This document shows positions 1-50,724 of a DNA stretch of 50,724 nucleotides, piece by piece. A model generated the notes under the pieces. The model did not search any database, was not told the origin of the DNA, and saw only the letters and a list, made by a program, of their open reading frames with translations. Source of the stretch: Deltaproteobacteria bacterium (lineage in GTDB: Bacteria > Desulfobacterota > Binatia > HRBIN30); the NCBI GenBank assembly GCA_017860575.1, contig JAGDMS010000007.1, forward strand, positions 1 through 50,724, read 5' to 3'. The position numbers and the translations under genes were made by a program. Within the stretch, counting starts at the first letter, position 1, and each line of letters opens with the position of its first letter.

Positions 1-291
1 ATCGGTGAGGGAATCCTTATTGTAGCCTTCTGCGTACTGTTCGATCGTCTTGCCGAGATGCTCGTTGATCTTCTGCAAGTCCTTCTGGTAGGCGTCATAG
101 ATCGGCCAGAACCCCTTCGCCTCTTTGTCGGTCAGTTGCAGGTTGTCGGCGACCAGCAACTTCTTGTCGGCCTTGATCTTGTCGCGCAGGATCTGCATGT
201 CGGTGCTGGATGCTTTTCCCTGCGCCTGCAACGCCACCGGGCTGACCGCCAGCAGCAGCCCACACGTAACGAAACACACCAGTTTTCTCAT
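1..291 (-). CDS. Secreted/periplasmic protein of unknown family, N-terminal part only (gene runs off the left edge)
   Basis: Open at the window edge, so it is absent from the ORF track. Reverse-strand ATG at 291-289 has a GGAGGAGG Shine-Dalgarno a few nt upstream. There are 97 stop-free codons. MRKLVCFVTCGLLLAVSPVALQAQGK... reads as a signal peptide, followed by K/D/Q-rich helical sequence. Confidence 0.6.
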   Translation of the reverse strand, partial: MRKLVCFVTCGLLLAVSPVALQAQGKASSTDMQILRDKIKADKKLLVADNLQLTDKEAKGFWPIYDAYQKDLQKINEHLGKTIEQYAEGYNKDSLTD

Positions 292-501
292 CAGAACCTC
301 CTCCTCTTCCAGATTGGACTCACGAAACGAGCCGCAGTGTAACAGGTGCTCCATGTGGTGCAAGTCGCCGGTCAACAGGTGGGGCGGCGGACGTCTTTGG
401 CCGCGCTTGCCGTGGACGGTTGCAGTGCGCCTTACAGGGCTTGCCGAGTGCATTGACTATCGCTGTTGCATCAGTCAAGAGACGCTCACGGGAGGTTGAA
501 C

Positions 502-972
502 ATGAAGCACGTGAACCTCGGGATTTTGGCGATTACGCTCCTGTTCACGACCACTGTCGCTTGGGCGCAATCGGATTCTTTCGTCTACCCGCAGAAGGGG
601 CAGAGCACAGAGCAACAGCAGAAGGACGAGTACGAGTGTTACCAGTGGGCGAAGCAACAGACGGGTGTGGATCCAATGGCCGGTGCTCCGCAGGCGGCGC
701 CCGCGAGCACACCCAAAGGCGGTGCGGTGCGGGGAGGCGCCAGGGGAGCGGCCGTAGGCGCCATCGGGGGCGCCATCGCGGGGGACGCCGGCAAGGGTGC
801 GGCGATCGGTGCTGGTGTCGGGGCGGCCGGAGGTGCGGCCAGAAAGCGTCGAGGAGAGCAGGAGCAGGCCGCGGCGCAGCAGCAGCAACAGGCGGCAAAC
901 CAGCAGCAGCGGGCCACTTACCAACGCGCCTTTGGTGCCTGCATGGAGGGCAGAGGGTACACGGTGAAGTGA
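502..972 (+). CDS. Glycine-zipper family secreted protein
   Basis: Track ORF 466-972. Preferred start is ATG 502, with GGGAGG upstream. Signal peptide MKHVNLGILAITLLFTTTVAWAQ, then the YECYQWAKQQTGVDP motif, a Gly/Ala zipper (GAAVGAIGGAIAGDAGKGAAIGAGVGAAGGAA) and a Q-rich tail. Confidence 0.75.
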   Translation: MKHVNLGILAITLLFTTTVAWAQSDSFVYPQKGQSTEQQQKDEYECYQWAKQQTGVDPMAGAPQAAPASTPKGGAVRGGARGAAVGAIGGAIAGDAGKGAAIGAGVGAAGGAARKRRGEQEQAAAQQQQQAANQQQRATYQRAFGACMEGRGYTVK

Positions 973-1035
973 GCGCGGTCCCTCGTTTGCGCTCTCCCGC
1001 TTCGTGCGCTTCGTCCTCGAGGAGGATGTCTTCCC

Positions 1036-1652
1036 GCGGCTGCCCTCGGCGTCGGCATCGGGTTCGGTCTGCAGGGCGTGATCAACAACTTCGTCTCCGG
1101 CCTGATCCTGCTCTTCGAGCGCCCGATCCGCGTCGGCGACAACATGCAACTCGGCGAGATCGCGGGTGAGATGCGCCGTATCGGCTTGCGCTCCAGCACG
1201 GTGCGCACGTGGGAAGGCGCGGAGTTGATTGTTCCCAATGCGGAGCTGACCTCCCGCGTCGTGACCAACTGGACCCTCTCCGAGCGCCTGCGCCGCATCG
1301 ACGTCCAGGTCGGGGTGGCCTACGGGACGCCGCCGCGCCGGTGATCGAGCTGCTGTTGGCAGTGGCGGGGGCGCACCAAATGGTGGTTGCCGATCCCAGT
1401 CCAATCGCCCTGTTTGTCGGCTTCGGGGACAGCAGCTTGAACTTCGAGTCGCGTGCGTTTACCGATCACACCGAGCGCTGGGCCCTGACGCGCAACGAGT
1501 TGAACCTGGGCGTGCACGACGCGCTGGTCGCCGCCGGCATCACGATTCCGTTTCCGCAGCGGGATGTGCGCCTGTCCGGTGCGGTGTCGGCGGCGTGCGG
1601 AGCCTCCACACCCGCGGCGGGCGATAGTGGGGAACCGGAAAGAGGTCGCTAA
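1036..1652 (+). pseudogene. MscS-family mechanosensitive channel remnant (5'-truncated and frameshifted)
   Basis: Track ORFs 1078-1344 and 1209-1652 together read AAALGVGIGFGLQGVINNFVSGLILLFERPIRVGD...VQVGVAYGTPPR / VIELLLAVAG...FVGFGDSSLNFESRAFT...ITIPFPQRDV. That is the MscS pore helix TM3 plus the beta and C-terminal domains. No TM1/TM2 coding sequence fits between 973 and 1035. The frame changes near 1335-1345. Confidence 0.75.
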
Positions 1653-1916
1653 GATCGGGGCGGGAATCCACCCGTGCTACCAGCACACGGGGACGGGCGT
1701 TTAAGTGCACGGCCAGGTAAAGCACGATTGTTGCAATCTCATTGGCCTGCTGGATTTCAGCGTCGCCGGCGGTGGGCGGGCAGGTGCCCGACGCGGCATC
1801 GCTGTTCGGCCTCGACTTGGATCGTAAGGGCCCTGTGCTCCCGGCAGCCCACGCTGACCGGTCGGCGGGAGTGCCGTTGACTCTCGGCGGTGATGTCGTC
1901 ACCATGGCGGCCGCTG

Positions 1917-2228
1917 ATGCGAAGACTACTGCCAGCGCTGGCCCTCTTGATGACTGTTGCGCTTGGTTGCGGCGACGGCATCGTCATCATTGCTTTCAAC
2001 AGCGGTACGATTGTTTCCGATCCCTCCTGTGGCAGCGGCGCGGGGCGTTTCGACCTGCTGAATCAGGGCGGTCTGACGCTGCTGGTCATCATCAGTAGCG
2101 ATACGGTGATCTTCAACGCCAATGGCCAGACCGCTCATTGCGCGGACCTCAGTAAGGGCAATCACGTCCAGGTGCGCGGTTCGCAGCGCGGTGACCAGAT
2201 CGACGCGCAGTCGGTGACGTTGGAGTAG
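1917..2228 (+). CDS. Small lipoprotein, unknown function
   Basis: Track ORF 1890-2228. The internal ATG at 1917 gives MRRLLPALALLMTVALGCGD, a lipobox (LGC). The mature part is beta-rich and ends ...VQVRGSQRGDQIDAQSVTLE. Confidence 0.55.
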   Translation: MRRLLPALALLMTVALGCGDGIVIIAFNSGTIVSDPSCGSGAGRFDLLNQGGLTLLVIISSDTVIFNANGQTAHCADLSKGNHVQVRGSQRGDQIDAQSVTLE

Positions 2229-2484
2229 TCGAAGTTGGCAACACAACCTATGTGTGGTGAGGCAAGATGATACCGCAATTTCTTCTGGGTGCGTGGTTGC
2301 TGGCCTTTGTGCTGCAGGGTGGTGCTGTCGCGACGGCGTAGGATGAGGCGGTGACGGGGGACGCTGTCGAGGGTATGCCCCTTGGTGGCCAGCCGGTGTA
2401 CGACGAGTCCGCCGGAGCAGATTCAACGATCAAGTGTCGACTATCGACTCATCGGTATTGGCCCATCAGGGCTAGATATTGTGC

Positions 2485-3162
2485 TTAGTCCCGTTTGCTC
2501 CTTGCACCTGAATGCCCGGGCTGCTTCCGACCGTGGGATTTGGTCTTGGGCGTTTGCGGACTCTTTGACTCTGCATCCGCTGCCGCAGCCCGGATTGCCG
2601 CCGCGATGTCGCCGCTCAGGGTCGCGAGCGCGTGGCTGTGCGCGGCGGCGAGGGCGTCGAACTCGGTGCCGTGTGCGGCCTCGCGGCTGGCCGTGCGGCC
2701 CGAGCGCGTGTCCCCGCTGGCGGTCTGGCGGACCGTCCAGACCGCCTCGAGTTCCACCGCGTCGCCTGGGATGGAGTCGAAACGCTGCACGTTGATGGTC
2801 ACCCGATAGGCCGGGTTGAAGTTGGCGATCGGTGCCGCGGCGACTTCAGGCGTCCCGAGCAGCACCGCGAGGTTGCCGGCGACGGCGCGCGCGATGCCGT
2901 CGCTCAGCGGCGCGGCCCAGCGATGGAATTCGTCGAACTCGACACGGTTCGGTGCGGCTTGGACCACAAACTGCGGCCGGTCAACCGTGGCCGGGATGGA
3001 GATGGGTCCGACCATGACGGTGGCGTGTGCGGTCGGCGGCGCGTCGGCCGCGGTCACCGTGGAGGCGAGGGTGTAGAACCGCGCCGTCGGCGAAGCGCTG
3101 CACCCGGCGGCGGCTGCCGCGACGCATGCGATCGAGAGTAGATGCGTGATCCGGTTCGCCAT
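2485..3162 (-). CDS. pqiC: PqiC/YmbA-family (DUF330) transport-auxiliary lipoprotein
   Basis: Track ORF 2485-3165. Lipobox AAAAGCS, then RFYTL...FDEFHRWAAPL...VTINVQRFD, typical of the family. It lies immediately downstream of pqiB; its start overlaps the pqiB stop (GTGATG at 3165-3160). Confidence 0.8.
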   Translation of the reverse strand: MANRITHLLSIACVAAAAAGCSASPTARFYTLASTVTAADAPPTAHATVMVGPISIPATVDRPQFVVQAAPNRVEFDEFHRWAAPLSDGIARAVAGNLAVLLGTPEVAAAPIANFNPAYRVTINVQRFDSIPGDAVELEAVWTVRQTASGDTRSGRTASREAAHGTEFDALAAAHSHALATLSGDIAAAIRAAAADAESKSPQTPKTKSHGRKQPGHSGARSKRD

Positions 3163-4730
3163 CACTTCGCCTCCCCTGTCTTGCCACGAATGAGCGCCTC
3201 CGGGTGGCGCTCGAGATAGTCGGCGAGCACGCGCAATGCGCGCGCCGCACGGCTGACCTCCTGGAGCGTATTGCCCAGCTCAGTTCCCAGCACGGAGTTG
3301 GGCTCGATGAGCTTGTCCGCGTTGTCGAGCGTGCGGTGTCCGCTCAGGAGCGTCTGATTGAGTTCGGCGAGCGCCACGTGGAGGTCGCCGCCGATCTCTT
3401 TGAACGGTACCTGGTCGAGCTTCTTGACGATGTTGGCCACGCTCGCTTCGATCCCCTCGAGCGCGCCGGGCACGGTCGGGAGTTGCACCGGCGTCTGTGA
3501 CCAGTCCACGGTTGCCGGGGCCGCATCGGGAAAGAAGTCGATCGCCACCAACATGGCCCCGGTCAGCAGACTGCCCGACCGCAGTTGCGCACGGACCCCG
3601 TGTGCAATCAGGCTGTCGAACATCTGCCGCCGAACGGTGGCGAAATCCGCGCCGGGTTGCATGTCGACGATCTTCACCCCGAACCGCTGCGCGTCCAGGC
3701 TGATGGTGACCGGCGCGGAGAACTCGAAGGTCTTCGCGTCGATCTGGGCGCTGATGTCCAAGACCTCCCCGACAGGAATTCCCCGGAACTCCACGGGGGC
3801 GCCGGGCGTAAGCCCGCGGACCGATTGCTTGAAAACAAGCACGAACGTCTGCGGAGCACGGGCGGACAGCCTGAAGGCATCGGTGCGGTTGTTGAACAGG
3901 GTGAAGACCGTGTCCGCCTCTGCCGGCGGCAGGGCCGGTCCGGTCGCGGGCGTTTCGAAGGCAATACCACCCACCAGGACGGACAGCACGGACTGGGTCT
4001 GCACGTTGAGGCCGTTCGCGGAGAGCGATACGTCGATGCCACTGGCGTGCCAGAAACGCGTGTTCGGCGTTACGTATTGATCGTAGGGCGCGCGCACAAA
4101 GACCTTGACGTTCAGCAGTTGCCCGTCCTTCTCGAACTCGTACGACGCGACCTGGCCGACCTGCAGCCGCCGGAAGAAGACCGGTGTGCCGGTGTCAAGC
4201 GAGCCCAGGTCCGGGGTCTTCAGCATGAAAAAGCGGCCGGGAATGTCGCCGGTGATCACCGGCGGCGTGTCAAGCGCCACGAAGTCGCGCCGGTGCTCGC
4301 GCGCGCGGCCGATCTCCATGGCGACGTAGGCCCCGGAAATGAGGGTCCCCAAGCCGCTGACGGTGGCACCCGAGATCCGTGGGCGCACGACCCAGAACTT
4401 CGTGTCTTCGACGAAAAAGCCCTCCGTCTTGGGCTCCATCTGTGCCGTGGTGATCACCCGCTGGTGGTCGTCGGAGAGCCGGATCGTGGTAATGAGGCCC
4501 ACCTCCACGCCGTTATAGTTGATCTTGGTCTTCCCGGCCTCGAGTCCCTCGGCCGACCGGAAAACGATGGTAATCTTGGGCCCCTCCGCCAGAATCCGCG
4601 TCACCGCCACCCAGACGCCGAGGAGCGCGGCCACGATCGGGATGAACCAGACGAGGGAGAGGCGCGTGCGCTTCTTGGGGACGGCCCGGGACTCGGGAAC
4701 GTGAGGGAGCAGTGTGTCGTTGTCAGGCAT
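3162..4730 (-). CDS. pqiB: PqiB-type multi-MCE-domain intermembrane transport protein
   Basis: 522 aa. N-terminal TM helix (LSLVWFIPIVAALLGVWVAV) followed by repeated MCE/MlaD-like segments (GLEAGKTKINYNGVEVG, FFRRLQVGQV, EFRGIPVGEV). Sits between pqiA and pqiC. Confidence 0.9.
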   Translation of the reverse strand: MPDNDTLLPHVPESRAVPKKRTRLSLVWFIPIVAALLGVWVAVTRILAEGPKITIVFRSAEGLEAGKTKINYNGVEVGLITTIRLSDDHQRVITTAQMEPKTEGFFVEDTKFWVVRPRISGATVSGLGTLISGAYVAMEIGRAREHRRDFVALDTPPVITGDIPGRFFMLKTPDLGSLDTGTPVFFRRLQVGQVASYEFEKDGQLLNVKVFVRAPYDQYVTPNTRFWHASGIDVSLSANGLNVQTQSVLSVLVGGIAFETPATGPALPPAEADTVFTLFNNRTDAFRLSARAPQTFVLVFKQSVRGLTPGAPVEFRGIPVGEVLDISAQIDAKTFEFSAPVTISLDAQRFGVKIVDMQPGADFATVRRQMFDSLIAHGVRAQLRSGSLLTGAMLVAIDFFPDAAPATVDWSQTPVQLPTVPGALEGIEASVANIVKKLDQVPFKEIGGDLHVALAELNQTLLSGHRTLDNADKLIEPNSVLGTELGNTLQEVSRAARALRVLADYLERHPEALIRGKTGEAK

Positions 4731-5364
4731 CGCGCACCTCTTTCACGCTCACGGCATCCCAAATGAGTCGGGGATCGAAGGACTCCACCGCGAGCATTGT
4801 TAGTACCACCACCGCCGCAAAGAAGAACAGGCCGGGCCCCGGTGCCACCGACATGAGCGGCTGGAGCTGCACGAGGGCTGCCGTGAACGCGTCGACGAAC
4901 ACGTCGACCATCGACCAGCGTCCGATGAACTCGACCATCCGGTAGAGCCGGATGCGCTGGGCGTTGTTCGCGATCGAGCCCCGCTGCACGGTGATGAGCA
5001 GATAGATCATCGCAACGATCTTTGCGCTGGGGATCATGATGCTGGCGAACAGCACTATGAGCGACAGCGGCCAGCCGGTCGGCGACCAGAGGAGCACGAC
5101 GCCTTGGAGGATGGTGTCGGACTCGGCACCGGCTGCCGTCGTCGTTGTCAGCACCGGCAGCAGGTTCGCCGGCACGTAGCAGATTGCCGCGGCGATCAGG
5201 TAGGCCCAGGTGCGTTGCACGCTGTCCGGCTTGCGGAATTCCAGTTCCCCATCACAGCGCGGGCAGCGACCTGCGTGCTCGCCAGGCAAAGGCCGCGAGA
5301 GCAGGCCGCAGACCTCGCAGGTTTGCAAGCCGCGCTGCATCGCCGTGACGGCAGGTGTGCTCAT
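4723..5364 (-). CDS. pqiA: PqiA-domain membrane protein (second of two)
   Basis: The upstream part of track ORF 4723-5913 is Arg/Pro-rich junk. The real start is ATG 5364, giving MSTPAVTAMQRGLQTCEVCG...RCPRCDGEL, paired CxxC motifs followed by 4 TM segments. It forms an ATGA overlap with the upstream PqiA-domain ORF stop at 5361. Confidence 0.85.
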   Translation of the reverse strand: MSTPAVTAMQRGLQTCEVCGLLSRPLPGEHAGRCPRCDGELEFRKPDSVQRTWAYLIAAAICYVPANLLPVLTTTTAAGAESDTILQGVVLLWSPTGWPLSLIVLFASIMIPSAKIVAMIYLLITVQRGSIANNAQRIRLYRMVEFIGRWSMVDVFVDAFTAALVQLQPLMSVAPGPGLFFFAAVVVLTMLAVESFDPRLIWDAVSVKEVRDA

Positions 5365-6035
5365 GATGTCGCCTCTTCCAATGGGTCGGGCGCAGCCAAG
5401 CGCGGCGCGTCGGTCGCTGCCCACTCGATGCGATCCCACACCTCTTTGGGATCGAAGTTTGACTGCATCGCGGCGAGCAGGAAGACCAGCGCCCCCAGGG
5501 AATACAGCGCCACGCCCGGAAGGACGGTGGCGAGCTCGGCGATCTTGATGAGCGCGACCAGTACTCCGAGCATCATGACCTCGATCATGCTCCAGAGTCG
5601 GGTGGTCGGCTGGTGCCGGAGCAGCGTCCCAACCCATCGCGGCGCGTGCCGGCGGTGGGCGCCGAGTACGATGCCCAGCATGAGGCTGATCTGCAACGCC
5701 GGCGCGATGATCGCGGTGAACAGCACGAGCACGGCAACGATCTTCTCGTCGTCGTGCCAGAGTTGGACGGCCCCCCCGAACACCGTGGTGAACGCCTGAT
5801 GGCCGACGGCTGTGAGTCCCAGCATCGGGGTGGTGTTGGCGACGACGTAGAGCACCCCCGCCGCACTTGCCAGTGCGAGTGTGCGGTTGAGCGAGTCCTC
5901 GCGGCGGCGCCACAGTTCCCGGTTGCAGCGCGGGCAGCGGGCCGAAGCGCCTGGCGCGATCTGCGGGAGACGCTGCAGGAGGTCACAGTCGGGGCAGCCG
6001 ATGACCCGCGTGTCAGCGAGAGGCCGGTTGTGCAC
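5361..6035 (-). CDS. pqiA: PqiA-domain membrane protein (first of two)
   Basis: Track ORF 5361-6269. Homology begins at ...VIGCPDCDLLQRLPQIAPGASARCPRCNREL, then TM segments. I place the start at GTG 6035 (AAGG 6 nt upstream). An upstream start as far as 6269 is possible but less likely. Confidence 0.7.
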   Translation of the reverse strand: MHNRPLADTRVIGCPDCDLLQRLPQIAPGASARCPRCNRELWRRREDSLNRTLALASAAGVLYVVANTTPMLGLTAVGHQAFTTVFGGAVQLWHDDEKIVAVLVLFTAIIAPALQISLMLGIVLGAHRRHAPRWVGTLLRHQPTTRLWSMIEVMMLGVLVALIKIAELATVLPGVALYSLGALVFLLAAMQSNFDPKEVWDRIEWAATDAPRLAAPDPLEEATS

Positions 6036-6281
6036 GGCGCGCCTTATTACATATCGGATCGAGCGCACACAAGCGCGGGCCCGGTGGCCGGTGTGCTCCG
6101 CAGTCACGAGTGCCGCACTGTGGTTGGATGGCGTCTCGAGCACCACCAGCGGGCGTCGGATGAACGAGCGGGGCCCACCCCTCGGCAGGCTCGCCCAGGG
6201 GCGACCGATTGCCGTTGACACCGAGGAGCCGACTGTGGCCATGATCCGGCTGCATGGGCCCTTTGCCATAGGAAGTTTTCC

Positions 6282-6719
6282 ATGACGTTCCGTGGCAGGA
6301 ACATTTCGTGTCTTTTTGCCCTTGTCGTTGTCGCCGGGTGCTCTTCAACCAAGATCTCCAGCCAGCCGGTTGTCTCCGGCGAGCTGCCTCGGTCCAACAA
6401 TATCTTTGCGTACGATTTCATCAGCACGCCTGCTGATCTCCCGCCTGACTCCTCGATGGTGGGCCAGTTTGCTGAACACAGCACGCCACAAACCCCCGAC
6501 GAAATCGCGGCGGAACGTCAGCTGGGTGCGGAAATGGCGGCGCAGCTGGTGTCGGCGATTCAGGGTATGGGCCTGCCCGCATCGTGGGCGACCAATCAGA
6601 CGATGCTGTCTATCCACGACATTGTGCTTCGCGGGTATCTCTTGTCGATCAAAAACGGGAGCGAAGTACTCTGGGACAGAAGTTGGGCAACGTATTTCGC
6701 GACACCCCGCTCACCCTGA
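6282..6719 (+). CDS. Lipoprotein (possibly DUF4410-like); its 3' end is supplied by an inserted repeat
   Basis: MTFRGRNISCLFALVVVAGCSS carries a lipobox, with AGGAAG upstream. The last ~11 codons and the TGA (6686-6719) lie inside the left inverted-repeat arm of the GIY-YIG unit. Confidence 0.6.
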   Translation: MTFRGRNISCLFALVVVAGCSSTKISSQPVVSGELPRSNNIFAYDFISTPADLPPDSSMVGQFAEHSTPQTPDEIAAERQLGAEMAAQLVSAIQGMGLPASWATNQTMLSIHDIVLRGYLLSIKNGSEVLWDRSWATYFATPRSP

Positions 6720-7115
6720 GCCCGTCGAAGGGTGAGCGCGCACTGGCAGCGGCACCACCATCTGGAGTAGTCTCCGACGGTGGTGTTCTGGAGCTACATA
6801 TTGCAGTGCGCTGATGCGTCCGACTACAGTGCACACACCGACGATCTTGAAGATCGTATCCAGCAACATCAGTCCGGGGCTCTGGGCCGATACCCGAAGA
6901 GTCGCCGTCCCGTTCGCTTGGTCGATTCGCAGGATTTCCCCACCCGCGACGAGGCGTTTGCGGCGGAGCGGCAGGTCAAGGGATGGAGCCGGAAGCAGCA
7001 GGCAGCTCTCAGCAACGGCGCCTGGGAAGAACTCCGGCGGCTGTCTCGCAATAGCCAGCGGGCGTCCGCTCACCCTTCGACAAGCTCAGGGTGAGCGGGG
7101 TTGAGATACGTCGCC
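6686..7115 (+). mobile_element. GIY-YIG nuclease gene bracketed by ~50-bp inverted hairpin-containing arms (REPtron/MITE-parent-like unit)
   Basis: Left arm 6686-6738: GGCAACGTATTTCGCGACACCCCGCTCACCCTGAGCCCGTCGAAGGGTGAGCG. The reverse complement of right arm 7067-7115 is GGCGACGTATCTCAACCCCGCTCACCCTGAGCTTGTCGAAGGGTGAGCG. Each arm holds a 9-bp-stem hairpin (CGCTCACCC/GGGTGAGCG). Similarity of the right flank to the 36.7-kb copy continues to about 7139. Confidence 0.7.
6780..7094 (+). CDS. Small stand-alone GIY-YIG (URI-domain) nuclease family protein
   Basis: (M)VFWSYILQCADASDYSAHTDDLEDRIQQHQSG...RRPVRLV...RDEAFAAERQVKGWSRKQQ follows the GIY..YIG..R..H..E..K pattern of ~100-aa GIY-YIG proteins. 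The C-terminal ...RASAHPSTSSG and the stop codon are encoded by the right hairpin arm. Confidence 0.8.
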   Translation: MVFWSYILQCADASDYSAHTDDLEDRIQQHQSGALGRYPKSRRPVRLVDSQDFPTRDEAFAAERQVKGWSRKQQAALSNGAWEELRRLSRNSQRASAHPSTSSG

Positions 7116-7302
7116 ATAATTATGCCAACGTATACTTAGAAACACGGGAAGAATTCGTCGGTGGCTGCAGGCCTCCGTGCCTGCAGCGTAGGTGTTGAGA
7201 TAGCCGCTTCATTCCCTGGCGGCGCAGAAGACGCGTCATCACCATCAGCTTGCGCCAGCCAGTGGATCTAGCTCACAATGCTTCGCACCAATGAAGGAGG
7301 GC

Positions 7303-7932
7303 ATGATGCACAAGACAACGAATACGGTAGGGGGTGGTCAGGTTGGCGCGGTTGCGTTCCGGAAAGCTGGGCTTATCACAATCGGGTTGCTGGTCGGTGC
7401 GATGGGGTGCGCCACCATGTCACAATCGGGGAGCGGCGGTGCACCGGTGGAAAAGTATTCCGCCACGGTCCAAGTGGGATCGGGAGCGGGCCAGGGGAAT
7501 GTCCCGGTGATCATCACCATTCGGTCGTACACCAGCGATGCGGAAGCGGCGCAACTGGTGCAGACCCTGCGCACGCAGGGGCCCGACGGCCTGGTGGATG
7601 TCATGCGTAAGCTCGACGGCAAGGGCAATTTCGCGCCAGCCATGGCGATGAGCCAGGAACTGAAGGTGATCCGCGCCGTCAAGACGCCGAACGGACGGCA
7701 GTTGCGCATGCTGCTCGACCGGCCGATCGGGTTTCTCGAGGGCAGGATCGGCGCGCGGACGCTGACCTACCAGGTTGGGATCATCGTCATCAACCTGGAT
7801 GCGAACGGCAAGGGCGATGGGCAGATGATCGTTGCCGCCCGGCCCTCGTTCGACAAGAACAACGAGCTGGTGATCGAGAAGTTCGATTTCGACCCAGTCC
7901 TTGTGAAGGATGTCGCCCCGCTGGCGAACTGA
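7303..7932 (+). CDS. Lipoprotein, unknown function
   Basis: Track ORF 7291-7932. AAGGAGG precedes the ATG at 7303. The lipobox is LLVGAMGCA. I recognise no family motifs. Confidence 0.7.
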   Translation: MMHKTTNTVGGGQVGAVAFRKAGLITIGLLVGAMGCATMSQSGSGGAPVEKYSATVQVGSGAGQGNVPVIITIRSYTSDAEAAQLVQTLRTQGPDGLVDVMRKLDGKGNFAPAMAMSQELKVIRAVKTPNGRQLRMLLDRPIGFLEGRIGARTLTYQVGIIVINLDANGKGDGQMIVAARPSFDKNNELVIEKFDFDPVLVKDVAPLAN

Positions 7933-8028
7933 GGATGCTAGGGCGCCGACGGGTCCTTGAGGACAAAATTAACAGTTCCTGGTTCAGAGAATCCGCGCGG
8001 GCGACCGGCGTGATAGGAGTGGACAGTA

Positions 8029-10542
8029 ATGTTAGAAATTGCCAACGGGCTGCTTCTGCGGCTCATCGTGTCTGTGGTAGTGATGCTGTCCGGCGCCACT
8101 GGTGCAATGGCGCAGCAGGAAACCGGTGGTCCGGGTTCTCCCAGCGCCACGACGACGATTGACGGCAAGCAGTTGCCCGCGCCGCCGGCGAAGTTTGGCG
8201 GCAAGATCGGGCGCACGGCGCAGGAGTCCACGCCCTACTGGCCGCCACGCATCGTACCCCCCAAGGGCGCGCCCAACGTGCTACTGATCATCACCGACGA
8301 CGCTGGCTTCGGTGTGCCCAGTACCTTCGGGGGCGTCATCCCGACCCCGGCGCTCGACCGGATTGCCGCCAACGGGCTGCGCTACACGAACTTCCACTCG
8401 ACAGCGCTGTGCTCGCCGACCAGGGCCGCGCTGATCACTGGCCGCAACCACCACTCGGCAGGGTACGGCGTGATTGCCGAGCAGGCAACCGGATACCCGG
8501 GCTACGACAGCGTCATCACCAAGGACAAGGCGACCGTCGGCCGCATCCTGCAGGACAACGGCTATCGCACCGCGTGGTTCGGCAAGAACCACAACACGCC
8601 GGAATATCAGGCCAGCCAGGCGGGACCGTTCGACCAATGGCCGACCGGCATGGGCTTCGAGTACTTCTTCGGTTTCATGGGCGGCGACACCAACCAGTGG
8701 GAGCCGGGCAACCTCGTCCGCAACACCACGCCGATCTACCCCTTCGAAGGCAAGCCGGGTTGGAACCTGAATACCGCGATGGCGGATGAGGCGATCGACT
8801 ACATGAACCGCATCAACGCACTGTCGCCCGACCAGCCCTTCTTCATCAAGTACGCCCCGGGCGCCACCCATGCCCCGCACCACCCGACGCCGGAGTGGGT
8901 CAAGAAGATCAGCGACATGCATCTGTTCGACCAGGGCTGGAACAAGCTGCGTGAGCAGATCTTCGAGAACCAGAAGAAGCTAGGCGTGATCCCGGCCAAC
9001 GCCAAGCTCACCCCGTGGCCCAAGGACCAGTTGAAGGAGTGGGACCAGCTCACGCCCGACGAGAAGAAACTGTTTCTCCGCCAGGTCGATGTCTTCGCCG
9101 CGTACGTGGCCTACACCGACTACGAGATCGGCCGCGTGATCCAGGCGGTCGAGGACATGGGCAAGCTCGACAATACCCTGATCATCTACATCGAGGGCGA
9201 CAACGGCACCAGTGCCGAGGGCACGATGAACGGCACGCCGAACGAGGTCGCCATGTTCAACAGCGTTAACCCGCCGGTCGAGGCCCAACTCAAGTCATTC
9301 TACGACGTCTGGGGCTCCGACAAGACCTACAACCACATGGCAGTGCCCTGGGCTTGGGCGTTCGACACCCCCTTTTCCTGGACCAAGCAGATCGCCTCGC
9401 ACTTCGGCGGCATCCGTCAGGGGATGGCGGTCTCGTGGCCAAAGGTCATTACCGACAAGGGCGGCATCCGACACCAGTTCCACCATGTCATCGACATCGT
9501 GCCGACGATCCTGGAGGCGGCGCACGTCAACGCGCCGGAGTTCGTCGACGGTATCAAGCAGAGCCCGATCGAAGGCGTGAGCATGCTGTACACCTTCGAC
9601 AAGAAGAATGCCGCCGCGCCGTCGACCCACAAGACGCAGTACTTTGAAATGTTTGGCGACCGCGCCATCTACCATGACGGCTGGATCGCGAGCACCAAGG
9701 TCATGCGTCCGCCCTGGTCCAATTTTCCCCCCAAGGAGAGCGTGCTGGACTACCCGTGGGAGCTGTACGACCTGAAGAACGACTGGACCCAGTCGGACGA
9801 TGTCGCGGCCAAGCAACCGGGCAAGCTGAAGGAGATGCAGGCGCTGTTCTGGACGGAGGCGACGAAGTACCAGGTGCTGCCGCTCGACGCGTCGTTCGTG
9901 GGCCGCCTCGTCACGCAACGGCCCAGCCTTACCGCCGGCCGCAACGTCTTCACCTGGACACGGCCGCTGACCGGCACGCCCAACGGCGATGCGCCGAGCC
10001 TGTTAAATGCGTCCTACACCTTCAAGGCCGAAGTCGAGATTCCGCAGGGCGGTGCCGAAGGCATGCTGATCACGCAGGGCGGCCGTTTTGGTGGCTATGG
10101 CTTCTATGTGGTGAAGAACAAGGCGGTATTCCTGTGGAACCTGGTCGACCTGAAGCGCGTGCGCTGGGAGAGCCCCGAACTGGCGCCGGGCAAGCATACG
10201 CTCGAGTTCGCTTTCAAGTACGACGGCCTCGGGGCGGCCACGCTGGCGTTCGGCAGCTATGCCGGACTCGGCCAGGGCGGCACCGGCGTCCTGAAGGTGG
10301 ACGGCACGGACGCCGCGACCGAAAAGATGGAGCACACGCTTCCGTTCATCCTACAATGGGACGAAGCCCTGGACATCGGTTCCGACACGGGCACGCCGGT
10401 AAACGACGCGGACTATCAGGTGCCGTTCGCGTTCACCGGCAAGATCAACAAGATCACGTTGTCGATCGACCGGCCGAAGCTCTCACCCGACGACATCAAG
10501 AAACTCGAGGCGGCCCAGCGCAACAACAAAGTGAGCGAGTAG
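8029..10542 (+). CDS. Arylsulfatase (type I sulfatase, long form with C-terminal beta domain)
   Basis: 837 aa, AGGAG upstream, signal peptide ending AMAQQ. Carries the LLIITDDAGFG metal site and the formylglycine motif CSPTRAALITGRNHH. Confidence 0.9.
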   Translation: MLEIANGLLLRLIVSVVVMLSGATGAMAQQETGGPGSPSATTTIDGKQLPAPPAKFGGKIGRTAQESTPYWPPRIVPPKGAPNVLLIITDDAGFGVPSTFGGVIPTPALDRIAANGLRYTNFHSTALCSPTRAALITGRNHHSAGYGVIAEQATGYPGYDSVITKDKATVGRILQDNGYRTAWFGKNHNTPEYQASQAGPFDQWPTGMGFEYFFGFMGGDTNQWEPGNLVRNTTPIYPFEGKPGWNLNTAMADEAIDYMNRINALSPDQPFFIKYAPGATHAPHHPTPEWVKKISDMHLFDQGWNKLREQIFENQKKLGVIPANAKLTPWPKDQLKEWDQLTPDEKKLFLRQVDVFAAYVAYTDYEIGRVIQAVEDMGKLDNTLIIYIEGDNGTSAEGTMNGTPNEVAMFNSVNPPVEAQLKSFYDVWGSDKTYNHMAVPWAWAFDTPFSWTKQIASHFGGIRQGMAVSWPKVITDKGGIRHQFHHVIDIVPTILEAAHVNAPEFVDGIKQSPIEGVSMLYTFDKKNAAAPSTHKTQYFEMFGDRAIYHDGWIASTKVMRPPWSNFPPKESVLDYPWELYDLKNDWTQSDDVAAKQPGKLKEMQALFWTEATKYQVLPLDASFVGRLVTQRPSLTAGRNVFTWTRPLTGTPNGDAPSLLNASYTFKAEVEIPQGGAEGMLITQGGRFGGYGFYVVKNKAVFLWNLVDLKRVRWESPELAPGKHTLEFAFKYDGLGAATLAFGSYAGLGQGGTGVLKVDGTDAATEKMEHTLPFILQWDEALDIGSDTGTPVNDADYQVPFAFTGKINKITLSIDRPKLSPDDIKKLEAAQRNNKVSE

Positions 10543-10552
10543 ACACAGCGGA

Positions 10553-10584
10553 GATCGGCGCGCCCCGCCGGGGGCTCGCCGATC
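10553..10584 (+). terminator. GC-rich hairpin downstream of the sulfatase (terminator-like, no U tract)
   Basis: GATCGGCGCGCCCCG-C-CGGGGGCTCGCCGATC lies 10 nt after the TAG at 10540-10542. No T-run follows, so intrinsic-terminator function is uncertain. Confidence 0.35.
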
Positions 10585-10705
10585 GGTCTCGCATGCCACT
10601 GAACAATCCCACCCAGTGCTTCGCTAGGCACACGCGTCTAACAGCGAGGGCGAGGCGGCTCGGTCGATCGTCGCGCTGCGGGCGCTCCGGTGGTATCTAC
10701 GAAGG

Positions 10706-12118
10706 ATGGGCCTGCTCAAGGGTTGGTCGCCTGCTCTCGGACTGATTGCCGCTCTGCTGTGGTGGGAGTGCGGCTGTGCATCGGCAGTGTCGGCGGCGCA
10801 GGCTGATGACGGTCCGCCTGCCGTGAACACTGAGTGCGACGGACCGGAATGTAGTGCGATGCCTGCGGCGCAGCCGGGAGGGCCGGAAGCGCCTGCGGCA
10901 AGGGCGGCGGCACCGGTGGAACCCGACACCGAGCACGACACACATCACTTCGACGTGTGGTGGCAGCGCGGTCTGAATTATCGCCTGCGGGAGATCGTGC
11001 CTTGGCCATGGCAAGCTGAGCCGGTCGAGCGTCTGCGCGGGCGGTTCAGTGCGCAAGTGCAAATCGACGGCGCGGGCTTTGCGCAGGGTGGAGATGTGCA
11101 GGGTGCGAATCCGGGCGTCGAGCCCCGCCGGCTGTATATCACTACCACCGGCGATTTCTTCCTCGTCGCGCCCATTGCCTACAAAGTGCAGATGGGATTT
11201 GTGAAAAAGTTCGACATCGACGAATTCTACGTGCGGCTCAGACACCTGCCCCGGGTACCCACGCTGACGATCGGCCACTTCAAGACACCAATTTCGCTGA
11301 GTGAATTGACGAGTTCCTAAGACACCACGTTCATGGAACGTGCCGCACCGGTGCAAGCCTTCGTCCCCGGCCGCAAACTCGGGGTGCAGCTTGGTGATCC
11401 GACGCTCGACAAGCAGATGACCTGGGCCGTCGGCTGGTTCACTGCGGGACAGCGCGAGGCGACCACGGCGGCAACCGAGGAAGTATCGGACCTGGCCGCG
11501 CGGGTGACGTGGTGTGGGGCCGGGAGCGACCGGTCAGACCCGCGTTACCTCTTCCATGCCGGGCTCAGCGGCAACTGGGTGCTCGCCCAGGGTTCCAATG
11601 TTCAATACAAGGCCCGTCCGGAAAGCTTTCTCGCCGGCACCCTGGCCGACACCGGAAAGATCGATGCCAGCAACGCGTTCAACGTCGGCATCGAGTCGGC
11701 CACGGTGCTCGGTCCGCTGGTGCTCCAGACCGAGTACCTCAATGCCGTCGTTGGTAGCCACCAGGTGGGTGCGCGGCACTTCAGCGGCGTGTACTTCTCC
11801 GGCAATGCCTTTCTGACGGGGGAGACTCGGCCGTACGACCGGGACAAGGGTGTCATTGGCCGGGTGATTCCGCGGCAGAATTTCTCCATGCGCGAGCGCC
11901 ACCTCGGCGCGATGGAATGGGGCATCCGGTATTCCTATCTCGATTTGGACGATGGTCCGATTAAGGGAGGCCGGATGCACGTCCTGACCTCGGGTTCGAG
12001 CTGGTACTTCAACGAATTCCTGCGCTGGCAGGTGGAGTACAGCTACGCCCCGGTCAGCGGCGGACACGCCGACGGCCACCTGCACACCGTGCAGACGCGT
12101 CTGCAGCTCAGCTTTTGA
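10706..12118 (+). pseudogene. Phosphate-selective porin O/P (OprO/OprP) family gene interrupted by one in-frame TAA
   Basis: Track ORFs 10706-11320 and 11333-12118 share one frame. The junction reads ...IGHFKTPISLSELTSS*DTTFMERAAPVQAF..., which is the conserved porin O/P core with a stop in the middle. The C-terminus ends ...VQTRLQLSF, a beta-barrel terminal Phe. Confidence 0.8.
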
Positions 12119-12144
12119 CTCCAATATATGAGAGGGAGCCCGCT

Positions 12145-12915
12145 ATGAATCCGACCGCAATCGCCTGCATCAGTTTCGCGTGCGTCTTTGGCGGCGCACT
12201 GCTCGGTATGTTCGGGCGTGACGCGTTGCCAGGGCACCATCTGAGTGCCGACTCGAAAGATGTCGTCAAGCTGGGTGTGGGTCTAATCGGGACGATGGCC
12301 GCCCTGGTCATCGGCCTGCTGATCGCCTCCGCGAAAGGCTCGTTCGACACGGTGAACGATCAGCTCAAGCAGCTTGCCACCAAGGTCATCTTACTCGACC
12401 GTGCCCTCGCCCGTTATGGTCCGGAAACGGCGGACAGCCGCGAGCTGCTCCGGCGTTCGGTTGCGCTGAAAGTCGATCAGGTGTGGCCCAGGGAGGGCGC
12501 CCAGCCGGCGCAGGTGGATATCCTTGCGAAAGCGGCTGGACCTGCTGATGAGATTGCTGAGAGGCAAATCCGCGCGCTCGTACCGCAAACCGACACTCAA
12601 CGTGCCCTGCAGTCTGAGGCCCTGGGAATCGTGACTGACGTGGCCCAAACGCGATGGATGCTCTTTGGAGAGGTGGGCGAGCGCTCGATCCCCGTGCCGT
12701 TTCTGGTTGTGCTGGTCCTCTGGCTCGTTGTGATCTTCGCCAGCTTCGGTCTGTTTGCGCCGCGCAATGCTACCGTGGTCGCCGTCCTGGTTTTGTGTGC
12801 ACTGTCGGCGTCGGGTGCCATCTTTCTGATCCTCGAGATGGACCGGCCGTTCGAGGGGCTGATGAAGGTCTCCGACGTGCCGTTGCGCTACGCTCTCTCG
12901 CAGCTCGGCCGCTAG
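12145..12915 (+). CDS. DUF4239-type membrane protein
   Basis: Track ORF 12115-12915; GAGGGAG precedes the ATG at 12145. MNPTAIACISFACVFGGALLGMFGRDALPGHHLSADSKDVVKLGVGLIGTMAALVIGLLIASAKGSFD matches my memory of DUF4239 N-termini. Two further C-terminal TM helices follow. Confidence 0.75.
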   Translation: MNPTAIACISFACVFGGALLGMFGRDALPGHHLSADSKDVVKLGVGLIGTMAALVIGLLIASAKGSFDTVNDQLKQLATKVILLDRALARYGPETADSRELLRRSVALKVDQVWPREGAQPAQVDILAKAAGPADEIAERQIRALVPQTDTQRALQSEALGIVTDVAQTRWMLFGEVGERSIPVPFLVVLVLWLVVIFASFGLFAPRNATVVAVLVLCALSASGAIFLILEMDRPFEGLMKVSDVPLRYALSQLGR

Positions 12916-13132
12916 CTGTAAGCGCGGCGGCTGGCCAGCGATAGCGCACGCGGATGGTGCACGTGGCTGCGGGTGTCTGCACAGCGCCGGACCTGACTTC
13001 GTCGCATGGTGTCGAGGGGTTTCTTGTGGTGTACACGCAAGCAGCTACGGCGACGGATCCGCCCACCTGCGAGTCGCCCGCGGTTGAGCATCGCGGGCGG
13101 CGACCAAACTCGAAAGAAGGAAGGAAAAAACG

Positions 13133-13814
13133 ATGAAGAAAAGCCGACAGGTATGCGTAGCCGTGGTTGCGGCCCTTGCCATCGCATCCCATCTCTTGTC
13201 AGGTTGTGCGGCCAGGAACGACACCATCTCCCGCGCGGAAGCGACGGAGAAGAGCAAACCCGACGTCGCCGAAATCAAGGCCATCGCCGAGGAAGGATTT
13301 ATCTACGGCCTGCCCATCGTGATGAACTATGCAGTGATGTACGACTACGTCATCGACCGCAACTCGGGCCAGTGGAAGGCGCCGTTCAACCAGATCTCCA
13401 ACGAGCATCGCGTCTTCACCTACAAGGACACCACCGTCGTCACACCGAACAGCGACACCCCATACTCGATGGCGTGGCTCGATTTGCGCGCGGAGCCGAT
13501 CGTGATCTCGGTGCCCGCCGTCGACAAGAAGCGCTACTACTCGGTGATGCTTTGCGATGGCAATACCTTCAATTACGGCTACATCGGCAGTCGCGCCACC
13601 GGTAACGACCCGGGCGATAATCTGGTCGCCGGACCGCGTTGGCAAGGCCAGACACCGCTGGCCCGGCGAGGTAAAGGAGGCGAACTGGCTGCCGGCACCG
13701 GATGGGCCGATCTACCTGGTGATGCGTCTGTACTGGCCGAAAGACACGCCGCCTTCCATTCTTCCGCCCGGCTCGGGCACGTGGCAGCCGCCGGCGCTCG
13801 TGCCAGTGAAGTGA
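13133..13814 (+). pseudogene. DUF1254/DUF1214 lipoprotein gene with a large internal deletion and frame change
   Basis: Lipobox LLSGCA, then the DUF1254 core (...GLPIVMNYAVMYDY...RYYSVMLCDGNTFNYGYIGSRATGNDPGDNLVAGPRWQGQTP). At about 13657-13680 it switches to another frame (track 13557-13814) reading ANWLPAPDGPIYLVMRLYWPKDTPPSILPPGSGTWQPPALVPVK, the extreme C-terminus of DUF1214. The middle of the protein is missing. Confidence 0.8.
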
Positions 13815-13901
13815 GTTTGTCGGCGAGGCGGGTGAAAGCGGTAGGCCATTAGCGCAGGGTAACGGCCCACGCGAGCGCAGTGCGGAAACTCCGGGGCGCG
13901 T

Positions 13902-14654
13902 CTAATCCCTCGTGTCCGGCCGGACCGCGTGGCCCATCTGCATCCCCACCAACCGCGCCACGAGAATCGCCAGGTAGAGTTGTCCCGCGATTCCTTCGGC
14001 AACTGCCGCGTAGCGCGCTTGCAAAGTCAGGGGCAGGATGTCGCCGAATCCGATCGTCGCGAGCGTGGTGAGGCTGAAGTAGATGAACACCGGGAGGACG
14101 TTCTGCGAATCGGGCGACAGGTCGGAGGTCGGGCTGGACGCAGCGGGAAAACTGAAGGCATCCGGATGCAGTTCGAACAGCGTGATGTACAGCATCCCCC
14201 ACGTCAGTCCGATCAGCAGATAGACCGAAATCGTTATCGCGATGGTTTCGCTCGTGACCTGTTTCTGCCGCAAGAGACTGCGCAACTGACTCACGGTCAC
14301 AAAACCGAAGAACAGCAGCCAGGAAATCGCACCGACGACGTAGAGCCGGGGACTCGGAGCAAGGATCATGTAGATTCGTTCGGCGATCGCCGGTACCGCG
14401 AGTGCCCATCCCACGAGGCTTCTCCGCCGTCTTTGAGTCAAAAGGACCTGGCGGTCGCCGACCAATTCGTCGACCTGAATGGTGTACAGGGCAGCCAGCA
14501 ATAGAACGCCGAACGCCAGACTGAACACGATCGGGGCGGCAGGGCTGTCGCCGACCAGTGGCCGCACCAGGAATGCCCCCACGATCGCAGCTGTCAGCGC
14601 CGTGTGTCGCCTCTGGCGGAGATACCCGCGAAAAGTTTGCCGAAGCGGTGTCAT
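13902..14654 (-). CDS. Potassium channel family protein
   Basis: Within track ORF 13902-15014. ATG 14654 gives a 250-aa multi-TM protein with pore helix and selectivity filter FSLTTLATIGFGDILP. Confidence 0.8.
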   Translation of the reverse strand: MTPLRQTFRGYLRQRRHTALTAAIVGAFLVRPLVGDSPAAPIVFSLAFGVLLLAALYTIQVDELVGDRQVLLTQRRRRSLVGWALAVPAIAERIYMILAPSPRLYVVGAISWLLFFGFVTVSQLRSLLRQKQVTSETIAITISVYLLIGLTWGMLYITLFELHPDAFSFPAASSPTSDLSPDSQNVLPVFIYFSLTTLATIGFGDILPLTLQARYAAVAEGIAGQLYLAILVARLVGMQMGHAVRPDTRD

Positions 14655-14722
14655 GATCCGGCCCCTCAAGACGGCATGATTCGAAATGCGAGAATCGACA
14701 ATCGGAACTCCGTTGTTTGCCT

Positions 14723-17700
14723 TCACTCCAACTTGACAACGAGCGTGTTCTCTCCCTCGCACAGCAGCTGGCGCACGGCGTTCATCGCGACGGTGACGCC
14801 TCCGGTCCGGTACGGGTTGGCGTTGCGTGTCAATGGGAGCGGCGTCGCGTTCAGGATTACGGCACGCGGGCCACGTCCGAGCGCGGCGACCCGATAGTGC
14901 ACGCGCACGCAGCGGTCCTCGAGCCGCACGTCGGCCCGCAAGCCATCGAGCGCCTTGGGTACGCACGGGTCGATGCCGAGGACCGAGCGGGTGCGGCGCA
15001 GGCCGAGAAAACACTCGTGGATCAGACGGAAGGCGATACCGGCGCCGCTCGAGTAGATGCGCCAGCCGCCTTCGTAGGGCCCGCGTCCGGCGCGGATGTC
15101 GGCGTATCGTTCCGCCGCCTCGTAACGATCGGCGACCACGGCATCCGAACTCGAGTAATAGCAGTTCGCCTGGCGCGGCGCCGCCGTCGGGACCACCGAG
15201 GCGATGCCGATCGGATGGGCACGCTGGAGGGCCGTGAAGAAGGCGTCGGCGTCGCCGTAGTGCGCCATTGCCGCGGCGTAACGCAGATGCGCGTGGGTGT
15301 ACATCAGTCCGATCTCGCGGCCGAAGAACGAGCTGCTCTCGGCCCGCTGGAAGTGCTGCTGCGGACCACCGCGGTACGCCGGCGGCCGGTCGAAGAGCCG
15401 GGCGCCGTCGGCGCCGAGCAGATGTGTCCGGATCAGTGCGACGTGCGTCGCTGCCTGCTCGGGGGCCAATAGATCGGCGAGAATGGCGTGAATCATTGGC
15501 AGCAGCCGGTGGTGGATGCCGGTGGCGCGATCGCGCGGGTGCAGCAGGTAGTCGACGTTCCCGTCGTCGTGGAAGTATGCGAAGCCGGGTAGTTCGCCGT
15601 CGGCGAGCAAGCGTCGCGTGAAGTCGCCGTGCACCGCAGCCGCGAGCGCCTCGAGCGGCGCGGCTGTGGCGCTGCGACCGACCGTGCGCAACCCGGCGGC
15701 CAGCATGGCCAGCGTTTCATGATGCAGGGTTACGGTCCAGGCGCTGCACAGTCGCTCGCGCATCGCCGGATCCGCGGGCTGCAACGAGTCGTTCCAGTCG
15801 CCGTGTCCGTAGGCGATCAATTGCGTACCCGGGATCAGCCGCCCGGTCACGCAGGCCAGCGCCCGTTCGACGTGCGCCCACACCGTCGCGCGCTCCGCCT
15901 CGCTGTCGCCGCCCGGATGGAAGAACGGGACCACCGCGTCGAGGATCGACGCATCCTCGGCGGCCAGCAGGTACTGGGCAAGTGCGTGCAGCGGCCAGAA
16001 GACAATATCGCCGTGCGAGTCGCCGGGTCGGATATTGCGTTCGCGGTCGAAGAACATGAACCACTGCGGCCAGTCGCCGTCGGCGTTCTGGTTGGCGAAC
16101 AGGCGCAACAACAGATCCCGCAGCGGTTCCCAGCGGCCCAGTGCCAGCAACAGCTCGACGGGACCTTGCGCGACGTCGCGCGTCCCCCACCCGCCGCCCG
16201 AGAACTGTTCCAGGCCGCGCGGTGCCAGATAGTGAATCAACGCGTCGTGGGCGTACCAGGGCAGAATCTCCTGCAATGCCGCGGCGTCGTGGGCCAATGC
16301 GTTCGCGGGATCGGTGCTGATGGCGGTACTGCCGGACATGTCCGTCCAGAATCTTCCGGCGGCGTCTTCGGCCGTATCACGGGAGCTCACCGCAGGCGGT
16401 GTGCCGACAAGCCCTCCGGTGATGCGGAAGCCGGCTGCCGTCGTCGGCGCCGTGAGTAGCGTGAGAAACGGCTGCGACCGAGAATGGCCGTCGGCGAACA
16501 ACAACTCGTCCCCGCCCACGCGCTCGACCACGGTGCCCGCGTGCGGATCGAAGCGGAAAAAGCCGTCGGGAAAACGGCGCCCCACGTCCGACTCGGGAAT
16601 CGCCCGCACGACGATTCCATTCGGGTCGCTCTCGAAGCGCACCGGCACCGCCTCGGCGCCGTCGTCGCCGTTCAGCGCGATGTGATTCGATAACAGAAAG
16701 CGGACCGGCGGCCCCGTGCGTACCGCGATCCGCAGATCGAGCGCATGCAGGGTGGTGCCGGCGGTGAGACTCACTTCGATCAGCCCGCCGGCATGCGCGT
16801 ACAGCCAGCGACACCCGTCCGGACGCACCTCCCACGCCGACGGCACGTCGAGCAGGACGTAGCCGCCATCCGACTCGACGAACAGGCGCTGGCCGTGCGC
16901 GCGTTGCAGGCCGAGGTACGAACGCGTCGCCGACAGCAAGCGGTTGATGCTTACGTGCCCCTGCGTCAGCAGGGAGTTGAACACTCCTGCCATATAGACG
17001 GTCGTGGTGAGCGACTCCTCGTCGGGTGCGAGCCGATTGCCCGTCCTGAACAACTCGCCGTGCGGCCGTAGCACCCGCAGTTCCTTGGCGCGCAGGACGA
17101 CGTGGGTATGCGCATTGGTGAAGAACGAGAGGAGGCGGTTGCCGTCGCGCTCCGCGTGGCGCAGTTCCTTGCCCCAGAAGCGGGAGATTGTGGCAGCGCT
17201 CAGATCGCGGCAGCGCAACGGCGCGCGCGCCGAGAATAGTGTCGGGACCACCGGGGCACCGGTCGCCGGCCCACGGCGCCGGGGGGGCGCGGACGCTTCC
17301 GCCAGGGCCATGGTGCGATCCACGGCCCCCAGATCGGTGTCGGCGGTCGCCGCGGGGTGATCGGGCTCAAACGACCCAAAGAAGCCGAGATCCACGCGTG
17401 CCCCTGGTGCCAGTTGCGTGGCGGCATCCTGGATCACGACCATCGCGTGCTCGTGTTGGCGGCGGACGCCCGGCAGTGTCGGCGCCGCCAAGCCGGGGAT
17501 GCTTCCGTCGGCGCGCGTCGCCAGGCCATGCAGCTGCAACGCATCGGTGGCAAAGCTGACACCTTGCCGGAGCGAGCCGATCACGGCCCAGGGGATCCGT
17601 CCGTTCACGCCCAGATTCTGCCGCGTCGCAACGGCATACCCGCGCGTTAGGTGGCGCAGCGGCGCGTGATCGAGATACTGGCTCACGTAGTACTCGTTCA

Positions 17701-18121
17701 TCCGGATCGCGCCGTAAGGGGCAAGCGCGACGTCCTGCGCGTACACGAGATCGGCCCTAGCGCTACCCGCCCCTCGGTTCTCGAGGGTGACGTGCCAGAA
17801 CCACGCCGGCGCGGATTGCGCCAGCACCAGCGACAGGGCGATGTGGAGCCCCCGCCACTCGCCCGCCGCTGAAAGTCCGGCCTCGTCGAGCTGAAAGGCC
17901 AGCGGGCTGCGCGGGCCGAGCAGCGGCGTCCAGGCGATCTTGGCGCCCAGGGCGCGCAGGTAGAGGTTCGCCGATCCGCCTTCGACCTCGCTGGTGGGAA
18001 ACAGGTTGAGCACGACGTCGCCGTGCTCGATACGCCGCAGCGATCCGTTCGCGTTGACCTGCACCGCCAGCCCCGCCGGGCTCTGCAAGCGGCGGGGCCA
18101 TCCGGACGCGGATGATGTCAT
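14723..18121 (-). CDS. GH94-type glycoside phosphorylase (cellobiose/chitobiose/beta-1,2-oligoglucan phosphorylase superfamily), large form
   Basis: Track ORF 14723-18208; likely start is ATG 18121. C-terminal catalytic region motifs: YGHGDWNDSLQP, GREIGLMYTHAHLRYA, PRQANCYYSSSDA, GGWRIYSSGAGIAFR. About 1130 aa. Confidence 0.85.
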   Translation of the reverse strand: MTSSASGWPRRLQSPAGLAVQVNANGSLRRIEHGDVVLNLFPTSEVEGGSANLYLRALGAKIAWTPLLGPRSPLAFQLDEAGLSAAGEWRGLHIALSLVLAQSAPAWFWHVTLENRGAGSARADLVYAQDVALAPYGAIRMNEYYVSQYLDHAPLRHLTRGYAVATRQNLGVNGRIPWAVIGSLRQGVSFATDALQLHGLATRADGSIPGLAAPTLPGVRRQHEHAMVVIQDAATQLAPGARVDLGFFGSFEPDHPAATADTDLGAVDRTMALAEASAPPRRRGPATGAPVVPTLFSARAPLRCRDLSAATISRFWGKELRHAERDGNRLLSFFTNAHTHVVLRAKELRVLRPHGELFRTGNRLAPDEESLTTTVYMAGVFNSLLTQGHVSINRLLSATRSYLGLQRAHGQRLFVESDGGYVLLDVPSAWEVRPDGCRWLYAHAGGLIEVSLTAGTTLHALDLRIAVRTGPPVRFLLSNHIALNGDDGAEAVPVRFESDPNGIVVRAIPESDVGRRFPDGFFRFDPHAGTVVERVGGDELLFADGHSRSQPFLTLLTAPTTAAGFRITGGLVGTPPAVSSRDTAEDAAGRFWTDMSGSTAISTDPANALAHDAAALQEILPWYAHDALIHYLAPRGLEQFSGGGWGTRDVAQGPVELLLALGRWEPLRDLLLRLFANQNADGDWPQWFMFFDRERNIRPGDSHGDIVFWPLHALAQYLLAAEDASILDAVVPFFHPGGDSEAERATVWAHVERALACVTGRLIPGTQLIAYGHGDWNDSLQPADPAMRERLCSAWTVTLHHETLAMLAAGLRTVGRSATAAPLEALAAAVHGDFTRRLLADGELPGFAYFHDDGNVDYLLHPRDRATGIHHRLLPMIHAILADLLAPEQAATHVALIRTHLLGADGARLFDRPPAYRGGPQQHFQRAESSSFFGREIGLMYTHAHLRYAAAMAHYGDADAFFTALQRAHPIGIASVVPTAAPRQANCYYSSSDAVVADRYEAAERYADIRAGRGPYEGGWRIYSSGAGIAFRLIHECFLGLRRTRSVLGIDPCVPKALDGLRADVRLEDRCVRVHYRVAALGRGPRAVILNATPLPLTRNANPYRTGGVTVAMNAVRQLLCEGENTLVVKLE

Positions 18122-18164
18122 CGGCTGACCGTTCCCGTCGCTGTTGAGCAGGATTTGCACGATG

Positions 18165-18196
18165 GCTTGAGGGCGTGGGGGCTTGAGGGCGTGGGG
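18165..18196. repeat. Perfect tandem direct repeat, 2 x 16 bp (GCTTGAGGGCGTGGGG)
   Basis: 18165-18180 and 18181-18196 are identical. The repeat sits just upstream of the GH94 start codon. Confidence 0.9.
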
Positions 18197-18346
18197 TGTC
18201 TGACACAATTGGCGAACGAAAATATTCTCCGGGCAGTCATCTGGAAACGAGAATTACGCCACTGAGATGCCGGAGCGCGGAATTGAGTTGTCATGACAGC
18301 CGTGCCTCGCTTCAATTCAACGCTGCAAGTCAAACTATTGAATCAC

Positions 18347-18369
18347 CTCAAGCCCCCAGGCCCGCAAGC
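18347..18369. repeat. Inverted partner of the 18165-18196 repeat
   Basis: CTCAAGCCCCCAGGCCCGCAAGC matches the reverse complement of the tandem repeat (CTCAAGCCCCCACGCCCTCAAGC) at 21 of 23 positions. More degenerate CAAGCCC(C/T)CACGCC copies follow up to about 18400. Confidence 0.7.
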
Positions 18370-18402
18370 CCTCACGCCCTCGGCGTCCCAAGCCCCACGC
18401 CA

Positions 18403-20109
18403 TCACGCCCCGTCGAGCAGCGACGTACGCTTCCAGCCCCCCTCAGCGTCGATCTCGATCACCGCATCGAAATCTTCACGCCGGAGCAAATCGTCTCCGA
18501 GCACCACGCAGCCGGTACCGCGCTCCACCAGAGCGCCCAGCAGACGCGCGGCACCGTCTTTGTCCAACCCTTCACCGAGGTGTGCAATGACGGCGAAGCG
18601 CGGCGAGACGATGAGCAGCCGGGCCAGTGCCACCAGCCGTTGCTCCTCAACGGACAGCACGTCGTCCCAGTCGCGCTCGACGTCCAGGCCACCGGCGCGC
18701 TCAACGGCCGCAGCGGCGCCGACCGTACGCAGGGCCGGCCACGCGATGGCGTCTTCCACGACCGCGCCGTCGGACCGGCCGAGGAATTCGCGCAGCGTTC
18801 CCGGTGGCGTGTACGGGCGATCCGGCAGCAGGGCGATGTCATCAAGGCGCGGGCGTACGATGCGCCCCTCGCCCGCGTCCCAAATCCCGGCGATCGCCTT
18901 TTGCAGCGCGTCCGTCGCGAGATCACTGGCTGCCGTGACCAGCAGGCGTGATCGTGCGGGCAGGTCCAGTGTCAGTGCACGGATGAGTGCGCGCGTGCTG
19001 TGCGGTGTTTGCACCGTCACGTTTTCGAACGCGATGCGACGCTCGTCTTCGAAAATGGTAATGCCACCCGTGACTTCCTCGCCAGTGACCTCGCCCCACC
19101 CCCCGATCGGACTCAGGCGCGTCACCACCGCCGCGTACGACGAGAGCAGCGGAAACTGCGTTACGACGAGTGAGAACGCACCGAGGACGTGTCCGAAGGC
19201 CATTGCCGACTGGGAAATCTCACCGAATTCCGCCGATCCGCGGATGAACAGCGGCGCGACGATGACCACCGGTATGAGCTGGGTCAGGTAATTATACCCT
19301 GTCGTGAAGAAACCCAGGTTGCGGTTGACCGCGATGATGCGCCGCAGATTGCTGCTGAACGCATCGACGCGACGGCGCAAGCGGCCGCGGAGCTGCGCCT
19401 CGCAATGGGCGAGGGCTATGGACTCGGTATTTTCCCGGATGTGAATGAGGTCGGAACGAAAGTTCGCTTCCTTGTCGGCCTGGTCGTAGTTGAGCCGCAC
19501 CAGCGGACGCCCGAGCAATACGGCCAGCGCGGAGCCGATGATCGCGTACAGCACCGCGACGACGAAGAGCAGGCGGCTGATCGACCACAACACACCGGAG
19601 AACGCGATGAGTGTGAGTGTGCCGTTGAGGAAGATGAGGCTGAGCGAGAGCGTCATCGTCGTGAAGGTGCGCACGTCGTCCGCGATGCGCTGGTCCGGAT
19701 TGGTGACCGTTCCCGATGCGTTCACGTGATAGTAAAGGTGGTCTGCGAGGTACCCCCCCACGATGCGGTGCGTCATCCACTCGCGCCAGAGCAGACCTAG
19801 CCGCTCCTCGGTGAAGCGGTAGAAGACGGCCGCAAGGGTCAGCAGTGCAAACACGCCGATGTACAGCACCGTCTGGTACACGAACCCCTGCCAGTTGCGG
19901 TGCTCGATGGCCGTCATGAAGTCGCGGCCCACGTAGCTGTTGAGGACGTTGAGGCCGTTGATTGCCAGGAGCAGCAGCAGCAACAAACTGGCGCGCAGGC
20001 GCGCATGCCCCTTGACCTCGCCCGTGCCAAAGTTCGCAATCGCCCGGCCGAGGCGACTCAGGGTAAGCCGGATGAACGTCCTGTCCTGCAACGGTGCCGA
20101 GTTTGTCAT
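18403..20109 (-). CDS. ABCD/YddA-type (ABC_membrane_2) half-transporter with a degenerate nucleotide-binding domain
   Basis: Track ORF 18403-20130 starts at TTG; an ATG at 20109 is the alternative. The TMD carries NPDQRIADDV and EANFRSDLIHIRENTESIA, typical of the family. The C-terminal NBD fold is retained but the motifs are altered (see finding). Confidence 0.85.
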   Translation of the reverse strand: MTNSAPLQDRTFIRLTLSRLGRAIANFGTGEVKGHARLRASLLLLLLLAINGLNVLNSYVGRDFMTAIEHRNWQGFVYQTVLYIGVFALLTLAAVFYRFTEERLGLLWREWMTHRIVGGYLADHLYYHVNASGTVTNPDQRIADDVRTFTTMTLSLSLIFLNGTLTLIAFSGVLWSISRLLFVVAVLYAIIGSALAVLLGRPLVRLNYDQADKEANFRSDLIHIRENTESIALAHCEAQLRGRLRRRVDAFSSNLRRIIAVNRNLGFFTTGYNYLTQLIPVVIVAPLFIRGSAEFGEISQSAMAFGHVLGAFSLVVTQFPLLSSYAAVVTRLSPIGGWGEVTGEEVTGGITIFEDERRIAFENVTVQTPHSTRALIRALTLDLPARSRLLVTAASDLATDALQKAIAGIWDAGEGRIVRPRLDDIALLPDRPYTPPGTLREFLGRSDGAVVEDAIAWPALRTVGAAAAVERAGGLDVERDWDDVLSVEEQRLVALARLLIVSPRFAVIAHLGEGLDKDGAARLLGALVERGTGCVVLGDDLLRREDFDAVIEIDAEGGWKRTSLLDGA

Positions 20110-20289
20110 GACGGGTTTTTGAGCCAGCAATTCCTACAACAACCAGTCCGGCGACGCTAGCGCGTGGAGTTGGTGCAGAATTGCCGTGAAATTGTGGTGG
20201 AAGTGCCCCGCGTGTGCCTGGCGCCCTACGCCTGAGAGTGGCGTGCACGGATGCAACGGTGTACATACCAAGCCGCGCATGGAGCCAGC

Positions 20290-23200
20290 ATGACAAGCAA
20301 GGTCTTGGACGCGTTCGAAGACACGTCGCGCTGGACGGCGGTCACCTCCGGCCTCGCCCAGCTGACCATCTCGTCCGAGCGGGTTGCCGGCCGCCAGGCG
20401 ATGCGTCTCGACTACGACTTCAAGGGTGGCGGTGGCTTCGTCGTCGCGCGCAAGCTTCTGCCACAGCCGATCCCGGAGACATACGCCTTCCGGTTCGCGA
20501 TCCGCGGCGCCGCACCGGCCAACCGGTTCGAGATCAAGCTTGCCGACCCGAGCGGGCGCAACGTCTGGTGGCGACACTGGGACGCCTTCGAGCTCACCGC
20601 CGACTGGCGCACGATGGATGTGCGCAGCAGCGAAATCGAGTTCGCATGGGGTCCGGCCGGCGGCGGGGCGCTGTCCCAGCTGGGCGCCATCGAATTCGTC
20701 ATCGCCGCCGGTCCCGGCGGCGCCGGTACGGTGTGGATCAGCGACCTCCGGCTCGAGGACCGCACGTACCGAGCGACGCCGCGTGTGCGTGCCTCGAGCG
20801 CGCGCATCGGGCACGCGCCCGAATACGCGCTCGATGGCGACGGCACGACGAGCTGGCGCGGCGACGCGTCAGCGGCCGCGCAGTGGTTGGAGATCGACTT
20901 CCAAGAGGAACGCGAATATGGCGGCCTCGTCGTGCAGTGGGCGCCCGGGGCTTCACCGCGTACTTTCGACGTGCAGATCTCTAACGACGGCGCATCGTGG
21001 ACGACCGTTCACGCGGCGGAGGCGGCGGACGTCGAATGCAGTTACATCTACCTCCCATGCACGGCGGGCCGTTATGTGCGATTCGCGCTCGAGCCGCAGG
21101 ACGCCCGCGGCTGCGGCATTGTCGAGGTTGCCGTCCAACCCTTCGAGTTCTCGCGCTCGATGCACGCCTTTTTCGAGCACGTCGCGCGCAGCCAGCCACG
21201 CGGCTACCATCCGCGCTGGCTCTGCGGCGAACAAAGCTACTGGACCTGCGTCGGCCTGTCCGACGGGGAGACCTGTGCGATCATCAACGAGGAAGGTGCG
21301 GTGGAGGTCGATCGCGGCACGTTCGTGATCGAGCCGTTCGTGCATGTCGACGGCCGCCTGCTCACGTGGGCGGACGCGGAGGTCGTACAGACACTCGAGG
21401 ACGATTGGCTGCCTATTCCCTCGTCTGTCTGGAATGCCGAGGAACTCGTCGTGCGCACCACGGCGTTTGCCGGACGGTGGGACGGGTACGCCATCCTCTA
21501 CGTGCGCTACCGGATCGAGAACCGTGCGGCACGCGTGCGGCAGGCACGCGTCTTTGCCGCCATCCGGCCCTTTCAGGTGAATCCGCCGTGGCAGGCGTTT
21601 GGCGAGCTCGGCGGCGTACGGAAAATCGGCGCGCTCGCGTGGGACGGCACGGCGGTGCAGGTTGACGCATCGCGCTGGGTGGTGCCGCTCACCGTGCCCT
21701 CTGGGTTCGGCGCGGCCGCCTTCGAGCGCGGCGAGATTCCCAGCTACCTCGCGCGCGGCGAGCTACCGTCCCGCAGCTCTGTCGCCGACGCGTTTGGATA
21801 CGCGTCCGGTGCGCTCGCCTTCGACGTCGATCTGGCGCCCGGGGCGGCAGGGGACGTGTTCCTCGCCATCCCGTTCGGCGCCGCGGCGGCAGCGACCGTC
21901 GCGGAGCTTGGTCAGGTTGACGGAGCGGAGGCATTCGACACGGCGCTGCGCGATTGGCGCGAGCGTCTGGGCGCGGTCGGATTCACCTTGCCGCTAGCGG
22001 CTCGTGCCTACGGTGACGTCGCCCGGACGGCGGCGGCGCAGGTGCTCGTCAACCGCGACGGGCCGGCGCTGCAGCCGGGCCCGCGGCGCTACACGCGCTC
22101 CTGGATCCGCGACGGTGCCGTGATGGCGGCGGCCCTGCTGCGCTTCGGCCGCTGCAGCGAGGCGGTCGAATTTGTCCGCTGGTACGCCGGCTACCAGGCG
22201 GCGGACGGCAATGTCCCGTGCTGTGTCGATCGCAACGGGCCCGATTGGCTGGTCGAGCACGACAGCCACGGCGAGTTGATCTACACGGTCATGGAGTGCT
22301 TCCGTTTCACCCGCGACCGGGCTTTCCTCGCGGAATTGTGGCCGGCGGTACGTAAGGCCGTTGCCTACCTCGATGCCCTGCGGGCGCAGCGGCTCGGCCC
22401 TGCGTTCGACACGCCGGATCTGCGTGCGCGACGCGGACTGCTGCCGGAGTCCGCCAGCCATGAGGGCTATCTGGCGCACCCGGTGCACGCGTACTGGGAC
22501 GACTTCTGGGCGCTGCAGGGGTATCGTGACGCGGCGGCCATGGCGGCGCTGCTGGGCGAGGATGGCGAGGCGCAGCGCATCGCGGCGAGCCACGACGCGC
22601 TGCGCCTCGCGGTGCGGGCGTCGATCGCGTGCACCATGGCCGAGCGCGGCATCGCGTACGTGCCGGGCTCGGTCGAGTGGGCGGACTTCGACCCGGCGGC
22701 AACGGCTGTGGCCGTGTCGCTGCTTGGCGCCCTCGAGGATCTGCCACGGCAGGCGCTCGAGCACAGTTTCGACGAGTATCTCGCCGGCTTTCGCCGTCGG
22801 CAGCGGGGCGAGATCGACTGGAACAACTACTCGGCGTACGAGATCCGTATCATCGGGGCCCTGGTGCACCTCGGGCGGCGCAACGACGTCGCGGCACTTG
22901 CCGCATCCCTCCTCGGCGACCGCCGCCCGCTGGTGTGGAACCAGTGGCCGGAGATTTCCTGGCGCAATCCCCGCAGCCCGGGCCATCTGGGTGACGTGCC
23001 GCACACGTGGATCGGCGCCGAGTACGTGTTCGCCTTCCGCACCATGCTGGCCTACGAACGCCAGTCCGATCAGGCGCTCGTCCTCGCAGCGGGCGTACCG
23101 GCAGCGTGGGTCGACGACGCTACCGGCGTCGGCGTCACGCACCTGCCGACGCACTACGGCACCCTCGACTTCCACCTCCGCCGCGAAGGTCGTAACCTCG

Positions 23201-23370
23201 TGTTCACCATCGGCGGTGCCATTGAAATGCCCCCCGGCGGAATCGTCCTCTACCCGCCGCTTGCGGGACCGCTGGTTGCTGTCGAGGTGAACGGCCGTGC
23301 GATCTCGATTGGCGAGGCGGATGGCGTAATGATCGACGTGTGCCCCGCCCGCGTCGTCCTGCGAATCTGA
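20290..23370 (+). CDS. Discoidin (F5/8 type C) domain protein fused to an (alpha/alpha)6 GH15-like glycoside hydrolase-type domain
   Basis: Track ORF 20251-23370; GGAG precedes the ATG at 20290. The discoidin segment reads YALDGDGTTSWRGDA...WLEIDF...FDVQISNDGASWTTV...GRYVRFAL. Downstream, RRYTRSWIRDGAVMAAALLRFG and following helices suggest a six-hairpin barrel. No signal peptide. Confidence 0.8.
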   Translation: MTSKVLDAFEDTSRWTAVTSGLAQLTISSERVAGRQAMRLDYDFKGGGGFVVARKLLPQPIPETYAFRFAIRGAAPANRFEIKLADPSGRNVWWRHWDAFELTADWRTMDVRSSEIEFAWGPAGGGALSQLGAIEFVIAAGPGGAGTVWISDLRLEDRTYRATPRVRASSARIGHAPEYALDGDGTTSWRGDASAAAQWLEIDFQEEREYGGLVVQWAPGASPRTFDVQISNDGASWTTVHAAEAADVECSYIYLPCTAGRYVRFALEPQDARGCGIVEVAVQPFEFSRSMHAFFEHVARSQPRGYHPRWLCGEQSYWTCVGLSDGETCAIINEEGAVEVDRGTFVIEPFVHVDGRLLTWADAEVVQTLEDDWLPIPSSVWNAEELVVRTTAFAGRWDGYAILYVRYRIENRAARVRQARVFAAIRPFQVNPPWQAFGELGGVRKIGALAWDGTAVQVDASRWVVPLTVPSGFGAAAFERGEIPSYLARGELPSRSSVADAFGYASGALAFDVDLAPGAAGDVFLAIPFGAAAAATVAELGQVDGAEAFDTALRDWRERLGAVGFTLPLAARAYGDVARTAAAQVLVNRDGPALQPGPRRYTRSWIRDGAVMAAALLRFGRCSEAVEFVRWYAGYQAADGNVPCCVDRNGPDWLVEHDSHGELIYTVMECFRFTRDRAFLAELWPAVRKAVAYLDALRAQRLGPAFDTPDLRARRGLLPESASHEGYLAHPVHAYWDDFWALQGYRDAAAMAALLGEDGEAQRIAASHDALRLAVRASIACTMAERGIAYVPGSVEWADFDPAATAVAVSLLGALEDLPRQALEHSFDEYLAGFRRRQRGEIDWNNYSAYEIRIIGALVHLGRRNDVAALAASLLGDRRPLVWNQWPEISWRNPRSPGHLGDVPHTWIGAEYVFAFRTMLAYERQSDQALVLAAGVPAAWVDDATGVGVTHLPTHYGTLDFHLRREGRNLVFTIGGAIEMPPGGIVLYPPLAGPLVAVEVNGRAISIGEADGVMIDVCPARVVLRI

Positions 23371-23462
23371 GGGTGCGGCGTCACGCAGTACTGCCGCAGT
23401 TGAATGCGGACTATCCATGATTTCGGCAGCGCGCTTCGGCACGCTCGATTCGCGGAGGGACG

Positions 23463-23759
23463 ATGGCGAGTTCATCTCATGCAGCGGCGAAGACCTTCTC
23501 GTTACATTGGGGCAGTGGAATCATCGAGGAAGAGGCACAGATCGTCACCGCCTATCACTGTCCCACCATCCAACTGCTGAAGTTCACCGCGGGCGCGGCG
23601 GCCGGCAGCCACGATATCCGCTTCTGTCACTACGATCACCACGGCCGCTTCCAACGCTCGCCGCTCATTATTGACGAGAAGGATCTGCCGGCGCTCAGGA
23701 AGGCGCTGGCCACGACGCCGAAACTGCGCCGGATGTTGGCGCGCTTAGTGGGCCGATGA
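23463..23759 (+). CDS. Hypothetical small protein (98 aa)
   Basis: GGAGGG lies 4 nt upstream of the ATG. Composition is protein-like and not Arg/Pro-rich (FSLHWGSGIIEEEAQIVTAYHCPTIQLLKF...IIDEKDLPALRKAL). I recognise no family. Confidence 0.5.
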   Translation: MASSSHAAAKTFSLHWGSGIIEEEAQIVTAYHCPTIQLLKFTAGAAAGSHDIRFCHYDHHGRFQRSPLIIDEKDLPALRKALATTPKLRRMLARLVGR

Positions 23760-23825
23760 TCGCGTTCCCGGCGTTTCCACCGCGAGCGGCTTCTCTCGCG
23801 CGCCCGTCTGTGACAGACTACCGCC

Positions 23826-24641
23826 ATGGCACCGACCGGTTACTTCGCGGGACCCACGCCGCGAGTCTTTGGGCATCGCGGGGCGGCCGCGTTGGCGCCG
23901 GAGAATACGCTCGCTTCGTTTGCCCTGGCGCTGGCCCTGGGGGCGGACGCGCTCGAACTCGATGTGCATGGGAGCCGGGACGGCGTGATCGTTGTGATCC
24001 ATGATAACACTCTCGAGCGCACTACCGATGGCTACGGGGCGGTGCAAGATCAGACCTGGAGCGCGTTGAGCCAACTGGATGCCGGCTACCACTTCACGCA
24101 CGACGGCCGCACCTTCCCGTTTCGCGGCCAGGGCGTACGTCTGCCGACGCTCGAAGCGGTGCTGCAGCGCTTCCCGCTGGCGTACTGCAATATCGAAGTG
24201 AAGCAGGACGATCCGCCGATTGTCGAAGAGGTGGTGCGTATCATCACCCGGTTCAACGCCGAAGGGCGAGTCCTCTTGGCGGCCGAGCACGATGCCATCA
24301 TGCAGCATATCCGCCGCCACGCGGGCGATATCGTGACGAGCTTCGCGGCTGAGGAGGTGGTGGAGTTCCTCGGCCGCGTGCAGACGTCCGGGTTCGACGG
24401 CTATCGCCCGCAGGGCCGGGCACTGCAGATCCCGCCGCACTTCGGCGCGATCCCCTTGATCACGGCCGCAAGTGTGGCAGCGGCGCACCAGTGCGGCCTC
24501 GAAGTGCACGCCTGGACCATCAACCAACGCGAGGAAATGGAGGTGCTGCTGGCGCTCGGCGTCGACGGGATCATGTCCGACCACCCCGGGTTGGCGCGCA
24601 TGGTGGTGGATGAGTGGACGCGGACGCCGCGTCCTGCCTAA
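23826..24641 (+). CDS. ugpQ: Glycerophosphodiester phosphodiesterase
   Basis: FGHRGAAALAPENTLASF...ELDVHGSRDGVIVVIHDNTLERTTDG are GDPD catalytic motifs. No signal peptide, so this is the cytoplasmic UgpQ type. Confidence 0.9.
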   Translation: MAPTGYFAGPTPRVFGHRGAAALAPENTLASFALALALGADALELDVHGSRDGVIVVIHDNTLERTTDGYGAVQDQTWSALSQLDAGYHFTHDGRTFPFRGQGVRLPTLEAVLQRFPLAYCNIEVKQDDPPIVEEVVRIITRFNAEGRVLLAAEHDAIMQHIRRHAGDIVTSFAAEEVVEFLGRVQTSGFDGYRPQGRALQIPPHFGAIPLITAASVAAAHQCGLEVHAWTINQREEMEVLLALGVDGIMSDHPGLARMVVDEWTRTPRPA

Positions 24642-25060
24642 GCGACTGCTTCTTCCTTCACCGACTGCCCGCAGCCGGGGCAGAAGTTGGCCCGGGGCGG
24701 TACGGAGTGGCCGCAGGCCGGGCAGAAGGCGATGCGGCTCGGGCGTCGCGCTTGGCGCGCGTCTTTCAGTTGCGCCGTTTTGCTCGCGTCGAGGACGGCA
24801 ATCGCTTGTAGCGCCTCGTTCATGAACTTGTTGCGCATGGCCGTGAAGTCGGCGTCGGAGAGTTTCCCCATGCGGTAGTCGAACTCGATCTCTTTGATTG
24901 CGGCGTAGGCTTCCCGTTTCTGCCGCTCGAGTTTTTCACGTTCCGGTGCGCTCACGGTGCGCAGCGCAGTCGTCTGTCCGTCCGTTTCGCCGGTGAAGAA
25001 CGGCAGGGCGACATAGGCCACCACCAGCACCACCATCAAGAGTCCAATAGCAATCGTCAT
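24638..25060 (-). CDS. Membrane-anchored zinc-ribbon protein, last gene of the ccm block
   Basis: N-terminal TM (MTIAIGLLMVVLVVAYVALPFF), a charged coiled segment, then a C-terminal FCPACGHSVPPRANFCPGCG zinc ribbon. It starts 27 nt after ccmH. Confidence 0.7.
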   Translation of the reverse strand: MTIAIGLLMVVLVVAYVALPFFTGETDGQTTALRTVSAPEREKLERQKREAYAAIKEIEFDYRMGKLSDADFTAMRNKFMNEALQAIAVLDASKTAQLKDARQARRPSRIAFCPACGHSVPPRANFCPGCGQSVKEEAVA

Positions 25061-25087
25061 GAAAGAACTACTGGCCGCTGCGCGCGG

Positions 25088-25600
25088 TCAGTCCTCAAAG
25101 TCCTTGAGCTCCTTTTCCAGAATATCGTCGTACGGCGACTGGGCTCGTGGCGCCTCGCGTGCCGCCGTGGCCTCCGCGCCGTGGCCGCGGCCGCTCCAGC
25201 GCATGACTGCGACCGCTACCACCAGGAGGCCGAGCGCAACCAGCACGAACGGGGTGACCCACGCCAGAATATTGAATCCGGTGGTGGTCGGCGCCGACAA
25301 GATCTTCTCACCGTACTTCCCTTTGAAGTACCCCAGGATTTCCTGTCGGTTCTTCCCCAGGGCGATCTGCTCGCGGATTTCCTGGCGCAATGGGAGGGCC
25401 GATCCGCACTGCAGATGGTTGCAGCTGTGGACCGTGAGTCCGCACCCGCACTGGCAGGTGAGCGATTCCTCGATGTCCTGGAAGGAAACCGAAGTGGCGC
25501 CAAAGACGCTCCGCACCTGCGGCGTCACCGCGCCTGCCACCAGCGCGGCGGCACACAGCACCACCGCGAGACCGAGTCGCGACAACGAACGCCTCTCCAT
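25088..25600 (-). CDS. ccmH: Cytochrome c-type biogenesis protein CcmH/NrfF family (Cys-rich variant motif)
   Basis: Within track ORF 25088-25735, start ATG 25600. Signal/anchor sequence, then LTCQCGCGLTVHSCNHLQC, then LRQEIREQIALGKNRQEILGYFKGKYGEKILSAP and a C-terminal TM. It lies 11 nt downstream of ccmF. Confidence 0.85.
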   Translation of the reverse strand: MERRSLSRLGLAVVLCAAALVAGAVTPQVRSVFGATSVSFQDIEESLTCQCGCGLTVHSCNHLQCGSALPLRQEIREQIALGKNRQEILGYFKGKYGEKILSAPTTTGFNILAWVTPFVLVALGLLVVAVAVMRWSGRGHGAEATAAREAPRAQSPYDDILEKELKDFED

Positions 25601-25611
25601 GCTGCTACCGC

Positions 25612-27615
25612 TCACTCCGTCGTCGCTGCCGGCTGTGTGCCGCGGCTCGGTACGTAGGCCGGCGCGCGCGCGGGCGTGCGACTCGGAACGATGGTCACCA
25701 GTGTCCCAAGGGCGAGCACGATCCCGCCCCACCACAGCCAGCTCACCAGCGGGTTGATGTAGGCGAGAATCGTGACCATCCGCGAGGGCTCGTCGTAGCT
25801 GCCCAGCACCAGGTAGATATCGGAGATGACGGTGGAGCGGATGGCGACCTCGGTCGTCGGTTGCTGCGGCTTTTTGTAGAAACGCTTTTCCGGTCGCAGC
25901 GTGTCGATCTGGCGCCCGTGATCGAGCAGGGCGACATCCGCGGTCAGGTACGCGATGTGGGGCGTCTCGCGCGACTTGATGCCGTCATAGCGCAGCGTAT
26001 AGCGGCCCAATTCAAAGCTATCGCCCGGTTTGAGCGTGATCTGTTTCTCGACCTTGAACGCCGACGTTCCCGTGATGGCGAGGAACATCATTACGATGCC
26101 CAGATGGATGATGTACCCGCCGTAGCGGCGGCGATTCTTCCCTGTGAGACGGATGAGGGCGGTCACCGCCCCTTCGCCGACCATGGCTTGGCGGGCACGC
26201 ACGCCGCGATAGAATTCCATGACGATGGTGGTCAGGACGAACGCGCAGAGGAAGAAGGAGAGGATGGCGGTGTAATGCCGCACGCCGCCAATGATGAGCG
26301 CGACGGCCACCACCAAACCCAGGGCGACCGGCAGCAGAAAGTTCTTTTGCAGGTTCCGCAACGAGGCGCGGCGCCACGCGATGACCGGCCCGACGCCGGT
26401 CAGGAACAGCAAGAACAACCCCAGCGGAGCGTTGACCTTGTTGAAGAACGGTGGCCCGACGGTGATCTTCACGCCGCGGACGGCTTCGGAGATCACCGGA
26501 AAGATCGTTCCCCAAAAGACCGCGAACGCCATGCCGACCAGGATCAGGTTGTTGAGCAGAAAGGTGGATTCGCGCGACAGCACGGAATCAAGCTCGTTCT
26601 CGCTCTTCAACTGCGGCAGACGCCAGACAAGCAGGCCGATGGACACCGCCAGACTGGCGAGGAGAAAGCCGATGAAGAACGGACCCAGGCCGGACTGGGT
26701 GAACGAATGCACCGAGGAGATCACGCCGCTGCGGGTCAGGAATGTGCCGAAGATGGTCAGCGCGAAGGTGAGGATGACCAACACCATGTTCCACACCTTC
26801 AGCATGTTCTTCTTTTCCTGAATCATGACCGAATGCAGGAACGCCGTGCACGTCAGCCACGGCAGGAAGGCCGCATTCTCGACGGGATCCCAGGCCCAAT
26901 AGCCACCCCAGCCGAGCACCAGATACGCCCATTCGGCGCCGAACAGGTTCCCCATGCTGAGGAAAAACCACGCCAACAGGGTCCACCGCCGCGTCGTCCG
27001 GATCCACTCGTCGCCCAGTTTCCCGGTGGCCAGCGCCCCCATGGCGAAGGCAAACGGGATGGCGCAGCCGACGTAGCCGACGTACAGCGCCGGGGGATGT
27101 ATGGTCATCCAGTAGTTCTGCAAGAGGGGATTCAAATCCTGCCCCTCCGCCGGGGTGAACGCCAGCCGCTGGAACGGCGGCGTGACAAAGTTGAGCATCC
27201 CCAGGAAAAAGGAGGCAACCGTCATCAACACCGCGGTCACGTACGGCATGAGCTCGCGATTGCGCTCGCGATTCTGCAGCAGGACGATCGCTGACATCGT
27301 GGCGAGAATAAACGCCCAGAACAGCAGTGAACCCGCCTGGCCACCCCAGAGGGCGGCAATCACGTATTGCAGCGGCAGGGTGGTGCTGGTGTAGTGCGCC
27401 ACGTACTCCAGACTGAAATCATGTGTCACCAGTGCGTGGATCAGTGCGGCGACGGCGATCGTTGTCATGCCGCACACCGCCAGCGTGGCGTGCTCCGCGC
27501 TGGCGATAAAGTCGCGTCTCCGCCAGTACGCCCCGGCCAGCGACATGCCGACGGCATACAGCGCCAGCACTAAGCCGATGACAAGCGCCAAAGAGCCTAC
27601 GTCGACCATTAACAC
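25612..27615 (-). CDS. ccmF: Cytochrome c-type biogenesis heme lyase CcmF
   Basis: 667 aa polytopic protein. WWD-type motif WGGYWAWDPVENAAFLPW and the conserved N-terminus ...LWGGQAGSLLFW. Confidence 0.95.
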   Translation of the reverse strand: MLMVDVGSLALVIGLVLALYAVGMSLAGAYWRRRDFIASAEHATLAVCGMTTIAVAALIHALVTHDFSLEYVAHYTSTTLPLQYVIAALWGGQAGSLLFWAFILATMSAIVLLQNRERNRELMPYVTAVLMTVASFFLGMLNFVTPPFQRLAFTPAEGQDLNPLLQNYWMTIHPPALYVGYVGCAIPFAFAMGALATGKLGDEWIRTTRRWTLLAWFFLSMGNLFGAEWAYLVLGWGGYWAWDPVENAAFLPWLTCTAFLHSVMIQEKKNMLKVWNMVLVILTFALTIFGTFLTRSGVISSVHSFTQSGLGPFFIGFLLASLAVSIGLLVWRLPQLKSENELDSVLSRESTFLLNNLILVGMAFAVFWGTIFPVISEAVRGVKITVGPPFFNKVNAPLGLFLLFLTGVGPVIAWRRASLRNLQKNFLLPVALGLVVAVALIIGGVRHYTAILSFFLCAFVLTTIVMEFYRGVRARQAMVGEGAVTALIRLTGKNRRRYGGYIIHLGIVMMFLAITGTSAFKVEKQITLKPGDSFELGRYTLRYDGIKSRETPHIAYLTADVALLDHGRQIDTLRPEKRFYKKPQQPTTEVAIRSTVISDIYLVLGSYDEPSRMVTILAYINPLVSWLWWGGIVLALGTLVTIVPSRTPARAPAYVPSRGTQPAATTE

Positions 27616-27765
27616 CTCTACGTTAGTTGGTATCCGGGATCGCTTGTAGTTGCGTCACGTTTCCGTTCGGGGCCGCTTCCAGCGACCCAACACGTCCACC
27701 GGAAGCCTCTGGCGCGCGGGCGGGAAGCGGTCCCACCGAGCCCATGGTCCGAGGCTCCGGCCTCA

Positions 27766-28194
27766 CTAGTTCTTGGCCGTCTGCTCGGGTTCGTACTTTG
27801 ACGGACACGAGGTGAGCACGCTCTGCGCGTGGATCATGCCGTCGCGATACTTACCCTCGACGATCACATCGCTGCCGCCGGCCGCCTTGAACATGTCGGG
27901 GGTGACACCGATGAAATGCACCGCCACGGTACCGTCGCTGCTCCCCTCGGTCTGGAAATCGCCCAGACGGAAGTTCAGCTCCTCGCCCGCAGGCGTCATC
28001 TGCTTGGTGACGCTCCCCAGCTCGACGCGACCGGCAACCCGCACCCCTTCATTTGCCAAGCTGTCTTTACGGGCGAGAAACTCGCTGATGGTGAGGTAGT
28101 ACACAGCAGTTTGCCGGACACCCGAATACATCAAATACCCTACGGCACCAGAGAGCAGCAGCGCCGCGACCCCGAACCGCGCTTTTCTATTCAT
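27766..28194 (-). CDS. ccmE: Heme chaperone CcmE, Cys-type (CxxxY) variant
   Basis: N-terminal anchor and OB-fold body (...FRLGDF...VAVHFIGVTPDMFKAAGG..VIVEGKY). The C-terminal VLTSCPSKYEPE aligns with the canonical VLAKHDENYMPxE, putting Cys (27805-27807) where the heme-binding His normally sits. Confidence 0.9.
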   Translation of the reverse strand: MNRKARFGVAALLLSGAVGYLMYSGVRQTAVYYLTISEFLARKDSLANEGVRVAGRVELGSVTKQMTPAGEELNFRLGDFQTEGSSDGTVAVHFIGVTPDMFKAAGGSDVIVEGKYRDGMIHAQSVLTSCPSKYEPEQTAKN

Positions 28195-28287
28195 GGTTGA
28201 TACTCACGCTAATGGATTCCATCCGTTGTTTCAAGCAAGCTGCATACCTGGACCGAGAGAGACGGCCGGGCTTCGCAACGATGGCAA

Positions 28288-28881
28288 CTACCGGCCTGGC
28301 GTTCCCAAATCTGGCAATAGGGTTTCCACATATCGGGCAATGATATCCGTTTCGATATTGACCGAGTCGCCCGGGCGTTTGCGCATCAGGTTGGTGTGCT
28401 CTTGCGTGTACTGGACCAGGGAGACGGCGAAGCTGTCGGCGGTCTTGTCGATGATCGTGAGGCTGGCGCCGTCGATGGCGACGGGGCCTTTGACGACCAT
28501 GTAGCGCAAGAGTTCCGGCGGCGTCTGGAAGCGGACGATGATGGCATCGCTCTCGGCTTGTGTCGATGCGAGCGTTGCCGTGCCTTCGACGACGCCGCGC
28601 ACGATGTGCCCGCTGAGCCGGTCCTGCGGTCGGACCGAGCGTTCGAGATTGACGGCGTCGCCCTGCTTGAGCAGGCCGAGATTCGACCGCCGATACGTCT
28701 CGGGCATGACGTTCGCCTGGAACGTGTTGCCATCGAGCCCTGCCACGGTCAAGTCGACCCCATTGATGGCGATCGAGTCGCCCAGCTTGGCATCCGCCAG
28801 GATTTGCCGTGCTCGGATGCGCAGTTCACCCGTGGTGGCATGCACCACTTCCCCAACTTCCTCGATGATTCCGGTAAACAT
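28288..28881 (-). CDS. ribE: Riboflavin synthase (alpha chain)
   Basis: MFTGIIEEVGEV...LGDSIAINGVDLTV...GHIVRGVVEG...GASLTIID shows the duplicated lumazine-binding repeats. Confidence 0.95.
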   Translation of the reverse strand: MFTGIIEEVGEVVHATTGELRIRARQILADAKLGDSIAINGVDLTVAGLDGNTFQANVMPETYRRSNLGLLKQGDAVNLERSVRPQDRLSGHIVRGVVEGTATLASTQAESDAIIVRFQTPPELLRYMVVKGPVAIDGASLTIIDKTADSFAVSLVQYTQEHTNLMRKRPGDSVNIETDIIARYVETLLPDLGTPGR

Positions 28882-28961
28882 CCGCGGTGATCGTTCCTTT
28901 CAGGGCGGGCTTCGCTGCAGTCCAAAGTCTAAAGTCCAAATCAACCTGTCATGCACAGCAG

Positions 28962-29047
28962 CCTGTCATGCCCGCGAAAGCGGGCATCCATGGGCAAGGA
29001 ACGGTGCCCCGGTCCAACGATGGATTCCCCTTTCGCGGGCATGACAA
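28962..29047. mobile_element. MITE-like palindromic element of a second hairpin-repeat family
   Basis: Left arm: CCTGTCATGCCCGCGAAAGCGGGCATCCATGG. Reverse complement of right arm: TTGTCATGCCCGCGAAAGGGGAATCCATCG. A 24-bp spacer separates them. Each arm has an ATGCCCGC-GAAA-GCGGGCAT type hairpin. A partial extra copy (CCTGTCATGC) lies at about 28945-28954. Confidence 0.6.
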
Positions 29048-29181
29048 CAATGCATTCGGCAGAATGATCATCCAAGCTTCTGGCTGAGGAGCCTAGCAGC
29101 GCAGATCGTAGATTGCAGGTGCCGGGACTTTAGCGCAAGGGGCGGCCGGGTGGCCTCGGTATTCCTTTCCGTCAAGTAACC

Positions 29182-29991
29182 TCAGTGTAGCACGCCGGGC
29201 TGGTTGAGAAAGTCCAGCACCGCCGCGTTGAACTCGGCGGGGCGCTCCATTGGTGACATGTGCCCGGCACCGGGGATGACCGCGCGCTGGCACTGCGGGA
29301 TGGCGTCGGCCATGGCGTTCATGACGTCGACGGGGGTGATCGCGTCGTGCTCACCTGCCAGCGCAAGCGTCTGCACGGCGATGTCGGGCAGGTGGGGGGT
29401 GGCGTCCGGCCGCGTGGCCAGCGCGCGCAGCGCGGCCACCATGGTGGCCGGCGCCGTTCGCAACATCATCTGACGGATGCGCTCGACCACGTGCGGCTGC
29501 TGCTCGAACGTGGTCGCCGCCACCAGTTTTGGCAGCATGGTGTCCACCACGGCGGCCGAGCCGGTTGCGTGCACCCGTTCGATCAGCGCGATGCGGTCTG
29601 CGGCGCCGGCGGCGGTGTCGGCGTTGGCGCGGGTGTCGCAGAGGAGCAGCGCCCGTACCCGGGACGCGTACTTGCGGTGCAAGGCCAGCGCGACGTACCC
29701 GCCCATCGAAAGGCCGCAGACGATGGCGCGCTCCCGAATCTGCATGGCATCCAGCAGCGCCGCCACATCGTCGGCCAGCGACTCGATCGTCAGGGTTTGT
29801 CTACCCAGCGGCGTGCGGCCGAAACCCCGCTGATCGGGGGCAATCACGCGGCAGCGGTGCGCGAACGGGTCGAATTGCGCGTCCCACATCGTGTGATCCA
29901 GGGGAAAGCCGTGGAGCAACAGCAACGGCACCCCACTGCCGCGCACCACCGTGTGCAGATCGATGTCGCCTATCGCGATTGTCTCCGACAC
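29182..29991 (-). CDS. Alpha/beta-fold hydrolase
   Basis: PLLLLHGFPLDHTMW, nucleophile elbow GLSMGG and a C-terminal GAGHMSPMERP (catalytic His). Confidence 0.9.
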   Translation of the reverse strand: MSETIAIGDIDLHTVVRGSGVPLLLLHGFPLDHTMWDAQFDPFAHRCRVIAPDQRGFGRTPLGRQTLTIESLADDVAALLDAMQIRERAIVCGLSMGGYVALALHRKYASRVRALLLCDTRANADTAAGAADRIALIERVHATGSAAVVDTMLPKLVAATTFEQQPHVVERIRQMMLRTAPATMVAALRALATRPDATPHLPDIAVQTLALAGEHDAITPVDVMNAMADAIPQCQRAVIPGAGHMSPMERPAEFNAAVLDFLNQPGVLH

Positions 29992-30134
29992 CTGTCACCT
30001 CCCGTTGATCGCGTGCGTGCCCTGCGCTGCCAGCAACCGCGCATACCGTCTAACATGCCGGCGCCGGCGCCAGCCACCCCCCGTCTTCGAAATCCTCTGC
30101 CGCCATGCTAACCGTAACCTCAGGGAGAATCACT

Positions 30135-31838
30135 ATGGACAAAATGCTGCGCGTAAACATGTCGGAGCTGACGGTTCGGGAAGAGCCGTTTCCGCAGGAG
30201 TGGACCTTTCTCGGCGGCCGGGCGCTGTCGGCGAGGATCCTGTTGAAAGAGGTCGATGCCAAGTGTGACCCCCTTGGGGCCGAGAACAAGCTCATTTTCG
30301 CACCCGGTGTCCTCTCCGGATCCATCGCACCGACCTCCGGCCGCATGAGCGTCGGAGCGAAAAGTCCACTGACCGCGGGGATCAAGGAAGCGAATTCCGG
30401 CGGGCAGGCCGGGCAGAAGCTGATGCGGCTTGGGTATCGCGCGCTCCTCGTCGAGGGCAAGGCCAAGGACCCGGCGAAGCGTTACCTGCTGGCGCTCAAA
30501 TCGAGTGGGGTCGAGCTGCGCGAGTGTCCCGAGCTCAAAGGCTTGCGGACCTATGCGTGTTCGGAACGGCTTGCCGACTGCTACTCCGGGCGCGCTGCCT
30601 TTGTGATGTGCGGCTCAGCCGGTGAACTCGGTCTGCATGGGGCCAGCATCGCCTTCACCGATGAGGGCAAGCGGCATCCGTCACGGCACGCGGCCCGCGG
30701 TGGGCTGGGTGCGGTGATGGGCTCGAAGGGGTTGAAAGCGGTGGTTGTCGACGACGAGGGCACGCGCGCGCGCCAGGCAGCGGACGCGGCCGGCTTCCGC
30801 GCCTTCGTCACGCAGTATAGCAAGGACTATAAAGCCGGTCCGCAGTTCCTGCAGTACGGTACGGCGGTCAATGTCAATCTCGCCAACATGATGAGCACGT
30901 TCCCGACGCGCAACCGCCGCGAGATGCAGTTCGAGGGGGCGGCCTCGCTCGACGGCAGCAACATCCTGCAGAACTACCTGGTGCGTGGCGGCTCCCAGCA
31001 CGGCTGCATGAGCGGTTGCATCGTGCAGTGCTCGAACACCGTCAATGACGCCGAGGGCAAGTATGTGACGTCGGCGTTGGAGTTCGAGACCGTTGCCTTG
31101 TGCGGCTCGAATTGCGCCATCGCGGATCTGGACAAAGTCGCCAGGATTGACCGCCTGTGCGACGAGCTGGGTCTCGACACCATCGAAACCGGCGGCGCCA
31201 TCGGGCTGGCGATGGAATGCGGCGCGTTGCCGTTCGGCGACGCCGACGGCGTCATCGCGTTGTTGGAGAAGGTCGACAAAGGAGATGCGTTGGCGGAGGC
31301 GATCGGACATGGCGTGGTGGCGGTGGCCAAGCGTTTCAACACCGACCGGGTTCCCGCCGTTCGCGGGCAAGGTCTGCCGGCGTGGGAACCACGCACGCTC
31401 AACGCCACGGGCGTCACCTACGCCAGCAGCGCCATGGGCGGCGATCACACGGCGGGTCTGATCCTCGCCCCGGCGGACGACAACGCGCGCGCGTCGCAGG
31501 AGGCGCAGTTGATCAATGCGCTGTGCGATTCCAGCGGCTTCTGCCAGTTCCAGGGCCCGGGGATCGACGACATGCGCATTCTATACAACGCCCTGTACGG
31601 CGGTTCGCTGACGTTCGAGGACATGGTCGACATTGGCTGGCAGTGCCTGGAGGACGAGTGGGAGTTCAACCGCCGCGCCGGCTTCACCCTGGACGACTAT
31701 GATCTGCCGGAGTGGATGCGCACCGAAGCGGTGCCGTCGAACGGCGCGGTCTTCGCCGTACCCAAGGAGGAGATCCAGCGCGTCTTCCAGCGCATGCCGA
31801 TCTCGGATGAGCTGCGGATGAAGAAAGCCATCGGGTGA
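30135..31838 (+). CDS. aor: Aldehyde:ferredoxin oxidoreductase family (tungstopterin enzyme), paralog 1
   Basis: Track ORF 30105-31838; GGGAGA precedes the ATG at 30135. LRVNMSEL...GGRALSARILL...DPLGAENKLIFAPGVLSG...SGRMSVGAKSPLTAGIKEANSGG, and the 4Fe-4S Cys cluster region GSQHGCMSGCIVQCSN. Confidence 0.9.
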   Translation: MDKMLRVNMSELTVREEPFPQEWTFLGGRALSARILLKEVDAKCDPLGAENKLIFAPGVLSGSIAPTSGRMSVGAKSPLTAGIKEANSGGQAGQKLMRLGYRALLVEGKAKDPAKRYLLALKSSGVELRECPELKGLRTYACSERLADCYSGRAAFVMCGSAGELGLHGASIAFTDEGKRHPSRHAARGGLGAVMGSKGLKAVVVDDEGTRARQAADAAGFRAFVTQYSKDYKAGPQFLQYGTAVNVNLANMMSTFPTRNRREMQFEGAASLDGSNILQNYLVRGGSQHGCMSGCIVQCSNTVNDAEGKYVTSALEFETVALCGSNCAIADLDKVARIDRLCDELGLDTIETGGAIGLAMECGALPFGDADGVIALLEKVDKGDALAEAIGHGVVAVAKRFNTDRVPAVRGQGLPAWEPRTLNATGVTYASSAMGGDHTAGLILAPADDNARASQEAQLINALCDSSGFCQFQGPGIDDMRILYNALYGGSLTFEDMVDIGWQCLEDEWEFNRRAGFTLDDYDLPEWMRTEAVPSNGAVFAVPKEEIQRVFQRMPISDELRMKKAIG

Positions 31839-31886
31839 GGGGAATGCTCCTGCTGTCAGCGCATTGCACGTTGCGGTCGCGATGCT

Positions 31887-34413
31887 GTCAGGGGATGCTG
31901 CCGGGGCCGCCGAGGTAGGCCACCCCCACCGCCTGCCGCCCCGGCACGCTCCACGTATCGTACGGGCTCGGCGCCCCGCTCGGGTCGTCCACGACCGCCC
32001 ACGTATCGCCCGCGTCCGCCGACCGATACAGCACCTCCGCCCAGCGGGTGCCAGCCACTCGCCGTCTTCTCCTGGTACGTGTGCTCCACCGTCAGCAGCA
32101 CCTCATTCTGCGGACTGATCGCCAGCGCAACCGGCCAATCCCCATGCGAGTGCCCATCCGCCGTCCATTGATCGACGTCGGGCCGTACCATCGCCCAACT
32201 CTGCCCCTGATCCCGCGACCGCCACACCGACCCGGGGCCACACGGCGTGCCCGCCAGAATGACACTGCCCGCCCCCTCCACCTGATTCCACGCCATCGTG
32301 GTGACCCAACAGGCGAACACGTCCGCCCCGCTCAGCGCTGTCCACGTCGTGCCGCGATCGGTCGACACTTGCAGAGCAGCCCAGCACTGGTGCCGGACAG
32401 CAGCACCACCGGCTCCCCTGACCCCTTGCGGCCCACGTACAATAGGCCCGGCCCCCACCCCCAGGCCCCCGCGAAGCCGTCCACACTGATGACGACGGTC
32501 TGTCCCGCTGCCAGCACCAGTGTCACCTGCGATTGCAGCCCCAAGCCGGTGGAGTCGTCGTCGCAGGCCAACTCCGCGCCGCTGCACGTGGCGGTACGTA
32601 CGGATACGATCGTATCAAACGCCGAGCCGCTCGTATCGATCCGATACGTCCCGTCTACCGGCGCGGTCCACTGATAGCTGGCATCCGGGGCCTGGCTGCC
32701 GCCGTCGCCGCAGGAGGCATCGGCGACATAGTTGGTCCCGCCGGTGGTGGTGCCCGACACGGTCAGCGGCACGGTGCTGCCCAGGTCGTCCTGCGGGCAT
32801 CCCGTGGTACCGGTGGCCGCCGGGGTCGCGGTTGCCGTCGGAGTGTCAGCCAGCGGTGGTGTCAACGTAGGGGTCGGCGTCCGCGTGGCTGTGGGTGTCG
32901 GCGTCATGCTAGCGGTTTTCGTCGGCGTCGGCGTATCGGTCGCTGTGGGGATGGCGGTCGGGGTGAGGGTCCCGGTTGCCGTGTTTGTCGGTGTCGGTGT
33001 CGGCGTATCGGTGGGCGTGGCCGTCGGGGTCAGGGTTGGCGTTGCGGTGCCCGTGGGGGTGGGGGAGTCGGCGTCGGGCTCGCAGTCGCTGTGGTGGTGG
33101 CCGTGGGGCTCCACGTGGGGGTCCGGGTGGGCGTCGCGGTCGGCGTGGCGGTGCGGGTGGGTGTCGCCGTCGCCGTCCACGTCGGTGTCCGCGTTGGCGT
33201 TGCGGTCGGCGTGGGCGTTGGGGTGCGCGTGGCCGTGGGCGTCTCGGTGGGCACCCCGGCCAGCGTATAATTCACCTGGAGCGTTGGCGCGTTTGGCGGC
33301 AGCGACCCGTCGAAACTCCGCAGGTACACATAGTTGTCGGACGTCGGTGCACCCCCGTCCACGGCCAGTCGCAGATACGTGGTGCCGGTGGTGCTGATAG
33401 TGCCCACGTTCGACAGTGCCATCGCGTTGGAGCCAATCACCAGGGAGCTGATCGGGACCGAGAACGCCGTTGCGATTGGCGTTGCGCCCACGTAATCCTC
33501 GCAGCCCACCGACGCCCCCCAGTTGTACCAATCCCCTTGCCAGTTGCGATTCCAGGGGGTCGTGCGGGCCGTGACCGTGGCGCTAAACGACGCGCTGGTC
33601 ACGGTGGCCGCGCTGGTCAAGCTCGACGTGTTCCAGCGGACAAGCCCGTACTCGGTAAAATCCGCCCCGGGCCACACATAGCTGCGCTGACTATAGAGAA
33701 ACAGCTCGGTGGAACTCGCGTTGACACAGGGCGGGGGATACCCGTAGGAGCCGCTTCCCCTCACCGTGCCGTCGTCGGCACTCGCCGCCACGGAAAAGGT
33801 CGTGGTGGGGTCGATCACGTAGGGAAACGCGCTGGCCGGCAGGACGGAGTCGTCGTAAGTAAACTGGAGTTGGCCGCCCGCCCCCAATTGCCATGCTCCT
33901 GCCTTCTCGGTCACCTGGTCGCCGCGGTGGATGGTCGCCCGCGGCACGGTGAGCGTCCCGGCCACGGCATTGCCCTGGTCATCGATAGTGAATTCAGCTT
34001 GGTTGCCCACGCGCTGATAGGCAAACATATAGGTCTGCAGGCCGCGCGCGGCGGCCACCGTCGCTGTCTGCTTCACCCCGCGCGGCGTGGTAGTGCAACG
34101 GGCCGGCCGCGATGACCGCGGTGAAGCTGCCGTCGGCGCGGCGGAAGTGTTTCGCATTGAGGGCGCGCTTTCCGACGACTTCCACGGCGCTCGCCGGCAA
34201 CCGGAACGCGGTCGGATCGCTGAGCGTTGGCCCGGACACTGGTGTGGACGCTGCCAGCGTCGGTGTGGGTGCGGGTGTGCTCGGTGCCAGGGCCACCTGG
34301 GCCGACACTGATCGCACATTCACGGGGCCGGCGAGCATGGAAACGGTCACCGCAAGCAAGACGAAGACGACTTGACCATACCGCGCGATCCTGCTCGTGC
34401 GTGCTCCCACCAT
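31887..34413 (-). pseudogene. Decayed secreted multidomain gene (signal peptide / lectin-like domain / Pro-Thr linker / pre-peptidase-C-terminal-like domain / BNR Asp-box repeats) with at least 4 frame changes
   Basis: AAGGAG precedes the ATG at 34413, followed by a signal peptide (VVFVLLAVTVSMLAGPVNVRSVSA). The coding signal then hops between track ORFs 33994-34413, 33030-34319, 32332-33531 and 31856-32587, plus a fifth unlisted frame ending at TGA 31889-31887. Asp boxes present: [24 protein letters not shown]. Confidence 0.7.
32803..33260 (-). repeat. Low-complexity Pro/Thr-rich linker-coding repeats
   Basis: (T/A)PT(x) units in two frames (…[22 protein letters not shown]… and …[24 protein letters not shown]…). 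They create long spurious ORFs on both strands. Confidence 0.8.
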
Positions 34414-34465
34414 GGTGAAGGGCTCCTTAACCCACCACGGGCGTGTGGTCTATGACAATGATCAT

Positions 34466-34474
34466 GGGGGGGGG
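34466..34474. repeat. G9 homopolymer in a divergent intergenic region
   Basis: ATCATGGGGGGGGGAATG. It lies 53 nt upstream of the ATG at 34413 and directly abuts the AT-rich island. Confidence 0.9.
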
Positions 34475-34505
34475 AATGATAGATGTCTTTCATCTATATA
34501 TATAT

Positions 34506-34535
34506 TTACTACACAAATATCTTCCTACGTATATT
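34506..34535 (+). promoter_or_regulatory. Candidate sigma70-type promoter facing AOR paralog 2
   Basis: TTACTA, then 18 nt, then TATATT, inside the only strongly AT-rich stretch of the window. This rests on sequence resemblance alone. Confidence 0.25.
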
Positions 34536-34703
34536 TACGGAGGCGCCGGGCGTCGCACTCGCCTACCGTGGCTACCGCAGCCTGGCAGGGGGCGGCCGAG
34601 TCGGAGAGGCCGTCGCCGTCATTGTCTGAACCGTTGCTCCCAACTTGGTTTCCGAGCCATCGCAATTGCACGGATCGGTCGACAACCGCACTCTTCCCAA
34701 GCG

Positions 34704-34737
34704 CCGTGGTGCCATGCTAAGGGCGGAGGCACCACGG
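34704..34737 (+). promoter_or_regulatory. 10-bp perfect stem hairpin abutting the AOR2 Shine-Dalgarno
   Basis: CCGTGGTGCC, a 14-nt loop (ATGCTAAGGGCGGA), then GGCACCACGG. The 3' arm overlaps the first two nt of GGAGG (34736-34740), 6 nt before the ATG at 34747. Confidence 0.5.
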
Positions 34738-34746
34738 AGGTTGCAT

Positions 34747-36508
34747 ATGGACAAGATCCTGCGCGTGAACATGACGGACCTATCGGTGAAGGAAGAACCG
34801 TACCCGGAGGAGTGGAGACTCCTCGGCGGGCGGGCGCTGACGGCCAAGATCCTGCTGAAAGAGGTCGACCCGGAATGCGATCCGCTGGGGCCGGACAACA
34901 AGGTGATCTTTGCGCCCGGTGCCCTGTCCGGGTCGGTGGTCCCGACCTCCGGACGGATGAGCGTGGGCGCCAAGAGCCCGCTGACCGACGGGATCAAGGA
35001 AGCCAATTCCGGCGGGCAGGCGGGGCAGAAGCTGATCCGGCTCGGCTACCGCGCGCTCATCGTTGAAGGGAAGTGCAAGGACCCGGAAAAACGCCACCTG
35101 ATCTTCATCAACAAGAACGGGGTCGAGATCCGCGAGTGCCCCGAACTCAAGGGCCTGCGCACGTATCCCGCGTCCGAAAAGCTGGGTGCCCAGTTCTCCA
35201 AACGAGCGGCGTTCATGTTGTGCGGTCCAGCGGGGGAGCGTGGGTTTCAGGGCGCCAGCGTCGCGTTCACGGATGAGGGACCACGTCACCCCTCCCGCCA
35301 CGCGGCCCGCGGCGGTCTGGGTGCCGCCATGGGGGCCAAGGGATTGAAGGCTGTCGTGGTCGACGACGAGGGTGGGTGCCGCCATGGGGGCCAAGGGATT
35401 GAAGGCTGTCGTGGTCGACGACGAGGGAACGCAGCCGCGTCCGGGGAGGACGGGGGCTGATTTCAAGGCACTCACCGTGCAATTTACGAAAGAATTCAAG
35501 GCCGGCCCCAATTATATGGAGTTTGGAACATCCACCAGCGTGCCGATCGCCAACATGATGAGTTCGTTCCCGACGCGCAACCGCCACGAGATGCAGTTCG
35601 AGGCCGCCGATGCGCTGAACGGCACGCACATCATCGAGAACTACGCGACGCGCGGTGGTTCCCAGCACGGCTGCATGACGGGCTGCATCGTGAAGTGCTC
35701 GAACACCGTCAATGACGCGCAAGGGAAGTACGTCACCTCGGCGCTGGAGTTTGAGACGGTTGCACTGTGCGGCTCCAACCTCTGTATCGGCGATCTCGAT
35801 CAGGTGGCGCAGTTGGATCGCCTGTGCGACGACCTGGGCCTTGATACGATCGAGACCGGCGGCGCGCTCGGGCTGGCCATGGAGTGCGGGGCGCTGGCCT
35901 TTGGCGACGGGGCGGCGGCGATTGCGCTGCTCGACCGGGCCGACAAAGGTGACGAACTGGCTGAGACCATTGCCCGTGGCGTCGACGCCGTCGCGCAACG
36001 GTTTCACGTGACGGATCGCGTACCGTCGATTCGCCGGCAAGGCATTCCCGCATGGGAGCCGCGCACGCTGCCGGGGCTCGGCGTGACCTACGCCACCAGC
36101 GCCATGGGCGCCGATCACACCGCCGGCCATGCCATCATGCCCAGCGAGGATCCCGTGCAGGCGTCCCAGGAACTCCAAATTCTTATGGCCCTCACCGATT
36201 CCAGCGGTTTCTGTTATTTCCAGATGGCCACCATCGAGCAGATGCGTGAACTCTACAACGCGTTCTTCGACAAGCAGCTGACGTTTGACGATATGGTGAA
36301 CGTCGGCTGGCAGTGCATGCAGGACGAGTGGGAATTCAATCGCCGTGCCGGCTACGGTCCAGAGGACTGCGATGTGCCCGAATGGTTGCGCACCGAGCTG
36401 GTGCCGTCGACCGGGACCGCCTTCTCCATATCCAAGGAAGATATGGCGCGAATGTTCACGTTGATGCCCATCTCCGACAACATGCGCAAGCGCAAGATGT
36501 ACGAGTAG
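34747..36508 (+). pseudogene. aor: Aldehyde:ferredoxin oxidoreductase paralog 2, disrupted by a 55-bp tandem duplication
   Basis: Track ORFs 34645-35460 and 35372-36508. GGAGG precedes the ATG at 34747. By eye it is roughly 80% nt-identical to paralog 1 over the first 350 nt. Deleting one 55-bp copy restores ...GGLGAAMGAKGLKAVVVDDEGTQPRPG..., colinear with paralog 1. Confidence 0.85.
35318..35427 (+). repeat. Perfect 2 x 55-bp tandem duplication
   Basis: 35318-35372 and 35373-35427 are both TGGGTGCCGCCATGGGGGCCAAGGGATTGAAGGCTGTCGTGGTCGACGACGAGGG, checked base by base. Confidence 0.95.
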
Positions 36509-36528
36509 CGTGGCGTGGAAACAAACAC

Positions 36529-36735
36529 AGCAGCGTGCTTCAGCCCCGCTCACTCTGAGCTTGTCGAAGGGTGAGCGGACGCCCGCTAGAGTCCACGCGC
36601 CAGCTGCCGGAGCTCCTCCAGTCGCCCGCAATGGGGGCTTCCATATTGTGGGGCCACTACCAGCGCGCGCTCATCCTTCGACGAGCTCAGGATGAGCGGA
36701 AAAGTAGGGTGGCCAACTGCGTTGCCATACGTATG
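36529..36735 (-). mobile_element. Non-autonomous (internally deleted) derivative of the GIY-YIG/hairpin unit
   Basis: Hairpin modules at 36547-36577 and 36668-36698 in inverted orientation. Sequence next to each module matches the inner flanks of the 6686-7115 unit (GACGCCCGCT equals the reverse complement of AGCGGGCGTC; CGCGCTGGTAGTGGCCCCACAATATGG vs CGCACTGGCAGCGGCACCACCATCTGG, 21/27). A remnant of the nuclease 3' end (LEELRQLARGL vs WEELRRLSRNS) is retained, but the ORF body is missing. Confidence 0.65.
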
Positions 36736-36746
36736 CCTTGCCATAC

Positions 36747-39428
36747 TTACTTTGGGCTCGGGCCCTGCGTGACTTGCACCAGATCGCGCGGACGCAGCCA
36801 CTTGGCAAATGCGGCCTGCACCTCCTGAGGGCGCAGCTGCACGTACCGTTCGGCGGCGCGTGTCGGCTCGTCCAACGGCAGGTCCAGCACCGCGCGGGAG
36901 AGCAGTCCCGACGCGATGCTGTCCGTGCTCGCCTCCGACAGCGGAATCTCCCGCAACAACACCGCCTGCGCCTGGCGCAGCTCCTCGTCGCTGACCGGCG
37001 ACGTTTGCATGGTCTTCAGATTGCGCACGATGAGGGCACGGGCCTTCGAGACGTTCGGCGGATCGCAGGCGTAGGTGACCATGTAGAGACCGCGGGTCTG
37101 GTCGAGACTGAAGGCCGAGCCCACGTTGTAGACGAGGCCGGCATCCTTGCGCAGGTCGCGATAGAGACGGGTCGCGTAAAACGCGCCTCCCAAAACGCGA
37201 TTGCCCAGCTCGAGCGCGTAATAGTCGGGGTGAAAGCGATTGAGACCCAGGGTTTCGGCCAGCGTGACTTTGTCCTGGACCCGGCTCTTGTCCGGAACGG
37301 CGACCGTTGATGGCTTGTTCAACGGTACCGGTGGCAGCAGGGTGTTGGGCTTACGGCCGCGCGCCTGCCACTGTCCGAAGTGCTGCGCGAGCACGGCTTG
37401 CGCCCGTTCCGGCGTGACATTGCCGATGATGACGATGGTGGTTAGATCGGGCCGGAACAGCTTGTCGTAGTAGCCGCGGACATCCTTGAGCCGGAGTGCG
37501 GAAATCGTTGCCGGCGTTGCCTGGCGCTGCGTGGGGTCACGCTTCGGAAACAGCGCGGTGTTCAGTGCCCGTCCCGCGAGATACCCCGGGCTCTTCAGTT
37601 TTCCGACGAGCGAGGCCGCGAATTGCCGGCGGATCACCTTGAACGCCGGTTCGGGCAGGGCAGGGCGCAGCATGTTGTCCGCCAACAGTGCGACGCCACG
37701 TTCGAACTGTTCGCTCAACACTTGCAGAGAGAAATCGGTGCCCGCGGCGGCGCTGGCCCCGATGTCGTCCAGCGCCTTCTGGAAGGCGAGCCGATCGAGC
37801 GACGTGGTGCCGTAGGAGAACAGTTGTGCGAGCACGTCACCGACGCCCTCTTTGCCCGGTGGCACCTGCAGCGCGCCGTTGTGCCGGATATGGCCGTAGA
37901 CGCTCACGGTGTTGCTGACCGACGCCGGTTGGACGATGAGTTGGATGCCGTTCGCAAGCGTGGTGACGGTAGGCTGTACGCTGGACTGCGGCACCGAAAG
38001 TCGTCCCAATGCGGCCTGCGCCCAGTCGGGCAGCGTCACACCATTGGTCTGCTGGGGCGCGAGGGATTCCGCGCCTCCGAACCCCTTCGGTGAGGTGGGT
38101 TTGCCCGAGGGCTGCGGCGTCAGGATGGCGACGACGGCGTGGTCCAGATCGAGGTACTTGCGTGCGACCCGGTTAACGTCGTCGACGGTAACGCGCTCGA
38201 TGGCCTGCAGTTCCTCGTCGGGTGATTCGCGCCCTTCCACGGCGACCGCTTGCGACCACGCGCGGGCCAATCCCGCTACGGAGTTCTTCTGCTGTTCGGC
38301 TTCGACACGGGCGCGCCGTTTGGATGCCTCAACCAAGTCCGCGGGCACACCGTCCGCCACCTCTGCCGCAAGGACCCGCCGGATCTCCTGCCCCAGTGCT
38401 GAACTGTCGGCCCCCTGCGGGAACCCCGCGATCCCGTAGCCCATCCCCGTGTGCGGAAAGGCATTGGCGGCGAAGCCGGCATAGAGCGCCTTTCCGTCAG
38501 GAACCAGGCCGTAGAGCCGGGCGCGCTGACTGCTGAGGACATCGGCCAACACCTCAATTGCGGCGTAGTCCGGATCGTCGCTCCCCGGCAGACGGAACGC
38601 GACGACCACCATGCCGGTAGCCTGGTTGGTGTCCAGGCGCAGTGTCTCTGGCTGGACAGGCTGCAGGCGGATCTCCGGTCGTGCTGGGATCGGCTTGGCG
38701 GGGATGTCGCCGAACAGGGCGCGGACCCGCGTCAGCGTTGCTTCCGGCTCCACGTTGCCGGCGATGACCAGAATCGCGTTGTTGGGTGCGTACCAGGTGT
38801 CGTGGAACTGCTTGAGCGTGGCGGCGGTCGTTTCGGCGAACGACGGACGCGTTCCCAGGGCATCGTGCGCGTACGGCGTTCCCCGGAACAGGACCTCGAG
38901 CAGCTTGCTGTAGAAGATGTACTGCGGATTGGACAGGTTCTGGGCCACCTCCTGTTCGATCGCGCCACGCTCCTTGCTCCACAGCTGCTCGTCGGCGAGG
39001 ATGCCGCGCATGCGGATGGACTCGATGCGCAGCGCGATGTCGAGATCGTCCGCCGGCACGGTGAAGAAGTATCGCGTGACGGTTTGCTGGGTATCGGCGT
39101 TGAACTTTCCGCCGATCGCGGCGCTCAGGTTCGCCAACTGGTCCCCCGACAGGCCGGGGCTGCCGCGGAACATCATGTGCTCCTCGGCATGCGCCGTGCC
39201 CGGGAACCCCTCCGGTGATTCGTTCGAACCGACGCGGTAGTTGACGACCGTGGCAGCTACCGGCGCAAGCGTGTCACGCACGATGATCACCCGCAGGCCA
39301 TTGTCGAGGGTGGCGCGTAGGACGCCGTTGCTACTGAGTGCGGCGGCGGTTCCCGTGCCGACCGCGCACAGGAGGAAAGCAAGGATGGCCAGGCGGATTC
39401 GAGAGAGACGTATCGACGCAAACGACAT
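36747..39428 (-). CDS. M16 (pitrilysin/insulinase) family zinc peptidase, double-module, secreted
   Basis: 893 aa with a signal peptide. Inverted zinc motif HAEEHMMFRGS (HxxEH) in the first module, and a second inactive-type M16 module. Confidence 0.9.
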   Translation of the reverse strand: MSFASIRLSRIRLAILAFLLCAVGTGTAAALSSNGVLRATLDNGLRVIIVRDTLAPVAATVVNYRVGSNESPEGFPGTAHAEEHMMFRGSPGLSGDQLANLSAAIGGKFNADTQQTVTRYFFTVPADDLDIALRIESIRMRGILADEQLWSKERGAIEQEVAQNLSNPQYIFYSKLLEVLFRGTPYAHDALGTRPSFAETTAATLKQFHDTWYAPNNAILVIAGNVEPEATLTRVRALFGDIPAKPIPARPEIRLQPVQPETLRLDTNQATGMVVVAFRLPGSDDPDYAAIEVLADVLSSQRARLYGLVPDGKALYAGFAANAFPHTGMGYGIAGFPQGADSSALGQEIRRVLAAEVADGVPADLVEASKRRARVEAEQQKNSVAGLARAWSQAVAVEGRESPDEELQAIERVTVDDVNRVARKYLDLDHAVVAILTPQPSGKPTSPKGFGGAESLAPQQTNGVTLPDWAQAALGRLSVPQSSVQPTVTTLANGIQLIVQPASVSNTVSVYGHIRHNGALQVPPGKEGVGDVLAQLFSYGTTSLDRLAFQKALDDIGASAAAGTDFSLQVLSEQFERGVALLADNMLRPALPEPAFKVIRRQFAASLVGKLKSPGYLAGRALNTALFPKRDPTQRQATPATISALRLKDVRGYYDKLFRPDLTTIVIIGNVTPERAQAVLAQHFGQWQARGRKPNTLLPPVPLNKPSTVAVPDKSRVQDKVTLAETLGLNRFHPDYYALELGNRVLGGAFYATRLYRDLRKDAGLVYNVGSAFSLDQTRGLYMVTYACDPPNVSKARALIVRNLKTMQTSPVSDEELRQAQAVLLREIPLSEASTDSIASGLLSRAVLDLPLDEPTRAAERYVQLRPQEVQAAFAKWLRPRDLVQVTQGPSPK

Positions 39429-39490
39429 AGGAATAGGGGTCCCTTCCGGTTCTTACGTAAGCGGGCTCGACCGTGCGCCGACCAAAGGGA

Positions 39491-42184
39491 TCACAATTCC
39501 GCGACGGCCTTTTGCGCGATCCAGCCCCGACGACCGTCGCAGCGGGCGACTTGGAGCCAATGGTCTCGCGCGGCGACGACGCGGACGACCGTGCCCTCTT
39601 TCAGCACGAAATGCACCGTGCCGTTCTCTGCTGGCTCGAATCGGGTTGGCGTTTCGCCACGGCCGATTACGACCGCTTGCCGTTGCCCGTCCTCCATGAG
39701 CAGCCGATGCGTGAGCGATAGGATGGTCATGAGTACAGCGACGCCGAATAATGCGGCCAGATGGAGCAGCCAGCGCGGTCGACTCGGCCACAGGCGAAAA
39801 GCGGCCAGGACAATCATCAGCAGCGTGTAGGCGACGCTCGTGGTCCACAGCAAACGCTGGGTGGGCAGGCGGTGCGCGAGCGGAAAGACGACGGTTTGCC
39901 AGAGCGCCGGCGTGCACGCTTCCGTCCCGGTGACCGACTGCGCGTACGCCAGGTTGGCGGCGACGTCGGGATCGCTGGGAATCAGGCGGCGGGCACGCTC
40001 ATAGTTCAAAATGGCTTTACCGTGCTCGCCGGACTTGAAATACGCGTTCCCGAGATTGAAGTAGAGATTGCCGCTGGCCAAGCCGGCGTGCAGGAGCTGT
40101 TCATACTCCGTGGCCGCGGCGTCATACTGTCCGTCCTTGTAGAGCGCGTTGGCATGGTAGAAGGTCGTCTGCGGGCTTGGTGGCGCTTCGGCCGCGTGCG
40201 CCGACCACGCGCCCACCAAGCCGGGTATCAACAACGACAGGATGAGCAGCGGTACGGCACTGTGCGTGCCTCGCGGCACGCCGTTTTCGGTGAGAGACAA
40301 TGATTTCGGCGCCAGTCCACGCTGCCGTTCGAGACGGTGGATGATGTCCCGCGCAAGGGACAGTGCGCCGTGCATGTCGCCCTTGCTGGTACTGGGCGCA
40401 AAGCGCACCTGCTCGCAGATGGTGAGAAACTCGGTGATGCGCTGGACGCACTCGACAGGCAGACCGCAGCGGGCGATCGCGTCGGTGTCGATGGCACCCG
40501 GTGGGAGGCCGAGCTTGGCGCCGAGGTACTCCTGCATGGTGCGTGAGGCGGCGTCGTAGAACGCCGCCGGCGTGCCGCGCGTCAATTCGTGTTCTGCCAC
40601 GGCGAGGCCGCGACGCGCCTCTTTGCCGGCCCGACTGAAGCGGGCATAGCGCACGTCGCCGGTCAGTCGCCGGCGCTGTCGGTCGTACCAGACCGCCGCG
40701 CCGAACAGCGCCAGTGGCACGGGCTGCCAGAGCAGAACGACGAGGCTGCCGTACCAGGGCCGACCGCGCGACGACCACGGGCCGGGATCATCCTTGATGT
40801 ACACGATGTCCCGGCCGAGCGTTTCCGGACGGGCGGCCGGTGGCGGTGCCGCGCCACCGGTGTAGACCTCCGCGCGCGGTGCGTTGCGCGGTGGTCGCAC
40901 CACCAGTGCGATCGGCTCGCTCTGGCGCACCTCGTAGCGTTGCCCCTGCGGGTCGAAATAGGCGAAGCGCACCGCGGGAATGGCGTGGATGCTCTCGTCG
41001 TTCGGAATGAGCACCTGTTCAAAGGTCCTTGCAACGCTCGTTTGCGCACCGCTACCGTCGCCGGCCTTATCCGCCTGCGCCGCATACGTGCGAAAGCCGT
41101 CGCTGGTAACGAGCGCCGGCGGGTTTGCCTCGCCGAGGTTGCCGCTTCCCGTCACCGTCATGCGCAGGGTGACCGGATCGCCTGCGGTCACCTCGGTGGG
41201 GGTGGCGGACACCTGCAGCGCGAAGGTGCCCACGGCTCCGGAGAAGCCGGGCGGTTTTCCCTCTTCCGGTAACGGCAGGACATTCAGCATGATCGGATCG
41301 GACCGCAGTTCGACCGGGCGGCGCTCGGAAAAGGGATCGCCTTGAAAGAAGTGCTGGAAGAACGGATCATCGGCGAACGGATCGCGCCGGCGAACGAGCA
41401 GGTTCAGCGGCAGTGTTGCCGGACCCAGTGTCAGCGCCCCGGCGCGCAGCGGCACGAACGTGGTCTGAAAATGCAGTATCTGGTACGTTTCCCCATCGAT
41501 GACCTGCTGGCGTCTGCTGGGCTCCGGGAACTTCTCCAGGGTGAACCCCTCAGCGGCGATGCTCGGATATTGTACGTCGGCGACGCGGATCGCGCCGATG
41601 TACAAGGTCACGTCGACGGGCACCCGTTGGTGCAGGTAGACCGTCTGCTGCGGCACGGACATGGTCACGCGCACCGCGCGTGGATTTGGCGCCGATGGTT
41701 GTCCGGTGCCAGCACGGCCGCCGGGTGGCCCCGGTGACGGCGCTTGACCACTGCCGGCTACGTCGACGGTGAGCCCGGCGGTTTGATACGTTTTCCCCTC
41801 GTAGTCGATGCGGAACGGCCCGAGCGCGAAGTGGCCTTCGCGCAATGGCATCAACGTGTAGCGGTGCTGCACGGAGGAGTTGATGGTGCCGTTGACGATC
41901 GACATCTGCGTCAATGGTCCAGCGTAGCGCACGTCGAAGCCGTCGATGGTCAGCGACGGGGCGGGAACATTGCGTGCCCCCGACACCTCGATGGCGAGAG
42001 TGAGCGGCTCGCCGACTTGCGCGTGCTGCGGAGTGACACTGGCGCGCACCGTGACGTCGGCGTATGCGGGTCGAGCGAGCCACAGGCTGAGGCCGAGCCC
42101 GGTGCTGACCACGGCCAGCGCGAGGAATCCGTGGACAGTGTGCGGCCCCCGGGCGACAAGTCGCATTGTCCTGAACCTCACCAA
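39491..42184 (-). CDS. batD: BatD-like (oxygen-tolerance domain) protein fused to a TPR + TM + SH3 (BatE-like) C-terminus
   Basis: 897 aa. The N-terminal VTVRASVTPQHAQVGEPLTLAIEVSG... repeats are BatD-type. TPR segment YHANALYKDGQYDAAATEYEQLL...NLGNAYFKSGEHGKAILNYERA. C-terminal SH3-like ...VVRVVAARDHWLQVARCDGRRGWIAQKAV. Confidence 0.85.
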   Translation of the reverse strand: MVRFRTMRLVARGPHTVHGFLALAVVSTGLGLSLWLARPAYADVTVRASVTPQHAQVGEPLTLAIEVSGARNVPAPSLTIDGFDVRYAGPLTQMSIVNGTINSSVQHRYTLMPLREGHFALGPFRIDYEGKTYQTAGLTVDVAGSGQAPSPGPPGGRAGTGQPSAPNPRAVRVTMSVPQQTVYLHQRVPVDVTLYIGAIRVADVQYPSIAAEGFTLEKFPEPSRRQQVIDGETYQILHFQTTFVPLRAGALTLGPATLPLNLLVRRRDPFADDPFFQHFFQGDPFSERRPVELRSDPIMLNVLPLPEEGKPPGFSGAVGTFALQVSATPTEVTAGDPVTLRMTVTGSGNLGEANPPALVTSDGFRTYAAQADKAGDGSGAQTSVARTFEQVLIPNDESIHAIPAVRFAYFDPQGQRYEVRQSEPIALVVRPPRNAPRAEVYTGGAAPPPAARPETLGRDIVYIKDDPGPWSSRGRPWYGSLVVLLWQPVPLALFGAAVWYDRQRRRLTGDVRYARFSRAGKEARRGLAVAEHELTRGTPAAFYDAASRTMQEYLGAKLGLPPGAIDTDAIARCGLPVECVQRITEFLTICEQVRFAPSTSKGDMHGALSLARDIIHRLERQRGLAPKSLSLTENGVPRGTHSAVPLLILSLLIPGLVGAWSAHAAEAPPSPQTTFYHANALYKDGQYDAAATEYEQLLHAGLASGNLYFNLGNAYFKSGEHGKAILNYERARRLIPSDPDVAANLAYAQSVTGTEACTPALWQTVVFPLAHRLPTQRLLWTTSVAYTLLMIVLAAFRLWPSRPRWLLHLAALFGVAVLMTILSLTHRLLMEDGQRQAVVIGRGETPTRFEPAENGTVHFVLKEGTVVRVVAARDHWLQVARCDGRRGWIAQKAVAEL

Positions 42185-43086
42185 TCCTGCGACGGTTCGG
42201 CGACGGCGCCGCCCTGCACCTGCCGGGCAAACTCGTTGGGCCGCAGTTCCTCGTTCTTTGCCGTGTCGATCACTGAAGCCGCCTCTTGCGGCGACAGCTG
42301 ATCCTTCTGCGTTCCGCTGTCCGCTCCCGACGCCGCTTGCTGCTGTTCGGCCTCGTTCTCGCCTTCGGACTTTTGCGGTGCCGCCGGTTGTTCGTCCTTT
42401 TTCTCGTTGTCCGGGTTCGGTTGCGGCTGGTCCTGCCCTTGCTGTTGCTGGTCTTCCTGATCCCGCTGCTCCTGCTGCTGCTCTTCCTGGTTCTGCTGCT
42501 CGTTCTGCGGTTGCTGCTCCTGTTGCTGTTTCTGTTCTTCGAGTTTCTTTTTGAGATCGTCCAGCTTTTTGCTGACGAACTCGTAATTGAACTTGGCGTC
42601 CTGGTCGGCGGGATTCGCCCCCAAGGCCCGTCGGTATGCCGCCAGCGCCGCGCTGTATGCCGCCAGCGCATCCTGGGGCTTGTCGGTTTCCGCGGCGACG
42701 CCGATCCGGTACTGCGTGTTGCCAAGGTTGTAGGCGGTGTTCGCCGTTCGCCCGGCATCGTCGTCGCTGCGGCGCACGCGGGAGTAGGAGGCCATGGCCT
42801 CATCGTACTTGCCGGCCTTGTACTTGGCGTCGCCCATATTGAAATTCAGCAACGGCGAGTCGGGATCGTCGACCAATGCCTCCCCGTACTTGCCGATGGC
42901 GTCGTCGATTTTGCCCTGTTGGAACAAGCGATTGGCCTCGGCGATGCGGTCGCGAGTCGGATTGAGCCACGCCACGCAGCACGCCGCGGCCAGCAGCACA
43001 GCAAGCGTGTGTAGCGCTGACGCGCCGTGCCACGCGTCGGCTGGCTGACGACCCTCCACGTTCCACACTCCACGCCGCCCGCTCAT
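42178..43086 (-). CDS. batC: BatC-like TPR protein with a long Q/E-rich acidic tail
   Basis: Track ORF 42178-43107. The ATG at 43086 forms an ATGA overlap with the batB stop. TPR segments (FQQGKIDDAIGKYGEAL, GDAKYKAGKYDEAMASY), then EEQKQQQEQQPQNEQQNQEEQQQEQRDQEDQQQQ. Confidence 0.8.
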   Translation of the reverse strand: MSGRRGVWNVEGRQPADAWHGASALHTLAVLLAAACCVAWLNPTRDRIAEANRLFQQGKIDDAIGKYGEALVDDPDSPLLNFNMGDAKYKAGKYDEAMASYSRVRRSDDDAGRTANTAYNLGNTQYRIGVAAETDKPQDALAAYSAALAAYRRALGANPADQDAKFNYEFVSKKLDDLKKKLEEQKQQQEQQPQNEQQNQEEQQQEQRDQEDQQQQGQDQPQPNPDNEKKDEQPAAPQKSEGENEAEQQQAASGADSGTQKDQLSPQEAASVIDTAKNEELRPNEFARQVQGGAVAEPSQDW

Positions 43087-44132
43087 CCTGCCGCCCCTCT
43101 GCGCCATATCCGCCAGCGCCGGCGCAGCGGGGCGCCGGCGCGGCGCTGTTCGCCCACGAGCGGCTCGAGCGTCAGGAGCAGCACCGCCAGCACGAGTGGA
43201 ATCTGGAAGCGTTCCTCGAAGCGCCGCTCCATGGTGCTTTTCAGCTCGCGCTTCTCCATGCGCGCGAGGTAATCGTTGTAGACCACATCGAGTCCGAGGC
43301 TCGGACCGTCGGCGTGCACGTAGGCGCCGCTGGTGGTGGTCGCGATCTTCTTCAGGGTCTCGTCATCGAGGCGCGACTTGACCACCTGGCCGCGGCGGTC
43401 CTTCAGGAACGTCTGCTGCCCCCCGGTGCTGACCGGAATGAGTTCTCCGTCCGGTGTGCCGATGCCCACGGCGTAGATTTTGATGCCTTTGTCGGCCGCC
43501 AGCTTCGCCGCGTCGTCGATCTGCCCTTCGTGGTCCTCACCATCAGTGATGAGAATAAACGCTTCATGCTTGCCCTGATGCCCCTCGAAGGCCTCGACCC
43601 CGGCCCTGAGCGCTTCCGCCAATGCCGTGCCACCCTTTGGGATGATGCCGACGTTCACTGCGCGGAGGCTCTCGGTGAATGCCTCGTAGTCGAGCGTGAG
43701 CGGGCACTGGACGAAGGCACTGCCGGCAAAGGCGACCAGTCCAATGCGGTCGCCGTGCAGTTGCTTCACGAGATCTTGGACCGCGAGCTTGGCACGCTCC
43801 AGTCGGTTCGGCTTGACGTCCTCCGCGAGCATGCTGCGCGAGGTGTCGAGCGCCACAATGATGTCGATGCCTTCGCGGTGCACTTCCTCCCAGTGGAAGC
43901 CCCACTTGGGGCCCGCCAGGGCGACGAGCAGGAGTGCCAGGGCCGCCAGCAGCAGGCCTGCCCTCCAGCGTTGGCGACGCTCGTCGAGGTCGGGCGCCAA
44001 GGCGGGCAGCAGCCGGGCCTCGGCGAAGCGCTCAAGGATCTGGCGCCTTTGCCGCAGCGCCCAGATGAAAAAGAGCAGCGCCACGGGAACGAGCGCGAGC
44101 AACCAGAGCAGCTGTACGGCACGCCAATCCAT
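43083..44132 (-). CDS. batB: BatB-like von Willebrand factor A domain membrane protein
   Basis: Track ORF 43083-44210. The ATG at 44132 shares one nt with the batA stop (TGATG). N-terminal TM helices and MIDAS motif VALDTSRSM. Confidence 0.85.
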   Translation of the reverse strand: MDWRAVQLLWLLALVPVALLFFIWALRQRRQILERFAEARLLPALAPDLDERRQRWRAGLLLAALALLLVALAGPKWGFHWEEVHREGIDIIVALDTSRSMLAEDVKPNRLERAKLAVQDLVKQLHGDRIGLVAFAGSAFVQCPLTLDYEAFTESLRAVNVGIIPKGGTALAEALRAGVEAFEGHQGKHEAFILITDGEDHEGQIDDAAKLAADKGIKIYAVGIGTPDGELIPVSTGGQQTFLKDRRGQVVKSRLDDETLKKIATTTSGAYVHADGPSLGLDVVYNDYLARMEKRELKSTMERRFEERFQIPLVLAVLLLTLEPLVGEQRRAGAPLRRRWRIWRRGAAG

Positions 44133-45127
44133 CAGGGGAGCTTCCTGAACCGGGTGTGGGAAAGCCCGACCTCGGCGGTGAGGAGCAGGAGGGCGGGAAC
44201 AGCGAGCCACGGATAGAGTTCGTGATAATCCAGATAGCGCGGTGCGCTGAAGATGGACTTCTCCATCCGATTGATCTCGCCGTAGATCTGCTGGAGGCTG
44301 GCGGTGTCGGTGGCGCGGAAATAGGTCCCGCCGGTCTTCTGTGCGATCGACTTCAACGTGTCCTCGTCGATATCCACCTTGATGGGTTGGTACACTTTGT
44401 TACCGAAGAGGTCGCGTGCCGGGTAGGGTGCCAGCCCGCGCGTGCCCGCGCCGATGGTATAGACCTTGATGCCCAGCGCCTTGACGGCGTCGGCCGCGGT
44501 GGCGGGCGTGATGCGCCCGGCATTGTTCTGGCCATCAGTGAGCAGGATGATCACCTTGCTCTTCCCATCGGACTGCTCCAGCCGGCCAGCGGCGGTGGCG
44601 AGTGCGGAGCCGACGGCCGTGCCGTCTTCGATCATGCCGATCTGGGCGCGCGCTAGGTTTTGCAGCAGCCAGCCATGGTCGAGCGTGAGCGGGCACTGGG
44701 TGTACGGGCGCGCACTGAACAGCACCAGACCGATCCGGTCACCGGCGCGGCCGGCGACGAAGTCCTTCACCACCGCTTTGACCACCTCGAGGCGGCTGGC
44801 CCGGTGCCCGTCCAAGGTGAAGTCTTCCGAGAGCATGCTGCCGGAGATGTCGACCGTCAACATGATGTCGATGCCTTGGCCGTGGTATGCGCTCTCCGCT
44901 TTGCCCTTTTGCGGCCGCGCCAGGGCGAAAACCAGCAATGCCAGCGCCAGGGCCCGCATGGCGTGCAGCAGCCAGCGCCAGCGGCGCACGCCGGTGTCCG
45001 GGATGTCACGCACCAGGGTGAGCGTCGGAAAGCGCACGGCGGCTTCGCGCCTCGGGTGCCGCTGCCACCAAAAGAGTAGCGGCACCACCATGAGCAGCGC
45101 CAAAGCCCACGGATCATGCAGCCGCAC
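44132..45127 (-). CDS. batA: BatA-like von Willebrand factor A domain membrane protein
   Basis: Track ORF 44132-45316. GGAGGG lies 5 nt before the GTG at 45127, giving VRLHDPWALALLMVVPLLFWW. MIDAS motif TVDISGSM. C-terminal TM. Confidence 0.85.
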   Translation of the reverse strand: MRLHDPWALALLMVVPLLFWWQRHPRREAAVRFPTLTLVRDIPDTGVRRWRWLLHAMRALALALLVFALARPQKGKAESAYHGQGIDIMLTVDISGSMLSEDFTLDGHRASRLEVVKAVVKDFVAGRAGDRIGLVLFSARPYTQCPLTLDHGWLLQNLARAQIGMIEDGTAVGSALATAAGRLEQSDGKSKVIILLTDGQNNAGRITPATAADAVKALGIKVYTIGAGTRGLAPYPARDLFGNKVYQPIKVDIDEDTLKSIAQKTGGTYFRATDTASLQQIYGEINRMEKSIFSAPRYLDYHELYPWLAVPALLLLTAEVGLSHTRFRKLP

Positions 45128-46094
45128 GGGAGCCCTCCGCGCCCTGACCGGGCGCCGCCGGTCGGGTGTCTTCGACGAATCGCCGCGCCGCGGCGTGCGC
45201 GTTGTCCGTGTCCTGCAGCGTGGGCAGATGACGGGCGAACTTGACCAGATCGGCCTGCGACAAGAAGTCTCCGAGGAGTCGGCGGTGCGGCGGGGCCAGG
45301 CGCCCATCGCCGGCAACGGCCACCAGAAACTCCTCAGTCGTCATTTCCGGCGCGCGCACACTGAAGCGGTCCTCGAGATAGCGGCGTACGATGGCGGACA
45401 GCCGCACGTAATACTCCTCGATCTGGCCGCTCTCGACGAGGTGTAGCGCCCGTAATTTGTTGAGTGCCGCCAGCGCCACCTCGTGTGGTGGCTCGGCCGG
45501 TACCAGCCGCTGGCGCCTCGGGCGATTCAGCAGGTAGAACAGACCTGCGCCCAGGAGTCCGACGGCGGCGACGACGGCCGCCACGATCCCGTACGGCCGC
45601 CAATCGAAGGGTACCTCCTCGGGAGGCTTGATGTCACGAATGTCGGTGGCGGTCGTCTCCTGCGCCAAGAGGCTCGTCACGCCGACGAGAACCTCGTTGC
45701 CTTCGGCCTCGCGCAACTCCTCGCCCGGTGTCCGATACTGCACTGTGGGCGCCGGCACGAGGTGGTCGCCCGTGGCGAAAATCGTCAGCGTGTACCAGCG
45801 GGCGAGGATGATGCGACCGTTTTCCTTGCGGCTCGGCAATTCGCCAAAGTCGCTGATGGCGAAGTCGCCCAGGCTCCCGCTGAGCACTGGGATGAGTACT
45901 TCGGTGTCGGCGGCCGCCGACACCTCGACGGTGTAGCGGATCGGATCGCCAATGGTGACCTGGCTGCGGTCGACGCTGGCCTGCACAGCGACGGGGGACG
46001 TCGCCGATGGCATTGGGTCGGCGGCGAAGGTCGGCGCAGCAACAAGCACGATCGCCGGCACCGGTGCAGTGAGGAATGCCGCAACGCCGGACAA
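45114..46094 (-). CDS. BatD-N-like / DUF4381-like membrane protein of the Bat operon
   Basis: The N-terminal part of track ORF 45114-46475 is translated repeat DNA (…TLRQAQGERK…). GGAGA lies 7 nt before the TTG at 46094, giving a signal peptide (SGVAAFLTAPVPAIVLVAAPTFAA). Then VQASVDRSQVTIGDPIRYTVEV (BatD-like), one TM, and a DUF4381-like tail (…YYVRLSAIVRRYLEDRF…ADLVKFA). Confidence 0.7.
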   Translation of the reverse strand: MSGVAAFLTAPVPAIVLVAAPTFAADPMPSATSPVAVQASVDRSQVTIGDPIRYTVEVSAAADTEVLIPVLSGSLGDFAISDFGELPSRKENGRIILARWYTLTIFATGDHLVPAPTVQYRTPGEELREAEGNEVLVGVTSLLAQETTATDIRDIKPPEEVPFDWRPYGIVAAVVAAVGLLGAGLFYLLNRPRRQRLVPAEPPHEVALAALNKLRALHLVESGQIEEYYVRLSAIVRRYLEDRFSVRAPEMTTEEFLVAVAGDGRLAPPHRRLLGDFLSQADLVKFARHLPTLQDTDNAHAAARRFVEDTRPAAPGQGAEGSRAAA

Positions 46095-46138
46095 TAGAAT
46101 TCTCCGGCTGAGTCGCGAGAAAAGTCGTCTAACAGCCT

Positions 46139-46257
46139 GCTGAAAAACCCCACCCCATGCTTCGACAGGCTCAGCATGAGCGGATCCCCTCCCCGATTTC
46201 ATTATCCTTTTCCGCTCACCCTGAGCTTGTCGAAGGGTGTTCAGACCCTTTTTCAGC
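46139..46257. mobile_element. MITE-like pair of hairpin modules with its own outer inverted repeat
   Basis: GCTGAAAAA...CATGCTTCGACAGGCTCAGCATGAGCGG, a 28-bp spacer, then CCGCTCACCCTGAGCTTGTCGAAGGGTG...TTTTTCAGC. The core module is the same as at 6.7 and 36.6 kb, but the pair has opposite polarity. Confidence 0.6.
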
Positions 46258-46389
46258 ATCCTGCCAAAGACGACTCCTGAGAAACCTGAACAGTCGGCTT
46301 CAGTCGACTTGAGTCGACTCAGCCAGGGAATTCCATTTCCTGGCGGTATACGGTCGCAACCGAACGTGTGTGTCCCGCGATGCATCATG

Positions 46390-47265
46390 TCAGTGACGGC
46401 GCTCGCGCATGCGAAAGAAGCGGAGGAGCGCTTCGGTGTAGGGCCGGTCGGTGCGGACCACGACGGCATCGACATCGATCCCGCGCAGCATACGGTCGCG
46501 CTCGCGGCGTGCCGCTGCGGCGCGTTCTTCGTATGCGCGTCTCACGCCGCCATCGCCGGTGTCCAGTAGAAGGTGTTCGCCGGTCTCGGCATCCTGCAGG
46601 GCGATCAACCCGACGTTTGGCAATGCCAGGTCGCAGGGATCGTCGAGAATGACGCCGATGACGTCGTGGCGGCGGTTGGCGATCTTGAGCGCCAGGCGCG
46701 CGTCTGGGTCGAGGAAATCCGAGATGACGAAGGTGACGCACCGCCGCTTGGTGACCCGCGTCAGATATTCCAGGGCGGCCGAGATGTTGGTGCCGCGGCC
46801 CCGCGGGGTGAACGACAGCACCTCGCGAATGACACGCAGAACGTGACGCGTTCCCTTCTTGGGCGGCAAGGCCAGTTCTACCTGATCGCTGAACAAGATC
46901 AGGCCAACCTTGTCATTGTTGGTGATGGCGGAGAAGGCGAACAGCGCCGCCATCTCCGCCGCCATCTCGCTTTTCAGTTGTTTGACCGTGCCGAAATGCG
47001 TCGAGGCGCTGGTGTCCACCAGGAGCATGACCGTCAGTTCCCGCTCCTCGACGAAGCGCTTCACGTGCGGCACACCAGTGCGCGCCGTAACGTTCCAGTC
47101 GATGGTGCGGATGTCGTCGCCCGGCATATAGTGGCGCACCTCGGTGAACTCCATGCCGTGTCCCTTGAAGACACTGTGGTACTGCCCGGCAAACAGATCG
47201 CTGACCAGATGGCTGGTGCGAATCTGGATCTTGCGTACCGCTTTCAGTTGCTCCGAGGTCAGCAT
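46390..47265 (-). CDS. DUF58 family protein (MoxR-associated, vWA-like)
   Basis: ...FAGQYHSVFKGHGMEFTEVRHYMPGDDIRTIDWNVTARTGVPHVKRFVEERELTVMLLVDTSAS is the canonical DUF58 core. Confidence 0.9.
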   Translation of the reverse strand: MLTSEQLKAVRKIQIRTSHLVSDLFAGQYHSVFKGHGMEFTEVRHYMPGDDIRTIDWNVTARTGVPHVKRFVEERELTVMLLVDTSASTHFGTVKQLKSEMAAEMAALFAFSAITNNDKVGLILFSDQVELALPPKKGTRHVLRVIREVLSFTPRGRGTNISAALEYLTRVTKRRCVTFVISDFLDPDARLALKIANRRHDVIGVILDDPCDLALPNVGLIALQDAETGEHLLLDTGDGGVRRAYEERAAAARRERDRMLRGIDVDAVVVRTDRPYTEALLRFFRMRERRH

Positions 47266-47338
47266 GGTGGCCGTACTGCGCGACTGGCGATCAGACTGCA
47301 GGCAACAGACGTTGGACGTTGGACCTTGGACGGATCTC

Positions 47339-48328
47339 CTACGGCACTGGCACTCCGTCGAAGATCCGTCTGACGACCGCGTCGGCGTCGATGTCCTCGG
47401 CCTCGGCTTCGTAGGTCACGATGATGCGGTGGCGCAGGATGTCGTGCCCGATCGACTTGACGTCCTGCGGGGTGACGTAGCCGCGCCCCTGCAAGAGGGC
47501 ATACGCCTTGGCGGCCAGCGTCAGGTACAGCGTGGCGCGGGGCGAGGCGCCGTACTGGATCAGCCGCTCCAGTTCGAGCTTGTACGCCGCCGGATTGCGC
47601 GTCGCGAACACCAGATCGATGATGTACTCCTTGATCTTGTCGTCCAGGTAGATCTGGTCGACCAGCGCGCGTAAGCGCAGGATGTCGTCCGTGTGGATGA
47701 TCGGACTTGCCGTGTCACGGTGATTGGTCGAGGCCATACGATCGAGGATCTGCCGCTCCTCTTCTTTGCTGGGATAGGTGACCGAGAGTTTCAACATGAA
47801 GCGGTCAACCTGGGCTTCTGGCAGGGGATAGGTTCCTTCCTGTTCAATAGGGTTCTGGGTCGCGAGGACGAGAAACGGCTCCGGTAGCGGATGCGTTTCG
47901 TCACCGATCGTCACCTGGTGCTCCTGCATGGCCTCCAGCAGTGCGCTTTGCACCTTGGCGGGGGCGCGGTTGATTTCGTCGGCCAGGATGATGTTGGCGA
48001 AGATCGGGCCTTTCTTGGTGGTGAACACGCCCTCACGCGGATTGTAGATCAGCGTCCCGATCAGGTCGGCCGGGAGCAGATCGGGTGTGAACTGCAAGCG
48101 CTGAAAGCTGGCGTCGATGGTCTGCGCCAACGTTTTCACCGAGAGGGTCTTGGCCAGCCCGGGCACACCCTCCAGCAGCACGTGACCGTTCGCCAGTAAC
48201 CCGATCATCAGCCGGTCCACCATGTAGCGCTGGCCGACGATGATGCGTCCCATTTCCTCCCGCAAGCGGTACAGGCAGGCCGATTCTTCCTTCACGCGTT
48301 CGTTGATGGCGGTGATACCGGAATCCAT
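47339..48328 (-). CDS. moxR: MoxR-family AAA+ ATPase
   Basis: Walker A LLEGVPGLAKT, Walker B ILADEINRA, and ...LATQNPIEQEGTYPLPEAQVDRF. Confidence 0.95.
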   Translation of the reverse strand: MDSGITAINERVKEESACLYRLREEMGRIIVGQRYMVDRLMIGLLANGHVLLEGVPGLAKTLSVKTLAQTIDASFQRLQFTPDLLPADLIGTLIYNPREGVFTTKKGPIFANIILADEINRAPAKVQSALLEAMQEHQVTIGDETHPLPEPFLVLATQNPIEQEGTYPLPEAQVDRFMLKLSVTYPSKEEERQILDRMASTNHRDTASPIIHTDDILRLRALVDQIYLDDKIKEYIIDLVFATRNPAAYKLELERLIQYGASPRATLYLTLAAKAYALLQGRGYVTPQDVKSIGHDILRHRIIVTYEAEAEDIDADAVVRRIFDGVPVP

Positions 48329-48625
48329 ATCGGTTCAAGTCCTCTCGTGCTGTCAGCGTGCCAGATCCCCAGCGGCAAACCCGCCGTGGTCGCGTGATAG
48401 ACGCTCGGCAGCGGCAAATTCTTCATGGGATCAAGAACACTTCGATCTGCCAGACATTCCCTGCAAATGCCCGGACGCGATAATCTGTTCGGGCGTTTTC
48501 TAACCAGCGGCCGCACGACCGTCAAGCGAGGAGTGATCACCCGCATCTCGCGGAAGGTACGCGTGCGGTGCTCCGCCGGCCCTGCCGTTGTCACTGCGTG
48601 CGGGCCGCAGTAGATTCAAGCCAGG

Positions 48626-49939
48626 ATGGACATTCGGCTCGATTATGGGCGCACAGGATTGCAGCTGCGCTTGCCGGATGGCGTTGCGGTGTCGGTGGCG
48701 GCGCCCACCGAAGCGACGCCGGCTGCCGATCCCGCGGCGGCGGTGGCGCAGGCGTTGCGGGGGCCGATCGGTGCCCGGCCGCTGGCGGAACTGGCGCGCG
48801 GGCGCCGCGATGCGGTGATCGTCATCTCGGACAAAACCCGCCCTGTGCCGAACGCACTCGTGCTGCCGCCGATTCTCCGCACACTGGAGGACGCCGGCAT
48901 CGATCGCAGCCGGATCGAGATCCTGGTTGCGACTGGTTTGCACCGGCCGAACACGTCGGCAGAGCTCGTGGAGATGACCAGCCCTGAGCTCGTGGCACGC
49001 TATCGCTTTCGCAATCACCTTGCGCGCAGCGCGGACAGGCATGTCCACCTCGGGCACACGCAGCGCGGCACGGAGATCTGGCTCGACCGCGGCTTCATGG
49101 AAACCGACTTGAAGATCGTCACGGGTCTGATCGAGCCGCACCTGATGGCCGGCTATTCCGGGGGTCGCAAGGCAGTTGCGCCCGGCCTCGCCGGCGTCGA
49201 GACGATGCGCAGCGCGCACGGTCCGACCATGCTCGAGTCGCACCTCGGGCCGGGCATCATCGACGGCAATCCGTTTCACGAGGACCTGCTGGAGATTGTG
49301 CGCCGTGTGCGTGTGGACTTCATGGTCAACGTCGCCATCGACCGTGCGCGGCGGCTCACCGGCGTCTTTGCCGGCGATATCGAGCGCGCACACGACGTCG
49401 GCATGCGGGCGGTCGAGCACGATGTGCGCGTGGATCTCGACCGTCCGGCAGACGTTGTCATCACTTCCGCTGGCGGGTATCCGTTGGACGCGACCTTCTA
49501 TCAGTCCATCAAGGGGCTCGTCGGTGCGCTCAACGTCGTCCGCCGCGGCGGCACGATCATTTTGGCCGCCGCCCTGAGCGAGGGGATTGGCAGCGACGAC
49601 TTTCAACAGCTGCTGCGCAGCACCCGCGGCAACGACGACTACATGGCCCGCATCATGTCGCCAGGTTTTTTCCGCATCGATCAGTGGATGGTGCAGCACC
49701 TCTGCCAAGTGCTGCGCAAGGCCGAGGTGCTCGTGGTTACCGACGGGCTGCCGGCAGATGCCCTGCGCGGTCTGCTTGTGATGCCAGCGCCGACGGTGGC
49801 AGCGGCACTGGCACAAGCGTTAGCACGTCACGGTTCGCACGCGCACGTGGCGGTATTGCCCCAGGGGCCCTACGTGCTCGCCACCGTGCGCGGCCGTAAA
49901 CTGTCCCTCGGCCGCGCGTGGCTCGACGATGCTCCCTAG
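48626..49939 (+). CDS. larA: LarA-family (DUF2088) nickel-pincer-dependent racemase/epimerase
   Basis: ISDKTRP, ILVATGLHRP and GLIEPHLMAGYSGGRKAV are LarA-type catalytic His and cofactor-binding motifs. Confidence 0.85.
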   Translation: MDIRLDYGRTGLQLRLPDGVAVSVAAPTEATPAADPAAAVAQALRGPIGARPLAELARGRRDAVIVISDKTRPVPNALVLPPILRTLEDAGIDRSRIEILVATGLHRPNTSAELVEMTSPELVARYRFRNHLARSADRHVHLGHTQRGTEIWLDRGFMETDLKIVTGLIEPHLMAGYSGGRKAVAPGLAGVETMRSAHGPTMLESHLGPGIIDGNPFHEDLLEIVRRVRVDFMVNVAIDRARRLTGVFAGDIERAHDVGMRAVEHDVRVDLDRPADVVITSAGGYPLDATFYQSIKGLVGALNVVRRGGTIILAAALSEGIGSDDFQQLLRSTRGNDDYMARIMSPGFFRIDQWMVQHLCQVLRKAEVLVVTDGLPADALRGLLVMPAPTVAAALAQALARHGSHAHVAVLPQGPYVLATVRGRKLSLGRAWLDDAP

Positions 49940-50039
49940 CGTGTCATCGCGCGCCGCCGCAGGGGCACGCTGTCTCCGGCGTCCGACTCACGCTGCTCGT
50001 GCGCCCGTGGCGCCCACGTTCGGGAGGGCATGTTGCCGC

Positions 50040-50724
50040 TCATTCGGTTTCCGCATAGAGGGCATAGTCACGGAAGCCATCCGACGCGGGCCCGATCGGG
50101 GTGAGGATCTGCAGGTGGTTCGCGGCGTCGAACGCGATCCAGTTGCGCTCGAATTCCGTGTTCTGCTGCAGCACAGTGGCTGGCCAGGTCGATCCGTCCG
50201 CACGGGTGAACAGGGTCAGGGCGGACGGGATGGGGAGGAGTAGTGCGGCGCGACTCCCACTGGCGGCCGCCCGGATGGGCGGCAGATAGCCCGGTGGCGC
50301 GAATGAAGTGATCGTCTCCTCCGCGCCCCACATGTCGGCTGCGCGGCCCCGATACCGTACCTCGGTATCGGCGAGGCCGTTTGTGCGCAAGGAGAACAGA
50401 CCAAGGGCATCCGCTCCCGAGGGCGCCAGCACGAACGCATCGAAGGACGACGGTCCGGGAGTGAGCAGCTCCTCCGTCCACGCCTGTCCTGGCTGCCGTC
50501 GCATCACCACCGTGGTGGAAGTGCCTACCACGGCGAAGACCGTACCGTCCGACGTTGCGGTGAGCTGGGCCGTATAAGCGTAGGACGGGTCATAGAGCGA
50601 CGAATCGAGGGGAGTGACCGTCCAGCTGCCGCTCTCGTTGCTGGCATAATAGGGGAAGGTGCGCCCCGGCCATTCCTTCCAGAGGATGTGCACCTTCCCG
50701 TCGGGCGTGAGGGCGAACGACGCC
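50040..50724 (-). CDS. Hypothetical beta-rich (propeller-like) protein, C-terminal part; gene continues beyond the right edge
   Basis: Track ORF 50040-50693. The frame stays open upstream to 50724 (…ASFALTPDGKVHILWKEW…). Recurrent DG-x-V/F and W-containing strands. No family recognised. Confidence 0.55.
   Translation of the reverse strand, partial: ASFALTPDGKVHILWKEWPGRTFPYYASNESGSWTVTPLDSSLYDPSYAYTAQLTATSDGTVFAVVGTSTTVVMRRQPGQAWTEELLTPGPSSFDAFVLAPSGADALGLFSLRTNGLADTEVRYRGRAADMWGAEETITSFAPPGYLPPIRAAASGSRAALLLPIPSALTLFTRADGSTWPATVLQQNTEFERNWIAFDAANHLQILTPIGPASDGFRDYALYAETE

Follow-up and report, generated by a model that had tools for sequence, protein, structure and literature searches.

The closest described systems are the Ssn nucleases (cd10448), whose genes are flanked by NTS/SRM hairpins (Chenal et al., Nat Commun 2025, PMC11893778). 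Ssn proteins are single-domain GIY-YIG enzymes of ~94 aa, which bind one hairpin strand as single-stranded DNA, cut nearby in a site-specific manner, and are inactive on dsDNA and RNA (PMC11893778). The NTS-ssnA-NTS arrangement was explicitly likened by Chenal et al. to IS elements and to REP/RAYT (PMC11893778), the latter known as "REPtrons" (Nunvar 2010; Ton-Hoang 2012, PMC3333891; Bertels and Rainey). Hairpin repeats on either side of a gene for a small, free-standing GIY-YIG protein are, in other words, a published concept and not a new one (PMC11893778). Literature searches for GIY-YIG with REP, RAYT or MITE, for UPF0213/YhbQ/COG2827, or for the loop sequence described below returned nothing relevant apart from the Ssn work.

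By sequence comparison, the locus described here departs from the published Ssn systems in its hairpin and apparently also in its nuclease family. It lies in a 50,724-nt stretch of a Deltaproteobacteria bacterium genome (contig JAGDMS010000007.1; hereafter, the window) and occupies positions 6663–7138, a unit of 476 bp with terminal inverted repeats TAAGTA...TACTTA and a hairpin in each. We read this unit, with a probability of roughly 0.6, as a nuclease-plus-cognate-repeat cassette, a second pair of the type known from Ssn, in which a UPF0213/Slx1-like GIY-YIG gene is placed between inverted copies of a dispersed hairpin. Several features are shared with Ssn: both proteins are single-domain GIY-YIG proteins of about 94–104 aa, both genes stand between inverted hairpin-forming repeats (20–50 nt in Ssn), and in both cases the dispersed repeats far outnumber the gene and the arrangement is spread over many phyla. 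The gonococcal ssnA locus, retrieved for comparison, has an equal layout. The sequence-only reading of this DNA, which placed the small GIY-YIG enzyme outside the established transposases, was right as to the architecture, but the concept had already been published for Ssn (PMC11893778).

The nuclease ORF (6780–7094, + strand, GTG start) encodes 104 aa and matches PF01541 with E=2e-9 (38.1 bits versus a cut-off of 22.6 bits); GIY-YIG is the sole domain that Pfam finds in it. The window protein retains the catalytic residues Y6, Y16, R26, H30, and E63, none of which varies in alignment A1; that this 315-nt ORF keeps the GIY-YIG hallmarks had been claimed from its letters alone. The AlphaFold model (mean pLDDT 83.6) consists of strands E3-9, E15-20, and E46-53 plus helices, and Foldseek searches with the model returned GIY-YIG structures, with UPF0213 first and Slx1 next. 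Motifs, modeled fold, and Pfam match thus agree in assigning the product to the GIY-YIG nuclease superfamily. Within the superfamily, sequence similarity to BH0048 and EF2693 places the clade with the UPF0213/bacterial Slx1-like proteins (cd10456). Searched against the PDB, the profile of A1 matches BH0048 (1ZG2) with E=1.1e-22 and EF2693 (1YWL) with E=3.1e-18, and the clade protein P0002 alone matches them with E=5.6e-18 and E=1.7e-12, respectively. Pfam, the PDB sequence search, and the AlphaFold/Foldseek comparison all enter into the assignment of the window protein as UPF0213/Slx1-like.

UPF0213 (YhbQ, YazA, BH0048, EF2693), a family of minimal stand-alone GIY-YIG domains, is therefore the nearest one by both sequence and fold. 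To our knowledge, no member of it has an established function, although structures have been solved since 2005; Slx1 nucleases process branched DNA. Unlike the gene studied here, Bacillus yazA is free of flanking modules, and it belongs to an operon in which it overlaps genes for tRNA and rRNA methyltransferases. This indicates that the hairpin association is a trait of a subclade and not of the whole UPF0213 family.

Gonococcal SsnA, in contrast to the clade, hardly matches the UPF0213 structures (E=0.14 versus 5.6e-18), which argues for a separate subfamily. The two are distantly related. The gonococcal protein (L161), used as a proxy for N. meningitidis SsnA, aligns with P0002 across 75 of 93 residues, a cover of 81%, with 32% identity and a pairwise E of 1e-11, and hhalign of SsnA with A1 gives a probability of 97%. 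Ssn proteins were defined genome by genome, through blastp matches to N. meningitidis SsnA with E<1e-10 and a query cover of 75% or more (PMC11893778); rescaled to a search of proteome size, the pairwise E-value would be about 1e-7 and so fall short of this threshold, the scaling being an estimate.

In five clade pairs, same-genome paralogues included, pN/pS is 0.09–0.18, i.e., the substitution pattern is that of a protein kept under purifying selection. A value of 1.27 for the pair L013/L014 was set aside as an artefact of unequal ORF lengths. Between the window copy and contig L109 the ratio is 0.55, and the window protein carries substitutions at the conserved positions Y15, G18, T39, and Y49 of A1. 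This patch of changes at conserved residues suggests a weakened copy; the window's nuclease, partly degenerate in look, may be inactive or weakened. The spacer that precedes the gene (6739–6779, + strand) contains a possible ribosome-binding site, GGAG at 6764–6767, ahead of the GTG start, and no sigma-70-like promoter was found on this strand. NCBIfam gave no match and PADLOC a single weak one of 15 bits, which provides no tie to a known defence system.

The gene is bracketed by two hairpin modules, both given on the + strand: one in "A" orientation at 6708–6738 (stem CGCTCACCC/GGGTGAGCG, loop TGAGCCCGTCGAA), and its reverse complement, "B", at 7067–7097 (loop TTCGACAAGCTCA). The pattern CGCTCACCC-N13-GGGTGAGCG is matched exactly at both places. 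Arms 6704–6738 and 7067–7101 are 94% complementary over 35 nt, and a gapped match reaches ~53 nt (6685–6738 versus the reverse complement of 7067–7115), which bears out the earlier description of inverted ~50-bp arms with 9-bp-stem hairpins. The right hairpin encodes the final eight codons of the nuclease (AHPSTSSG), and the TGA stop (7092–7094) lies in its 3' stem, so that the ORF does end inside the right arm, as had been proposed. When up to 3 mismatches are allowed, the window holds 5 modules versus 0.14 expected, a number reached in 0 of 100 shuffles; six modules were counted in the window against one nuclease gene.

Outside the hairpins lie two tails. The left one (6663–6707, + strand; [T/G]AAGTAC...GGCAACGTAT...) is lineage-specific; its first three bases are TAA in other contigs, where they provide a stop codon for the abutting gene fragment; L081 and L087 both have a T at 6663. 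Single-base deletions in L087 were taken as likely sequencing errors and not used. The motif TAAGTA[Y]...GGCRACGYA occurs at three termini, solely beside modules. Contig L109 is 97.8% identical to the window from 6664 on and its left flank is unrelated, which sets the boundary of the unit at 6663/6664. That flank, an SDR-like fragment which has no match of meaningful score in the window, could stem from a chimera between two unit copies, its source being one short-read contig of 1.1 kb. The right tail (7098–7138, + strand) contains a second small hairpin at 7106–7133 (inverted repeat I2; folding of the minus strand gives −21.8 kcal/mol, z = −5.6) and ends in TACTTA, after which its likeness to a gene-less copy at 36.5 kb stops. 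The ends are accordingly 6663 and 7138 instead of the 6686 and 7139 first suggested. With L083 and L084, conservation is limited to the hairpin-gene-hairpin core. Compared with contigs L109/L110, 19 of the 23 differences fall within 6756–6941, a patch that looks like gene conversion.

The association of gene and hairpin is not peculiar to the window. In 80 genome loci with relatives of the window nuclease, sampled from several phyla, the loop motif is present upstream of the gene in 66, at the gene end in 66, at both places in 56, and at neither in 3, these three having variant modules. In 38 of the 80 loci, the 150 nt upstream of the gene contain a strict module, meaning the loop together with a stem of 6 bp or longer, where the density in the far flanks predicts 0.2% per locus (binomial P ~6e-82); since the query left out the upstream module, this upstream linkage is unbiased. 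The REPtron-like layout proposed for the window is hence the rule in this sample, and other genes of the clade proved to be flanked by modules too.

The hairpin has a consensus of ~35 nt, CCGYTCRYSS-TGAGCYTGTCGAA-SSRYGARCGG. Its loop is conserved as TGAGCYTGTCGAA, the TGAG and CGAA columns being invariant in 70 modules. The stem, on the other hand, varies while keeping its pairing: 11 of 12 stem pairs have changed on both sides, the inner pairs alternate between CC/GG, GG/CC, and GC/GC, and covariation is 0.40 versus 0.20 in shuffled alignments (0 of 500 reach the observed value) and 0.07–0.13 with the partner columns slid. Judged by stem identity, the left and right arms of a given unit change in concert (0.78 inside a unit versus 0.65 between units; permutation p<1e-4).

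Covarying stems that tolerate G.U-type pairs, together with the frequent position of the upstream hairpin 15–40 nt before the start codon, might also be expected of an RNA element. Stabilisation of mRNA is a known effect of REP elements, and the two hairpins could regulate the expression of this gene, one as a structure in the 5'-UTR and the other as a stabiliser or terminator at the 3' end; the dispersed copies would then be ordinary RNA elements of REP-like type, with no relation to the protein. We give this interpretation hardly any credence. The arms are mutually reverse complementary and therefore carry a single loop sequence on opposite strands of the DNA; in an mRNA the two loops would differ, yet it is the DNA-level loop sequence that is kept in both hairpins. 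On the loop-bearing strand of both arms, G.T pairs outnumber A.C pairs by 128 to 84, a modest signal drawn from non-independent sequences, and this wobble bias would give the downstream hairpin its better pairing on the antisense strand. No terminator-like T-run is present, and Rfam returned no family for the whole window at the gathering threshold or for 6500–7400 at E up to 10. Furthermore, the relative SsnA does not bind RNA (PMC11893778). The strand placement of the loop and the G.T bias argue for conservation of the hairpin at the level of DNA rather than mRNA.

Away from the gene, by sequence counts, modules are far more numerous than clade genes: among 49 module-bearing contigs (404 kb), a homologue of the nuclease is present in 1, where it does not adjoin the modules. 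Modules without a neighboring gene occur as single copies, pairs, and arrays, and in 59 of 149 family representatives they are read through into annotated proteins (LSLSKG, PELVEG, and PSTSSG peptides). Some are nested, one module lying inside the loop of another, between TGAG and TCGAA. Tandem half-modules, broken after TGAGCC, were seen as well. A hammerhead-like ribozyme was considered for the nested modules and ruled out, there being only two stems and no Rfam match. Integron attC sites, of which a cassette has one and not two inverted copies, were likewise dismissed, as was a type III toxin-antitoxin repeat, since no tandem repeat array lies just before the window's gene.

Two gene-less copies are present in the window itself. 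The one at 36509–36749 (− strand), with modules at 36547–36577 and 36668–36698, is an internal-deletion, MITE-like derivative, as the sequence-only reading had maintained. Positions 36540–36619 are 83% complementary to 7025–7104, i.e., the derivative is in the opposite orientation to the full unit, and the segment between its modules (36578–36667) holds remnants of the 5' spacer (its first ~30 nt), of the start codon, and of the nuclease's last ~14 codons, the C-terminus reading frameshifted as "IAGDW / EELRQLARGL*". These remnants identify the copy, at the sequence level, as a true internal-deletion product of the full unit. It fills the entire gap between two convergent stop codons, and its TACTTA (36744–36749) provides the TAA stop of a peptidase gene (36747–39428, − strand). 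The second copy, a module pair without gene at 46154–46243 that is absent from the earlier account, combines a B-type module (46154–46183) with a degenerate A-type one (46212–46243), the loop starts being 61 nt apart; it folds at −23.9 kcal/mol (z = −6.1), and B-A pairs of equal spacing are found in the unrelated contigs L135 and L136.

Gene-less A/B pairs of this kind are what a homing-type selfish gene might use as targets. The pairs would be cut and then repaired from a gene-bearing copy, with the hairpins as homology arms, so that the gene is copied in. GIY-YIG homing endonucleases are well established (PMC1564403), and both the gene-conversion-like patches between copies and the co-evolution of the arms of one unit would fit. 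We nonetheless regard homing as very unlikely. The 36.5-kb pair is a deletion product of the full unit and not an unoccupied target, gene copies are few despite the many module pairs, and the homology arms measure merely ~35 nt. Enzymes of the I-TevI type, moreover, join the catalytic domain to separate DNA-binding modules and reside in introns or phage genomes, whereas the clade protein is a single domain of 104 aa without such additions and its gene is chromosomal and intergenic.

The left end of the unit coincides with damage to a neighboring gene. A DUF4410 lipoprotein gene is truncated at 6282–6665 (+ strand), where codons 1–128 of ~235 are followed by foreign sequence up to a TGA at 6717–6719. 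With the full-length homologues P0122 and P0124 as tblastn queries, residues 1–128 and 1–127, respectively, align to 6282–6665, and the remaining ~107 native codons are found nowhere in the window. Because the homology stops at nt 6665, 17 foreign codons are appended to the lipoprotein ORF. The proposal that ORF 6282–6719 ends in the left hairpin thus holds, but not its figure of ~11 codons contributed by the arm. Homologues measure 232–240 aa, and the orthologues, at 235 aa, do not end at the truncated residue and carry no repeat. In the syntenic loci L106 and L107 the lipoprotein gene is intact and the unit absent. The proposed insertion into the lipoprotein gene was correct in that the unit abuts a truncated gene, but the event was not a clean one, 45% of the gene being gone along with ~1.2 kb that a syntenic relative still has. 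By these comparisons, the unit sits at a rearrangement junction, and a rearrangement would have removed the 3' half of the lipoprotein gene and about 1 kb more. L106 and L107 were rejected as an empty site, being syntenic but too distant, and the deletion took away the original site; the P0125 loci, which are not syntenic, were also rejected.

Loci without the unit (L106, L107), a different left flank in contig L109, and ~50-nt inverted ends common to the full copy and the deletion derivative raise the question of an autonomous transposon, a 476-bp unit that would move whole, with the GIY-YIG protein as its transposase and the gene-less pairs mobilised in trans. The gene also occupies non-syntenic places in congeneric genomes (L013 and L014, for instance), modules nested between TGAG and TCGAA would fit loop-targeted insertion, and an HsdR gene has been described whose GIY-YIG domain was "very recently inserted" (Dunin-Horkawicz 2006). 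We consider such a transposon unlikely, in view of several observations. Neither a target-site duplication, whose absence at the unit had been remarked on earlier, nor a clean pair of filled and empty sites was found, and the outer tails are lineage-specific, with the core alone shared with L083 and L084. Same-genome paralogues are old, differing at 42–78% of synonymous sites (pS 0.42–0.78), and are under purifying selection, unlike active insertion sequences. Clade genes typically number one or two per genome among the matches, and the unit's position is conserved in sphingomonads. Relatives occur in 8 of 72,556 plasmid records, all of them large replicons, and no confirmed relative was found on viral contigs. 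The GIY-YIG domain, furthermore, cuts, and we know of no strand-transfer activity for it. The suggestion that the unit moves or is copied accordingly finds no support as far as recent movement is concerned, although modules do not all sit at conserved positions, synteny being only partial. Old paralogues, purifying selection, and sphingomonad synteny fit a nuclease with its cognate repeat better than a transposase. Some loci have kept their position for long periods, and the hairpins there could be maintained for a local role.

As in REPtrons, inverted copies of a short dispersed palindromic repeat, often paired (REPIN-/BIME-like), bracket a gene that is present in few copies and inherited in part vertically at conserved positions. 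The enzyme here is, however, a GIY-YIG protein (by Pfam) and not an HUH/Y1 (IS200/IS605-like) transposase, and the module lacks a GTAG-type 5' tag, its conserved part being the loop. Bacterial MITEs and Rickettsia palindromic elements form the comparison class for short or in-frame palindromic repeats. The 36.5-kb copy resembles MITEs in being short and gene-less, with inverted ends and a position between convergent genes, and a parent unit is present, though one end is poorly defined; in contrast to MITEs, no target-site duplication was identified and the parent encodes no known transposase. The modules read in frame into annotated proteins recall the Rickettsia elements.

In the NTS/SRM repeat, a palindrome with a short loop, a 5' GTC tag is conserved; in the module described here it is the 13-nt loop that is conserved, and the stem varies. 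The SRM pattern HGTCWYN(0-2)YYVSBRHN(0-5)WNVSBRGN(0-2)RNCYNB, which picks up both the NTS control and the gonococcal locus, has no match beside the window's gene; across the 80 loci it matches twice at a distance of up to 300 nt from the gene, neither match being hairpin-like and one lying inside the ORF. Canonical SRM pairs do occur in the same genomes away from the clade gene (window positions 28964–29046; L056; L070). On pattern matching, then, the SRM repeats and the present module share genomes without mixing. We tentatively propose, at a little under even odds, that the clade represents a second GIY-YIG lineage (UPF0213/Slx1-like, not Ssn/cd10448) which has its own hairpin, recognises it through the conserved 13-nt loop and not a flanking tag, extends over several phyla, and coexists unmixed with Ssn repeats.

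As for function, what ties the protein to the hairpin is their co-location and co-evolution in sequence. From the Ssn/NTS system we infer that the protein acts on the hairpin, that its substrate is single-stranded, and where it would cut; by this analogy, it is probably a hairpin-directed single-strand DNA nuclease. It would bind the hairpin in single-stranded DNA, on the strand with the TGAGC...GTCGAA loop, with the loop bases adjoining the stem providing recognition and the cut falling in or near the hairpin. Cuts at dispersed copies could then lead to recombination, deletions, and gene conversion, by which the repeat would be kept or spread while the gene remains linked to its own sites. 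Since the clade is only distantly related to SsnA and its hairpin is of another design, the analogy may fail in detail. Nested modules and the half-modules broken after TGAGCC suggest that cutting and preferential insertion both take place in the loop; if so, the repeat would be truly mobile.

Should the cassette reading be true, the Ssn/NTS arrangement would not be limited to one protein family or repeat design, and should the second lineage be real, a small nuclease with a genomic hairpin repeat would be a recurrent modular strategy, to which this clade would bring new specificities of single-strand DNA cleavage. The module accounts for thousands of odd protein tails and fusions (LSLSKG, PELVEG, PSTSSG, FDKLR, LRQAQ, "GIY-YIG-methyltransferase fusions"), and the unit marks a source of local rearrangement, as in the truncated lipoprotein gene. 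Ssn enzymes have been put forward as a toolbox for single-strand DNA, which new hairpin-nuclease pairs would enlarge. For the UPF0213/YhbQ-like proteins, a subclade tied to a DNA hairpin would provide a testable function, that of a site- and structure-specific single-strand DNA nuclease.

The window's GIY-YIG nuclease gene (6780-7094, forward strand; GTG start, 104 aa; PF01541 match at E=2e-9) is bracketed by inverted hairpin modules, as a sequence-only reading had observed. The left hairpin, CGCTCACCC-TGAGCCCGTCGAA-GGGTGAGCG, lies at 6708-6738; the right one, in the reverse-complement form CGCTCACCC-TTCGACAAGCTCA-GGGTGAGCG, lies at 7067-7097, and its 3' stem contains the nuclease stop codon (7092-7094). 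Complementarity between the arms (6704-6738 and 7067-7101) is 94%, and with gaps the match reaches ~53 nt. The window has five occurrences of the hairpin pattern, where 0.14 would be expected. A second unit, at 36.5 kb on the opposite strand, has retained the two hairpins (36547-36577, 36668-36698), the opening ~30 nt of the 5' spacer, a start codon and the nuclease's last codons ('IAGDW' and, past a 1-nt loss, 'EELRQLARGL*'); the ~230 nt between these remnants are gone, which bears out the deletion derivative proposed earlier. This derivative wholly fills the gap between two convergent stop codons (36506-36508 and 36747-36749), and the TAA stop of an M16-type peptidase gene comes from its terminal TACTTA. 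A third hairpin pair, at 46154-46243, has no gene.

Elsewhere in the window, the first of two aldehyde:ferredoxin-oxidoreductase-like paralogues (30105..31838) is intact. The second is split by a perfect 55-nt tandem duplication (35318-35427) into ORFs 34645..35460 and 35372..36508; this reflects a frameshift pseudogene or else an artefact of assembly. A long stretch of 12-nt-periodic GTCGGCGTN-type repeats at 32831-33267, comprising 17 overlapping copies of a 63-nt register (family D1), is probably a repetitive coding region.

The association of gene and module is general. Scanning one genome per species for relatives of the protein yielded at least 544 loci, and the best 80 come from alpha-, beta- and gamma-proteobacteria, Desulfobacterota-type lineages, Chloroflexota, Nitrospirota, Binatia and Zixibacteria, among others. 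A strict module (loop TGAG-N3-5-[CT]CGAA or its complement, with a stem of 6 bp or more) lies upstream, in the A orientation, within 150 nt of the gene at 38 of these 80 loci; in a random 150-nt stretch an A module is expected with a probability of 0.2%, thus P ~6e-82, and the count is unbiased because the upstream module is outside the protein query. The complementary B module is found at the ORF end or just past it at 39/80 loci, a count partly favoured by the hairpin-encoded tail within the query. The density of strict modules is 0.036 per kb in far flanks and 0.0014 per kb in shuffled sequence. By the loop motif alone, 66 loci have a module upstream, 66 at the gene end and 56 at both, so that the REPtron-like layout extends well beyond the window; three loci lacking the motif carry variant modules. 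The layout recurs in metagenome relatives (L083-L091) and in an annotated Sphingomonas record. Modules also occur apart from the gene: B-A pairs spaced 61 nt apart are found both at the window's 46.2-kb site and in unrelated contigs, and 49 module-bearing contigs classed as viral (404 kb) hold a single homologue, away from the modules. No module was found in control loci of related lineages (L102-L107, 38 kb).

Comparison of modules indicates selection for pairing in the stem. In the consensus of 70 aligned modules, CCGYTCRYSS-TGAGCYTGTCGAA-SSRYGARCGG, TGAG and CGAA are invariant, and 11 of the 12 stem pairs vary on both sides (column 10/28: UA 39, CG 23, GC 6; column 11/27: CG 56, GC 12). The covariation score is 0.40, compared with 0.20 in shuffles and at most 0.13 with partner columns slid, and ~72% of stem cells are still paired in modules chosen by loop motif only. 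L057 and L088 combine the same loop with markedly different stems, the odd stem being common to both arms of the unit; arms are more similar within units (0.78) than between them (0.65; p<1e-4). For both arms, the strand bearing the loop has more G.T than A.C pairs (128 against 84), which modestly suggests that the hairpin forms on that strand, and hence on opposite strands at either end of the gene. A purely RNA-level role of the hairpins is, in our opinion, very improbable. Some modules are nested, one inside another's loop between TGAG and TCGAA (sphingomonad loci, L031). Tandem 5' half-modules broken after TGAGCC are found in L025 (~4843, ~7357) and L029 (~5273), each repeat consisting of a stem arm, TGAGCC and a short spacer, with one complete module ending each array; these arrays suggest repeated breakage or template switching within the loop.

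Comparison of copies places the unit of the window's lineage at 6663-7138, with termini TAAGTA...TACTTA, which revises the 6686-7139 of the sequence-only reading. Four same-species contigs (L081, L082, L087 and L108) share the junction of the window. A fifth, L109, is 97.8% identical to the window over 6664-7689, and its left 76 nt are an unrelated SDR-like coding fragment ('AYAAAKSAVNSVT') ending in TAA at the junction; on the right, similarity to the 36.5-kb copy ceases past TACTTA (7133-7138; 36744-36749). The outer tail motif is found solely beside modules, and in three cases the terminal TAA is the stop codon of the adjoining gene. L109 is a single short-read contig and may represent a genuine rearrangement, a second copy, or a chimera of two copies; under each of these readings there is either more than one full-length copy or a break at the unit's end.

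The lipoprotein ORF 6282-6719 does run into the unit, as had been proposed, but the gene is truncated, not merely extended. Its homologues are DUF4410 lipoproteins of 232-240 aa, alignment to which is limited to residues 1-128 (6282-6665), and the other ~107 codons are absent from the window. The loci L106 and L107 show synteny with the window: MlaD/PqiA genes lie on one side of both, and in L106 the window's 192-aa and sulfatase genes lie on the other (L107 stops before these). Both have an intact DUF4410 gene and further small genes, and neither the unit nor the module is present in them; ~1.2 kb of L106 is replaced in the window by 6666-~7320. Position 6663 is polymorphic in the population (G in the window, T in L081, L087 and L109) and decides where the lipoprotein ORF ends: T gives TAA at the junction, in L081 and L087 as well, and G a read-through of 17 codons into the unit.

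L109 has 23 differences from the window, of which 19 fall within 6756-6941 (~10% divergence) and only two in the next 748 nt. L110 has the same 19, and L108 has a separate patch (6996-7028). The 6756-6941 patch resembles a gene-conversion tract derived from a diverged copy. It includes replacements at conserved positions (Y15D, G18A, T39P and Y49D) where L109 and L110 retain the consensus, and pN/pS between the window and L109 is 0.55, which suggests that the window's nuclease copy is weakened, though all catalytic residues are kept. Gene truncation, a change of flank precisely at the unit end and the conversion patches are all consistent with local breakage and recombination. As in the sequence-only reading, no target-site duplication was found, nor was a clean empty site, and the copies are old, some at conserved positions; a true transposon is therefore unlikely, and a homing-type gene we consider somewhat less likely still.

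In five pairs, including within-genome paralogues with synonymous divergence of 0.42-0.78, pN/pS is 0.09-0.18, indicating that the gene is maintained and its copies old. Both flanks are common to 30 of 3,160 locus pairs; congeneric loci such as L013 and L014 share neither. Six sphingomonad loci form one group, with the unit directly upstream of a TrmJ-like gene, and the order nrdR - GIY-YIG - TrmJ-like RNA methyltransferase is conserved in L012, L042, L050, L057, L068, L070 and L160, the modules there being nested, a small one within the loop of a larger one. This position accounts for the 'TrmH fusion' which, together with a 'recent insertion in HsdR', was reported for GIY-YIG proteins (Dunin-Horkawicz et al. 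2006; PMC1564403). Hairpin-encoded peptides occur in 59 of the 149 best hits retrieved, several of which carry annotations as fusions to genes lying downstream (SPOUT methyltransferase, JAB/MPN, TadA-like), and this accounts for both of those reports. The family profile matches 22,084 clusters (50%-identity representatives) at E<=1e-3 and 7,021 at E<=1e-10. The nearest neighbours of the structure model (mean pLDDT 83.6) are UPF0213 proteins, followed by Slx1 nucleases, which process branched DNA.

The concept of a small GIY-YIG protein with flanking hairpins, put forward in the sequence-only reading, is not new, having been published and tested for the related Ssn family. Neisseria SsnA is a 94-aa single-domain GIY-YIG protein (cd10448) whose gene is flanked by NTS hairpin repeats, present in hundreds of copies; SRM repeats lie near 71% of homologues, on both sides in 42%. 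SsnA binds one NTS strand as single-stranded DNA, cuts a few bases upstream and does not act on dsDNA or RNA, and NTS-ssnA-NTS was likened to insertion sequences and REP/RAYT (Chenal et al. 2025; PMC11893778). Nevertheless, the present clade appears to be a distinct nuclease-repeat pair, set apart by its protein and its hairpin design. SsnA is 32% identical to P0002, a canonical clade member (pairwise E=1e-11). The UPF0213 protein BH0048 matches P0002 at E=5.6e-18 but SsnA barely, at E=0.14. The clade's hairpins have a conserved loop and a free stem, in contrast to the conserved palindrome with a 5' tag of NTS/SRM. The published SRM pattern picks up the NTS control, and has eight matches around the gene in a gonococcal ssnA locus (L161), but detects none of the clade's modules; matches no more than 300 nt from the gene occur at 2/80 loci, neither hairpin-like. 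In Bacillus, the core UPF0213 gene yazA overlaps with adjacent genes and lacks modules, so the hairpin link is not family-wide. Canonical SRM pairs exist in the same genomes away from the clade gene (L056, L070, and window 28964-28991 with 29019-29046), so that this genome has two unrelated hairpin-repeat families. No GIY-YIG gene is close to the window pair (TGTCATGCCCGCGAAAGCGGGCATCCAT and its near-complement, inverted), whose neighbours are a riboflavin-synthase-like gene on one side and a hydrolase gene on the other; a true ssnA is probably elsewhere in the genome. In L130, a viral-classified contig, an exact Neisseria NTS (CGTCATTCCCGCGCACGCGGGAATCTAG, 1827-1854) stands alongside a TGAGC-loop module.

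We read the unit as a nuclease with its cognate hairpin repeat, at a probability of roughly 0.6. By analogy with Ssn and with the fold neighbours, the protein would recognise the hairpin in single-stranded DNA via the loop bases adjoining the stem, and this predicted nuclease would cut within the hairpin or close to it. Half-modules that break off after TGAGCC, and modules nested between TGAG and TCGAA, suggest that DNA may be broken and rejoined in the loop. A description predating ours is possible, the literature searched being short on subscription journals. The sequence-only reading thus holds for what it observed and, with the revisions given, in part for its interpretation. The kind of system has been known since 2025; what is new is a different GIY-YIG family with its own hairpin, missed by the published search pattern.
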